From assembly GCA_000004985.1 (NCBI GenBank), contig GG738865.1: a DNA stretch of 64,000 bases. One strand, 5' to 3'. The stretch is from Naegleria gruberi. Taxonomy: Eukaryota. This document shows positions 1-64,000 of this stretch, piece by piece. The number at the start of each line of letters is the position of its first letter. Within the stretch, counting starts at the first letter, position 1. Under the pieces are notes generated by a model. It worked only from the letters and a program-made list of their open reading frames with translations. It ran no database searches and was not told the DNA's origin. A program made the position numbers and the translations under genes.

Positions 1-1
1 A

Positions 2-1729
2 GTTTCAATTGAAGATTTTTCACAAGTTCTCGATGAAGCAAGAGGAAATATTTGCCCACTACTGTCAGGAAGAGGATTTTACATGCCACTAGAGGATGAG
101 GATAATTTTGATTTTGAGGTATACAGTGGTACTGTACCAGAGGTAGTAAGTAGAATAATTGAATACTTTATTTTAACACATGAAAGACTCTGGTAGAGCC
201 ATTCGAGAATGTGTCACAATTGGCAGATATTATTGGAAGTGGCGTAAAGAAACCATTCATTGCTAGAATTTGGAAAAAGTCAAAGATAAGATACTTTGGA
301 AAAACAAATGAGGAGAAACAATATCCAATGTTCTACGTATTATTAATTACAGACAAATCGACACCAAAAGGTGTACCAGTCACCATTTGGAATGAATTAG
401 CATTGAAAACTTATGGAGATTTAAGTGTTGGCGATATTATTTCAGCAGAGGAATATAGAGTGAAAAATTTCCACGATTCTGGAGTTTTCTCAACCAAATT
501 CAAAACTGAAATTTCTATCAACCCAACAAAATCACGAGTAATTCCAATTCAAAAGTTGGACGATAGAATTGCTAGCTTTGCTCCAATAGAATTTCCACTC
601 ACAAATATTAACACTATTATTCAATCTAAACTCGATGGAACAGTACTGAATATCATGGGCATTGTAGCAAATATTGGCCCTTACAGAAGAGAAAAGAGCC
701 AACATCAATTCTCTCAGTATAGATATGTCACATTAATGGATCCTTCTAGCATTTCTGCGATGTCTGTAAAATTATATACTAATTCAAGAAAGCACATTTT
801 GGATACTGTTCAAATTGGTCAAGTTGTGCTTTTGACTGATGTTTCTGCACATACATTCCTAACCTGTATGGACAAGGCTCAAACTACAACTAGTAATTTA
901 GAAAGCTCATTCATTACTCATGTATTTACAGAATCGCAATTATCTACTCTAAATTTTGCCTCTAATATCAAGGAAATTACTGGATACTTTGAGGATTTGA
1001 ATGAATGGAGAGAAAATAATAAGGACTTTTTCAATACTTGCCTTTCTGTGCCAACAACATTTGGACCTTCGAGGCAATATCCTATTCCAGACTTTCAAGA
1101 TTTTGAATCATTCAAAGCAAGATATGTCAACATTCCTTGGATTTATTACAAGGAATTATTTGAGATTCCTACTACTCTTCAACGTTTTCAAAGTACTAAT
1201 GTAATTGTCAAGGCAGTGGTGAAGGACATAACCATTGAAAATAACCTTAAAAGAAAGAGATCTCAAGAGGATGAGAGTAAGATGAAAAAGTCCAGCGATG
1301 CCAGCTCGACCAGAAGTGAAGAAAATTCCTATGAAGACGAAATTGACACTGCCTATACAATTTTAAGCCTAGAAACAGAGGTAAGTTTCAATTCAATACA
1401 ATACAAATTGGAATATGATATTAATTTAACAACCTGCAAAGGGAGTAAATGGAGATAGAAGACTGGAAATGTTAGTACCAATTTGGAATAATGAATTTTC
1501 GCATCCTGACTGTTATAATCCAACTTTTTTGGATGTAATAGATGAGCATTGCGAACAACTTTTCAAATTAAAAAGTCAAACCCATTACTTTAAGAATATG
1601 AATAGATTAATAGAGTATTATAAAAAAGAGATTGTGGACCAGACATACATTTTTGGAGTGGAAGTTCTTTGCAAAGAATATTCTGAATGCAAATATTATG
1701 TTACTCACATGTTTAAGGATGAGCCATAG
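2..1729 (+). CDS. Tandem OB-fold protein (RPA70/replication-factor-A-like DNA-binding folds), 5' partial
   Basis: Exons 2..118, 187..1380, 1442..1729. Introns 119..186 and 1381..1441 (GTAAGT..AAAG) restore a single frame; stop TAG at 1727. Two segments show the RPA-type OB pattern: FIARIWKKSKIRYFGK..MFYVLLITD..VPVTIWNELA..LSVGDIISAEEYRVKNF and LNIMGIVANIGPYR..YRYVTLMD..VKLYTN..IGQVVLLTDV. The family assignment is pattern recognition only. Confidence 0.55.
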
Positions 1730-1770
1730 TTTTATTAGCAAGACTGAGATTACTGGATTAAGAAAACAGT

Positions 1771-2799
1771 TCAGTTTTTATTGCTCATAATGGCCTCCCT
1801 GATTTTTTGCACCTTGGTACTGAACTTGATGGCTTTTGGTTCCTCTTTTGTATTATCTGAATCAAGAGGAAAGCGAATAAAGCTTGAACCGTAAACGAAT
1901 GTATCATCTGCGACTTCCTTCTTGCTGTCTGTATTAACTTGTCTTAGTTTTTTCAAATATTTCAATTCTAGACAAGAGTGAAGCATGATAGTATCTATCT
2001 GCATTTCACTATCTTCCAAAAAATTGGAAGAACTCACAACAGTTGGGGCAGTGAATTGATTTTCTCCAACCTTGAACAGAGAAGGTAATGTCTTTTCAAA
2101 AGTATCTGTTTGAACATCTTCCGGCTCAATAGAGAATTCTGGTTGAATTGTTTGATTTACCATCACTGGCTCATTCCAATAAAATTTAGTTCTAGTCTTC
2201 TTTGTTTTCTTGTTATGATAAATATCATTGTACTTGTTAACTAGAGCACTAATTTCCTTTTCAACATTTTCCAAATCCAAGAATCCATTTTGCTTTTCCT
2301 CATCACCTTCCACTCCTGAATAGAGTGAAGACCATTTCATTTGTTGATTCTTCCTCTCATAATATTCAACCTTCTTTAACTTTTCAATCAAAGTCTCCTT
2401 CCTTCGAATTCTTTCATTCTCCTCTCTTTCCGCTAGTACTCTCTTTTTATATTCTGTTTTAAATAACTTGATAGCTTGTTTTCTATAATTATTATTATCA
2501 TCATTTCCATCATGATGAATATTTGCAATAATTTCAAAGGCTGGACAATTTTCTTGTTTTTTCCTCTCGTAAATGATTTTTTCTCTATAAAGATTCTCCA
2601 ATCTCTTGGCCAATATTTCAATCCGTTCCATACTTGATGTATTATTCCCTCCATCATTAATTTTCTTCTCCAACTCTAAAGGCTCTCCGATAGTTTTAAT
2701 AATCTTTCCACAATGTTTCCTGATTCTCCTTTGAAATTCGTTAATAAATTGCAATCGTAGATCGATAGCATCATCTTGTACTGTTACATAGTGAGGCAT
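1771..2799 (-). CDS. Hypothetical coiled-coil protein (Lys/Glu/Arg-rich)
   Basis: Single long ORF. The track start at 2811 is TTG; the first ATG is at 2797..2799 (MPHYVTVQDD...). Heptad-like charged stretches (EREENERIRRKETLIEKLKKVEYYERK). No family recognised. Confidence 0.6.
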   Translation of the reverse strand: MPHYVTVQDDAIDLRLQFINEFQRRIRKHCGKIIKTIGEPLELEKKINDGGNNTSSMERIEILAKRLENLYREKIIYERKKQENCPAFEIIANIHHDGNDDNNNYRKQAIKLFKTEYKKRVLAEREENERIRRKETLIEKLKKVEYYERKNQQMKWSSLYSGVEGDEEKQNGFLDLENVEKEISALVNKYNDIYHNKKTKKTRTKFYWNEPVMVNQTIQPEFSIEPEDVQTDTFEKTLPSLFKVGENQFTAPTVVSSSNFLEDSEMQIDTIMLHSCLELKYLKKLRQVNTDSKKEVADDTFVYGSSFIRFPLDSDNTKEEPKAIKFSTKVQKIREAIMSNKN

Positions 2800-3012
2800 G
2801 AAGAATTTCAATCAGCTTATTTTTTTTAAGGATTTTTATTTTATTAAAATTATTAAATTGTTATTTAATATTTCTTCATCATATTGTCATGACAATAAAG
2901 TCCATAATTGGGTTATTTTTCATGTTCTATTTATGGAAGTGATTTTGATAAATAAATTACTATTTAAATATTGATCTGTTATGTTTATATAATTAAGAAA
3001 TTATAAAAAGAA

Positions 3013-3495
3013 ATGAAATTCATTCCGCTTGAAAGAAATCAATTTACCAATCTCTTGCTCAATCAACAGAGAATTCAAGACGTTTCGAATAATTCCAACT
3101 GTCAATGCAGAGCTCGTGATCAACAGCCAACTAATTGTGAATGTTCTCAAATCAATGTTGGAATATTATTGCATCCTTCAAGTCAAACTTCAATTCATGA
3201 CTTTACAATTGAATCGTTTCTCAATCAGTTTAGTTTAAACCTCTTGTCGAAACTACCACATGGACAATCGATTAATATTATTGGAATTGCAATTGTCATG
3301 CCAAAGACTGAACTCAAACAAGAAGGAGAAAATGATTTCATCAGAGAATTTTGGAAATTTTCACCTCCTTATTCAAAACCTAACCATTATTCGAAACGAG
3401 TTTTAATTTCACTTCCTGGTGATGGCAATTCCCTGTGGTTTCATCTTTCTCCCTTCCTTTCCTTCAATTCCACTTCACTTCCTTCAAAACTATAA
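3013..3495 (+). CDS. Hypothetical protein, 160 aa
   Basis: ATG-initiated ORF with an A-rich start context (aaagaaATG). It lies between two well-supported genes. No domain recognised. Confidence 0.4.
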   Translation: MKFIPLERNQFTNLLLNQQRIQDVSNNSNCQCRARDQQPTNCECSQINVGILLHPSSQTSIHDFTIESFLNQFSLNLLSKLPHGQSINIIGIAIVMPKTELKQEGENDFIREFWKFSPPYSKPNHYSKRVLISLPGDGNSLWFHLSPFLSFNSTSLPSKL

Positions 3496-3767
3496 ATGTT
3501 AATTTTCATCATCTTTTCATATTCCACTTTCTTCTACTTTCCACCAGTTTAAATTGTACAAATAAGTTAACTAGATCATTTATTGAGTTGTAATTAAATA
3601 GGCGCCGTAAATTCCAGTAAATTTTTCAAAATCTAAAAAAAATTAAAAAAAAATAGAAATTTCATTATCCTTGTTCAGCAGCGTCATCTTTGTATGTTCA
3701 AGAGTCGCAATCACAAATAGATTTTTCAAAGTTCAGCCAATAACAAGGAAAAACAAAATACAACACA

Positions 3768-3812
3768 ACAACAATAACAAATACAACAATAACAAATACA
3801 ACAATAACAACA
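3768..3812. repeat. 15-bp tandem repeat (acaacaataacaaat x3, last copy imperfect) abutting the GDPD start codon
   Basis: Read directly: copies at 3768..3782, 3783..3797 and 3798..3812, followed by ATG at 3813. This repeat explains the spurious antisense ORF 3698..3889 (IVVFVIVV...). Confidence 0.9.
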
Positions 3813-5122
3813 ATGAATAGTCGGGGGATAAAATCGAGCGGACTAGTAGGGAATGGTTCTACTTCTGCTCTTGTATTATTAATTATCAATGTGATGATGC
3901 TGATAGTAGCGATGAATAATTTCCTAATAATGACGGAAGCAAAATTTGAATTGATTGGACATAGAGGAGCTCCAAATTTGAGACCTGAACATACGTATGA
4001 ATCCTATTTATTGGCTTTTCAACAAGATGCTGATTATATTGAATTTGATGTAATGCCATCTAAAGATGGAGTCCTTATGGTGACTCATAGTTTTGAATTA
4101 ACTGGTAGGTACCTGATTGAAAATCTTTGAGTGTGCTAACTGTTTCTTCTATAGAAATTAGTAATGTTGCCTCTGTGAGCAAATTTTCGGATAGAAAGAA
4201 AACTAAAGTTGTCGATAAGAAATCATATTCTGGATGGTTTATTGAGGATTTTACTGCTTCTGAATTACAGGAATTGAGATTGAGAGAAAGATATCCACAA
4301 GCTAGAACTACCAAGTTTGATGACATCTTTGTCATGCCAACTCTTGAAACAGCACTTGACTATATAATTGCTATTACTCCAAATAATTCTTCTAAAATCA
4401 AGCTCTATATCGAAACAAAGCATCCAACATATTTTGCATCTGCTTTGAATGTCGATGTTAACCAATTGCTTGTTAATGTTTTGGAGAAGTACCATTATCT
4501 TGAATATACCATGTTCCAATCATTTGAAATTTCAAGTATGACTAGTATTCGTACAATTTTGTCCAACAAGAATATTCAACCATTGGGATATGTGATGCTT
4601 TTAGTGGCTAATGGTTCTCAAATTGATAATGGAAGAAATTTTGATGAGTACCTGACTGAGGAAGGTATTGATACAGCAAAGAGTGCTGGTATCACTGGTT
4701 TCGGACCAGCTTGGAAGATGGTTACTAAACCATGGGTTGAATCAGTTCACAAGAGAAATTTAATCATTCACCCATATACTTACAGACCTGAGGAATACTT
4801 TTTGAAACAAACCCCATATACCACCTTCTCTGATTTTATTAAGAGTGCTTTGGAACTTGGTGTTGATGGAGTTTTCACTGAGGACATTGATCAAACCAGA
4901 GCCATTGTTCTTGCCTATGAATCCAATTCAGTTGTGACTGTCTTGCTAATCGTTGCCTTTGTATTCGTTGGAGTTTTATTCATTGTCATTGCTGCCTCTG
5001 TTTTATCAGCTTACCTTTGCAAGAGAAAGACCAATCCATCATCATCAGCCACCCAAAACAGAGAAGAACGTGCAGGTCTTGCCCAACAATCCAATTCCTA
5101 TTCATATAATCAAGATGAATAA
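3813..5122 (+). CDS. Membrane-anchored glycerophosphodiester phosphodiesterase (GDPD family)
   Basis: Exons 3813..4104 and 4155..5122 (50-nt intron, GTAGGT..TATAG, phase 1). GDPD signature ELIGHRGAPNLRPEHTYESY..ADYIEFDV..SKDGVLMVTHSFELT, then EISNV..FIEDFTASELQELRL. N-terminal hydrophobic anchor and C-terminal TM segment (VVTVLLIVAFVFVGVLFIVIAASVL). Confidence 0.85.
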
Positions 5123-5251
5123 TTATTACCACTACTTTATAAATCTCACACAATAGATTTATCATCTTTTCAATTATAATGGATTCCAAGATTGACCTTT
5201 GATGTTTCAACTTGCTCCTCGAATTGGTTTGGGAACGCCCATTCATAATTA

Positions 5252-5262
5252 GGCGCCAAAAA
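5252..5262. promoter_or_regulatory. E2F-like element (ggcgccaaaaa = TTTTTGGCGCC on the other strand)
   Basis: Matches the TTTSSCGC consensus on the minus strand. About 180 nt upstream of ATG 5440, in the intergenic spacer. Confidence 0.35.
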
Positions 5263-5439
5263 CATTAAGACCTCAATAAACGCCTCTCCTACTATTTTAC
5301 TTGTTTGAAAAAACAAAACACTCATCATCTTCCATCCTCCGAACACTACCAATATACTCTGTGTTTTGTTCAATAACTTGGATTTTCCATTATTATTATT
5401 AATACAAATAATTAAATAATTTAATATAGTAGCTTAATC

Positions 5440-6057
5440 ATGCCAACACCATCACCAAAAACCAAAACTACGGAATATGAACCTCTCATCTATAGAATTG
5501 TTGCCTTCCTTCAGGTAATTCTGAGTTTGTTCTTCAACTTGACCTTAATTTGCTTAATTCCGTTCATGATTGTTGCCAATCACAGAACCAATCAGACCAA
5601 TACAGAACAATTAGTAGTCTTGGGTATATGTTTAATCATTTTAACGCTCATGTCCATGGCAAAGAATGTGGGCACAGCTTTGGCTTCATGGAAAGGAACC
5701 TTCATGGCCATTCAGGAAGGATTACAGAATCACATTACTCAACAAAATCTCAGAACGAAACGATTTGCCATGATTGGCTGTGGATGTGCCATTGCTCACA
5801 TGATACTTGGCCTCATTCTTTCCTATTTAGGAACTGTCTTTATTGTCATGCTTGTGGATAATTTGGATGATAGAGAATTCGATTGGGGAGTTGATAGTTT
5901 GGAATTTGATAATCCTTTTGCTTTTGTTGTGGCCATTGTCCATTTAATTTTCAATATTGCCGCATTTGGAGTATCAGTGTGGAATCTCATTTTGGTAACT
6001 CGTGAAATTGCCCACTATCACAATGTCAAACCAAGTGGTGAAGAAGAATCCCATTAA
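5440..6057 (+). CDS. Hypothetical 4-TM membrane protein
   Basis: ATG ORF of 205 aa with four clear hydrophobic segments. No family recognised. Confidence 0.6.
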   Translation: MPTPSPKTKTTEYEPLIYRIVAFLQVILSLFFNLTLICLIPFMIVANHRTNQTNTEQLVVLGICLIILTLMSMAKNVGTALASWKGTFMAIQEGLQNHITQQNLRTKRFAMIGCGCAIAHMILGLILSYLGTVFIVMLVDNLDDREFDWGVDSLEFDNPFAFVVAIVHLIFNIAAFGVSVWNLILVTREIAHYHNVKPSGEEESH

Positions 6058-6163
6058 ATAATTCTTAATCTCTTTCCTTTCACTTATTTTCTTATAACTT
6101 TATTGTAAACTCAAAGTGCAATTGCATCAAAGCATGCAAAAACGAAATTAAATAAAGAAAAAA

Positions 6164-7201
6164 ATGTTACATGAAGAAATACCACCTGTTACATCATCTC
6201 TGGAAAATCACAACAATTCATCCCGAATGTTATCCATGATGAAAAATTGTAAACTCACTCCCGAATTGATCTGTGAAGAATTTGAAGGTTTATTGCAACC
6301 TGAGAGAATTTTAAATGTCTACGTGTATGGAAGTAGATTGTATGGTAAATCGGCCGATAATGATTATTATACTATCAATCAAGATTCGGATTTTGATATC
6401 ATGCTTGTTTATGATTTTGATAATTTTCAGGCACCACAAAAGTTGACTTTCCTTTCGAATCAGAAGGAGAATAGAAATTCAGAGTTTTTCCAATTGGAAA
6501 TTCCTCTGTGGATGAAGAGAAGAGAGAGTTTAATTGAAAATAGTGTGGAAAATTCGAATAATGCATCAGAAAATCTCAACGAGATTGAGAAATTCACACC
6601 ACACATGGAGAGGCAAACACTTGAGAATGGTGAAATTATTTACAATTTCAAACAGAAACAATTTGGAGTGGATATGTGCATTTATACAAGAGAGCAATTT
6701 TTGAATCAATTGAAGAAACATCAATTTTCTGAATTGTTGGGTTTGTTTTTGGAGAGAAGCGATGAAGATTATCACAGTTTTATATTGAAAAAGACAGTTG
6801 ACTTTTCTGAAGAGTTTGAAAAGAGTGGAGTTGGAATTCAGTTGAGTAAATTGAGAGCTTCGCTTAGTCAATCAGCGTCTATGGTGTGGAAATGTTGTAG
6901 ATCCATGATGGAACACAGATTGGATTTAGATCCTCCAGAAGTAGAAGTATTCAAAGGCAAAAAGACACTTATTCACACTCTCAGAGTTTATCACTATGGA
7001 ATTCAAATTGCCAAGTTTGGAAAGATTGTGGATTGGCATGAATGTGACAAGTATTATGATGCAATATTCAAACATCCAGAAAAGTACAATTCCTTTAGAG
7101 AATTATCTCAACAATTCAACAAGATTAGACTTGCCTTACATGATGAATTTAGAAATCTTTGTCCAAAAGATGAGACACTAGCAGAGAATGATGAGGAATA
7201 A
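6164..7201 (+). CDS. Putative nucleotidyltransferase-fold protein (Pol-beta superfamily, RlaP/PF10127-like)
   Basis: ATG ORF of 345 aa. The N-terminal segment VYVYGSRLYGKSADN..DSDFDIMLVYD fits the hG[GS]...D.D minimal NTase motif, followed by a helical C-terminal region. Pattern-based call only. Confidence 0.4.
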   Translation: MLHEEIPPVTSSLENHNNSSRMLSMMKNCKLTPELICEEFEGLLQPERILNVYVYGSRLYGKSADNDYYTINQDSDFDIMLVYDFDNFQAPQKLTFLSNQKENRNSEFFQLEIPLWMKRRESLIENSVENSNNASENLNEIEKFTPHMERQTLENGEIIYNFKQKQFGVDMCIYTREQFLNQLKKHQFSELLGLFLERSDEDYHSFILKKTVDFSEEFEKSGVGIQLSKLRASLSQSASMVWKCCRSMMEHRLDLDPPEVEVFKGKKTLIHTLRVYHYGIQIAKFGKIVDWHECDKYYDAIFKHPEKYNSFRELSQQFNKIRLALHDEFRNLCPKDETLAENDEE

Positions 7202-7293
7202 ATTTTGTACAAATATATTATTGAGAAATTTAGCTAAAATTCGAGTTGTGAGAACGAATGAAACCTAGGATTGTTAAAGAATACTATTGATCA

Positions 7294-8591
7294 TTATTCT
7301 TCAGCAGTTTCGAGTTTTTGAATCAACTTTTCCAGAGTTTCCTTCTTCTTTGTGATTGCTTTTACAATGGCAGTTGTGTCATTTGGATCCAAAGCATCAG
7401 CAAGTTTCTTTTCCAATTCTTCAATTTCATTTGATTCTCTGTCCGCTATTGATTCAATTTCTTCCATACTGGCACGATTAATATCGTCATCTGTGAGGAA
7501 ACTTGTTGAAGCAAGATGTTTGCGAAGTTCTTCAGAAATTTGTTGAACTGGTTCAACAACTGCTGCAATTGGTTGAACAGCAGGTACTGATGATTCAACA
7601 ACACTTGTAGCTGTTGGTTGAGTAGTGATAGGAGTAGGTTCTGGTTGCTTCTTTGATTTTCTCTGTTGTTGAGATTGTTATTAAATCATGAAAATGGGAA
7701 TTTGATACTTACACCTCTCTTCTTCTTGGCAGGAGTACCATTTTGTGATTGTGAACTAGTGGCAACAGTGCTAGTAGTTGTGGATTTACTTGGAGTATTT
7801 GGTGGAGTTTCAATAATTACCGAATCAGATGAAACAGTTGTTGCTTTAGGTGAGTGAGCAATAGAATCAGCAACCATTGTGGATGATGACCTCTTCTTTC
7901 CTCGTCCTCTTCCTCTTCCAGAACTGCCTCTCTTTGATTCTTTAGTTTGTTGAGTTGAAATATGTTCCACATTTGATGATGATGAGTGTACTGCATGTTT
8001 AACACGATGATGTACATAATTATCATTTTCACTTTCAGTTTCACTTGCAAGAGAAAAGTCAAATTGATTATTTTTATCCTCAATTTCTCTTTCAATTCTA
8101 TTGAAAAAGATGATGTTAACAAAAAGTCTAATCAGATAAAAAGACATACATATTATAAACTCCAGATTGTGCAACTTGTTGAATTTTAACATCCACTTCA
8201 GAACGAAGTAATTCTGTTGAATGTCTACTCGTGGAAATGTGTAACATTTGTTGAAGTTGGGTAAGAACTTTTAACTTTTCCCAAGTAATTTCACCTTGTG
8301 CACGGAATGCACTAACCACACTACTGTATGCAGTTGTTTCTATTCAATAATGCACGTAAATATCATCCATACTTGTATCCAATAATACCTACCATATTGT
8401 CTTAAACGTTTAACGAGTTGTTTTTCAGATGACGTTATCAGAGAATCCGTATCAATCATCATGTTATCACTTCCATTTGTTGATTGTTGTTGGCTTAGAT
8501 TTGTTGTGTGATCGGTGACCAAATTATTCGATGCTGATGACGATGAAGCAGTGTTATTCACGCCCGACAACGCTTCTTGTTGTTGGCTCAT
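7294..8591 (-). CDS. ENT (EMSY N-terminal) domain protein with Ser/Thr-rich basic middle and acidic coiled C-terminus
   Basis: Four exons: 8393..8591, 8150..8339, 7713..8097, 7294..7662. Introns 8340..8392, 8098..8149 and 7663..7712 are 50-53 nt with GTAGGT/GTATGT/GTAAGT donors, and all phases are consistent. The spliced sequence YETTAYSSVVSAFRAQGEITWEKLKVLTQLQQMLHISTSRHSTELLR matches the ENT consensus. The track start at 8600 is TTG; ATG is at 8589..8591. Confidence 0.8.
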
Positions 8592-8762
8592 TTTTTTCAA
8601 TAATTTATTTTTAAAAATTTAAAATTGAAAAAGTTTTCTTTTTTGTAACCGTTACGTGCACTCCCAAACTCAAATACTTATTCAAATTATTCAAAGAAAC
8701 ACTGTAAATATCTATAGAGAGATGAGCAAAATTGTTATTGTTATTATTTGTTGTTAAGTTTT

Positions 8763-10556
8763 TTACATTCTAAAGACACCGAATTGAGTTGGACTTTCAA
8801 TCTTTCCATTTTCACAAGCACTCAAACTCAAACCAAGAATTCTTCTTGTGTCACGTGGATCAATGACACCATCATCCCACAATCTGGCAGATGAGAAGTA
8901 TGGGTGACCTTCATGTTCATACTTGGCTCTAATACCATTCTTGAATTCTTCCATTTCTTGTTCTGGAACTTCCTTACCTAATCTCTTCATACCTTCAACC
9001 TTAACTTGGGAAAGGACGCCAGCAGCTTGTTCACCACCCATGACAGAGATTCTAGAATTTGGCCACATGTACAAGAATCTTGGATTGTAAGCTCTACCAC
9101 ACATACCATAGTTACCAGCACCGAAACTACCACCGAGGAGGACAGTAATCTTTGGAACCTTAGCACAAGCAACAGCCATGACCATCTTGGCACCATCCTT
9201 AGCAATACCATTGGTTTCGTATTGTTTACCAACCATGAAACCAGTAATATTTTGAAGGAACAAGAGTGGAATACCTCTTTGAGAACACAATTCAACAAAG
9301 TGAGCTCCCTTTTGAGCAGATGATGAGAACAAGATACCATTGTTAGCAATAATACCAACTGGCTTACCATAAATCTTGGCAAAACCTGTCACCAATGTAG
9401 TTCCGTATAATTGTTTGAATTCATCAAATCTACTTCCATCGACAATACGAGCAATAATATCTCTGACATCGAATGGTTTTCTACCATCACGTGGAATGAT
9501 ACCTAAAATTTCATCTGGATTATATTTTGGTTCTTCAAAAGATGTTGGAACTTCATTTCTATTACTATTATTCTTTCCCAAAAAGTCAGTCTTTTTCATA
9601 TTGAGATTTGAAATAATTCTTCTTGTCAAATAAATAGCTTCAGTTTCATCATTGGCATAGTAATCAGTGACACCACTTTGTCTACAGTGAACATCAGCAC
9701 CACCCAATTCTTCATCAGTAACTTCTTCACCAGTAGCAGCCTTAACTAATGGTGGACCACCCAAATAAATAGTACCATTACCCTTTACAATAATACTTTC
9801 ATCAGCCATTGCAGGAACATAGGCACCACCTGCAGTACATTTACCCATAACTACAGCAATTTGTGGAATACCTTGAGCACTCATATTGGCTTGATTGTAG
9901 AAAATTCTACCAAAGTGAAGTTTGTCAGGGAAAACATCAGCTTGATGTTCCAAGTTGGCACCACCACTGTCAGCAATGTAAATACATGGCAAGTTATTTT
10001 GTTCAGCAATTTCTTGGGCTCTCAAATGTTTCTTTACAGTGATTGGATAATATGTACCTCCTTTAACAGTTGCATCGTTAGCAACAATTACACACAATTG
10101 ATCGTGAATTTTACCAATACCTGTAATAATACCACCAGCAGGTACTTCATCCTTTCCGTACAATTCATAACCAGCCAATTGACTGAATTCGAGGAAAGGA
10201 GATCCATCATCCAACATTCTATTAATACGATCTCTAACCAAGAGCTTGTTTCTTGAAGTGTGCATCTTTCTATACTTTTCTCCACCTCCCAACTTGATCT
10301 TTTCAACCAAATTCTTCAAATCATTAACTCCTTGAATATTGTGAGTATAATTTGCCTTGTATTCGGCATCATGATGAATATTATTTTCAAGAATATTATG
10401 AGTATTTTCAGCACTTGTAATACTATGATAAAATCTATTATTATTTGATGAAGATCCAGCAGCTAATTGTTTGGCCAAAGAACCACCAACCAAACCAGAA
10501 CGTTGTTGTTGGTTGAGAAGAATGCTAGAAATTTTCTTGGTTGAATTTTTAAGCAT
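8763..10556 (-). CDS. MCCC2: 3-methylcrotonoyl-CoA carboxylase beta subunit (carboxyltransferase), mitochondrial
   Basis: Intronless 597-aa ORF. Carboxyltransferase domains throughout, and a C-terminus ...PTQFGVFRM like animal MCCC2. N-terminal presequence-like region. Confidence 0.92.
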
Positions 10557-11096
10557 TTTTTTGTTTGTGTTTTTTATTGCAAACTCTGGCTCATATCTTC
10601 ATTGCGCTCCATACTCTTTAGCAAATCATCTACACAAGCATTTGCTTACTTGAGCATAGAATGCAAGCACATACGGACTTCCAAACTTTTCCTTGGTCCA
10701 TTGTTTTTTGAAAAAGTCAGTCCATTGGTCACGGATTGAAATATTGAATGTTGTTGTGTTTGTTACAAGGGAAAAATTCATTTTGATTGAATGGAAAGTT
10801 TTGAGATGGATGGAATTGTGACAATCTTGATGAAAACAAGTGATAATTATCGACTAATAACAACATTGAAAGTTTAACCAATGATGACCAATACATTTAT
10901 GATCATAGATCAACTTGAATGAAACACTTTCCACTATTTTGATTTGATTCAAATCTTCTCAATCTCCTAATCACCGAAACCGCACACACAATAAGAGCAG
11001 AAAAAACAATAGAACAACAACAGTATCCAGAAGAACCCCACAACTCTTCTTGTTTTAATCGAGTGCTCGGAAATCAATAGAGGACAAGTAACAACA

Positions 11097-13193
11097 ATGA
11101 ATAGACGATCATCTTCTAATTGCTTTATCAATTATTTGCTGATGAATAGTCATCATCATGGCACTACAAGTACAATAAGGAGAACAATGATGAGGAGTTT
11201 AATGAATAATAATAGTGGATTGACAACAACAAAAACAACATTAATTAATAATAATAACCGAGGAGGACATTTGAATATATTGTCATCATCATCAGTATCT
11301 GTTAATAATAATAATAATAGGAGAGAATTTAAAACAAATTATTGGACACAAAGTAAACAGGAAAATGGGAATATTGTTGATCATTCATTGGTCGAAGCCT
11401 TGATTACTTTCGAAAGTTCGAGAAAAAGTGTAAATGATAATTTATCAATTCTTTGTAATCAGAGTGACATTACTGAAGAGAGATTGACATCAATATTAAA
11501 TCAAAAGATTATTGAAAAGTTAGATCCATCAACAATATTTACAATGATGCAATTCTATGCCAAGAAGGGAAATGCTCCAAAAGTTAAGGAATTATATAGA
11601 CACATCAAGAATCCAAATGAGGAATCAAAAAAGCAACTTGTTAAATTGTTGGCTTTGGCTGGTTCTAGATTGAAAACAAAAACAAATCCAGAATCAATCA
11701 CACCAAAGGTGGCAAAGAATTTAATGAAAACAATGCCTTCAAATATCAATGTAGCTCATAAGAGAAGTATTTCTGAGCTTAAAGAGGTAGAGGATGCCTT
11801 GAAAAAGAAAAAAGACAGTGTATCATATACACACAGTGTTGTAATTGAAGCATTCTCAATTAGAGGTAACATGAAACAAGCTGAAACTTATTTTGAAAAT
11901 ATTCAACATGTGAATACTGAAGTTTTAAATTCAATGATTGATGGTTGGATTAGAACTTTGACCAAGAGTGATAAATCTCTCATTGAAGGCCAATCTGAAA
12001 ACACAAGTGAAGAATCATTTAATTTTGTAAAGGGCAGAGTGAATTATTATTTTGATTTATTTGACTTGTACAAGATCAAGAGAGATGTGAGAACCTATGC
12101 CTATTTTCTCAGATTTAAATTTATTGAAGCTCTTTTCGTGGATCCTAAAGATCCAGATGTAAATTCAATTGTAGATTTAATAGAGAGTATGATAAGCAAG
12201 GATAAAATTTCACCAGACAATTATTTCGTCTCGACATTCCTTGCCAGACTGAATACCATACACTCCAAAGCCAAAGTGAAAAAGCTTTACAGTACCTATA
12301 AGAAACACCTCCTCAAAGTTAAAGTCACAAATGCCAATAATTTAGCCATCCTCACCACACTTGCCAACTCGAAATGTATTCCAGAAGCTCTTTCATTGTT
12401 TGAACACTTGAAAAAGTCACTTCCAACAAATGAAAAGACCACTGCTTATGAAATTATGATTTCCATGTTCTTGGAGAGTGATGACGAGGCAGCTATTGTG
12501 TTAATTGATGACATGATTCAAAAGAAAGTACCTAGATCCTCTAAAACTTACTACTCTGTTCTCAACTACTTTTCACAACAAGGCAATCACAAGGCAGTGT
12601 CCAAATATTTCCAACTCTTACAGGTTGAGGGGGTTTCGTTGACTCCAGAAATTCTCAAAGTATCCCTAAAGAGTTTAGCTTTAACGAGAAGTAAGAAACA
12701 AGTAATGGACATTCTCAAGAGAGCAGAAACTGAGAATTATCTCACTGAGGAAAGTTGTTCTTCATTTATTGGAACTTATGGACTTTTGGAAGAATTGGAA
12801 GAAGCTGAAAGAGTTTTCAATCTTTTCAAAGATACAAACATGCTGGATATTTACAATGAAATGTTATGTACATATGTTAATCACTCATGTGTTGGTGATG
12901 CCATCACTCTCTATTTGGATTATCCAATGAAGGGTGATATTTTCACGTATGAAACTCTTGTTGGAGCTTTGGGTATTTCAAAAGAGTATTCTGCCATTTT
13001 ACAAATTCACAAAATCATGATCAAGCTTGGTATTCGACCAACTTTTAAATATTATGATCAACTCATTGATATTCTCACCAAGGAACCAGTAACGGATCCA
13101 GAAGTTAAATCCTTCCTCCAATCTCTCCCAGATGAAATGTCTCAATTCAACATTGGACAAATTGAACAATTAATCATGAGACTTTTGTTTTAA
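11097..13193 (+). CDS. Pentatricopeptide-repeat-like (PPR) protein, probably organellar
   Basis: 698-aa ORF with a basic, hydroxylated N-terminus. It carries repeated ~35-aa helical units of PPR type (YTHSVVIEAFSIRGNMKQAETYF; TYYSVLNYFSQQGNHKAVSKYF; FTYETLVGALGISKEYSAILQIHKIMIKLGIRPT). Confidence 0.6.
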   Translation: MNRRSSSNCFINYLLMNSHHHGTTSTIRRTMMRSLMNNNSGLTTTKTTLINNNNRGGHLNILSSSSVSVNNNNNRREFKTNYWTQSKQENGNIVDHSLVEALITFESSRKSVNDNLSILCNQSDITEERLTSILNQKIIEKLDPSTIFTMMQFYAKKGNAPKVKELYRHIKNPNEESKKQLVKLLALAGSRLKTKTNPESITPKVAKNLMKTMPSNINVAHKRSISELKEVEDALKKKKDSVSYTHSVVIEAFSIRGNMKQAETYFENIQHVNTEVLNSMIDGWIRTLTKSDKSLIEGQSENTSEESFNFVKGRVNYYFDLFDLYKIKRDVRTYAYFLRFKFIEALFVDPKDPDVNSIVDLIESMISKDKISPDNYFVSTFLARLNTIHSKAKVKKLYSTYKKHLLKVKVTNANNLAILTTLANSKCIPEALSLFEHLKKSLPTNEKTTAYEIMISMFLESDDEAAIVLIDDMIQKKVPRSSKTYYSVLNYFSQQGNHKAVSKYFQLLQVEGVSLTPEILKVSLKSLALTRSKKQVMDILKRAETENYLTEESCSSFIGTYGLLEELEEAERVFNLFKDTNMLDIYNEMLCTYVNHSCVGDAITLYLDYPMKGDIFTYETLVGALGISKEYSAILQIHKIMIKLGIRPTFKYYDQLIDILTKEPVTDPEVKSFLQSLPDEMSQFNIGQIEQLIMRLLF

Positions 13194-13346
13194 AGTATTA
13201 AAGTAAATAGTTTATTATTGATTAATAGTGATTACTAATAGGTGCTAGGTGCTAATATTCAAGGTTATTAAGAATTTAAGAGAAATGCCCCCTTTGTGGG
13301 GAACAAGATTTTTTGTTATTAGCCGTGTGCTGGTTTTTCAAACACA

Positions 13347-13360
13347 TTTTCGCGCCAATT
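13347..13360. promoter_or_regulatory. E2F-like element TTTTCGCGCCAATT
   Basis: Exact TTTCGCGC core at 13348..13355, about 55 nt upstream of the kinesin ATG (13410). Confidence 0.45.
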
Positions 13361-13409
13361 TTCTGACCGTTACCATTATTAAAATACTCCAAAAAAATAA
13401 CAACAAGGT

Positions 13410-15455
13410 ATGCCTCCACCTCCTCCTTCAACATCTTCATCATCAACACCAAGAGGAAAGGCAATGCGATCTGCTTTTCTACCACCCGAAACCCCATTAT
13501 CAACCAAAATTAGAAAACCAATCAGGGCCACTCCTTCTTCTTCAACTTCCTCATCGACCAATGGCACTAAGCTACAAGAACAAGAACAGCTACAAGACCA
13601 ATGTATTAAAGTGTACATTAGAATTCGTCCGAACGATGATCATGACCAATTACAAATTGAATTTCTCAACAATTCTTCAATTCAAGTCACGTGTAAAAAT
13701 CAAGAAAAGGCAGATACACCAAAAGTATTCCTATTTGATCAGGTTTTGGATGAAAATGTTTCTCAGCAACAAGTTTTTGATTTGATTGGTGTTCCAGTTG
13801 TTGAAGAACTTCTTCAGGGGTTCAATGCTTCCATTTTAGGTTATGGACATACAGGATCTGGTAAAACATTTACAATGGGAACTAATCTTCATGAGATTGC
13901 AGATTCCTTTGAGAGTGGCAATTTGCCTGCTGCTTGTGGTTTATTGCCACGAATTGTTGAAAGGTTGCTAAACAGGAAGAAAGTGGACGAACAATTAAGC
14001 TGCTCCTTATTTGAAATTTATAATGGAGGAGTTTATGATTTATTTGGAGAGGCCAGCAAAAAGTGTAAGGTCAAGTATTCAAACGGTGTGGATGTTGTGA
14101 CCAATGCTAAAAAGAAGCTTATTCATTCACTGTCTGATCTTTCTTCCATTTCGTCTGGTTTAAAAAGGAGACATCAAAGTGCAACTGGACAAAATCTATC
14201 CTCATCAAGATCACACTGCATCTTTAGATTGTTTATCACAACTGCAGACAATACTGAAAGATGCCTAAACATGGTTGACTTGGCTGGATCTGAACGTCAA
14301 AAAACTGCCAACATTCACGCTGATAAAATGTTACTAGATGAAGCAAATTACATTAATACTTCATTGACAGTTTTGAAAAGATGCATTGAAGCAGTCTATA
14401 ATAATCAATCCAATACTGATAAGAAGACACTAGTTCCATACAGGGAAGATAATCTTGCCTTATTGTTGCATTCAACTTTGGAAGGAAATTCAAAAACTTT
14501 CTTTATTGGAAATATTGGAACTGCAAGTGAATCGATATCAACTTTGAATTATGCACAAACGGCAAGAAAGATTAAAAAGATGACTAGCAAGTTGAGTTCA
14601 ATGTTGAAGAAGAAATCAGGAGGATTGTTTGAAGAGGAAATTGAAAAGTTAAAGAAAGAGTTGGAAGAAACTAAGGGTAAATTGGATGAGGAAAGAGATA
14701 GCAAGACCAAACATATTGAAGAACTCTCACAGAAAATTGCATTATTAGAAACTAAACAACAGGAAGCTAATGAAATTCTCAAACAATCGAATACCATTAT
14801 AGAAGAGATGCAAATCAGAGACGATTCTCTGAAAGAAATTTGCTCAGAAAAAGAAGAAATTATTTCAAATCTCTTTGAAGAATTGTCAAAAGCCAGAAAA
14901 GAAAGCGAGCTCTTGGAGAAGGACAATTCAACATTGAAGAGTGAAAATTCAATTCTTTTGGAAGCAATTGAAAATCAATGTGAAATCATTAGACAACGAG
15001 ATAAGGAACATGATTCAGCTTTCCAAAATTTGAAAGAGCAACTAGACGAATATCAAAAACAGTCATCCTCAAAGACTCTTACAATTCAAACTCTGCGAGA
15101 TGAATTGAAAAAAAAGGACAAAATCATACAGAGAAAATCTTCAACTACTGCAGAACAACTTTATCAGACCATTGAAAATTTACTTAAAACAATTGAAGAT
15201 CAAAAGAAGACAATTCACATGTTTTTGAATGGAACGATGGAAGTTGTGGATATTGATAAGGAAGAAGCTCATGATGGTAATTCATGTGATAGTGATGATG
15301 ATGATGAGAAGGTGATGTCTGATTCTCCAGTTGTGAAATCAAACAAACGAAAGGTAATTTCTCCACTCCAAAATATTGTCTATGAATCAACAGATGAAAA
15401 TAATGAACCAGAATGTAAATATTCAAAATCTGATTTATTAGAATATTTAAAATAA
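13410..15455 (+). CDS. Kinesin-like protein, N-terminal motor plus coiled-coil stalk (divergent/orphan family)
   Basis: Motor motifs IKVYIRIRP, GYGHTGSGKTFTMG (P-loop), SSRSHCIF (switch I) and VDLAGSERQ (switch II), then about 250 aa of coiled coil. Stop TAA at 15453..15455. Confidence 0.9.
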   Translation: MPPPPPSTSSSSTPRGKAMRSAFLPPETPLSTKIRKPIRATPSSSTSSSTNGTKLQEQEQLQDQCIKVYIRIRPNDDHDQLQIEFLNNSSIQVTCKNQEKADTPKVFLFDQVLDENVSQQQVFDLIGVPVVEELLQGFNASILGYGHTGSGKTFTMGTNLHEIADSFESGNLPAACGLLPRIVERLLNRKKVDEQLSCSLFEIYNGGVYDLFGEASKKCKVKYSNGVDVVTNAKKKLIHSLSDLSSISSGLKRRHQSATGQNLSSSRSHCIFRLFITTADNTERCLNMVDLAGSERQKTANIHADKMLLDEANYINTSLTVLKRCIEAVYNNQSNTDKKTLVPYREDNLALLLHSTLEGNSKTFFIGNIGTASESISTLNYAQTARKIKKMTSKLSSMLKKKSGGLFEEEIEKLKKELEETKGKLDEERDSKTKHIEELSQKIALLETKQQEANEILKQSNTIIEEMQIRDDSLKEICSEKEEIISNLFEELSKARKESELLEKDNSTLKSENSILLEAIENQCEIIRQRDKEHDSAFQNLKEQLDEYQKQSSSKTLTIQTLRDELKKKDKIIQRKSSTTAEQLYQTIENLLKTIEDQKKTIHMFLNGTMEVVDIDKEEAHDGNSCDSDDDDEKVMSDSPVVKSNKRKVISPLQNIVYESTDENNEPECKYSKSDLLEYLK

Positions 15456-15458
15456 AAA

Positions 15459-16529
15459 ATGGGAAATAGTCAACCAAGTAGAAATTTCACAAAAAATCAA
15501 TTAACAACACCAGTTTCCATTCCGATATTGTTTCTTATCGGAGATAAATCAAGTGGAAAGACGCAAACTATTCTTTCATATAACCACAGTTTCGAATTAA
15601 ACAGACGAACCCGACATTTAATTATTGAACTTTCGCGATGCATTCTTGGTTATGAAGCTCATCAAATTTCCAAGATTGACGAAAAACATTACAAAAGCAT
15701 TGCAAAAAAGTTAAAAAAAACTTGGAATTCCAAAAAGGAAAATTCTTTAAAATTCAACGCTGAAAATTTTAAAAGAAATTTAAATTATTTTGAAATTTCA
15801 ATTGAAAAACTTTTGGAAATTCTTGAAAAAATTGTAAAGGACGAATTTAGTACTGAATTGACCAATTCAGAAATTCAAATTATTGAACAAGCTCAACTAT
15901 TAATTCATCCATTTGCTTATTTCCTGGAAAATTGGTCAATTGGAACACAAACTAATCAATTAGTTGAATTATGTGCAATTCCAAGATCGAAATTATCACT
16001 TGATTCAGAAACATTTTCATGGATGAAAGAAAGAGAAAATTCTGTCGTTTTGGTTTTCATTTCATTGATTGGATGGTTGGATGAAACAGAGTATAATTTT
16101 CACAATTTTGATGAGATTGGAAAGGTGCTTGGACACGTTTCGAATAAGAAATTCGAATTTGTTTTTACAAAACCAGATCTGTTGTGGAAAATTCTGGCAA
16201 AAGGAGTGAAATATAAACATCAGGTGAAAGATACAAGAGCAGAGTTATTGGATATGGAAACTAAATACGGATTCGATCGAATAGTTAGCTCAATAATTTC
16301 AAAATACGAAACTGAACTACTGGCAGAATGCAATGATGCACAGAAACCTTTCAACTATCACATAGCAAGAACCAATTCATTGGACGAAATCTCAAAAGTG
16401 ATTGAAAGTGCCACTTCTGAATTTTCTCAATTTATTTCACCATTTATTATTCGAAAGACTTTATTCCAACCAGCACATTCCAATCAATTATTCTATTCAG
16501 ATCTATTAATATTGTGCATCTACCCTTAA
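15459..16529 (+). CDS. Divergent G-protein alpha-subunit-like protein with degenerate GTPase motifs
   Basis: MGNSQPS fits the N-myristoylation pattern MGxxxS. P-loop LFLIGDKSSGKTQTI. Overall G-alpha layout, but DVGGQR is replaced by LCAIPRSK and NKKD by TKPD (VVLVFISL..FEFVFTKPDLLWKIL). The ATG lies 3 nt after the kinesin stop. Confidence 0.55.
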   Translation: MGNSQPSRNFTKNQLTTPVSIPILFLIGDKSSGKTQTILSYNHSFELNRRTRHLIIELSRCILGYEAHQISKIDEKHYKSIAKKLKKTWNSKKENSLKFNAENFKRNLNYFEISIEKLLEILEKIVKDEFSTELTNSEIQIIEQAQLLIHPFAYFLENWSIGTQTNQLVELCAIPRSKLSLDSETFSWMKERENSVVLVFISLIGWLDETEYNFHNFDEIGKVLGHVSNKKFEFVFTKPDLLWKILAKGVKYKHQVKDTRAELLDMETKYGFDRIVSSIISKYETELLAECNDAQKPFNYHIARTNSLDEISKVIESATSEFSQFISPFIIRKTLFQPAHSNQLFYSDLLILCIYP

Positions 16530-16883
16530 TAATCCTTTAAATACAGTGAAAAATTGATTATTTTTAACAGAAACTTTCCGTAATGAAATATAACAGTTGA
16601 CATTTCCATAACTCGTGTCAAGTTTCTATCCAATTCTATCTTCATATTACATGATGAAGAAGGTAGAGTAAGCAACTGCCAAACATCAAAATTTGGCCAG
16701 CTCTATACACCAAACAAACATCTTGAAAGTTTTGCAAGTTTAAATTTCAGATCTTGGAAAAAAACGTTGCAACTTTCCATAAACAGTTTCTATTGCCAGA
16801 ACTGTAAAGAAAAAACCAAACTAATCTTCATAGCGCTCAAATTAAACTTTTAGCTTATTAGAAGACACAAAAAAATAAACACA

Positions 16884-19162
16884 ATGAAGTGGTTCTCTAC
16901 TACACATGTGTTTTGTTTGTTGTTGATTTTGTTGGTAGTGGTAGAAAGTGAGTTGACAATTCTGTCAAGCGAAGATTTGGCATTTGACAGTTCCAGGAGT
17001 AATCAGAGTGTTATTGAAAGGAAATTATTATCAATTGACGAAAATATAAAGAGAATCAATATTTCTAACACAAATTTCCTTCAAAATTTAGCAAATGACA
17101 ATTGGCAGGTAATCGCATCAACTCAATCACTAGTAATTGTTAGTTTACAGAATTTAACAACCATTGATGATGTTCTTCTACTCGCATCACGTAAACTAAT
17201 TAAAATTGGTGTACACACTATTATTGGAATAGACATTAGGTTTGTGGAGACGAAACTTCAACTAAACTCGACGAAACACTTCTACAAGACTGAGAGAATG
17301 GACAGAACATCTTCTGATTGTTGGATGGGAAATGTTTTCGAATATTTCGATGTTGTAATTTCAAGTGATTTGTTTCTTCCAATTCTCATAAGACAAAATC
17401 GAGATTGTTATGTCACAACCCCAGTGTTTAGAACATTAGATTATCAAGATTTGAGTTTAGTTTCATTTTCTCCCTTTGAAATAGTAATAGCAAACTCAAA
17501 AGCATCATTTAATGATCTTGTCACCTATCAATATGAAATAATGAACGACATGTTCAAAAATTTACAAATTTCACAACAAGTTTGTGAATCAACGACAAGT
17601 TCATACAAGGAACATGATTATTCAGTGTTGAGAATTGAACAATTTTTCACAAATATTTCAGCGGATGATTTTTTATTTATTGTGGAATATCATGCGTTGG
17701 ATAATTGGACACTAAATCAAACATTTACTAATTTGGCATTTGAAATGGTGTTAAATAGAACTGGATATAGTGTTGATAAGCTCAATTCTATGAAAAGATC
17801 ATTCTTTCCCACAAAATGTTACTCCTGTCTAACGTCATCTTGTATGTGGGAAGACAGAGCTAGTCCAGTAGCTTCAAATGCAGATGGTGTCAGTATTGGA
17901 GGTGGTATCTCTCTATTCATTGCATTATTTTTCTATTTTCCTTCTTTAATTCTATTCAGAAACAGAGAATCGGTCAAGATTCGTCTCATTGTTCCATACG
18001 TTTCGGTTCTGAGTCCAGTTTTCATCATGTTGATTCAGATTTTTCAACTTATCAAGCCGTGTTATTTGCTCTATCAGATTGCTGTTAATTTTCTATCCTG
18101 TTGGTCGATTATCATTTATTTTTTGATTTGTATTCGATTCGTCTTGTTGAGAAATATTTATACGCTAGTTCTGTATCTTAATGAGAGACATATCAAGATT
18201 TTAAAATGGTTAGTGAGTAAGAGAGTTGCAAGTATTGGATCCTTTCTGATGGGTGTGTTGATTGGATGTTTAGTTTCCCTCGTTCCCCTTGTTGGATTTT
18301 ATGATGTAAGTTGTTATTCGAATCCCAAACTAAACATCTTCTTTGAAAATAGGAATTCTTTGGAAATCGTGCTGCCATACAATGTGCTTTCATCACCTTT
18401 GGAATCACTGTAGCCATTGCAACATTATCATTACTAGCACTTGTCATTCATTTCCTCTTCAAGATTCCAATAATTTGGAGAAGAGGTCTATTATATATTC
18501 TATTCTTTGATGATCCATTTCAAATCAAGTTTGATATTTTATTCTTCTCACTCAATACTATAGTCATTACAGTTTATTTATTCACAGAGGCGAATCAGAA
18601 TTATGTTTACAGTATTTTTGCACCACTCCTATCTCACAATATTGGAATGTTGTATAGAGGAGGTTTAGTTTTGATTATTGAATGGTTTAAAACGATTTAT
18701 TTTAGAAAACAACTGAATATGACTGAGAAGGAGAAAGTGGACGAATTGGTTCTTCATTTGGAAAATCCAGAATTCTTCAATTTAATGAAGGAATTTGTTG
18801 CAAAGGAAACTTCACTTGAGAACTTGAAATTTTACGAAGAATTGAAACAAATAGAAAGAATGAGTCAATCTGACAAGAATCCCAAAATCAGTCACGAAGA
18901 AATGATTCGAATAAGGGACAAGTACTTTAAAGAAAATGTTCTATACGAATTGAATATTGGAGGCCAAACTAAGCAATCGTTTCACAATCTCGTAGCAACA
19001 GCTGCAAATCCAAATGAAGAAGTTCGCCTTAAAGATTTGAAATTCATTCTCGATGAAGAATTGATGGGAAATTTGAGTGATGCCTATTTGAGATTGAAAC
19101 AACAACCAGGTTTTAAGAGATGGAAAGTAGCTCACAATATTTATATTGAGGAAAAGGAATAG
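16884..19162 (+). CDS. Seven-transmembrane receptor-like protein with C-terminal RGS domain (7TM-RGS)
   Basis: Exons 16884..18305 and 18353..19162 (47-nt intron GTAAGT..AATAG, phase 0). Signal peptide MKWFSTTHVFCLLLILLVVVES, an ectodomain of about 330 aa, and seven hydrophobic segments. RGS box LENPEFFNLMKEFVAKETSLENLKFYEELKQ..IRDKYFKENVLYELNIG..SDAYLRLKQQPGFKRW. Confidence 0.8.
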
Positions 19163-19448
19163 TTTGGGAGTTTTGGAAAAATTTGTACTTTTCTCTATCC
19201 CAAGATTGAGTTTTGATTCTTGAATTCATCTTGGTTCCTTGAAAATCAGTGAAATTACTTTTCGTTCCATTTATTGGAGGAATTCTCTGAATAGTTCACT
19301 CTCGTATTAGGAAAAGCAAACTCATTCCTTTATGAGAGCTCTATGGAACGTTGAAAACCTCATAATCAGTTTGAGAATCCATTAATGTGAAATTTTAGAA
19401 AATATTCTTTACTATTATGGTTAAAGAAATATAGTTCTGGATAATCTT

Positions 19449-21133
19449 TTATTCGTCAGCAATTGCTTTCATATTTTTAATTTCTTCCTCGTGTTTCTCT
19501 CTCAATTCCTTCTTATTGAGCGATTTCTTAAGAATTGCCAAGAATAAGAAAGCTGGAATTAACCAAATAAATAAAACTAAAAGTAAGGTTTGAGGAAGTT
19601 TGAGTTTGGACAAGATACTATAAACACCACTGGTCACAGAAATTCCCAAATAGGTAAATGTTGAAAAGAAACCCATAAATTCACACTTCTTTTCCAATGG
19701 AATTAATTTGCTCATTAATCCACGAGCTACACTAGCATTCCATGCATATAAAAATCCAACAACCAGAAATTGAGCCAAAACAATGTACTTTTCCACTTTC
19801 ATTGAAATTGTAATAAATACTGAATTGAAGAAGAATTAGAAAATTCTCATTCAATTTGATTTGAAAACTTACTCGAAAGTGTTAAAACTCCAAAAAGTGA
19901 ATTTTGACCTGCCAAAACATAAATGTCATGAACCTTGAATAATTTCTCAAAAATTACACCTCCAATCACACCACCAACCATGGCAATCTTGAAATACAAG
20001 TTCAATAACACCTCCTGTTCAAGTCCAAAATTATAAATATCAATAAAAAGAGGTCCCAAATAAATTGTCACAACAGTACCAGCTGTGGAGAAGAATAAAT
20101 AGGAAAAGAGGAAAATCCAACAGTGATAGTATTGCTCATTCCTTCTCCAATGGATGAAGGTCTCAGCAAGTGATTTTAAAGATTTGGCAACCACTGCATA
20201 GACCTTTCCCAATCCTCTCAAATATTTTGGTAATTTGGAGAAACATTCAGGAATTTGCAAAGTTTGTGCTGTTTTGGCAGAAATTGGCTCTGGATTCAGA
20301 GTGACCTTATCTACACCATTTGGACTCAGAATGACAAACAGAGAGACCAGAATGGTGAGACTTGTGAAAACGAGAACCCACCAATTTTCTCTCGAAATAT
20401 CCCAAACTCCTCCCGAAAAAACACTCGAAGGTACAAAGGCCAATACCAATAATCCAACAAGATTGACACCAAATCCAATGAAATTACCCAACAAACTCAA
20501 AATCATCATATTCTTCTTATCAAAACAAGGTAAGAGAGCATTATTATTCATTACTGAAAATCTCAAAAAGAACATGGCCAATATATACACAATTTCACAA
20601 ATAGCCAAATGAGAAGTATAATCCTGTGGTGATTCATGTGGTAATTTATCAGTGAAAAACAATCCAATTGTTGCCAAAATACCCAAATACATTGTCACCA
20701 TCATTGAACTCCTAATTAATTTCAAATTATCAACCAAAGATCCCAAAATTGGCAATGTCAATGCACTTGCCAATGTTGTCACTGTATTAATAATTGAAAA
20801 TGCAGTAGAATACTCAGCTCCACTACCAGAAGCAACATTATGTAAAATCTTTGGATACAGAGCTGAATAGACAATTGTGTTCAACACATTAAAAACAATA
20901 CTAAACGATAACCATCCAATTGAACTTTTCACAACATGAAACAGTATCTGTGTTCTACTACTATGACCCATTCTATTCATTCCATTCTTAGCATCATCAT
21001 GTTCTGCATCATCATCATTCATCATTAATTGTTTTGATTCTTCATTATCAACAAATGATTGATCATGATGATCTATTGATTGAAAACGAGCATGATGATC
21101 ATATTCATCACCTCCATCTCCTCTTTGTATCAT
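19449..21133 (-). CDS. 12-TM major-facilitator-type transporter (possibly Atg22/UMF1-like)
   Basis: Exons 19873..21133 and 19449..19819 (53-nt intron GTAAGT..TTCAG, phase 1). 6+6 hydrophobic segments with a central loop and an acidic, His-rich N-terminus. The subfamily is uncertain. Confidence 0.6.
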
Positions 21134-21704
21134 TTCTTGTTCTTCTGTTCTGTTGTTGTTGATGATGATGTTGAAGAAGAAATGATGATGCAGAATTATT
21201 GTGATGATGAGGATGAGGATGATGATTATTGGAGAGTGATGATAGATCGGAGGGTGCCTTGACGAGTGGTGTAAATTTACTTGGCATTAATTCTTCTCTT
21301 TTTCACAACAAGTGTATGTAGTACTATTAATTATTAAATGTTTGAATATATTGAATATATTGAATTCCTCCGATGAAAATATTTGGATGAGGATGTTGGT
21401 GAGTGATGTGAAGAATCTTTTTTTCAAAGGGTTTTTTGAAAGTTGAGAAGGAGCGGTTTGGCAATGGATGTGTGAAAAGATATTTTGTAAAGATTGGTTC
21501 AGTATGTGATGATGGTAAATTGTATTGAGGCAAAGGGCAAAACGTTGAAGACATTGTTAGTGATATTGAAAAGGGGACTGTTTGATATTTAACAGAAATG
21601 GATTTTCACAAAAGAAATAGTTAAAAATAATCTCAAAGTTGAACTAGAGTCTAGAAATTCTGAAGAAGAGAGAAAGGATATCTTTTATTGACATGCATTA
21701 ATGA

Positions 21705-22073
21705 TCACTTGTTGGATTGATAGATTGAGGAGAGGCTCTCAATTATATCTTTACTCTTTGCAAGTTTTTCTTTTCCAAATTCAATCAAATAACCAATAGA
21801 TCTTATCTGATTCAAGAGCAGCAAAATACAACTCATAGATATGATTGCATATAAATTATTGAAACTACAATAAATCAAAGCAATAAAGTTCAGTAAAGTG
21901 TATATTAACATGCCTAGAGGATCTCTTGTTGCCATTGAATAAAACCCACATAAAACTGCCAACAAAAGCAAAATACGTATGAGTGAAAAACTATAGTTAA
22001 GGGGAGGAGAAAATCTGGAAAAACAAGATAAGATCACCAAAAATCCAATTAGCACCAATTGAAAGGAGAACAT
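21705..22073 (-). CDS. Hypothetical small 4-TM membrane protein
   Basis: ATG ORF of 122 aa, strongly hydrophobic. No family recognised. Confidence 0.45.
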   Translation of the reverse strand: MFSFQLVLIGFLVILSCFSRFSPPLNYSFSLIRILLLLAVLCGFYSMATRDPLGMLIYTLLNFIALIYCSFNNLYAIISMSCILLLLNQIRSIGYLIEFGKEKLAKSKDIIESLSSIYQSNK

Positions 22074-22297
22074 GTTTCCTAATTTCGAAAATCGGTACTG
22101 ATTTGGAAAGAGGCAATCAGTGGTTCAATATGTTTGGCAAACATGTCGTAAAGTGGTGTCGTGTTGCTTTCAGAGTTGAGCAAGATTGGTTCTGTATGTC
22201 GAGACATTTTTTAAGTTGCTTTCAACCAACTAGAATAATACGCATGCACCTTCTCTGATTGGTCCAAATACGAACTTTACAAAAAATGAATACGTAT

Positions 22298-23746
22298 CTA
22301 TATTGTCTTGATGGTGAGTTTGATGATAGGGAATGTTTGGGTGTTGAGGATATGCAAGAGCGCATCATTGTCGAATCTAACCAGTTTAAAAATTAAATCA
22401 TCCCAGTAGTGAAATGTACAAAATTGGTAGTGAGGAAGTTGTGGAAATTTGGAGCGAATTTTTGAGATTATTGTTGAGAAGTTAGATTCTTGTAGAGTGT
22501 TAGAAATGAGAACTGTTTCGTCTTGGAAAGTGGCATAAACCACAACCCTTCTATCAATAGATTGATTACTACCACTACTTGCGATTCTTGTCTGAATATT
22601 TAACTGTTCCATTGTCGGCGTGCTTGTAGAAAGAAATATCTCTTCATAATCTTTTAAAGTCCTAGATGGGATTGGAAGAGCTGTTGAGGGTGTGAAATAC
22701 GAAGTGTTTGCATTCTGAACTTCATTCTCTAAGGTGGTGACAATAGTTTCATGACGTTCATAAAAGATTGGTTTGATCGTAGAAACATCAACTGGTGCAT
22801 TACGCTTAATATCAGTTTCATTCGACAGTGGTGTTTTAGCATTTTTCTCTTCTTCTATTTTATGAATCTCTGAAGCAGTACGGTTTTTGAACAGTCTTTG
22901 ATTATTTGGCAGTTCCTTATTAATTTTTTCTTTTGAAATGGGTGTCTTTTTTGGAGAGGAGGTTTCTTGTTTCCTCTTTTTTCTGTGCTTTTTCAAAGGG
23001 CCAACAATCTGTCCAGCCAACCGTGGATCGTTGGAGGTAGCTGACCTTGTCAATTTAATTGGTGCACTACTTCTTGTTCTCCTAGTATTTGAATTTGGAT
23101 GTGAGGAATTTGACTCATCATTGTATTCACTATCAGATTCAGAATTAGAGTATAATGAAGAAGACGATGATGAATCTGACTCACTCTCTGAAGATTCATT
23201 CAATACTACCTTTGGTTTTCTTCCTCGTTTAGCCTTCACCTTCCCAATATCACTGGTTGACTCTTGTGAGAAATCAAAACTATGTTGTTTGGCTATTGCT
23301 TTGGCAACCTCCACAACTTGTGGTGTCAATTTGGCATAGAATTCTTCAATTTTCTTCAAATAATCCTTTTTAAATGCTTCCTTCTCCTCTTCAGAACCAC
23401 TAACTGATTGAAGGCTTTTTTTAATAATTGTAGTAATTTCTCTTCTAGCCTTTATCACATCTGCATTATCCTCGATCTTATTAGATATAGAACGCCACAA
23501 ATTAGAAATAAATGAATTATTCTCTAGAAGAAAGGGGGCTGGCAATCCCGAAAGGAATTTGAATAGTTTGACATATTTGCACTCACCACTCGAATGGTGG
23601 GTAAATATACAGTGAGGACATCTCATGGCAAATTTTGAGTCGTCAATTGCCCCTTTCTCTGAACTCTTTTCATTCTTCTTTTCAACAAATAAAACAGGCT
23701 GTTCCTCAGGCTGCACTTGCTTGTTCATATCGGAAATCTGCTCCAT
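22298..23746 (-). CDS. Hypothetical Ser/Lys-rich protein with possible C-terminal PB1-like (beta-grasp) domain
   Basis: 482-aa ATG ORF with acidic-Ser and basic tracts (SSESESDSSSSSS; KKHRKKRKQ). The C-terminal ~85 aa (VVVYATFQDETVL..FHYWDDLIFKLVRFDNDALLHIL) resembles PB1. Low-confidence domain call. Confidence 0.5.
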   Translation of the reverse strand: MEQISDMNKQVQPEEQPVLFVEKKNEKSSEKGAIDDSKFAMRCPHCIFTHHSSGECKYVKLFKFLSGLPAPFLLENNSFISNLWRSISNKIEDNADVIKARREITTIIKKSLQSVSGSEEEKEAFKKDYLKKIEEFYAKLTPQVVEVAKAIAKQHSFDFSQESTSDIGKVKAKRGRKPKVVLNESSESESDSSSSSSLYSNSESDSEYNDESNSSHPNSNTRRTRSSAPIKLTRSATSNDPRLAGQIVGPLKKHRKKRKQETSSPKKTPISKEKINKELPNNQRLFKNRTASEIHKIEEEKNAKTPLSNETDIKRNAPVDVSTIKPIFYERHETIVTTLENEVQNANTSYFTPSTALPIPSRTLKDYEEIFLSTSTPTMEQLNIQTRIASSGSNQSIDRRVVVYATFQDETVLISNTLQESNFSTIISKIRSKFPQLPHYQFCTFHYWDDLIFKLVRFDNDALLHILNTQTFPIIKLTIKTI

Positions 23747-23994
23747 TCTTCTTTAAACAGATTCTGTAAAATCAATTTATATTTAATAATTTAATAAATT
23801 AAAAAAGGGGTAGAAATTAATAATGGGTTGATGGGTTGTCACTGATAAAAAGCCTTGTTCATCAGTGTTTGCTATTATTTTTTTAAAACAAGGCTTGATT
23901 GATTTGGGGATTTGTCTTTTTAGTGACAACTCTAGCCGCACAGAAGTAATGAAGCTTTCAATGAAAATGGTCTTTATTTGTACAATGTGGTATT

Positions 23995-25434
23995 TTACAA
24001 CATTTTTATAATTACATCAATATACAATGTGTTATCTACAAGGAATCCACTCTGGGGGTCATTTAATCTTTCTAGAGCGAGTAATTGTTGCCTACCTAAA
24101 CTGGCACTATCTTTTTGAAAGTGTTCATTGAAACATTCGTGTTCTACTGATAGATTTTGCATGTCTTTCTGGTTGACCACTCTGAGGGTAAAGTCACAAT
24201 AGGCACTCGATTGATTATTATTCTCAATGACCAGACTCAAAAATACACTTATATGAGTATTGAATGAATCTCCCAAAGGATAGAGAACTACTTTCCATGT
24301 ATGTCCACCAATTTGAATTAATGGAGAGCTAACATGTTTCTTACTAATTTTAGAATAGTTTGGAATTCTCCAACGATAGTGGGCATGAGCATTTTGTTTG
24401 AATACTTGAACTACATAAATTCCCTTTCTATTTGGATTAATTCTTCCTTCATCTCCTCTCAATACTGCTCTCCTATTCTTGACAAAACTTGTTTCATTGG
24501 TACTATAATATTTGTAAGCCTCAAAAAGTAATTCGTGAGGAACAATATCCAAAGGTTCCACAGAATTCAATAAATATTCAGGTTTAATGAGTGGGAATCT
24601 GATAAAGTCGACTACATTCTTAATGATATCTCTCACAGATAATGTAGAATCTTTTCGGTCAATCCTGATCATACCCCAAGAAACTACCTTTTCTATTTCA
24701 AATTGTTAACAATTAATGATTATAAAGAACTTACCAAATAAATATTCTTCCTTTAAATTTAAATAATCCGATTGAAGAACTTCAATTAATGAATCCTCAG
24801 AAAGTAGAGTGAGGAAAGTATCATTTTCAAAACATTCATCCACATGATCTAATGCCACACTGTAAATAATTATTACTAAATATAATAAAATTACCTTCAA
24901 TAAATCTCAAACATAATTTCTTTAAAAGAGGTAATTCAAGCTCTCCTGCTGCATCAATCAGAGGTACAACATTTGCAGCTGAAATTTGTACTTTTCCACA
25001 ATAAATAAATCTCAAAACTTCCTTGAACACTATTTCCAAATTAATTTTAAAGATTAAAAACCATAAAACCCACCATTTGGAAGAACATTTGGCTTCTTGA
25101 TTGGATTTTCTTCAGAACTGTTACTCTCACGAAATCCGAGAGTGAACATGTTACGAAAATATGGACAACGAGCAGCTAGGACACATTTGTGTGCTGATAT
25201 TAATTCCTGATCATGATGTTCAGATCCAACAAGAAAGAAAACATCTCTGAAATGTTCCATCTGATATAATTGTTCAAAATCCGTACTCAATGTACTAGTA
25301 TCTTGTAAATCAGTTCCGACTAATCCAAAAATTTGATCACCATAATTTTGACTAATATTCAAATCGGAATCATCAAGATTTGGAGTCTCCACACCATTAG
25401 GTTCATCAACAGCTGATCCTAGTTGATGAACCAT
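23995..25434 (-). CDS. BTB/POZ - BACK - MATH(TRAF) domain protein (probable cullin-3 substrate adaptor)
   Basis: Four exons: 25074..25434, 24895..25029, 24735..24848, 23995..24692. Introns are 44, 46 and 42 nt, all phase 1. BTB: FRDVFFLVGSEHHDQELISAHKCVLAARCPYFRNMF..VFKEVLRFIYCGKV. BACK-like: LSEDSLIEVLQSDYLNLKEEYLFEKVVSW. MATH: YRWRIPNYSKI..GGHTWKVVLYPLGD..ISVFLSL..GFLVDNTLYIDV. Confidence 0.8.
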
Positions 25435-25602
25435 TTTTTTCTATTTAAAAATAAATTGTTTAATATTAATAAATAATATTTTAAACAATGTTGTAAAACT
25501 CCCAATCCATCGTATTCATATAATTAATGAATTTATCAATAGGATACCTGTTAAGGATGAATATTAAAAATTGTTTTTGTTAACATTTGTATGATGATCA
25601 CG

Positions 25603-25614
25603 TTGGCGCCAAAA
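25603..25614. promoter_or_regulatory. E2F-like element TTGGCGCCAAAA
   Basis: TTTGGCGC on the minus strand (core 25606..25613). It sits in the 246-nt divergent spacer between the BTB-MATH gene (ATG 25434, minus) and gene 25681 (plus). Confidence 0.4.
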
Positions 25615-25680
25615 CCATGTACAATTCCTACATCATCTTTTTCACCTCAAAGCCTCATCATACAACAATAAAAGAAAAAA

Positions 25681-26793
25681 ATGTCTACAAAAGGTGAATC
25701 GACCCGTTTGAAACCAAAGAATGCACCTCTCATTGAGGAAATTAGTGATGATGAAGAAGAAGTCACAATTGAAGAAGAAAAACCAAAGATTTCAAAGAGA
25801 CAAGAAAAGAGGGAGAGAAAGGCTTCAAGAATGATGGATCCTGCTGCTACTGAAGACAATGATTCCGAAGAATTAAAAGCCCTCAAAAGAGAAGTTCTCA
25901 AAAAAGCATTCAGCACATTTAAAGAGACTGAGGAAAAGAAACAAACAAACAAGTCAGCAATTGCCTACAACTTTATTGTCTTTGTTTTCATTGTCTCAGT
26001 GCTATCCTTATTTATTTTTCAAGCATTTATCATGAAGATTGCACCAACAGATGTAATTACTCCAAAAGAAACTCAGGAATTATTCTCTGGCAACAGCTCA
26101 ATCAAGGCCTTTAATATTCTATTAGGTATGGCATACTCTCCTAGACTTACTCTCCTCTATTTGGCTGTCACTGATAGACAAGTTATTGTGGATCTTTTTG
26201 ACAAGTCTGGATTAGTTTTTGGAAAGGACAAGAACAGCTATCTTGATTTGAGTCTTAAGGTGATGGGGTGTGCCATCTCTCCACGTTTATTCTTCATTTT
26301 ACAGAGTGCCAACGTGTTGATTGATAGACATTATGATCTTGTTGAGAGTGGAACAGTTTTTTCTGTAATTTCAGAACAACTTCAAGACTTTGGAGGTCTC
26401 TACTCTTTGGTTACTGACTCCTTCTGGAAGAATGACAAGACATTTGAGACTCTCTTCTTTTCATTCTCAATTTTCTGTCAAGTAGTATTTTTAATCTTTG
26501 ACTTTGCTTCGAGAATTGGATTTTTCAAGAGAGGAGTTAAATTCTTAATCATGCTTCTCCTTTGGGTTGTATTGAACTCTTACTTTATCCCTCCAATGAT
26601 TTTGTCTTACATGTTCAAGATTACCTATTTCATTCAGCCTGGATTAACTTTGATCATGTACTTGACTGAAAGTTTGGAAATCAAATACGAAAAGCAATTA
26701 CTCGATTCTCAAGAAAGAGAACAAAGAGAAGCCTTCTTAAAGGATGCTCGTGAAACTTTGAAAAAGGCTCAACAATCCAAAAAGCAAGAATAA
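25681..26793 (+). CDS. Hypothetical multi-pass membrane protein with acidic/basic N-terminal tail
   Basis: 370-aa ATG ORF with several hydrophobic segments and a C-terminal charged coil. No family recognised. Confidence 0.6.
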   Translation: MSTKGESTRLKPKNAPLIEEISDDEEEVTIEEEKPKISKRQEKRERKASRMMDPAATEDNDSEELKALKREVLKKAFSTFKETEEKKQTNKSAIAYNFIVFVFIVSVLSLFIFQAFIMKIAPTDVITPKETQELFSGNSSIKAFNILLGMAYSPRLTLLYLAVTDRQVIVDLFDKSGLVFGKDKNSYLDLSLKVMGCAISPRLFFILQSANVLIDRHYDLVESGTVFSVISEQLQDFGGLYSLVTDSFWKNDKTFETLFFSFSIFCQVVFLIFDFASRIGFFKRGVKFLIMLLLWVVLNSYFIPPMILSYMFKITYFIQPGLTLIMYLTESLEIKYEKQLLDSQEREQREAFLKDARETLKKAQQSKKQE

Positions 26794-26941
26794 AGGTTCA
26801 AATATTTATTATTTTTTAAAAGTACCTCCAACTTTCACAATATCATAGGTGCTTACTGTCAAGGGTAAGTATTTCAATATGAATCATCAACCCTGTTACA
26901 AAACTCTTAAGAATATTTATTAATAAAAATTCAAATAAAAA

Positions 26942-27502
26942 ATGCAAGAACAATTCACCACACGACCAATCTATCAAAAACTGATAACGGAAGTTTATGA
27001 AGATAGGTTGAGACAATTAATAGAAGAAAGAGATACCCTTTCGGAAAAGTTTTTAAAGTTGTATGTGCTTGTTTAAATATGTATTGTGTAGGAATTTAAT
27101 TCATGATCAATAGTCAGGAATTAGCTGTGCAATTACAAACAATTAGTAGTAAGAAGGAATTTAATACTCTGGTGGATGTCGGAAGTAATTTCTATGTTCA
27201 AGGACATGTGTAAGTGTAAAGATGATGAAATTAAGTTGATTTATATAATTTTGGGGATAAATGATTGTTGAACGCTTTAAATTGGTTAATTTATGGATTG
27301 GATAAACAGACCAAGTACGGAAATTGTTTATTTAAATATTGGATTAGACTTCTTATCGGAATTCAAGCTAGCAGATGCTATCAACTTTGTAAATAATCAA
27401 ATCAAAATTTTGGACGACATGATTGAAGATAAAAAGCAAAGAGCCATAATTTTGGAACAAAACATTCATCTTGCATTGACTAATAATGGATTTGAAAAGT
27501 AA
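26942..27502 (+). CDS. UXT: UXT (prefoldin-like, alpha-class) protein
   Basis: This gene is not assembled in the ORF track. Exons 26942..27060, 27114..27209, 27310..27502 (introns of 53 and 100 nt, GTATGT and GTAAGT donors, phases 2 and 2). The spliced product of about 135 aa contains TLVDVGSNFYVQGHVPSTEIVYLNIGLDFLSEFKLADAINFVNNQIKIL, which aligns with human UXT ([40 protein letters not shown]). Confidence 0.8.
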
Positions 27503-27521
27503 ATTTATTTTGGCTAGTTCC

Positions 27522-30500
27522 TCACTCGACCAAATCATCAATTACTTTTTCATTCTTTTCAACAAATCCTGGAATGCTCTTTTCACCAATACCAATTTTG
27601 GTGAGCTCGTTAATGGATTTGAATGGTCTGTGTTCGATAATCTTTTCAGCCTTTTTATCACCAATAGTGACAAGCCTCTTCAATTCTTTAACTTCATTTG
27701 ATTCATCATTGATATATTCCAATATCTTTTCAGCAGTTGAGCTACTCTTTAAAGATGCTGGTTTGGATTTTGTTGCTGTCTTTTTCTTTGGTTTCTCCTC
27801 TTCTTCATCTTCATCGACCATCTTGTCGTTGTTAACTTGTTTCTCCTCTTCTTCATCTTTGTAAAGTGCCTTGGTTCTTTCTTCATTCTTGATTCTTCTC
27901 TTCAACTTTTCAACCTTTCGTTGGAGTTTTTCATTTGTTGGGAGAAGAGCAAGAGCCTTTTCCAAGAGTTCCAAAGAACCTCTCTCATTACCTTCCTTCT
28001 TTAAAATGGCTGCTTCCTTAATGTGATTTCTTGCAAGAGCCAGTTTGTCCTCTTTCGTCAACATTCTTCCAGAATCCAATGTCAAATCCATGGACTTGTT
28101 AATGGCAAAAGTGCTAATCTCCAGAAGAGCTGCATTATCGAAGAATACTGCACCAGCTTCCTGCTTTGGTTTCTTTCCTCTTCTGACGGCCTTTGGCACA
28201 AAACTATTCTTTTTCTCCTCTTCTTCCACTTGCTCTTCTTGTTCATTTTCAGAATCAGAATCTTCTGCTGAAGATCTCTTTCTTTTTGGAGCAGTATTCT
28301 TCTTGGTAGCTTGTCTTGTCTTTGGCTTTTCCTTTACAGGAGAAGGTACATTGGTCTTGGTGTAAATGATGGATTCTTCGATTTTAGGATCAAAGATAAT
28401 TCCTTCCAATGGTTGTACTGGTTGTATTTTAACAGGTTTAGGAAGTGTAGTCTCTGTTGTGATCTTTTCAAGTAATGGTGAAGGAGTAATAATGATTGGT
28501 TGAACTGCAGTTGATGTCGACAATTCGTTATTCTTCTTTTCGAATAAATCATCTGTTGTAACATTCTCCAAACCTCCCAATATAGTGTGGAAATCATCAA
28601 CAGGGAAGAGTGTAATATCCTTCTCCTTGATTGGGGAAATTGCTGAAAGATCCAACTCTGGAAGGGTTGACTTAGTTGACGAACCTGGCTTAGTAATACC
28701 TCTTGATTGCAAGCTCTTTAACCTTTGATTTCTTGTTGGAGTTTTGTTATTTACATGATTAGGTTTTTGATTAGATAAATTAGTTTTTGGTTTTTGATCT
28801 GACAATGTTTGAGGTGATGGTACTTTTCTTTGTGCACTCAGGTTTAAGGTTGACTTGGTGTTTATCTTAGAGAGTGAGGTTGTCTTAGATGCAGCTAGTG
28901 ATGGTGTATTGTTGCTAGGTGTGGAAGGAACTTGATTTTCCTTTCCTAATTGCTTGTTGGCAAATGATGGTGTCGAATTCATAGTGTTGGTATTAAGAGT
29001 AGAGAGTGGAGCTCTGTTGGACGATGTTGCTTTGAAAGTCTTAGCCAAAGGTGTAGTGGTAGTAGATACAGATATCACTTTGCTCATTACAATCTCTGGT
29101 GTTCTTGAGTCCTTCTTGTTTGAGGACTTTGGAGCTTGGAATGAAGAGGTTGTTGGTTTAGGAGTAGTTGTTGATTGCTTTTGGAAGAGAGGTGGAGTTG
29201 GGAGCGAATTCATTGTCTTGACACTCATTGGGGTAGAGGAGCTCTTCTTTGTGGAAGTGAGTGGAGTTGAACCAACACTCTTAGCAGAGCTAGGAGTTGA
29301 GCTAGTTGATTTGGATGGAGTAATCTCGTCTAAATCATTTAACATGGCACTCAATTTTCTCTTCATGTCCATAAAATCTGAACCATCAGAACTGACCATT
29401 GTATTAGATGAAGTATTCGAAGCTCCTGTAAGTGCCAAATGTTCCAACTTGGCCAATCTATCCAAAATCTCATCTTGCAACGAAATACTCCTCTTCAAAA
29501 TTGGATTCAAAATGCCTTGTTTCAAATCTTCTTGTGCCTTCTCCAAGTCTTCTTTTGTTGCAAAATTGTTTGGAGCTAAAAGCATCATTTGGTTAATATA
29601 ATCAGCTCCAGACAGAGATTTAGATGTGGAGGTGACTCCAATCTTCTTTTGCGACATTAATTTTTCCTTTTCCAATTGCAAAAGTTTCAATTGTGTATCC
29701 TTATCAGCTCCATATCCTATGTTTGCCATATTTTCCAAGGCTTTTCTTTCTTCCTCATTTTCAAAGTAGCTGGCATTTATCACAGGCTTATTTACAATGG
29801 ATTGTGATTTCATACCAAATCTCAGGGATTTGTGAGTATCTACATAGTGTTCAGTAAATGGAGAAACATTGACAACCATGATTGCTTGAGAAGATCCACC
29901 GAGAGAATCTTGTAACAATCGTGTAAGTTTGCTGTCACGATACGAAACCTTTTGATTCTTGGAATTTAATTGATCTACAACCTTTCTCAAGCTGAATAAG
30001 GATGTATTGATACTACTCGATTCTGCCAACCTAGCACCAGTATTACCAGTCTTTCTATTATCTTCAGAACCAGCCAAATCTATTAAATTAATCTTACCAG
30101 TGAGCCATTGACCTGATCTAGGATCCTTATTTTTCACAGTAAGTGTTAAAATAGCATGAGATCGAGAAGATTGCACGTTGAGTTTCGTTGAGGCAACCTT
30201 CCTATTCTTCATACCCACTTGATAAAATTCCTCACAAAATCCATCATAGGACGTTATTGATTTGATAGTTAGTCCCTTAACAATAATATTCTTACTCTTA
30301 TCTTCATGGAGAGGTAAATCCTTTCCAAGAGATGTGGTTGAATCTTTCGAAGAAACCAACAAGTCAAAGACCTTCTCGTTATAAATCTCCAAGTAGGAAA
30401 CAGATAATTTACAGAGTGGAGCAGAACTATCTGGGCCCTTTCTCCTTTCCACTTCAAATAATAATTGTTGTACTGTTCGAGGAATAAGGCCCATATTTTC

Positions 30501-30977
30501 CAAAGTTTCACCACCCTGCATGGTGTGAGTTTTACCACTTCCAGTCATACCATAGCAAAACACTGTTGTATTAAAACCATCAAAGAGAGTGTCCACTATT
30601 GGTATTATTTCGTTTTGGAAGATTTCATCTTGTGTGGAGGATTCATCATAGGTGGCATCGAATTCAAAACGAATTTCATCGCCAGGATTTCTTGGATCCT
30701 TCATGTACACTATATTGTTCAATGATTGTTGTTGTTGTTGTTCTGATTTGCCAACACGACATGTTTGAAAGCCTGATTTTTCAACTTCACTGGGCAGAAG
30801 AGGTCGGATACGAGAGGCAACTCTTACCTTTCTTCCACCTGTTGTTGATGTGTTATTATTACTAGTAGTGGTGGTGCTGTTGTTGGATATTGATAAACTT
30901 AATGATGGCGAATCGTTGTGTACCATAAAATTTGCCGAGCAACCACGAGGACTCTTTGCAATGCACTGTGTTGACAT
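27522..30977 (-). CDS. KIF22: Kinesin-10 chromokinesin (KIF22/Kid-like) with C-terminal helix-hairpin-helix
   Basis: Motor motifs FCYGMTGSGKTHTM, SSRSHAIL and LIDLAGSEDNRKTGNTGARLAESSSINTSLFSLRKVVDQL..YRDSKLTRLLQDSLGG, close to human KIF22. A long Ser/Thr/Pro-rich linker follows, then a TPR-like helix pair. The C-terminal LKRLVTIGDKKAEKIIEHRPFKSINELTKIGIGEKS is an HhH like that of Kid. The track start at 31001 is TTG; the first ATG is at 30975..30977. Confidence 0.88.
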   Translation of the reverse strand: MSTQCIAKSPRGCSANFMVHNDSPSLSLSISNNSTTTTSNNNTSTTGGRKVRVASRIRPLLPSEVEKSGFQTCRVGKSEQQQQQSLNNIVYMKDPRNPGDEIRFEFDATYDESSTQDEIFQNEIIPIVDTLFDGFNTTVFCYGMTGSGKTHTMQGGETLENMGLIPRTVQQLLFEVERRKGPDSSAPLCKLSVSYLEIYNEKVFDLLVSSKDSTTSLGKDLPLHEDKSKNIIVKGLTIKSITSYDGFCEEFYQVGMKNRKVASTKLNVQSSRSHAILTLTVKNKDPRSGQWLTGKINLIDLAGSEDNRKTGNTGARLAESSSINTSLFSLRKVVDQLNSKNQKVSYRDSKLTRLLQDSLGGSSQAIMVVNVSPFTEHYVDTHKSLRFGMKSQSIVNKPVINASYFENEEERKALENMANIGYGADKDTQLKLLQLEKEKLMSQKKIGVTSTSKSLSGADYINQMMLLAPNNFATKEDLEKAQEDLKQGILNPILKRSISLQDEILDRLAKLEHLALTGASNTSSNTMVSSDGSDFMDMKRKLSAMLNDLDEITPSKSTSSTPSSAKSVGSTPLTSTKKSSSTPMSVKTMNSLPTPPLFQKQSTTTPKPTTSSFQAPKSSNKKDSRTPEIVMSKVISVSTTTTPLAKTFKATSSNRAPLSTLNTNTMNSTPSFANKQLGKENQVPSTPSNNTPSLAASKTTSLSKINTKSTLNLSAQRKVPSPQTLSDQKPKTNLSNQKPNHVNNKTPTRNQRLKSLQSRGITKPGSSTKSTLPELDLSAISPIKEKDITLFPVDDFHTILGGLENVTTDDLFEKKNNELSTSTAVQPIIITPSPLLEKITTETTLPKPVKIQPVQPLEGIIFDPKIEESIIYTKTNVPSPVKEKPKTRQATKKNTAPKRKRSSAEDSDSENEQEEQVEEEEKKNSFVPKAVRRGKKPKQEAGAVFFDNAALLEISTFAINKSMDLTLDSGRMLTKEDKLALARNHIKEAAILKKEGNERGSLELLEKALALLPTNEKLQRKVEKLKRRIKNEERTKALYKDEEEEKQVNNDKMVDEDEEEEKPKKKTATKSKPASLKSSSTAEKILEYINDESNEVKELKRLVTIGDKKAEKIIEHRPFKSINELTKIGIGEKSIPGFVEKNEKVIDDLVE

Positions 30978-31017
30978 TTTTTTGGTTCTTATTTTCTTCA
31001 ACGGTTTGTGTTTTGAA

Positions 31018-31030
31018 TTTTTGGCGGGAA
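31018..31030. promoter_or_regulatory. E2F-like element TTTTTGGCGGGAA
   Basis: Matches the canonical TTTGGCGGGAA. About 45 nt upstream of the KIF22 ATG (minus-strand gene). Confidence 0.5.
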
Positions 31031-31461
31031 GAAGTTGAACGAATGAATTGGGTTTATTGCAAAATCAAGGCTAGCTTGGTGTAGTTCCATGTCATCAGCT
31101 TGGGAATTAAATGCTCTAATTACTCCTCATTTAGGATTGATTCCTCTTGCATGTTAAATCAAGGTGAGCCAAATATTCAAGATTCTTTGCTGAGAAGATA
31201 GAGGTTGAGTGTACCAAAGTTTTTATTTTGGTGGTTCCATCCAGACAATACCACGTCTACATTTAAAATGTAACGGCTAGTTTGTTTGATATCATAATGA
31301 TTGAAGAATAATATCAACACCTATATAATATGTTCTTCTTTACCATCACCTTCATCTAATTACGAATTCTGCTCAGTACACAACTTCTTGATGTGATTGA
31401 AACCTAATATTTGTGCTCAATCCTTGTGGTTCCATTTACATCTTGTATCTATTTTCAAACC

Positions 31462-31474
31462 GACGCGCCAAAAT
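31462..31474. promoter_or_regulatory. E2F-like element GACGCGCCAAAAT (TTTGGCGC on the minus strand)
   Basis: Core at 31465..31472, about 120 nt upstream of the H2B ATG. Confidence 0.45.
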
Positions 31475-31593
31475 TTCGATCCTCTTCCAAGTTTACAAAA
31501 AACTGTTATTCATTTTACTCAGAAAAAATAAATTCAACCTTCGTCACAGTCAGCAACAACCAAATCAACAAAGAAAAAAACAACAACATCAAA

Positions 31594-32085
31594 ATGCCAG
31601 CTAAGACTAAGAAATCCACTGAAAGCAAGGATAAGACCAAGGAAACCAAGAAGGACAAGGTTACCAAGAAGACTACAAAGGCTTCCGGTGATGGTGAAGA
31701 AGGTGAAAAGGACGACAAGAAGAAGAAGTCTAGACATGAATCCTACTCTTCATATATCTACAAGGTCTTGAGACAAGTCCACTCTGATATTGGTATTTCC
31801 ACCAAGGCTATGTCTATCATGAACTCTTTCATCCAAGATATCTTTGAAAGAATTGCCAATGAAGCTGCTCAATTGTGTAGAGTCAATGGTACTAAGACTT
31901 TGTCTTCTCGTGAAATCCAAACTGCTGTCAGATTGATCCTTCCAGGTGAATTGGCTAAGCACGCTGTTTCTGAAGGTACCAAGGCTGTTACCAAGTATCA
32001 AACTTCATCAGGAAAGACTGCTCCAAAGAAGAGAGAGAAGAAGGAAAAGAAGGAAAAGTCTGAAAAGGCTACTGAAAGCAAGTAA
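31594..32085 (+). CDS. H2B: Histone H2B with Lys-rich C-terminal extension
   Basis: The true ATG is at 31594 (aaaATGccagct); the upstream part of track ORF 31411 has no ATG support. Histone fold [85 protein letters not shown], followed by about 24 extra residues. Confidence 0.93.
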
Positions 32086-32318
32086 ATTGCTATTGGTAAA
32101 ATCCATCAATACACACAAAAACAACCCTAGGCAACTGTACAAATTAACTTATATAAACATACAAAATTCTTAAATATTTATTGTTTAATATTTCGCTAAG
32201 CTTACAAGTATCGGAAATGTTTTAAAATCATAAAAAATAACTTCACTACTGTTGGAAGCTAATGTGATTGATAACACTTAGTATGAAGTTAATTTCTGAG
32301 GAATCATCATTATGTTTA

Positions 32319-33263
32319 TTACAAATCTTCATTGGAATCAATGAGTCTCTCTTGACCAAAGTTGGCAGTATTTCTCCTCTTGATAGTATCATTACTACTT
32401 GTTACTACATCGGAGGAATTGTGAGTAGTTGTCTTTCCAACATAATCATCATAATCTTCATCATCCTTCTCTTGTTTGGTATAGTCATGATGAACAACTT
32501 CTGCAGAATGATCATCATGTCCATGAGCATGCCCTGGATGAGCATTCTTTGGAATATGTTGTGCCTTAGCCAAATACAATGAAACACTGTGACCACTATG
32601 AAGGAAATGCGAACCTTTGTCTGCTATGATATACATGTGAATAACAACTTCCAAAATTTCCACAACCAATTCCTGTTCCAAAGTAACTTGAGCATGTGCA
32701 AATTCTTCTGGTTTCTCCTCTCTCTCAACAACCTCTGAAGCATACTTCTTTCCAATATAAACAATATGAAGAATGGCAGTAAAACAACTATAGATGAAAT
32801 AGGTTAAAAAGACAAAAGCTTCAAGCCAGTTGACCCATGTTGTGAGTGGTTTCTTTCTCTTGATAGCAATTAATTCTCTGATATATCTGATTGTGAACAT
32901 GAGAATTAACACAGCCATGTAAAAATATGAAATAATTTGGAGTGCCTTTTGTAAATCAATTTCAAATTGTTTTCTTGCACTAGAATTGGTACCGATCAGA
33001 GAGTTTGCTTGTACATAGGTAATTGCAAACATCTATTTCGTTAGTTTGATTTCGAATAAAATATAGCAGGTTACTAATCGTGAAGTAACTTTGCTACATA
33101 CCTTCAAGACTGAGTAAATGTACATCTTGAGTCTTCTATTACCGAAAGTCCACTGATTAAACTTCTTCCACTTTTGTTTGAAACTTTCCCATCCACTTGT
33201 TGGAGCTTTATTATTCGATTGACCATGGATATCATAATAGGGAGTGTGATGATCGTGTGCCAT
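32319..33263 (-). CDS. Hypothetical His-rich membrane protein
   Basis: Exons 33102..33263 and 32319..33032 (69-nt intron GTATGT..AATAG, phase 0). It has 3-4 hydrophobic segments and a cytosolic tail with HIPKNAHPGHAHGHDDHSAEVVHHDY. No family recognised. Confidence 0.6.
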
Positions 33264-34217
33264 TATGAGTTGTTTCTTTTTATTTTCTTTCTCTCTATTG
33301 TGACTGGTAATTTATCTCATATTATATTGCGTCTTTTAAGTCGCTCACCAAATTTGATAATTCAACTCCACTCTCCGCTCTGGAAAACACTTTTTTGATT
33401 GGATAAAACATTCCAGAACCATTAAATGAAACCTTGCACCAAACGGATAACATTTTTATATGGAAGTGTTACAAACAATCATATCTAGCGAGATTTATTG
33501 TTACATTTTGCAATGTAGATGTCTTTCGCTCAACTCTGATTTCTAAATGCAATATTTAATTTAAAAACTAATTGGGTTTTATTTACTCCAAAAAGATGTC
33601 TCACAAAATTTTGATTTACAAGTGGATTTCGAGATAGATTTTAGCTTTGGTCCTGAGAAATTGATTTACTAAGGTACAACTATAGCTTTGAAAAAACACT
33701 TTTCAAAGGTCTGTATCAAAGATCGTTCTCTTGTACCTTTTTGCTCAGACTTTTCTGGAGACAAGAAAACAATGTAGTTGACTGAATACCAATTTGACCT
33801 ATGAGTTGAAGTGGTCCATTGTTCCAGATAACTCTCACAAAATTCAATTATGTTTCACTTTTTGAATGTACTCAGTTGAGAAGTCTATCAACTCTACCAA
33901 TTTAATGGATTTTAATCAGGTCACGTCTAGTTAAGATTGGGCCTTTTATTTAAGCAATTTGGACCATCGAATACATGTGTGTTACTTCCCAGCAAACACT
34001 TTATTGGGATGCACACAGGTCTGTATCGAGGTTTGTCAAATAATTGCCAAATCCTCTCATCTCCCAATTACAACTGTTGCATAACTTGTTCAACCAATCA
34101 AATAATTGCTTATTTACAAATCTCTTCCATTAGAACAATACTAATCAAAACTAACTCGTCCTATTGCGTAGCACTTGTCACCACGTCTTTGTTGGAAGGA
34201 AATTTTGACAAAAAAAA

Positions 34218-36179
34218 ATGTTCAAACAATTCCCAGCAGATGTACTTCCCCATCTGTTTAGTTTTTTCTCTCTGAGAGAAATCTATTATAATCTCCAATT
34301 TGTTAGCAAGGAATGGCTAGAAATTGCCAACGTACCTAATGAATATAACAAAGTACGAAGAAGAAACAATGTTGGTGGAGGAGACAATAGTGATAATGGT
34401 TATCATCAGTCGTGGTCAATTTATTTGGTTTCGTCATTCAGAAGTGGAAAGCAATTTAAAGAAATTAATCGAATGATGAGTGATTTGGAGAGCGATGCTT
34501 CTGATGAGGAAATTTCAAGGGCCATGTGGGATGATCAACATACACAATTGATCTTTTCATGTATTGAAGGAAAGATGGTGCATGGCTTGCATGCTGGTAA
34601 TCCACTTGTTAAAAAGGATGGTATTGGTGAAATGATCAAATCAATGCAATTCCTCTATGGAGTTCATTATGATAAGGAGCTTGTTAAGAGAATTGTTTCA
34701 GATAGTAACTCAATCAAGTCATGTCTCTATGTAGAGAATGAAGAATTTGCTAAAAACTTTCAAGAAAGAGTGGTTGAAAATGGTAGCGGTTTAAGTGATC
34801 TGAAGGAAAAGTTCTATTTTATGGATTTGTGTTATTTGGACTCCTCTTTGAAAAATGTTAGTGATGAGGTATTCATTTACAAAATATTTGAGAGGGTGTT
34901 TTCTTTGGATTTAGATAACGATTGGTCCAATGTATTTCCCTGTATTCGAAAATGCAAATTATTGAAACAGAAACTAGAAAAATGTAATGGAGAAACTATT
35001 AGAAAAATGTTTCAAATTGAAATGGAGATTGCCTTGAAAATGTTACTCAATATTCTCAAGTGGGGTTACCATCTATCTGATTTGAACTTTCTATACTCCT
35101 TTGCAAGTTATTGTAAATTCACACAAAGCCAATCTGAAGAGATAGTGAAATTGTCTGATTCTCTTATTAATGAAATTAATAGAGTTGTATTGATTGAAGA
35201 AGTGGTACTCACTCCAATCATTGAAGATGACTACATCTCCACCAGCATATTGGATCAGTTCAAGAATAACAAACTTATTGAAATGGTCAACCAAAATAAT
35301 GCACATCCACTCGAAGAAATCGAATATAGAAATCTCTATACTAACACATCTTGCTTTTTAAAATTTCTTCATAGAAAATTTTCAATAGGAGAAATGTTTA
35401 GAACAACAATTAACAAAAGAAAAAAGCTACTAGATGCAGAGAATAGATTGAATGGATATTTCGTTTTTTGCATTGTCAACCAGAGAGACATGGAAAAGAG
35501 AGCAAAATTTTTGGAAAAGATTGAACAGGCATTTATTTATGCAACTGAGCTGAGGGATTTCAGAACTGCTTTCTTTTTCTCGACTCTATTGAATAATGCT
35601 TGTGTTTATAGATTACGTAAAACTCGTGAACACGTGGATAGATCAAGTAATTTCAAAAATCTGTTCGAGGAGAGCCAGAAAACAATTTCTTCAGACGGAA
35701 ATTATAGAAAATTATACCAAACTGTTGAAAAATATGCCAAAGAAGCCAATATTCCAATGTAAGTTTGTAATTTCTGGTTAATTCGATTCAACTCATTATG
35801 GTATATTGATAGCCATCTTCCATTGACAAATTTAACGTTTGTTATTGAAGGAAACTCAAATCAAATTACTATTCTCTTTTTGAGTTACAGATTTATAGCA
35901 CAATTTGGAAGATCATTGAGGATACCATCTAAACTTGGTAACTATGAGAGGAATTTATTCGATAAGAAAACTATTAAAATTATTGACAAGAAGGGAGTTA
36001 AGCATTCAATCAAATCATTTTTTGAAGGAGATGATGATACTTCACACATGCATTATGAACTACAAGCTGATCAACAAGTGTTGGAACTTTTTGTTTTCAT
36101 TGCATTTAATTTCCAACTAAAAGAAGATTCAGAGTTGTACAAAATGAGTTTAGAATGTGAACCAAGACAAGCCAAATAA
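34218..36179 (+). CDS. F-box protein with C-terminal RasGEF (CDC25-homology) catalytic domain
   Basis: Exons 34218..35758 and 35813..36179 (54-nt intron GTAAGT..GATAG, phase 2). F-box: FPADVLPHLFSFFSLREIYYNLQFVSKEWLEIA. RasGEF core: RAKFLEKIEQAFIYATELRDFRTAFFFSTLLNNACVYRLRKTREHV..NYRKLY..ANIPIHLPLTNLTFVIEGN..LYKMSLECEPRQ. Confidence 0.8.
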
Positions 36180-36242
36180 TAATATAACTTATTCTTGAAT
36201 TTTTGAAAATAATGATTTTAATATAATTGCTAAAGAAAGATT

Positions 36243-36989
36243 TCATCTCAATAAGTCGAATATTTTCTGTATGGATCCAGAATCAAGATAAATAATTGAA
36301 TTGGATCTTCTGATTCTAACTTCATTGGGTGCGAGTGAGCATTCAGATTGTTTACAAATTGACAAGTAGACATTCTTATCTTTTGGAACAATATTATCAT
36401 TCCTCAAACTCAAATCTCCATTCACAACAAAGATATCTGCCTGTGAATTTTGAACTAATTCAAATCTTGCCTTCAGGTAGGTATTTCTTGTCAGTTGCTG
36501 AATGATGGCTGATTTCATTTCATCTTTGAAATCATCTCCAATGAAGAATTTGATTCTTCTTCTTGTTACAAATCTCCAAATAAAGAAACATCCAACAGCA
36601 GCAGTACACAAGAGCACACTCTTTCCAAGAGTGAAATGAGTCTTGAGAATTGAAAGGAGACCAACTGGCGAAAATTGTGTCAAATTGTCAGATGTTGGTT
36701 TCATTGGTATTTCTGAAATTACTGAAATTTCAGGATTTGATTGGACTATTTCCGGTTTTGCGTTTAGAATTTTCTGAATTCTTTCTCCCAAGTTGGCAAC
36801 AACAGTTTTCAAGCTATTGGTTGACTTCTCCACATTGTCAAGTTTTTCCATTAATGTCTCAAGTTGTTCATCAGGGATTGAAACTGTACTTGAGTTTAGT
36901 TGAGGTTTACTTTTGTTGTTGGAGAAGAAAGAGCCGAGAAATGCACCCACTGTAGAAGTAAGCAGTATACCAACAAGCCGTTGATTCAT
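36243..36989 (-). CDS. Hypothetical two-TM protein
   Basis: 248-aa ATG ORF with an N-terminal anchor, a short coiled segment, a second TM and a C-terminal alpha/beta-looking domain of about 100 aa. No family recognised. It is divergently paired with the GTPase gene. Confidence 0.55.
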   Translation of the reverse strand: MNQRLVGILLTSTVGAFLGSFFSNNKSKPQLNSSTVSIPDEQLETLMEKLDNVEKSTNSLKTVVANLGERIQKILNAKPEIVQSNPEISVISEIPMKPTSDNLTQFSPVGLLSILKTHFTLGKSVLLCTAAVGCFFIWRFVTRRRIKFFIGDDFKDEMKSAIIQQLTRNTYLKARFELVQNSQADIFVVNGDLSLRNDNIVPKDKNVYLSICKQSECSLAPNEVRIRRSNSIIYLDSGSIQKIFDLLR

Positions 36990-37058
36990 TTTTTAATTAT
37001 GTGAATACAGATATATTACATCACGTTTAAGATTTATTAATTGTAGAGTTTAATAAAA

Positions 37059-37070
37059 CGTGACATCACG
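37059..37070. promoter_or_regulatory. Palindrome CGTGAcaTCACG
   Basis: Perfect 5+5 inverted repeat with a 2-nt spacer, in the 254-nt divergent promoter between genes 36989(-) and 37244(+). Confidence 0.4.
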
Positions 37071-37159
37071 GTTCGAGAATTTTTACATTTTGATTAAATT
37101 GTAAACTGCTACAACTGCCTTGGAGCCCATTGTAGGGTATTGTCATTGTAAACTGAAAA

Positions 37160-37171
37160 CGTGAAATCACG
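37160..37171. promoter_or_regulatory. Palindrome CGTGAaaTCACG (second copy)
   Basis: Same half-sites as 37059..37070, 101 nt downstream. A third half-site, ATCACG, lies at 37019..37025. Confidence 0.4.
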
Positions 37172-37243
37172 TATTGTAAACAGCTATTTAAAGAATCAGA
37201 ATGATTTGATAATTCAGTAATATTCAACAAAAAAAACAACAAA

Positions 37244-38412
37244 ATGTTCAATATTCCAAATAATATTACTGATATTCGTTCTTTGTTTACCTATGCAATC
37301 GGAACACTTTCTATTGGCTCCATTGTCGCAGCTGCATCCCTTTCTTACAAACACTTTTTTACATGGTCCTTGAATAAGCAAGACAAAAATCCAAATGTTT
37401 GTGTGTTGAGGCTTGCTGGTTTAACTCCAAGAAAGCTGGAGATTGTGGACAGAGAAACACAAGTAACCTTGTATATTGCAAATGAAACCAAGGAGATTAG
37501 AATAGTGGACAATTTTAAGGGCTCTCTCTTTTTCAAAGTGTATGGTAAATCTGACATTCCATATATTCATATATTACCAATTCGGTCTATGTCAATACTA
37601 GAGATAGACTTGGTGTTTCTGATAGTTTACTTGAAAAGATTGATGCCAAAATGGAAAAATTGCAATATTTCTCTATTTTATTCACTGGAGGAAAAGGTTG
37701 TGGAAAGAGTATGATGATTGTTTGCTTTATTATGTTCTTCATTGAAATGGGATATGAACTTAAAGTTTCTGAACACAGATCACCAAAGGAGGCATTTGTT
37801 ACAGCAGGAACTGATGATCATGTCACAACAAAATTTCAAGTTGCCAGATTGGAGAAGAAGATCAATAACAAAACTATTGTATTAGAATTGATTGACTCTC
37901 CAGGAATTGAAAAGAGTTACAAGGGTCAACCTTGGTATGGAGACATGAAGGAAACATTCAAGAAAATAATGGATGGTCAAGTGAGAGCCAACTCTTGTGT
38001 TTTCGAAGAAAGAAGGCATACTCTCAATTCAACTAATCCAGATGAAAACATTCCAAAACCAATGTTAGCACTTGTTTGTTCAAACCAAGCATCAGTTGAA
38101 TCTGGAAATGCCAACGATCCATTATTGAACGTCCTGACGAAACAATTACAAAAGAGGGCCTTCTCTGTTTCTACCAAAATTGACCAATCTATGGAAAAGG
38201 ATGATAAGAAAACAACAGTGTTAAAGTTCAATAATGGAAAATTTGAAGAAGTTTTGAATGATATTCGTTGTGTTGGTGATCAGAATGATTTACAATTCTT
38301 TTCACTTACAAAAGAAACCTATTTCAAATTTAAAGATTGTGATGATATTATCAAGTTGCACACTGCCAGATTCATTCACAGTATTCTTGATATGTATAAC
38401 AAAAATTGCTAA
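37244..38412 (+). CDS. Membrane-anchored P-loop GTPase (TRAFAC class, AIG1/septin-like; family uncertain)
   Basis: Exons 37244..37544 and 37604..38412 (59-nt intron GTAAAT..TAGAG, phase 1). N-terminal TM LFTYAIGTLSIGSIVAAASL. G1 FTGGKGCGKS, G3 LIDSPG, G4 STKIDQ. Confidence 0.65.
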
Positions 38413-38490
38413 ATGGGATTCCTTTTTTCAATTTTTAAATATTTTGTAAATTATTTTAAAATTTATTAAACATTTATTGTATTTGTTAAA

Positions 38491-38505
38491 TTTTTGGCGC
38501 CAAAA
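38491..38505. promoter_or_regulatory. Palindromic E2F-like element TTTTTGGCGCCAAAA
   Basis: TTTGGCGC reads on both strands (38493..38504). About 50 nt upstream of the TTLL1 ATG. Confidence 0.5.
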
Positions 38506-38554
38506 GTGTTTGAGGTTGTATTACAGTTTTTTAAAAAAAATTAAGAAGAAAAAA

Positions 38555-40092
<1,538 letters not shown>

Positions 40093-40396
40093 AAACATCA
40101 TGTTTAAAAATCTTTACAAAAATGTCCAAGCACTTCTTAACAAGTTGATTCATTACTCTTATCAAGTACTCCACTCCAGTAATTCCTTAATTGTCGGCCA
40201 GCTTAGAGGTTCATTTTCAGTGTGTAGATAACCTCCTTTAGATCTGCAGTAGATCTTTGCTCAATAAGGGCATCAGAAATGAGAGAATAAGGAATAAGGA
40301 TGGACTCCTTTATGGACAATTACGAAAAGATCATCTTTGGTTATTTCACATTGTTAATGTGTTGTTATATGAAATTGTGACAAAATTGTTTTTTAT

Positions 40397-41152
40397 TCAA
40401 GCAATAAGCCCTTGACTTTGCTTCCACTTTTGACCGTGAGAAGCTACTTGTGTTCTTGATCGTGTCTTGACATACTTTTCAGCAATGAGTTTCCAATTGT
40501 TACCACATGCCTCAAGACCTTCGAGGAAACGTTGATGTTCTTCCTCTGTCCACCATCCCTTATGACTACCATTCTTATTCTTGGCAGACAAATCACCCTT
40601 CACACTCGACTTGAGTCTCAGCTTACCAATCTTTTGTTTCGAGTAATTGTTAGCAATGTCAACTTCTTCATCGTCACCTTCAGATTCTTCACTTGGTGTC
40701 GTGGTATTTTGTTTGTTTCCTCTCTTAATACATGCAGAAGCAACCTTCTTGAGCACTTCAACATTTGGACATGTTGTTGATGAGACACTGGCAGTTGTTG
40801 TCGTTATGGTTGGATTCTTCTTCTGGAGCTCTTCCTTACTACTACTTGTCATTGTGGTTTCACTACTAGAAACACCACTCGAATGATGATCGTTGAATTG
40901 ACTAGGGGATGATGAATTACTACTTTTCACATCTGTGCCAATAATTGAGACATTGGAAGAATGGGAAAATCCAGATTCATCCATCAATACATTACTATTT
41001 GGAACGTTTCTAACTGGGCTCAATACAGGTGGTGCTGTAGTTGTAGTGGCTGTAATTGTTTTACAGGCAATTGGCACTGCACATGTCACTATCTGCTGAC
41101 TTGTGGCATGATTAAAAGCAACAATTCTTCCAGTAGTTGGGGAGGTATTCAA
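40397..41152 (-). CDS. Single-repeat Myb/SANT DNA-binding protein (SHAQKYF-like class), C-terminal part
   Basis: The C-terminal KGWWTEEEHQRFLEGLEACGNNWKLIAEKYVKTRSRTQVASHGQKWKQ is a Myb-like repeat. The ORF is open upstream to 41152 with no ATG until 40982..40984. It is in frame with ORF 41162..41776 across a single TAA. Confidence 0.75.
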   Translation of the reverse strand: MNTSPTTGRIVAFNHATSQQIVTCAVPIACKTITATTTTAPPVLSPVRNVPNSNVLMDESGFSHSSNVSIIGTDVKSSNSSSPSQFNDHHSSGVSSSETTMTSSSKEELQKKNPTITTTTASVSSTTCPNVEVLKKVASACIKRGNKQNTTTPSEESEGDDEEVDIANNYSKQKIGKLRLKSSVKGDLSAKNKNGSHKGWWTEEEHQRFLEGLEACGNNWKLIAEKYVKTRSRTQVASHGQKWKQSQGLIA

Positions 41153-41157
41153 AAGTG

Positions 41158-41179
41158 GGTGTTAAAGTGGTGTTAAAGT
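41158..41179. repeat. Perfect 11-bp tandem duplication (ggtgttaaagt x2)
   Basis: Read directly: 41158..41168 equals 41169..41179. The in-frame TAA (41162..41164, minus strand) lies inside the first copy. Confidence 0.95.
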
Positions 41180-41776
41180 TGGTGGTGGACTATTCACATG
41201 ATCCACTACTTTAGAGTTGGTTGTAAAATAATTTGGCTTGTTTACAGTACCTTCCCAAATGGAGTTTTCTCGATATAGTTGTTGAGGTGCTTGATGGGTT
41301 GGATAAACGGAGAATAACGAGGAGTAACGATTGCCAACAACGACATGATGACTCGTAGACGATGATGCAACAACAGGCATTATTGATTGGCTTGTGGTGG
41401 TGGAGTGAGAAAGGGATGGGAGTTGTTGTGGATGATGTTGCATCATCTGTGGTGGTTGTGTTGAAGAATAATTATTATTACATGATGAGGATTGACTGGT
41501 AGTAGGAATGGCTGTACAGGAAATGGTATTAGAGAAGGCATGTGTTGGTCTGGTTAACAAATTAGGATAGTTTGGTGTTGTTGTGGTTGCAGGATATATA
41601 TCTGAAAAGAGTGAAGAAATGGAAGGTAATTGAATAGTGGCAGAACTATTAGTACTGCTGCCACTGTCTTTTGTCAAATGATTCATTGGCTGAATGTATT
41701 GTTGTTGTTGTTGGCTTGCACTCATGAGTGGATTGGTGGTCATAGTATTCATTCTTGTCATGTTATCTGCCATCAT
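41162..41776 (-). CDS. Gln/Ser/Thr-rich ORF, probable N-terminal part of the Myb gene (or a separate low-complexity protein)
   Basis: ATG-initiated, 204 codons. It has the same frame and composition as the region downstream of its TAA stop. Confidence 0.5.
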   Translation of the reverse strand: MMADNMTRMNTMTTNPLMSASQQQQQYIQPMNHLTKDSGSSTNSSATIQLPSISSLFSDIYPATTTTPNYPNLLTRPTHAFSNTISCTAIPTTSQSSSCNNNYSSTQPPQMMQHHPQQLPSLSHSTTTSQSIMPVVASSSTSHHVVVGNRYSSLFSVYPTHQAPQQLYRENSIWEGTVNKPNYFTTNSKVVDHVNSPPPTLTPL

Positions 41777-41918
41777 GATGATTTAATTCGTATGTTCGGT
41801 ATTATCTTTGAAATAATGATATTGCTGCTGCTATTGTGTCAGAGTAACAAAATAGATCGAATATCGAACCTAGTTGTGTGTGTTGTTTTTTTTGTTGTGT
41901 TGCTGAAGATTTAAATGC

Positions 41919-42194
41919 TTAGTAATCTTGTGTGTGGTTAGCTGTTTGGCGATTTTGGTGCGTTGTTCTTTTGTTGTTCTTTTGACGCAACGCAAAATTG
42001 CTGTCGATTTTTGCATTTTTCACTTTTTGCTTGGAAGAGAATTGTGATAGCTCTTGGTTGGCCATGAGTGAAATGAAAACGCGAGTATTTTGGAGTTTTT
42101 CTGGCCAATCAGAAAAGAGACAGATGATGAGAGGAACTAGCATCGCAACCAAAACATACTTGAGAATGTGATTGAATTGGTCACTAATAAGCAT
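41919..42194 (-). CDS. Questionable small ORF (91 aa, one hydrophobic segment plus basic tail)
   Basis: ATG ORF inside the long ORF-poor interval upstream of the Myb gene. No homology recognised. It could be a uORF in the 5' leader or a chance ORF. Confidence 0.15.
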   Translation of the reverse strand: MLISDQFNHILKYVLVAMLVPLIICLFSDWPEKLQNTRVFISLMANQELSQFSSKQKVKNAKIDSNFALRQKNNKRTTHQNRQTANHTQDY

Positions 42195-43314
42195 GTTTAA
42201 TTATCCATAGTTTCCATTTGCTGTGGTGACACTACCATGTCACTCAAAGATCTAATATCAGCAAATGGAATGCATCATGTTGCATTGATACATCCTCTTC
42301 TTGAATAAAATCTATCACTATTTCTGTACTGTATAAGAAGATCAATGTCAATGTGAAATAGAGGTTCCCAAAATCAAGTCACACCATCAGTGTCTTTAAG
42401 GAGTTGTGAAATTACAGTGTTTCACACAACACCAACCCACTGAAAAGCATGGTATTACAATTTTCGATAGATAGCTCTATTTTGGGTTGGTACACAAAGC
42501 TTAATCCTTATTGTTGTTTTTACCGTTGATTCTGGGTTGAAAACAGCAAAAATCGCGAATTCCTTCCTAATCGGTAAGTGGATTGTTGAATCTTGCCCTT
42601 GACTACAGTGAATTATTATCTTGGCTATCTTGTAAATATCAACAGCCCATTCCCAACGTCACTGTATCTAACAGACCAGTGAGAATTGGCTCTTTCTGGA
42701 TAATGGTCCAGTAATCAAATCTATTGAGGATGGTCCGTAAATTCCAACAACCATACGGTTGTATCAATGATTTGTGAACAAACAATCTAAGGTTCATATT
42801 GAGTAAAATCACTACAGTCCTATCTGAAATCTTTCTAAATGCAGACTGATATCGTTAATACAATTAATACAATGCAATTTCAAGGGCTCAAGGGTGGTAC
42901 CTCATTGCAGATAAGTGGTTGTGAGGATTACTCAACGAGCACACACACCCTTACTCACTTAGTACTCACTTCATTCAACAATTTGATCATTGTGTTTGTT
43001 GAGCTGATGATAATCTAGTATCCTCTTTTTACGTAATTATTGAAACATAGTTATTCCAACTAAATATTCCACTATTACATTAATAATATTACTCAATATT
43101 ACACCTTACTAGAGGTTTTAACAATGTGAGGTTGGTTAAAAACTGTAAATTACACATGTTAAAAAAACCTAAAATAGATTGATTATCATCACTAGAACGT
43201 ACTGTTAGGAAAATTCGAGATAGTAACCTCTCATTATTGCAAAGTGAATGTTGAATTACCAACGTAACTATAATCAACTATAATAACCATAATTACATGT
43301 TACTATTATTATAA

Positions 43315-44811
43315 TCAGAGTTGATATTCGGAAAATTCAAAACTGAATGGCTCCTTTTCAACAATCATTGAGCCAATTTCATCATTGTCAAGTAATGATT
43401 CGTAACATACTGAAAGACAACAAATACTCTTCAATTTATCCTTAGCACTGTTGAAAAAGATGGATGTGTAATAATTCTTGAAATTTTTCCTCTCGTTTGA
43501 TTTCTTCCACAACCTGACCTTCTTTAATACATGTCTCTCAATGGTATTCTCAATGAGGAGAGGAGATCCCACCATGAGGGAGTGGGAACTAGATGACACA
43601 CATCCATTGTATAAATAGTACAGTACTCTCATGGTGTGAATCAATATGAAATCAATGCTCAATAGATTATACTTGTCCAATTCATAAATCCACCTCGAAA
43701 CGATATGATTCAATACTTTAAAGTTTTTCTTTGGAGTTGGCTCGAGAGGTTGAGGGATTTCAAAATAGTTTGTATTCGATTGTTTGATAAATTTGGGTTG
43801 AATCCACATTGGTTTGAATCTGCCTTCAAATGTTGATATTAAAGACTTGGTTGCTCGTTTCATTCTAATCTTTTTCCAAATATCTGTTATGATTTCTTCC
43901 TCATTGCCACTACTGCCATTACTTCCACTTGATTCTTCTTCATCTTCGCTATCTTGTCTATTTGTATCAATTGTCTTCTTTTTGGCATTTGATAAAAAAT
44001 TCCAATCTTTTCTTTGGTCAACTGGAGAAGAATCAGTACTATTGGGAAAATTTAGTGTTTTTCTTCCTTTTTGAAAAGTTTCTGAATGGATAATCGTCCA
44101 ACAATTATCCTTTCGCTTTGACAATAGTATTGAATCCATTTTCAGTTCGACATCATTCATTGAAAAGAACCAATTTGACATGGTAATTTCACTCCAATCA
44201 CAACAAACTCCCTTCTTTAGTGCACTTCTAAAATCAATTTGTAAAAATTGAGGAATTGGGGCTGAAAATTGGGTTCTTTTCAATCCTCTTATCCAATTAG
44301 GTTCCGTAAAAAAAGACTTTTTATCCACCAACAAGGAACACTTATTAATTGAAAATAGGTAATTTGAAATCATGAGAGTGGCCTGTCTCCTCGTTCTCAG
44401 TTTTGTTTGACTTTTCAAATAAATTTCCAATTGTCTTTGTAAATTTAATTTAAATTCCTCCCTCAATTTAATATCCTCCAATGAGAGGGAATAATTCGGA
44501 TCATCATGAAATCTTTCATTTTGCTCACGATAATTAATTGATTTGTTATAGATAAACACCTGATTGGTGGGCACTAATTCCGAAATATAATTCCAAATAT
44601 TATCAGATAGATAGGGCCACAGAGAGTGAATATCATCCCTATTGATTTTATCATACCATTTATGACAGACAAGACTTGATTGAATTAAAATGGATGGTAG
44701 TGGTAGATAACTCAAAATACTATTGAATAATTCATCAATTTCAAATAAATGGTGCCAAAAGTTTTCCGAAAGGGTCAATTTTGTGGATAAACTTTTTGTC
44801 AAGTTTTTCAT
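43315..44811 (-). CDS. F-box domain protein
   Basis: The track start at 44826 is TTG; the first ATG is at 44809..44811. N-terminal F-box-like LFEIDELFNSILSYLPLPSILIQSSLVCHKWYDKINRDDIHSLW. The remainder is unrecognised. Confidence 0.65.
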   Translation of the reverse strand: MKNLTKSLSTKLTLSENFWHHLFEIDELFNSILSYLPLPSILIQSSLVCHKWYDKINRDDIHSLWPYLSDNIWNYISELVPTNQVFIYNKSINYREQNERFHDDPNYSLSLEDIKLREEFKLNLQRQLEIYLKSQTKLRTRRQATLMISNYLFSINKCSLLVDKKSFFTEPNWIRGLKRTQFSAPIPQFLQIDFRSALKKGVCCDWSEITMSNWFFSMNDVELKMDSILLSKRKDNCWTIIHSETFQKGRKTLNFPNSTDSSPVDQRKDWNFLSNAKKKTIDTNRQDSEDEEESSGSNGSSGNEEEIITDIWKKIRMKRATKSLISTFEGRFKPMWIQPKFIKQSNTNYFEIPQPLEPTPKKNFKVLNHIVSRWIYELDKYNLLSIDFILIHTMRVLYYLYNGCVSSSSHSLMVGSPLLIENTIERHVLKKVRLWKKSNERKNFKNYYTSIFFNSAKDKLKSICCLSVCYESLLDNDEIGSMIVEKEPFSFEFSEYQL

Positions 44812-45011
44812 TTTTTTTAATTTCAAAATTAAAATTGAAAATCAAATATGAAATGTCAATGTTTTAGAAAGGCATAGCATGCTAGTGTCAAAAATAAACC
44901 AGAGTTAGAAATCTGTACGCTGGCTGGGTCAAAAATAGCATTTTTCTATAGTAAAGTTAATTAGGTAGCAATGTTATTTGACATAAATAGTTTTTGAATA
45001 ATAAACAAGAA

Positions 45012-45083
45012 TCCCGTGTGGTCCAATGGCTAAGATACCTGGCTCTCACCCAGGAGATCCGGGTTCAATTCCCGGCACGGGAG
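45012..45083 (+). tRNA. tRNA-Glu (anticodon CUC)
   Basis: 72-nt cloverleaf folded by hand. The acceptor TCCCGTG pairs with CACGGGA. The anticodon stem CCTGG pairs with CCAGG around loop CTCTCAC (anticodon CTC at 45045..45047). The T-arm CCGGG pairs with CCCGG around loop TTCAATT. Discriminator G. It is similar to eukaryotic tRNA-Glu. Confidence 0.93.
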
Positions 45084-45089
45084 GATTCA

Positions 45090-45094
45090 TTTTT
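45090..45094 (+). terminator. Pol III terminator T-run (TTTTT)
   Basis: T5 run located 7 nt after the tRNA 3' end. Confidence 0.6.
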
Positions 45095-45345
45095 GCTGGC
45101 CTTCGTTTTTCATTCTCATGCTGCTTTTGCATTATCAATACTGCAATAATATAAATAAAGTCTTTTTTCAAATCATTTTGCAACTACTAGTACTAGTAAG
45201 TTAAATTAGTACTACGCACAAATATTCCAAAATCAAGTCATCTTGACTCATATCAAATATTTCAAATAGTAACAAAAACCGAAATTCATAGACCACATCA
45301 ATTTTCGCTTCCTCCACAAGTAGCACTTTCCACAAGTTCTCAATT

Positions 45346-46695
45346 ATGTTGGGTCAGTCATCATCTTTAAAAAAAATGGCAACTAAAGTAACCGAAACTC
45401 TTGTTGTGCTTTTGTTGTTATTCTTCGCTACTGCTTCTGGCATTAACGCATCATCACCTGCGGAGCCAGCATTCAAAAGTCAATTACGTTCATGTTTTGA
45501 AGCAAATAGAAATACCGAATGTTTGGCCACACAATCATCTTGGTCTTCATGTGGAGGTTCAGTTTATTCTTCATATCAACTTGCACTCTCCATCTCAATG
45601 AATTGTATGAGAAGTGTCTGTGGAAGTCAAAATAGTTTATGTTGCAATACCTATTGTACAATGTATGGTTTATCTGGATATGATCATTCAGTTTGTTTCA
45701 ATAAGTGTTTCAATGGATATACTGGTTCAGTTGTTGGTGCTGCAACTTTGATGAAAACAATCAAGAGTAGTTTGGATACCAATGTTGATTATGTTCCTCC
45801 TGCCACAGCTCAAAAGAAGGACGATGAAACCAAAGTCTATTGTGATATTCCATGTAATTCAGAATTTGCTTTCTATTCCACAACTGGTAAACAACCAAGT
45901 ATTTTAAATGGTGGTTTGAAGGCATTGTTGGCTTCTAATACCAAGACTAATACTTTGGCTGCTAAGAAAAAGCTCATTTCTTCTTGGTCAACCAAGGTTG
46001 GTTCCTCTAAGCCATCATCCTCATCCTCCTCCTCACGTAAGAGCATCAGCAGCATTAAAAGCATCATTGGAAGAAGTAATAGTGGTTACAACAAGGCCAT
46101 TTCAAAGAGCATCTCAAAATACCTTGGCTTCAAACCAGTTAAACAAATTAATAGTGATCTGGTCTATAAGAGACTTGTTAAATTTGTTTCAAGCATTCCA
46201 AGTCTTGGATACATCTTGAGAGGTATTCGTGATAAGAAAACCAGAACCTACCTTACAAGAGGTTACAAATTCATTCAAGCTGCTAGAAAACAAGTCTATC
46301 CACAAAAAGCATTTGCAATCTATGATGGTAAAGTATTGAATGTGAAAGCCACAGTTCAATTGGGTAATCCAGCATTGGTTAAGCAGAGAAGTACCATTTT
46401 CCCAATTCCATTCAATTCATTGACTCCATCTTCACTTTCAAAGAAATCCTTTTTCAATTCCAGTGTTAAACATAATCAAATCTGTACTGGTACAGCTATT
46501 GCCAAAGTGGAATATTATCGTAGATCTCGTATCACTTGTAAAAAGATCAAGTCATGGATTAGTGGAGCTTCAAAGATTAATCCAAAGAATATTTATCAAG
46601 TCAACAAGTTCCTCTTCCTTGTTTATAATCAATGTAAGAAAGCTAAAGCTACTTGTGTTGTTCCATTTGTTGAAGCAATCAAAACAACTGATTAA
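45346..46695 (+). CDS. Secreted cysteine-rich protein, paralogue A of an unrecognised family
   Basis: 449-aa ORF. An alternative ATG at 45376 gives MATKVTETLVVLLLLFFATASG, a signal peptide. It has a 10-Cys N-module (AFKSQLRSCFEANRNTEC..SSCGG..MNCMRSVCGSQNSLCCNTYC..SVCFNKC), a Ser/Lys-rich variable middle and a 4-Cys C-module (NQIC..C..NQC..C). Confidence 0.8.
   Translation: MLGQSSSLKKMATKVTETLVVLLLLFFATASGINASSPAEPAFKSQLRSCFEANRNTECLATQSSWSSCGGSVYSSYQLALSISMNCMRSVCGSQNSLCCNTYCTMYGLSGYDHSVCFNKCFNGYTGSVVGAATLMKTIKSSLDTNVDYVPPATAQKKDDETKVYCDIPCNSEFAFYSTTGKQPSILNGGLKALLASNTKTNTLAAKKKLISSWSTKVGSSKPSSSSSSSRKSISSIKSIIGRSNSGYNKAISKSISKYLGFKPVKQINSDLVYKRLVKFVSSIPSLGYILRGIRDKKTRTYLTRGYKFIQAARKQVYPQKAFAIYDGKVLNVKATVQLGNPALVKQRSTIFPIPFNSLTPSSLSKKSFFNSSVKHNQICTGTAIAKVEYYRRSRITCKKIKSWISGASKINPKNIYQVNKFLFLVYNQCKKAKATCVVPFVEAIKTTD
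45448..45756. repeat. Arm 1 of an inverted repeat (N-module coding sequence of paralogue A)
   Basis: By hand alignment to the reverse complement of 48699..49010, I found 7 substitutions plus one 3-nt indel region over about 309 nt. Confidence 0.9.
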
Positions 46696-46904
46696 ATTTT
46701 TGTAATTCAATAACTTTTTACAAATATAATATTAATAATATTGAAAAATACTTATTACAATTACAGGTCTGTTACAAAATCTTTTAATGGATAGGAATAG
46801 CATTTTTAAAATACTCGCTCAAACTATATGCAAATTAAACAGTGTACTTTTCACCAAATGTGTATGTGACTCAAAACATCCAACTGTCACACCAGTAAAA
46901 AAAA

Positions 46905-47894
46905 ATGACATTGTCATCCAAACAAATTGTCGTTGTGTTAATTATTGTTGGATTCTGTGTTTCTTACACATTGGCTTCTTCTGCCAGCGAACCAGCATTC
47001 AAAAGTCAATTACGTTCATGTTTTGAAGGAAACAGAAACACAGAATGCATAGTCAATCAAGGAAGCTGGAATTCTTGTGGTCGTTCAGTTTATTCTTCCT
47101 ATCAATTAGCTGTTTCCATTTCAATGAATTGTATGAGAAGTGTTTGTGGTAGTCAAAATGGTTTATGTTGTAATACTTATTGTTCAATGTTTGGTTTATC
47201 TGGAAGTGATCATTCGAATTGTTTCTCCTCATGTTATAATTCATACAGGCCATCGACAAATGGTGGTTCATCTTTTGGTGGAAATATTCCTGCAGCTAGT
47301 GATGCTTTAACTGGTTCTGTATCTTGTTCTATTCCATGCGCTGCTGCTTTCTCCTTCTATGAAAATAAAGTAGCCGAAAGTGTGGCCAAAAAACCAGCAG
47401 AAGTCAAGACATTCAAAACTTTGGTCAAGAATTTACAATCTGGCAAACCAATCAAAAAATCAAATCCTGGCTACACAATCACCTCTGCCAAGACTTTGTC
47501 AACCAGCAGCCCTAGTTCTGCAACCTATTTCACAGCACTTAAACCAAAAGTTGTCCTGAAGGGAAGTGAACATAATCAAGTCTTACGTACCTCTATTGAA
47601 GAAGCTGTTCCAACAAACTTGGACTCGGCTCAATTTTACAATTCTCAAGTGGCATCCAATCAAATTTGTTCCAATTCAATGAAAGATGTTGTAAAGGTTT
47701 CAATTTTGAAGAATACCAAAATTGAATGTTCTAAATTGTTGCAATGGATTAAGAATGATAAGACAATTGCTCCTGAAAATTTGGAAAATGTTTATAATTT
47801 CATGTTGGTTTTGCATCAAAAGTGTTCTGCTTTGCCAAATAGTAAATGTGTCATGCCAAATGTTGGATCCATCAAGCTCACTAACACTAAATAA
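46905..47894 (+). CDS. Secreted cysteine-rich protein, paralogue B
   Basis: 329 aa with signal peptide MTLSSKQIVVVLIIVGFCVSYTLA. It has the same 10-Cys N-module (about 80% nt identity to A) and 4-Cys C-module, with a different middle. Confidence 0.8.
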   Translation: MTLSSKQIVVVLIIVGFCVSYTLASSASEPAFKSQLRSCFEGNRNTECIVNQGSWNSCGRSVYSSYQLAVSISMNCMRSVCGSQNGLCCNTYCSMFGLSGSDHSNCFSSCYNSYRPSTNGGSSFGGNIPAASDALTGSVSCSIPCAAAFSFYENKVAESVAKKPAEVKTFKTLVKNLQSGKPIKKSNPGYTITSAKTLSTSSPSSATYFTALKPKVVLKGSEHNQVLRTSIEEAVPTNLDSAQFYNSQVASNQICSNSMKDVVKVSILKNTKIECSKLLQWIKNDKTIAPENLENVYNFMLVLHQKCSALPNSKCVMPNVGSIKLTNTK

Positions 47895-47969
47895 ATTGTG
47901 GATCTATCAATTAATAACTAATTTTTATTAGAAAGCACCCAAATCATAAATTTCCAAAATAAAATTATT

Positions 47970-49088
47970 TTAAAGAGTGTCAGTATTCAAATTAATTCTT
48001 CTAAACATTGGAACAACACATTGTTTAGACTTCTTTGGAATGAGAGATCTACACTTATTATGAACAATCATCATGAATTTGTAAACAGTAAGCAAATTAT
48101 TTGGTGAAATTTCTGAAACTTCCTTCATCCAACGTTGAATCTTGTTACAATTTACTCTAGATCTCTTATAATAGGTAACTTCAACTGTCTTTCCAGTATT
48201 GGCACAGATTTGATTTTTACCAACTTGGCTGCTTTTCAAAACGGGATTCAAAGGGACAACCTTATCAAGTGAAATGTCAAAAACTTGAAGTCTGTCACGA
48301 GTTACTTGAATAACATTGGAAATCATCTTTTTATCAGTTTTTCCTGATGATTTAGAGGTTGATTTAGTGACCTTTCCATTCTTAATAGTTGTGAGTTTAG
48401 TTTTTTTCACAAAAGACGAAATGAAAAGTTTCTTCTTTTTGCCCAATACTGAAACTCCACCATTTCCACTTGCTGTTCCAGTAGTACTATTTGAACCATT
48501 AATTTGAGAAAGGAGAGTTCTCAAGAAATTTCTTTCCTTTCTTGTTGGTTGTTCATTGGCAAAATAAAAAGCATAAGTAGCATCACATGAAACAGAACAT
48601 TTGACAATGGCTTTATCATCAGTGGTGGCACTTTTTGGAACAAAGTCAGAGTTATCATCGAATGGGATGGAAGCATAAGCAATAGAAGTAGAAATTGGTT
48701 TCATCAAAGTTGCAGCAGCAGAAACAACTGAACCAGTATATCCATTGAAACACTTATTGAAACAAACTGAATGATCATATCCAGATAAACCATACATTGT
48801 ACAATAAGTATTGCAACATAAACTATTTTGACTTCCACAAACACTTCTCATACAATTCATTGAAATGGAGAGTGCAAGTTGATATGAAGAATAAACTGAA
48901 CCTCCACATGAAGACCAAGATGATTGTGTGGCTAAACATTCGGTATTTCTATTTGCTTCAAAACATGAACGTAATTGACTTTTGAATGCTGGTTCCGCTG
49001 GAGATGATGCATTGACAAAAGATGAAGATGTGAGAAGGGCTGCCAACAAGACGAAACATGCCAAAACTAGTGGATTGAATCTTGTCAT
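47970..49088 (-). CDS. Secreted cysteine-rich protein, paralogue C
   Basis: The track start at 49124 is GTG; the first ATG is at 49086..49088 (MTRFNPLVLACFVLLAALLTSSSFVNA). Its N-module is nearly identical to A, its middle is unique and its C-module is related. Confidence 0.8.
   Translation of the reverse strand: MTRFNPLVLACFVLLAALLTSSSFVNASSPAEPAFKSQLRSCFEANRNTECLATQSSWSSCGGSVYSSYQLALSISMNCMRSVCGSQNSLCCNTYCTMYGLSGYDHSVCFNKCFNGYTGSVVSAAATLMKPISTSIAYASIPFDDNSDFVPKSATTDDKAIVKCSVSCDATYAFYFANEQPTRKERNFLRTLLSQINGSNSTTGTASGNGGVSVLGKKKKLFISSFVKKTKLTTIKNGKVTKSTSKSSGKTDKKMISNVIQVTRDRLQVFDISLDKVVPLNPVLKSSQVGKNQICANTGKTVEVTYYKRSRVNCNKIQRWMKEVSEISPNNLLTVYKFMMIVHNKCRSLIPKKSKQCVVPMFRRINLNTDTL
48699..49010. 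repeat. Arm 2 of the inverted repeat (N-module coding sequence of paralogue C)
   Basis: See arm 1. The arms are about 2.9 kb apart in opposite orientation. Confidence 0.9.
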
Positions 49089-49277
49089 TATTTTTTTTAA
49101 GCTTTCTTCAAAGATGTCACCCACAAGAACACTGACACAATCAAAATGGGTAAATTTGTCAAAAAAAATTTAACACACTAAATATCTTATAACCATCACC
49201 CGTCAATATTATTATTCGAATCCAATGAACATTCAAAGAGAGATGAAAGAAATTAAAGGGAACTTGCAAGTGAAAAG

Positions 49278-49290
49278 TTCCCGCCAAAAA
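49278..49290. promoter_or_regulatory. E2F-like element TTCCCGCCAAAAA
   Basis: TTTGGCGGGAA on the minus strand. About 20 nt upstream of ATG 49306, in the divergent spacer shared with paralogue C. Confidence 0.4.
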
Positions 49291-49305
49291 TAACTACAAA
49301 AAAAA

Positions 49306-52300
49306 ATGAGTAAAAACATATGGTTGCCGCCACTTTCGCTATCATCTCTGCAGAGAAATGATGGGAAGAACATCATGTTTGACACTCAGAAAGTAATCAA
49401 GCCGACCACCTGGTTGTATATAATGATGATACTGCTGATATTGTTAATGAATAGTGGAGGAGTTGTGAGATGTGGAAATGTTGTGGAAGTGGATGCTGAG
49501 GAAGTGAGGCAGTTGGATTTATATTTGAAAAAATCAAAACCTGATTTGGAAAATTCTCAGCTAGCTTTATTGGCATTTAAGGAGACGAGTCAAATGCTTA
49601 TACTCACCAAGACATTGTCATCCTTGTCCATCACACCAAGAACAATATTTTACTCTGCAGGGTTTATCGGAAATACTATTGTTCAATTGAATGCAAGTGA
49701 AATCAAATTCACCTCCTTGGCTAATGTATTTAACAATTCAACAAGACCATACAAAGTTGTTGATAGGCTTACATCATTATGCTCTTCTACTCTTTCTCAA
49801 TTATATCAGAACAACACCTTTATTCCAAATTATTATATTTGTTTTTTCAAAACAACACTCACATCAGAGAATAGAGTTTTCTTCTCAACAACAAGTGAAG
49901 GATTCAGATGTTTAAAACTAAATTCGGATGGGGATGTAATAACCAAGGATGTTTCTAAGGGATTTATTGAAGATTTTGCTACCTCATTATGTGTTATAAC
50001 CATAATATTTATAGCCCTTCTGTGGGTACAAGGATCATTTAAAAGGAGAATTATTGATACAAAGAGATATCCCTTTACCAATTATTACTTTGGAAACGAT
50101 ACTGATTGGAACTCTTCAACTTTTTCGGATCTTTCAGTAACTCTTAGACCAATATTTCCATTCTTTAAACATTTTTCCAATCAGTTTGACAAGCTTTATA
50201 AACTGATATTCAGATCAATTCAAAACAAAGTGGACCAGGAACATATTAGGAAGTATAAGAAATTTGGCTCTTCAACACTGCTGAAATACCAATTATTCTT
50301 CGACTTTTTCCTCTTTATAGTTATTAGTTGCTTATCAATGGTGCAGTTATTTGTTCCTTCTGTACTATATTTCCCAAATTTTATTCAAATACCTATTAAT
50401 TTTGACCTTGGGAATGACGAAACCTTCACAAGTTATTGGATAGGAGGGGCTGATTTTGTACCTATCAGTTTGGGTTTTTGGTTAATATCCCTCACTTTGA
50501 TGATATTGGGAATAATTTTGTTAATAGTTACTTCTAGTTCAAAAGAAAAGATGATGTATTGGAGCACAAACTCTTTGCCAGACACCAACATTTTGGTTTT
50601 CACTGATGCAATCTTCAAAATTATTTTCATAGTCTTGATTAATGTGATAATCATTTTACTACCGTTCTGGACATTTACCATTAAGGGAGTTCTTATGGTG
50701 GTTATTACAATAGCATCTATTTTCTATGGGAGTCAACAAATTTTAATTCCAACAGAGAAGGTTATTCACGCTATTCATGATGGAAATTATAAGATGGTTG
50801 TTGCCTTCTTGATGTTTGCATATTTTAAGGAACTTCTAGTGATCATACCATTTTTTATTCAGATATTCATGGTGGCCGAAACTATATTTGGGCTAGTTTG
50901 GAGCTTGATTCTTTCCTTTGTTGCAAACAACAGCAAGCTTTCCTTGATTGGTATTTTTGGTATTGTAATTAATTCTGCAACAAGTTTACTTCAAGACTTA
51001 CTACAGCCATCCAGAGTTACCAGGAAAAAGATTGTGGAAAGGTCAGATACATTCGTTTTTCCCTCTCTAACAAAGACCAGCACACAATTCATCCTTGATA
51101 ATGTCGCTGCAAAATATGGTGGCATTATTAATACCTACTCTAAACTGGTAGAAAGTAATGAGATGGTGGATTATACATACAAGGATATTCTCTCATTAAA
51201 TGACAACTTGGAAGAACTTAAGGACATTACAAGAAAAAGAAGTCAGTCTGTTGGAAAATCTGAAAACGGTGAAGCTAAGCTAGCAGCAACAACTATTGAA
51301 AAAATTCACAACCCTGTTAACATCAAATTCGAAAAAAATGAAGACAAAAACGAAGAGGAGCTAAAAACAAGATATACGGAGATCAATGATAGGCCAAAGT
51401 ACATGCATGTTCTCTTCAAGAAAGAAATTGCCTTACTCGTTAGAGGCATCTTCCTTTCAACGCAAGAGAAGAAAAATGAAAAATTGAGAGTAATCTTTAA
51501 GAGAGGAGAGAGGCTTTATACTCCATTGTTGAATACAGACATCAGAAGAATCCATCACAATTTAGTGGGTAGAGTCAAGATAGCAACAGGAAATCTGAGT
51601 AATTATTTAGTAGTAATTTTGATTGCAATGATTATTTTCTTGTCTTTTACTTATTCTGGTGCTGAAAGTGATGGTATGGACATTATGTCAAATATGGCTA
51701 TTGTTATTTCAATCTTTATTCCACAACTTTTTGGAAGATTGGATGAAGGACAAGTTGATGAACTATTCGAAAGAAGAATTGAGGAAACTATCCTTTTAAC
51801 CAAGAGAGATCTTGCAAAGAAACTTGACTTACCAGAGAAGGATCTCAATTTTTGCATTTTCAATTTTCAAAACGATTCAGATATTAGTAACTTTTTAGAG
51901 CACAACACCCCAGCAGTGTCTGAAACTATTGGAAGAAAAATGTAAGTATATTTTAACGAATTGTTTTACTTGAATCAAATGAAAGATTGGAACATTGGGA
52001 AAGTGCTTCAACAAATGGATTTATTACAGCTCAAAAATTCAAGCCACTCATGCTTATTGTATGGGATGAAACCCTTAAAATCAATGCAAAGAAGGGCACT
52101 GCTTCCGCTACAAATGACTATCTCAAGACTCATAGCCAATTCTTGACATCATTTTCAAACATAATTTATTGTATTAGTAATTTTGAGGCTGACTCCTTTG
52201 TGAGTGCTTACGAATTCATTCACGCTGTGGAGCTTCTCAAAAAATCAATCACAAGAAAGGAAGAAGATCAATGCTCAGATATGGATATAACATTTGCATT

Positions 52301-52601
52301 TCTATTCTTTTGCTATTTGAGAGGAAGAAGTGCTGAAGTAGGAATGGTGAATTGTAATTCTTTAGAAGTTAGTTTTGCAGAAGAAGAGTATAACCATTTC
52401 TTTTCCACTTTCTATACTTGGATAGCTGTTAACGATACCAAGAGAGAAAAGCTAAAGGAAGCAAAACAATTTATTGAGTTGGTATTCTCTGTGTATAGCT
52501 CTGAGCAGCGTCTATCATTGGAACATTTCTTGAATAGCTATAGATCGGTCAGAAGTGCAATGTCCAACACAAGTAGATCGATTGAAATCGAAGAGTTTTG
52601 A
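49306..52601 (+). CDS. Large hypothetical multi-pass membrane protein (about 1083 aa)
   Basis: Exons 49306..51941 and 51986..52601 (44-nt intron GTAAGT..GAAAG, phase 2). It has an N-terminal ectodomain-like region, at least 8 hydrophobic segments and a soluble C-terminal domain. No family recognised. Confidence 0.65.
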
Positions 52602-53064
52602 CTGGACATGTAATGGAGCTGACTACAATTCATTTAGCTTAGAAAGAACAGCTCATTTTCTTCAAGTTTGACACAAAAGAAACACAATTTTACTGATGCT
52701 GTCATTCAAACAAAAAAAGAAAGCATTCATCCTGAATGATTAGAGCTTTACCATAGACTTCCAATAAAAAAAGTACGAATGCCAACCTTAAACCAGAAAA
52801 TTACTCTAGTGTTTGAAGTCGTTTTGTGGTATACCTGATGACATTTTTCCATTGAAGAGAACCTTATGTTTTTCAACAACAGAAGTTAACATTCAACCTA
52901 TTTCCTTCATTGATTTACAAATTGGTATAAACAAAGAACAAAAATGATTAGAAATGCACTTGTACAGGAATTGGTTCATTTGTCAACCACTTGAACTGTT
53001 TCTATTGTCAGATTTTCATTGTAAAATAACTTGTTTGCAATTTCCGCAAATCAAGAGAAAAAAA

Positions 53065-54024
53065 ATGAATGCAAAACTCACCATCAAACGCAAGCAATCA
53101 CAATCATCTTCATCGTCTGCATCAGCTTCAGCATCACAATCTTCGCAATCTTCAACAATAAATTCTTCCACAAGTTGTATACAAAATAGTCAAAATGATG
53201 AAGCAGATGATGATGATATTGTGGAGGTGGCTCCATCATTATCGGGAAGTAGTACATTGCACTTTCCGATTAGGACAATGGTATCAATTCATAGGAATGT
53301 AGTGCTACAGATTACATTATTTGACAAGTTGAGGGATAAATCTACATTAAAGTCTTCATTGGCTTCGACTTGGTTTAAAAAGGAGCACCTGGATGAGTTC
53401 TACACTTATTTGAAATACTTTTTGAAGAAACAAATTTATCAGGAAATCAAGTTTATTCCAACAGAACCAGGTAGGATTGAATTGAAAATAGAATTACCTC
53501 CAGAAAAGACGATTCAAGTAATTAAATGTAAAACCATTCAATTTACCTATGAGTGGAAAAAGACATATTCTAATTTTTTCATGTTGAGGAGAAAGGATAC
53601 ACAAGAGGAGTATGAAAGAGAATTATTGAAAGCACAACTTACAAGAAAGCCATCTGTGCCTATTCTTATTGAGGATGATCCACAAGGTCCAGTCAAACAC
53701 AATTTGGATTTAAGTGACGAGGAAACACCAAACAAGAAGCAAAAATCAATTCACAATTTGGATTTGAGTGATGAGGAAAATGTGAAACAAACCCCACCAA
53801 GAAAGAAAAAGAAACCAACTGTTATTATTGAGGATGACGATTCTTCATCATCTGAAGAGGAAGATGTAGAATTAAAGGAAGATATTGAGTTAAACTCTCC
53901 ACCTTTCAAAAAGTTTAAACAAAGTCTGGTATCTTGGCGGTACCAGCTACTTGTCTATTTGGAACCAAAGGAAAAGGATATTCTGGAATTGACAGGAGCT
54001 AAATCAAAAAGCAAATTCTTTTAA
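53065..54024 (+). CDS. Hypothetical acidic nuclear-type protein with SIM-like motifs
   Basis: Preferred ATG is 53065 (aaaaaaaATG); the alternative is 52954. Poly-Ser tract, three hydrophobic-acidic motifs (DDDDIVEV, VPILIEDD, TVIIEDDDSSSSEEED), a duplicated HNLDLSDEE and a KKKK tract. Confidence 0.55.
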   Translation: MNAKLTIKRKQSQSSSSSASASASQSSQSSTINSSTSCIQNSQNDEADDDDIVEVAPSLSGSSTLHFPIRTMVSIHRNVVLQITLFDKLRDKSTLKSSLASTWFKKEHLDEFYTYLKYFLKKQIYQEIKFIPTEPGRIELKIELPPEKTIQVIKCKTIQFTYEWKKTYSNFFMLRRKDTQEEYERELLKAQLTRKPSVPILIEDDPQGPVKHNLDLSDEETPNKKQKSIHNLDLSDEENVKQTPPRKKKKPTVIIEDDDSSSSEEEDVELKEDIELNSPPFKKFKQSLVSWRYQLLVYLEPKEKDILELTGAKSKSKFF

Positions 54025-54055
54025 TAATTTAAGATTTTTTTACAATTATTTGGAT

Positions 54056-55279
54056 TTAAATATTGAGTACACGAAGTTTTTCAGCTTTTGGAACAGTGTG
54101 GATCAAGACACGACCATCATAAGATACAGTACCAAAGGTCCAGCTGTTAGTATTACTCCAACAAAGAGAGTAGACACTTTCTTCATGTTCATCATATGTG
54201 TGAACAAGGTTATCAAACAATTCCTCCTTCTTTGGTTTGGATTTTTCTTCTTCAGATGCTTGTAATTCTTCGTCTAATTCTTGCTCTTTTGCCTTTGATG
54301 AAATTGAGGCAATAGACCATAAATTTACCTTACTGTCAGTACTTCCTGTCAAAATCAATTGATCATATTGTGGATTAAATCTGACTTTGGAAATCCAGTG
54401 TGAATGACCTCCTAAAACCAACAATGGTTCCTTCGTCGAACGAATATCCCAAAACTTTACAAAGCAGTCATCACCACAAGTTGCCAATCTGTACATATGA
54501 TATGGATTGTATTGGACATCCCTAACCATTTGGTCATGAGCAATAAATTCAACATTCTTCTTATTATTCTTTTCTCTCAAGTCAACTTGGATGACCTTTC
54601 CTTGGGCAGCAACAGCAATAATTTCTGAATGATGAGGATCCCAAGCACCAGTTCTTAATCTTCTTCCACCCAAATCATACTTGTTAACAAATTTACATGT
54701 TTTTTCAAATCTAAATTCTCTCAAACATTTTTCATCGATTGAAATTACACGATCACTAGTTCCATTTTGATCCCATAATATTTCGTGTACTCTTTCATTA
54801 TCAAATTGTTTGGCATCTAATTTTGACAGAGTTTCCAAATTATTGGTATTATTACTTTCCAATTCTTCTCCAACATCTGATTGTCCTGCTTGTTCCGAAT
54901 ATGTTGACATTCCGTATAGTGCTGCTTCAAAACCATTTTTAATGGTATTATATGTTGTGAAGAAATATTTTGGTTTTGATGGATGTGGACTAATCGACCA
55001 AACTTCGTGTTGATGTGAAAAAGCAGCTTGACAAAAAACATCATTTTCTTCCTCGTTAAATTCAATAAGATGGACTTCATTGTTGGCATTCAGAGCACAA
55101 GTTCCTACAAGAAATCTATTATTTTGAGTATCACCTTTTACCGCAGCCATACATCTACTCTTGTTTAAACGTTGACCATAGATTGCAGAGGTGTGTCCGT
55201 GACTATCCTGTTGTGATGCTGATGAGGCTGTGTAATCACTGTGTGATCGTAAATGTCCTCTTGTGTTGGATCTTTTCAT
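54056..55279 (-). CDS. EIPR1: EARP/GARP-interacting WD40 protein EIPR1 (TSSC1)
   Basis: Intronless, 407 aa. It aligns with human EIPR1: IYG..RFLVGT, HLIEFNEEEN, VRDVQYNPYHMYRLATCGDDCFVKFWDIRSTKEP, GHSHWISKVRFNPQYDQLILTGSTDSKVNLW, YDEHEESVYSLCWS..SYDGRVLIHTVP. Confidence 0.9.
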   Translation of the reverse strand: MKRSNTRGHLRSHSDYTASSASQQDSHGHTSAIYGQRLNKSRCMAAVKGDTQNNRFLVGTCALNANNEVHLIEFNEEENDVFCQAAFSHQHEVWSISPHPSKPKYFFTTYNTIKNGFEAALYGMSTYSEQAGQSDVGEELESNNTNNLETLSKLDAKQFDNERVHEILWDQNGTSDRVISIDEKCLREFRFEKTCKFVNKYDLGGRRLRTGAWDPHHSEIIAVAAQGKVIQVDLREKNNKKNVEFIAHDQMVRDVQYNPYHMYRLATCGDDCFVKFWDIRSTKEPLLVLGGHSHWISKVRFNPQYDQLILTGSTDSKVNLWSIASISSKAKEQELDEELQASEEEKSKPKKEELFDNLVHTYDEHEESVYSLCWSNTNSWTFGTVSYDGRVLIHTVPKAEKLRVLNI

Positions 55280-55463
55280 TTTTTAATTATAAATATTAAA
55301 TCTTTTAATAATATATCGTTATGATAATCACCTGTCCCATCACGCCAAACAAAATAAAAACACTTTTTAATATTTTAAATGAATATTAAATATTAAATAA
55401 TATTAAATTTAATTTTATTTAAACACAATCATGGTGTAGATTTTCATTTACATATAAAAAGCA

Positions 55464-56633
55464 TTAGTGCTTCTTATAATTATCGAGAATTTCTCTGAGA
55501 TGGAACTTTTTACGAATTATTGTCCTCACATCAGAGTGTTTGTATAATTGTTTCAAAAATGGAATGAGTTTCATCAATTCACGATCTTCCTTATCATCAA
55601 ACCAACTCAAAATTGGTATTCCGTTATCGATTTGATAACCGTATGCTTGTGGTGAGTTATCAACAATGCAAGTCTTGGAAAGATCACGTCCAAGTACTTC
55701 TAAATCCTTCAAATAGTTTCTCTCAACATCAATACAAGAATTTCTAAAAACTCTGTACTTGATGTACTTTCTTTCAGGATCAAGGATTGAAAGCAATTTA
55801 TCAGCATACACACTTTGTGATGCAGTGAAAACAACAACTTCGAAGATTTTTGATACAGCTTCCAAAAACTCAACAAAGTAAGGTCTCTTCCGCACGTAAA
55901 CTGTATATTCAACTCCATGGAAGAGTACAGTAAAGGTAAAGTCAGGATCAGGAATTGGTTCAGTGCTACAATGGACAAGAGTTTCATCAAGATCCAAAAC
56001 TAGGGTTATATCTGGTTGTGATAATTCTTTAGGTGGAAGACAATATTGATGAGGGGAGATCTTAGGTTTTGGTGGAAGGTGGGCAATAAAGTCAAATCTA
56101 TGAAAACGTTAGAACAACAAATGTTTTCATATGAAAATAAAACTTACGGATTGAATTCATCATCATCTTCATACTCAATATCTAATAATTGAGAGTATGA
56201 AAAATCATAAATATCTTCTTCATAGTCTTCTTCCTTTTGCATGACTTTTTCATCATAATTTACACCAAGAGTAATATCTGTGTCAGAGTCACTCAGAGAG
56301 AATCTTCGGGGTGAGAAGAGTTCATCTTCATTGGAGATGGTTGATGTAGAGTCAGAGTAAGAAAGTTTACGAAGAGCTAATGGAGAGGAAGATTTTGGAG
56401 TTGATGATTTTTGTTCTGTCTGATCGGCGTCATTTTCGTTTCCTTTTCGTTCTGTTATGGAGGAACAAAAGTTTGGACGTTATTATTGATTGTATAGAGT
56501 TGTTCATATGTTATCAGCAGATGGTTTGTTGTTGAATAGAGTTAGCATAAATACAGTAAAATAGATAGTTACTTTTTTGAGTTGGTTTGTTAGGAGAGGA
56601 GGTTATTATAAAAGCAGACTTTGGATTAGACAT
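55464..56633 (-). CDS. CTD small phosphatase-like protein (FCP1-homology/NIF domain)
   Basis: Exons 56573..56633, 56148..56451, 55464..56097 (introns of 121 and 50 nt). Catalytic DLDETLVHC (DxDxT), then [64 protein letters not shown]. The first exon is the least certain, but exon 2 has no in-frame ATG near its start. Confidence 0.8.
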
Positions 56634-57096
56634 TTTGGAAATCTAGGTACCTGAACAATGGAATAATTCGGATGATGAAACCGTTACGTAAATCCAATAA
56701 ACAGCAAGGTAGGATTGCTAGGTATTGTTCTGGTATTTTTTTTAATAAATTTTAAAACAATAATTTTTTAAAATAAAATTACTGATTTGCAACGTTTAAT
56801 TTTTTTTAGGAGGGAATATTTGTTGTGACAGGTTTTGAAAAGAATATTTTGAAAATATCGACAAAGAATGACTTTGATATAAATGATTACAAACCGAAGG
56901 TAAGGAATAGTTTTCCAGTTCGACTTCGAGATATTGATTGTTGAAATGATGTGTAATTATTTTGAACATTTCTTTGTGGATTACAAAATTCAATGGAATC
57001 ATTCTCTAATTATGTCTGCTCTCTTCACATCTATTAAGAGAATCAAAAAGACCAATCAATCAAATATATTTTCTGTAGTATTAAAGTGATTGGTTT

Positions 57097-57108
57097 ATGG
57101 CGGGAAAT
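57097..57108. promoter_or_regulatory. E2F-like element ATGGCGGGAAAT (TTTCCCGC on the minus strand)
   Basis: About 45 nt upstream of the MSH1 ATG (57151), in the spacer shared with the CTD phosphatase gene. Confidence 0.45.
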
Positions 57109-57150
57109 AGAGCTGTTGATTAGGTTGTAAGCTAAACCAAAATCAAAAAA

Positions 57151-60100
57151 ATGCTTTCACTGAACAGAACACTATCATCATCGATTTTAACTCAATGTAA
57201 TAGGGTTGGCTCTCACACATTGTCTCTATCACACAGAGTGTCGAAAGCTTGTGGAAAATCCAATTTTAAAGTTATTCTTGGGGTGAATAATTATAACACA
57301 TCGGAATTGATAAACTGTGTTATTAAAAACAACAATCAGAGAAATTACACTCTTACACAAAAATTAAATGGAAAGAAGAAGGACGCTACAAATGATGAGG
57401 AAGAGGATGTTGTAGAACTAAAATCAATCACTACCGAAAGTGTTGATTTAAAAAATCAGAAATTTACTCCAATGATGAATCAATATTTCAAAATTAAAGA
57501 AAAACATTCGGATTATTTATTATTATTTAGAATGGGAGATTTTTATGAAATTTTCTTTGAAGATGCTGTTAAAGCTTCACAAGTTTTACATATTACAGTA
57601 TGTTTAATATTAGATTATGAAAGTATTGAATTTATTTAAATTAGTTGACTAAAAGAGGAAAGCATTTGGGACAAGATATTCCAATGTGTGGAATTCCACA
57701 CCATGCATTAGATGCCTATTTACAAAAATTAATTAAGAATGGTGTTGTAGTTGCTATTTGTGATCAAGTAGAGGATCCAGCCGAAGCCAAGAAGAATAAG
57801 AAAATAGTCGAGAGACAAATTACTAGATTGTAAGTATTAATTTGAATTGGAATTCATTACTCAACTAATATAGAGTAACACCAGGAACATTGACAGAGGA
57901 TAGATTTTTGGAAGCAAGTGAACACAATTATTTAGCTGCTATTGGATTGCCAGAAAAATTCTCAACCAATGACGAAAATCATAAGGAGCAACAGGTTACT
58001 CTTTCATGGGTTGAATTATCGACTGGTGAATTTAATTATTTGAATTGTTCCTGTATGTAACAACCTTAATTATTATTTTAATATTTCAAGTTGGTAATTT
58101 ACAATCGGAGTTATTGAGATTGAGTCCAAGTGAAATTTTGATTCCTTCCAACTTTGAATACGTATTCAAGGTAAGACTGGAGGAATACCATGTCACTCTC
58201 AGAAAACCAGCTTCATATCAACACTATGCAAATTTCATTCAAAATCATTTCAAATTGGACAAGCTTTCAAGTTATAGTGGTGTAAGTTATTTAATAATAT
58301 TAATTTCTCATTATCAAATAGTTGGACATAACTACATGTGGAATGATTTTGGACTATGTTAAAGAAACTCAAAAAGGTCAAATGCCAACACTTAGTACAC
58401 CTGAAAAATTCAAAATGGAAAGAAATATGTCTATTGACTTGGCAACCAGAAAAAGTTTGGAACTCACACGGACCCTATCAGGATCTAGGAAGGGAAGCTT
58501 ACTTTCAATTATTGATAAATGTGTAACAGCACCAGGTGCTAGATTATTGTCGAATCGATTGGCCTCACCATTGGCTGTTCCTTCCGAGATTGAGGATAGA
58601 TTGGATTGTGTAGAATATCTCACTGAAGATAAAGTTCTCATTGATCAAATCAGAGACTATCTGAAGAATTGCTACGACATTGAAAGAGCCATTCAAAGAT
58701 TGAGCATGAGCAGAGGTTCACCAAAGGATCTTTTCACAGTTGCAGCAACGGTTTCACAATGTCAACAACTGAAGGAAATTATTTTGGAAAATGAGGCGAG
58801 GAGACATACCAAATTACCAACAGTGTTGGCCAAAGTAGTGGAAGAATTGAATTCGGATGTCCAACTCGAGGCGATGAACGAGATTTTATCCGCCATGAAA
58901 GAGTACGAGGACCTACCTACTTCTGTAAGTGAGGGAGGCTTCATTAGGGTTGGATATTCAACAGAGCTTGACGAATGGCTCAAATTGAGTCAACACAGTG
59001 AAACCCTTATTCAAGATCTCCAAAAGGAATATAAGGACAAGACTGGAATTAGTACATTGAAAATTAAGAATAACAATGTGATGGGTTACTTTGTAGAAAT
59101 TCCAAGCTCACAACGTGATAGAATTCTTCCATTTAAGGAGTTTTCACACAAGCAAACCATGACTAATGTAGTTCGTTTCAAGACTGACAAGCTAGAAGAA
59201 TTGCAAGAAAAACTTGGAAAGGCACAACAAGAAGCCATCGATATGGAGCTGAAAATCTTCTTCCAGCTTCAAAAGAAATTACTAATAATTGCCAAAACAC
59301 TACTCTCCTCTGCTCAATCTATTGCCTCAATTGACTTGTATTCATCTTTGGCTTTGCTGGCAAGAGAGAGAAGCTATACGAGACCTAATGTAACACCATT
59401 CATTGAGTCTGAAGAGTTGGAAAAATCGAAAAAGAAAGTTCCAATCCTCAATATTCAAAAAGGTAGACATCCAATTGTTGAATATGCACAACAAGTCGGA
59501 GGAGCCACCATTGACAAGTCAAAGTTGGGTAAGAATGTAGGATTGACCTTTGTATCCAATGATTGTACAATGTTTAATAATGAGAATAGACTCATGCTTT
59601 TAACAGGTGCAAACATGGCAGGAAAAAGTACATACCTCAGACAGAATGCCCTCATTATTATTTTAGCTCAGATGGGATGTTTTGTTCCAGCTCAAAAGGC
59701 AGAATTTATGGTGGTTGACAAGATTTTCAGTCGTGTTGGTGCCTCTGATAATCTTGCCAATGATCAATCGACATTTATGGTTGAAATGGTTGAGACTGCT
59801 AATATTCTCAATCAAGCAACCAATAAGAGTTTCGTAATTATGGATGAATTAGGAAGAGGAACATCAGTTCTAGAGGGTTTGAGTATTGCCACAGCTGTTA
59901 TTCAACATTTACACAATAAGATTCAATGCAGAGCTCTATTCGCCACTCATTTCCACGAGCTCATTGAGAAGGCAAAGGAATTGAAATTTATGAAACCCTA
60001 CAAGTTGGAAGTACGAGTTAACAAATCCAATAATATCACGTTCACATACAAGATAGTTCCAGATGAGATTATTGATGGACAAAGTGCTGCATCAACTCAT

Positions 60101-60202
60101 TCGTCCTATGCCATTCAAGTTGCTAAATTGGCTGGTGTACCATCTATTGTAACAGATGAGGCAGAAAAGATTTTAGCAAAATTAAAGGCAGAGAGAAAGT
60201 AA
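57151..60202 (+). CDS. MSH1: Bacterial-type MutS homologue, mitochondrial mismatch repair (MSH1-like)
   Basis: Five exons: 57151..57597, 57645..57829, 57874..58052, 58091..58281, 58322..60202. Introns are 47, 44, 38 and 40 nt. Presequence-like N-terminus. Domain I is [74 protein letters not shown]. ATPase motifs are [33 protein letters not shown] and FATHFHEL. Confidence 0.9.
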
Positions 60203-60476
60203 GGAATGCTCAAAAATCTCTTGGAAAACAGCCGGTAACGTGTCCTTAAAATTATGTGGCTACATTATTGACAGGCGCACTGAAACACACAGAAGAGTGT
60301 CTTTGTCACTTGTCAGGCCTTGTCACTATCATTAAAAAAAATTATCATCACAACTGTGTTATCCAGTTAAAACACATCACAACGATAATCATAAAAACAA
60401 CACCACAACAACAAAACAACTGTAAAACAATAATTAACTACTAGATAACAATAACTACGGACTAAATCACATAAAA

Positions 60477-62706
60477 ATGTCCTCCCTATTCAATCGTTTC
60501 AAAAAGAATAACAGCAATGCAGAGAATAAATTTGAACAACAACGTAACGCCAATCGTAAAACACTACAACCTCAGGATTTGACCTCGACCCAAAGTGAAA
60601 TCAGTGCTCATGACAAGTCGGGTTCACTCTCAATTCCATCAAGTAATACTGCCAGTAGTGGTTCTCTAGCCTATTATGAGGAAGGAGCATCAGTGAATGC
60701 CATGACTCAACTCTCAAACAAAAACAGTAAGAAGGGAGATAACAACAAGGAAAAGATGCCACCACCAGAGGAAATTGTTGCTCAATTTGAAAAGTTGTTG
60801 AAATATCAAGGTATTACACCAACTGAAAAACGATACAAATTGATGATTATGAAACCTTTGGAAGAAAAGTGGAAATTGGTTAAAATTATGCAAAATACAA
60901 AGAAGGAAGCTGATAAATTGCATACCATCAAGGACACTCCTGAATATATTGTACATCGTTTGAAAGATGAACCAACACTTGGTTCAGTTACTGAATTGAT
61001 CAGTCTCTTAAAGGGAGCTAAATCAGAGGATTGGATTCGTAAATTCTTGGATTTACAAGGTTTGGAGTGTTTATTTCAAATACTGGTAGAAAGTTGTGAT
61101 CAACAAATTAGAGAACAGTATGTTTTTGTTAACATTTTCAATAATTTATTGAATGTAACATTATTCAATTGATTATAATCCTTTTTTGGACATTTTTGTA
61201 ACTTTTTCAATATTTGTAATGTCCTCCAATGATTTTTAACACAGAGGTGGTAATATTCACGAAGAATTTTCTGATGATGAAGCACAACCTGAGGAAGAAG
61301 AAAATGAAGAGGAAGAAGATGGACTCGAAGATGAGGAAAAGAAGGAAGAAACTGGTTCCGAACAAGTGGAAACCAAGTCTTTGGATCCAAAGAGTAAACC
61401 ACCTCCACCTATGCTTCCACCAAGAATTGAAACTAAATCAAAGCGTGAAGATCCATACGATGCTCTTCAAGCTGAATGTGTCAGAGCACTTCGTGCATTG
61501 ATGAATACCACTCTTGGTCTTAATGCCTTTTTGCAAAGTAAGGACAAGTCAGTGTTAACTGTCACCAAGATTTTGGATTCCAGAAATATCAAAACCAAAA
61601 CTCAAGTTTTCTTCTTGTTGGCAACTATTTGTAGATTCGAACAAGGTTTTTGGATTGCTATCGATGCTATGAACAAGTACAAGTTGAATAGAAAGGAACG
61701 TGCTAGATTCCAAACCATTGTTCGTTTATTGAAGAAGAAGGTTGAAGTGAGTGATGAAACTATTTTACTCAAAACTTCAATTATTGTTTTCATTAACTCT
61801 TTAATTAATTCTCCACAAGATGCTTCATTGAAGAAACAATTGAGAAAGGAATTTGTTGATCTTAAAATGATTGAAATCAGTGAACAATTGAAAGCTTTGG
61901 ATCTTGACGATACTTTAACAATGCAACTTTCATTCTTCGAAGAGGAAGTTCAAGATATTGAAGATGCTGAAGAGGAGGAAGAAGAGCTAGATCTCGACGC
62001 ATTGGAAGATCCTATGGAAATTCTCAAACTTATTAGAGTTCAATTGGGTGGTTCTCAAGCTTTCGAATATTTCGTTAAAATCCTTCAATACTTTTTAATC
62101 ATTTCCGGTAAATCAAATGAAAAGGAAAAATCAAAGAATATGAATATTCTCTTGACAATGATCAAGAAGGCTGTTGCTTTCAAGGAAGATGGTGGAGTTG
62201 AAGAAGTCAGTGTTAAGGAATTGCAATTAGCTGATCGTGTTGAAACTCAACAACGTAAGATTACACAACTCGAAACTAGATTCTTGAAATTGGCAGAAAT
62301 GTTAAAGACTGGTAAAATTGATGATAAGGTTATTGAAAAATTCATTAGTTTGACATCTAAGGACACAAGAGAAAGCTTTAACAAATCAGTTGAAAGTATG
62401 GATCCTAGTGAGTTACAAGAAGAATTCCTCAAAGATGCCGAAGAATTACTTGTAAAGGTTAAGTCAAAAGGTGGATTTGATTTGGATACTTCAAATGCTC
62501 CAGAAGATTTAAAGAAACACTTGAAGAAACTCGAAACTGAGCTCAAATTTATGACTTATAAGGCCAAACAATTAGAGAAACAATTACAATCTGGAGGTGG
62601 AGGAAAAGGTGGAGGTGGTTCTGGTGGAGGATCAGGTGGAGGCGGCTCAGTAGGTTCAGGAGAAGCAAGCTCTGGTGATTCAGGATCTGAGGTGCCCTTC
62701 AGGTGA
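60477..62706 (+). CDS. Diaphanous-related formin, N-terminal GBD/FH3 region plus coiled coil and Gly/Ser linker
   Basis: Exons 60477..61117 and 61245..62706 (127-nt intron GTATGT..ACACAG, phase 2). GBD-like PPPEEIVAQFEKLLKYQGITPTEKRYKLMIMKPLEEKWKLV. Armadillo-like FH3 ECVRALRALMNTTLGLNAFL. This frame ends at TGA 62704 directly before FH1. Confidence 0.8.
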
Positions 62707-64000
62707 AGGTGGTTCAACAGGAGGTGATTCATCTGTTCCATCCATACCAACAATTCCAGTTGCAACTGAAGGCATTCCATTGCCACCTGGTATGGGAGTT
62801 CCTCCACCACCTGGTATGGGAATTCCACCACCACCTGGTATGGGCGGTATTCCACCACCACCAGGATCAGGTATTCCATTGCCACCTGGCGTTCCACCAC
62901 CACCTGGCATGGGAGGAATTCCAATGCCACCTGGAGTTCCTATGCCACCTGGTATGGGTATTCCTGGTATTCCAGGTATTCCACAAGGATACGTTCCACC
63001 AAAATTACCAACCTATAAGAGTACTGCTGTAATGAAGGGTGTCTTTTGGAGTAAGGTACCAGTTCAACAATTGAAGGACTCTATCTGGATTAAGAAGGAT
63101 ATTGTCACTGGATTGGAAGGTATTGAATTGGAAACAACAGAATTGGAAAAGCTCTTTGCTAAGAAGGAATCTATTGTATTGGAAACTAACACAAAGAAAC
63201 CAGAAAAGGTTACCCTCATTGATCCAAAGAAGGCCCAAAACTCTGCCATCGTTCTCGGTTCTATGAGATTGGACCACGATGATATTAAATTATCCATGTT
63301 GAGAATGGATGAAGGTGTTTTGGCTCCAGAAAATATCAAGGCCCTCAAGGACATGGTTCCTACAGCCGATGAAAGACAAGCTCTCAGTGATTATAATGGT
63401 GATTTCAACATGTTGGGAACAACTGAACAATTCTTGAGTAAGGTCATGGATATTCCAAGACTCGAAGAAAGATTAGAAAGTTGGTTGATCAAACTCAAAT
63501 TCCCTGCCAGTGTTTCCTCAATTGAACCAGATATTGAAACTATCATTTCTTGTTGCAAACAATTACAACAAGGTAAAAAATTCCACAAAGTTTTGCAAGT
63601 CATTTTGGCTATTGGTAACTTTATCAATGGTAACAAGAAGGCAGTTCACGGTTTCCAAATCAATGCCCTTCCAAAGTTGAAGGACACAAAGGCAACAGGT
63701 GCTAAGATTAATATGCTCGATTATATTGTTCAATTTTTGGAGAAGAATCATCCAGAAACTCTCAATTTTGGTGATGACCTTTCTGCTCTTAAGGGTGCTG
63801 AAAGAGTTTCAATTCAAGGTATCACTTCTGAATTGAATGAAATGAAGAATGGTGTCAATTTTGTTGGTAGAGAAATTGAAAAGTCAGATTTAGACACAGA
63901 ATTCGACAAGTTTAGAGAAGTCATGGTTGACTTTTTAGATTTTGCCTCTGAAAAGGTTGAAACATTCGAAAATCAAATTAAGGAAATGCAAACTCAAATT
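62702..64000 (+). CDS. Formin FH1 (poly-proline) and FH2 domains, 3' partial; same gene as 60477..62706 but in the +1 frame
   Basis: This ORF is absent from the ORF track because it runs off the window. Frame 62702 is open to 64000. FH1 repeats IPLPPGMGVPPPPGMGIPPPPGMGGIPPPP. FH2 includes VFWSKVP, LIDPKKAQNSAIVLGSMRL, LAIGNFINGNKKAVHGFQINALPKLKDTKA and LDYIVQFL. Confidence 0.9.

What the first reader, a model, noticed from the sequence alone, without database searches (positions are those of the whole stretch)
62590..62725. Formin reading frame breaks by +1 exactly at the linker/FH1 boundary, and FH1-FH2 is missing from the ORF track
The GBD/FH3/coiled-coil/Gly-Ser linker frame ends ...GSGEASSGDSGSEVPFR-TGA at 62704. 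The FH1-FH2 region (GEGGSTGGDSS..IPLPPGMGVPPPPGMG.., then a textbook FH2) is open from 62654 to the window end in the +1 frame.

The two frames overlap by only about 50 nt. I enumerated the GT..AG pairs that would join them in frame; the most direct are 28 nt (62675..62702) and 49 nt (62654..62702). These and the other candidates are G/C-rich with weak donors. That is unlike the 26 other introns here, which are AT-rich, 38-127 nt, with GTAAGT or GTATGT donors.

The candidates are therefore a 1-nt indel error, an atypical micro-intron, or programmed +1 frameshifting.
Basis: seen in the sequence. Interest (0 to 1): 0.5.

Follow-up and report, generated by a model that had tools for sequence, protein, structure and literature searches.

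The report
Small frameshifting insertion in Naegleria formin
The frame break is real in this reference sequence of Naegleria gruberi, but it is a tiny insertion (a sequencing/consensus error or a strain-specific lesion) in an otherwise ordinary, conserved formin gene, not a micro-intron or programmed frameshift.

Summary
The GBD/FH3/linker frame stops at TGA 62704-62706, and the FH1-FH2 frame (+1) is open from 62654 to the window end.

The window is Naegleria gruberi NEG-M. The gene is the annotated 'diaphanous-related formin' XP_002677705.1. That model bridges the break with a 67-nt 'intron' (62636..62702) that is GC-rich and has no recognisable splice signals.

An independent environmental contig, 99.1% identical over 5.8 kb, reads straight through as one ORF. 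At 62690-62694 the window has AGGTG where that contig has T, a net +4 nt. The simplest account is an in-frame 3-nt insertion plus one extra G at 62694.

N. fowleri, Willaertia and a further metagenome relative also have one continuous ORF from exon 2 to the stop.

No frame-restoring GT..AG pair resembles the window's 19 verified introns. No frameshift signal or downstream RNA structure was found. Both halves of the gene are equally conserved.

Verdict: a small indel in the reference. A draft-consensus error is most likely (about 0.55) and a real NEG-M allele is the main rival (about 0.33). Splicing or recoding is unlikely. Interest is low.

The parts
60477..61117 (+). Formin exon 1. It starts at ATG 60477 and encodes the N-terminus and the GTPase-binding domain.
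   Evidence: Pfam Drf_GBD matches residues 93-213 with E=5e-22. The exon is identical to the first exon of XP_002677705.1.
61118..61244 (+). Genuine intron 1: 127 nt, GTATGT...TTTTTAACACAG, GC 0.22.
   Evidence: The intron position is shared with N. fowleri and JGI contig L002, where the ORF breaks after ...CDQQIQEQ.
61245..62693 (+). Exon 2 read in frame A. It encodes the FH3/DID domain, a coiled coil and the Gly/Ser-rich linker.
   Evidence: Pfam Drf_FH3 E=1e-20. The codon log-odds favour frame A up to 62693.
62690..62694 (+). The lesion. The window has AGGTG where the 99.1%-identical contig L004 has T, a net +4 nt (+1 frame). The most parsimonious account is an in-frame AGG/GAG insertion plus a supernumerary G at 62694.
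   Evidence: Pairwise alignment of window 58179..64000 with L004. The Viterbi frame switch falls at 62693/62694.
62704..62706 (+). Premature TGA in frame A, a consequence of the shift.
62695..64000 (+). Continuation of the same coding sequence in frame B. It covers the end of the linker, FH1 (about 62774..62989, poly-Pro GMGxPPPPG repeats) and FH2 (63011..63997), and runs off the window.
   Evidence: Pfam FH2 E=1.2e-82. Identity to the N. fowleri, JGI and Willaertia orthologs is 69%, 75% and 68%. The stretch is colinear with L004's single ORF.
62636..62702 (+). The 67-nt 'intron' of the public gene model XP_002677705.1 (GTGGAG...CTTCAG, GC 0.57). It is an annotation patch over the frameshift and not a credible intron.
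   Evidence: The model is reproduced exactly by exons 60477..61117, 61245..62635 and 62703... Its donor score is -4.8 and its acceptor score -5.5. Real introns have leave-one-out minima of 5.1 (donor) and -3.9 (acceptor). L004 translates this segment.
62650..62683 (+). The best-scoring alternative micro-intron candidate (34 nt, GTAGGT...ATTCAG). Rejected.
   Evidence: Its donor score of 8.4 is within the real range. However, its GC is 0.50, it has no branch motif, and it is shorter than any real intron (minimum 38 nt). It would give ...GGGGS|DLRCPSGEGG. In L004 the donor is GTCGGT, through a change that is synonymous in frame A (GTA to GTC), and the segment is coding.

Best explanation
The locus is one ordinary diaphanous-related formin gene of Naegleria gruberi NEG-M, with the layout GBD-FH3-coiled coil-Gly/Ser linker-FH1-FH2(-DAD). 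Its native state is two exons: exon 2 runs uninterrupted from 61245 to the stop, which lies beyond the window, giving a protein of about 1320 aa.

In the reference sequence the linker-coding DNA carries a small insertion at 62690-62694, where AGGTG stands in place of the T seen in a sister strain. This shifts the frame by +1 and creates TGA 62704. The simplest decomposition is a harmless in-frame 3-nt indel polymorphism (an extra Glu) plus one supernumerary G at 62694.

I judge the extra base most likely to be a consensus error of the draft assembly, possibly arising at a heterozygous 3-nt indel. The cell would then make the continuous protein ...SGDSGSEVPSGEGGSTGG....

Shown: the frame break, its exact position, continuity of the ORF in all relatives, and the lack of intron or recoding signals. 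Inferred: that the extra base is an error and not a true allele.
For: - Source identity: exact protein look-ups place the window in N. gruberi NEG-M and identify the gene as XP_002677705.1.
- Sister strain: the independent ENA metagenome contig L004 is 99.08% identical over 5.8 kb and has one 1053-codon ORF across the site. The only difference that changes the frame is at 62690-62694.
- More distant relatives: N. fowleri, JGI contig L002 and Willaertia magna have single ORFs of 1149, 1116 and 1273 codons from exon 2 to the stop.
- Frameshift signature: the frame A and frame B halves abut on adjacent residues of the ortholog. They are equally conserved, at 68/71/58% and 69/75/68% identity.
- No decay: differences from L004 are 18 synonymous and 6 non-synonymous. 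The FH2 region carries a single synonymous change.
- Codon usage: the statistics switch frame exactly at 62693/62694. This is the only same-strand frame switch in the window's coding segments (about 45 kb as labelled by the HMM) that a canonical intron does not explain.
- Codon choice: the shifted reading uses the rare codon CCC (2.6 per 1000). The repaired reading uses the common codons CCT, TCA, GGT and GAA.
Against: - No read-level or transcript data for NEG-M could be reached, so error and true allele are not separated (searches were negative).
- The difference from the sister strain is 4 nt plus a substitution, not a homopolymer miscount. That is somewhat unusual for a pure base-calling error.
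- The inserted AGGTG repeats the AGGTG at 62701-62705. This would also fit a real templated mutation.
- No other unexplained frame break was found in the segments the HMM labelled as coding, so the assembly is not generally error-ridden.
Confidence: 0.55

Rival explanations
1. The insertion is a real lesion in NEG-M. It would be a frameshift allele on one haplotype of a heterozygous and possibly polyploid lab strain, or a recent fixed mutation in the axenic line. The mutant copy would give a truncated 700-aa GBD-FH3 protein, while other haplotype copies or the other 13 formins supply function.
For: - The difference from L004 is complex (AGGTG in place of T) and lies 11 nt upstream of an identical AGGTG, which resembles a templated mutation.
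- Indel polymorphisms between the two lineages are frequent: five others occur in 5.8 kb.
- Naegleria is described as mainly a heterozygous diploid with ploidy variation (PMC9928731). N. gruberi has 14 formins (PMC7594500), so a lost copy could be tolerated.
- No other unexplained frame break was seen in the window segments the HMM labelled as coding.
Against: - The downstream 1.35 kb remains open and shows no relaxed constraint; FH2 has one synonymous difference from L004. The lesion would therefore have to be very recent.
- No independent NEG-M sequence confirms it.
- From my own general estimate, not a tool result, draft consensus errors are expected to be at least as common per gene as true loss-of-function alleles.
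Confidence: 0.33
2. A short GC-rich spliceosomal intron restores the frame in the mRNA. The candidates are the annotated 67-nt 62636..62702, the 34-nt 62650..62683, or the reader's 28-nt 62675..62702 and 49-nt 62654..62702. This could be cryptic splicing that rescues the lesion.
For: - GT..AG pairs of length 3n+1 exist, and the public model uses one.
- The donor at 62650 (GTAGGT) scores 8.4, within the range of real donors.
- The 34-nt candidate is only 4 nt shorter than the shortest real intron.
Against: - All 67 frame-restoring pairs have GC of 0.47-0.59. The 19 real introns have GC 0.15-0.36 (mean 0.24, SD 0.05).
- None contains the YTRAY branch motif, which 16 of 19 real introns carry.
- The annotated intron's donor and acceptor scores (-4.8 and -5.5) fall below every real intron.
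- The segment has positive coding log-odds in frame A.
- The segment is translated in L004, where the 62650 donor is GTCGGT through a change that is synonymous in frame A.
- Orthologs have no intron here.
Confidence: 0.06
3. Programmed +1 ribosomal frameshifting joins the two frames. It could act at CCC-U (tRNA-Pro slip), at UUC-AGG-U (a less-used Arg codon, AGG, in the A site) or at AGG-UGA-A (antizyme-like shift at a stop).
For: - ORF1 ends at a UGA with the +1 frame open, as in antizyme.
- AGG is a less-used Arg codon here (7.3 per 1000, against AGA at 27.9) and CCC is rare.
Against: - The site does not exist in a 99.1%-identical strain or in any ortholog, all of which are in frame. A recoding signal would therefore have had to arise within about 1% divergence.
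- There is no match to the known heptamers CUU-AGG-C, GCG-AGU-U, UCC-UGA-U or AAA-UAA.
- The downstream 97 nt fold no better than shuffles (z = -0.91).
Confidence: 0.02

Closest known systems
Diaphanous-related formins (mDia, DAAM, INF2 and FHOD type; Dictyostelium ForH-like): the gene itself
   Same: The domain order is the same: Drf_GBD, Drf_FH3, coiled coil, poly-Pro FH1, FH2. L004 and P0043 also show a C-terminal DAD-like stretch, GVLDKTLDSLMDGSGF. The best non-heterolobosean hits are DAAM1, INF2 and FHOD3.
   Different: Nothing structural differs once the frame is repaired. Only the reference sequence is interrupted.
N. fowleri FDP41_010637, Willaertia magna ABK040_005000 and JGI/ENA metagenome Naegleria contigs (orthologs)
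   Same: Identity is 58-75% along both halves. The MutS-then-formin gene order is the same in N. fowleri and in L002/L004. The intron-1 position is the same in N. fowleri and L002.
   Different: All of them have one uninterrupted ORF from exon 2 to the stop. Only the NEG-M reference is shifted.
Frameshift-bridging pseudo-introns in automated eukaryotic gene models
   Same: The public model XP_002677705.1 inserts a 67-nt 'intron' of length 3n+1 exactly over the frame break. It has none of the genome's intron features.
   Different: That the pipeline generated it to fix the frame is my inference. I could not see the model's supporting evidence.
Antizyme, Ty1 and Ty3 programmed +1 frameshifting
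   Same: The +1 frame is open across a 0-frame UGA.
   Different: There is no conserved shift site, no stimulatory structure and no conservation in relatives.

Membership tests
Diaphanous-related formin | FH2 domain | tested here: met
   Pfam PF02181, E=1.2e-82, frame B residues 120-448, window 63011..63997.
Diaphanous-related formin | N-terminal GBD and FH3/DID | tested here: met
   Pfam PF06371 E=5e-22 and PF06367 E=1e-20 in frame A.
Diaphanous-related formin | Proline-rich FH1 immediately upstream of FH2 | tested here: met
   Read directly from the sequence: GIPLPPGMGVPPPPGMGIPPPPGMGGIPPPPG..., about 62774..62989.
Diaphanous-related formin | C-terminal DAD | not tested
   It lies beyond the window. 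A DAD-like GVLDKTLDSLMDGSGF followed by a basic stretch is visible in L004 and P0043, but I did not score it with a model.
Diaphanous-related formin | All domains on one polypeptide | tested here: inconclusive
   This is met in L004 and three orthologs. In the NEG-M reference the ORF is broken at 62694-62706, and whether that break is real is unresolved.
N. gruberi spliceosomal intron (as seen in this window) | GT..AG ends with a GTRNGT-type donor | tested here: not met
   The annotated 67-nt candidate has GTGGAG (score -4.8), the 28-nt candidate GTGATT (-0.8) and the 49-nt candidate GTTCAG (-12.5). Only 62650 GTAGGT (8.4) is in the range of real donors, whose minimum is 5.1.
N. gruberi spliceosomal intron (as seen in this window) | AT-rich relative to the flanking exons | tested here: not met
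   Candidates have GC 0.47-0.59. The 19 real introns have GC 0.15-0.36.
N. gruberi spliceosomal intron (as seen in this window) | Branch motif YTRAY (usually TTAAC or CTAAC) near the 3' end | tested here: not met
   The motif is present in 16 of 19 real introns and in none of the candidates.
N. gruberi spliceosomal intron (as seen in this window) | Not translated in close relatives, or intron position conserved | tested here: not met
   L004 and all orthologs translate straight through the segment.
Programmed +1 ribosomal frameshift | Shift site conserved among orthologs | tested here: not met
   All relatives are in frame, including one that is 99.1% identical.
Programmed +1 ribosomal frameshift | Known shift heptamer or a downstream stimulatory structure | tested here: not met
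   GUG CCC UUC AGG UGA A contains no known heptamer. The fold of 62704-62800 has z = -0.91.
Programmed +1 ribosomal frameshift | Trans-frame protein produced from an unedited mRNA | not testable with these tools
   This needs proteomics or ribosome profiling of NEG-M.

The most novel reading that the evidence does not exclude
The insertion is real and homozygous in NEG-M, and the cell still makes a functional formin. It could do so by a newly arisen +1 recoding or cryptic-splice rescue. Alternatively it could express the GBD-FH3 regulatory half and an internally initiated FH1-FH2-DAD half as two separate polypeptides that regulate each other in trans.
Probability: 0.04. Interest if true: 0.55.

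Novelty: not a real feature. Interest (0 to 1): 0.1.

Why it matters
The main value is as a curation note. The public model XP_002677705.1 (D2VDU4) drops 22 linker residues through a fake 67-nt intron. It is also fused to a downstream gene, giving 2077 aa against about 1320 aa for the true formin.

If NEG-M reads showed the lesion to be real, it would be a natural truncating allele of one of 14 formins in the standard lab strain. That would be of modest interest to people working on the Naegleria cytoskeleton. It says nothing new about splicing or recoding.

Tried and rejected
- Homolog searches: two searches returned orthologs but never the N. gruberi protein itself. The first was swamped by low-complexity words, with only 34 of 8000 candidates significant.
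- Source identity: it came only from exact look-ups of single-exon ORFs.
- Looking for independent NEG-M sequence: exact look-ups of the truncated products (700, 446 and 431 aa) and of the neighbouring MutS ORF found nothing. L004's 1053-aa product is also not indexed.
- JGI metagenome scans: one by peptide patterns and one by an exact DNA pattern spanning the junction with a 0-8 nt gap. Both found nothing, so no further N. gruberi haplotypes were obtained.
- Literature: searches for the accession numbers and for the ENA project returned nothing. The JCB formin paper holds no supplement text.
- ORF-adjacency screen: a naive screen for other frame breaks was too noisy. I replaced it with a codon-usage Viterbi segmentation and inspected each switch by eye. 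The segmentation leaves about 19 kb labelled non-coding, so the survey for other breaks is incomplete.
- Rejected readings: a homopolymer (CCC) miscount as the specific cause, because the alignment to L004 points to 62690-62694; a long-standing pseudogene, because the downstream part is intact and conserved; and a micro-intron or programmed frameshift, for the reasons given under the rival explanations.
Full report
**Observation.** Reading the window directly confirms the finding.
- The formin starts at ATG 60477.
- Exon 1 ends at 61117, and a canonical 127-nt AT-rich intron (GTATGT...ACAG) follows.
- Exon 2 starts at 61245.
- In this frame the sequence ends ...GSGEASSGDSGSEVPFR-TGA (62704-62706).
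- The +1 frame is open from 62654 to the last base of the window and encodes ...PSGEGGSTGGDSS..., a poly-proline FH1 and an FH2.
- Pfam assigns Drf_GBD and Drf_FH3 to the first frame and FH2 (E=1.2e-82) to the second.
- FH1-FH2 is absent from ORF listings only because ORFs that run off the window end are not listed.

**Where the window comes from.**
- Homology searches pointed to Heterolobosea. The best hits were N. fowleri at 73%, a JGI metagenome protein at 71% and Willaertia magna at 62%. All are continuous GBD-FH3-FH1-FH2 proteins.
- Exact look-ups of single-exon ORFs identified the source as Naegleria gruberi NEG-M (XP_002677695.1 and XP_002677701.1, on an 820-kb scaffold).
- Those look-ups also identified the gene as XP_002677705.1 / EFC44961.1, 'diaphanous-related formin', 2077 aa.
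- That model is reproduced exactly by exons 60477..61117, 61245..62635 and 62703...
- So the public annotation crosses the break with a 67-nt 'intron', GTGGAG...CTTCAG, at 62636..62702.

**Relatives.**
- In N. fowleri (L001), a JGI metagenome contig (L002) and Willaertia (L003), the region from exon 2 to the stop is one ORF of 1149, 1116 and 1273 codons.
- The exon-1 ORF is also found on an independent ENA metagenome contig (L004; ERZ929261, run ERR1078381). It is 99.08% identical to window 58179..64000.
- L004 is a different genotype. It differs by 25 substitutions, which are mostly at third codon positions: 18 are synonymous, 6 are non-synonymous, and one lies in the MutS-formin intergenic spacer.
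- L004 carries one 1053-codon ORF from MLPPRIETK... through linker, FH1 and FH2 to ...KAPSKRRLKNGGDDEL-stop.
- At the junction the window reads TCTG-AGGTG-CCCTTCAGG and L004 reads TCTG-T-CCCTTCAGG.
- The window therefore carries net +4 nt at 62690-62694.
- Removing only G62694 gives TCT GAG GTC CCT TCA GGT. This differs from L004 by a clean in-frame AGG/GAG insertion and reads ...SGSEVPSGEGG....
- The other coding indel between the two lineages is a 9-nt in-frame repeat unit in FH1. The remaining three indels are intergenic.

**Position and uniqueness of the break.**
- A codon-usage Viterbi segmentation of the window puts the frame switch at 62693/62694.
- Every other same-strand switch it found coincides with a canonical short intron, at 146, 7712, 18306 and others.
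- The same holds for the ORF junctions I checked by eye (4105, 25073, 1381, 37545).
- About 19 kb was labelled non-coding, so the survey is not exhaustive.
- The two halves align to adjacent residues of the ortholog, 486/487 of P0002.
- They are equally conserved: 68/71/58% for frame A and 69/75/68% for frame B.
- FH2 differs from L004 by one synonymous change, so there is no sign of decay.

**Micro-intron hypothesis.**
- I curated 19 real introns. Their lengths are 38-127 nt (median 50) and their GC is 0.15-0.36 (mean 0.24).
- Their donors are GTAAGT, GTATGT, GTAGGT or GTGGGT, and 16 of 19 carry a YTRAY branch motif.
- All 67 GT..AG pairs that would restore the frame have GC 0.47-0.59 and none has a branch motif.
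- The annotated 67-nt intron scores -4.8 (donor) and -5.5 (acceptor). Real introns have leave-one-out minima of 5.1 and -3.9.
- That candidate is only 34 nt, has GC 0.50 and lacks a branch motif.
- It would also put DLRCP into a Gly/Ser/acidic linker.
- In L004 its donor is GTCGGT, through a change that is synonymous in frame A, and the segment is plainly coding.
- The interior of all candidates has positive coding log-odds in frame A.

**Frameshifting hypothesis.**
- The 0-frame context is GUG CCC UUC AGG UGA A.
- A tRNA-Pro slip on CCC-U would give the same protein as the repaired gene. Shifts at AGG or at UGA are also conceivable.
- However, the site is missing from a 99.1%-identical strain and from all orthologs.
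- It matches no known +1 heptamer.
- The 97 nt downstream fold no better than shuffled sequence (z = -0.91).
- CCC is a rare codon here (2.6 per 1000), whereas the repaired reading uses common codons.

**Error or real allele.**
- I could not reach any NEG-M reads or transcripts. The exact look-ups and both metagenome scans were negative.
- For an error: draft consensus errors are common. The extra base sits beside what looks like a real 3-nt indel, and heterozygous indels are a classic source of consensus mistakes. The downstream ORF is pristine.
- For a real allele: the change is not a homopolymer miscount. The inserted AGGTG repeats the AGGTG at 62701-62705, which would fit a templated mutation. 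Naegleria is heterozygous with variable ploidy (PMC9928731) and N. gruberi has 14 formins (PMC7594500).
- My estimates are about 0.55 for an error, 0.33 for a real allele, 0.06 for splicing and 0.02 for recoding.

**Verdict.** This is an ordinary conserved formin with a small lesion in the reference sequence, and the public annotation papers over that lesion with a pseudo-intron. Interest is low. The practical output is a corrected gene structure and a specific read-level check.

Noticed in passing
Beyond window end; P0043 versus L004:6300-6408: The public model XP_002677705.1 (2077 aa) also appears to be a fusion. L004 and N. fowleri end the formin at ...KAPSKRRLK(N/Q)GGDD(E)L-stop. The model instead leaves at ...GLAKAP|KQPNEQQ... 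and continues for about 750 more residues of an unrelated downstream gene.
   Followed up: partly
window 57136-60202 (+) and 60477 onward: A MutS-family gene lies directly upstream of the formin. It has four short AT-rich introns at 57598-57644, 57830-57873, 58053-58090 and 58282-58321. The same MutS-then-formin order is seen in N. fowleri (L001) and in contigs L002 and L004, but not in Willaertia (L003).
   Followed up: partly
window 13401-15455 and 15459-16526 (+): A kinesin-motor gene (Pfam Kinesin, E=1.6e-67) ends at TAA 15453-15455. The next same-strand, same-frame ORF begins at ATG 15459 (MGNSQPS..., 356 aa, no Pfam hit), only 3 nt later. This is an unusually tight gene spacing, or possibly a mis-split single gene.
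   Followed up: partly
window 41782-40400 (-): Two same-frame ORFs are separated by a single TAA at 41164-41162. The upstream one is 206 aa, low-complexity and has no Pfam hit. The downstream one is 254 aa and has a Myb DNA-binding domain (E=5.6e-11). No intron signals are visible around the stop. This could be a gene boundary, an in-frame stop, or another small lesion.
   Followed up: partly
window 60283, 60327, 60464 and 62956, compared with L004: Natural indel polymorphism separates NEG-M from the environmental strain. There are 10-nt, 5-nt and 1-nt indels in the MutS-formin intergenic spacer. There is also a 9-nt in-frame indel, one GIP unit, in FH1.
   Followed up: yes
window 4105-4154, 8392-8340 (-), 25073-25030 (-): Real introns here also use GTAGGT and GTGGGT donors, not only GTAAGT and GTATGT. 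Most introns carry a TTAAC or CTAAC-like branch motif 9-25 nt upstream of the 3' AG.
   Followed up: yes
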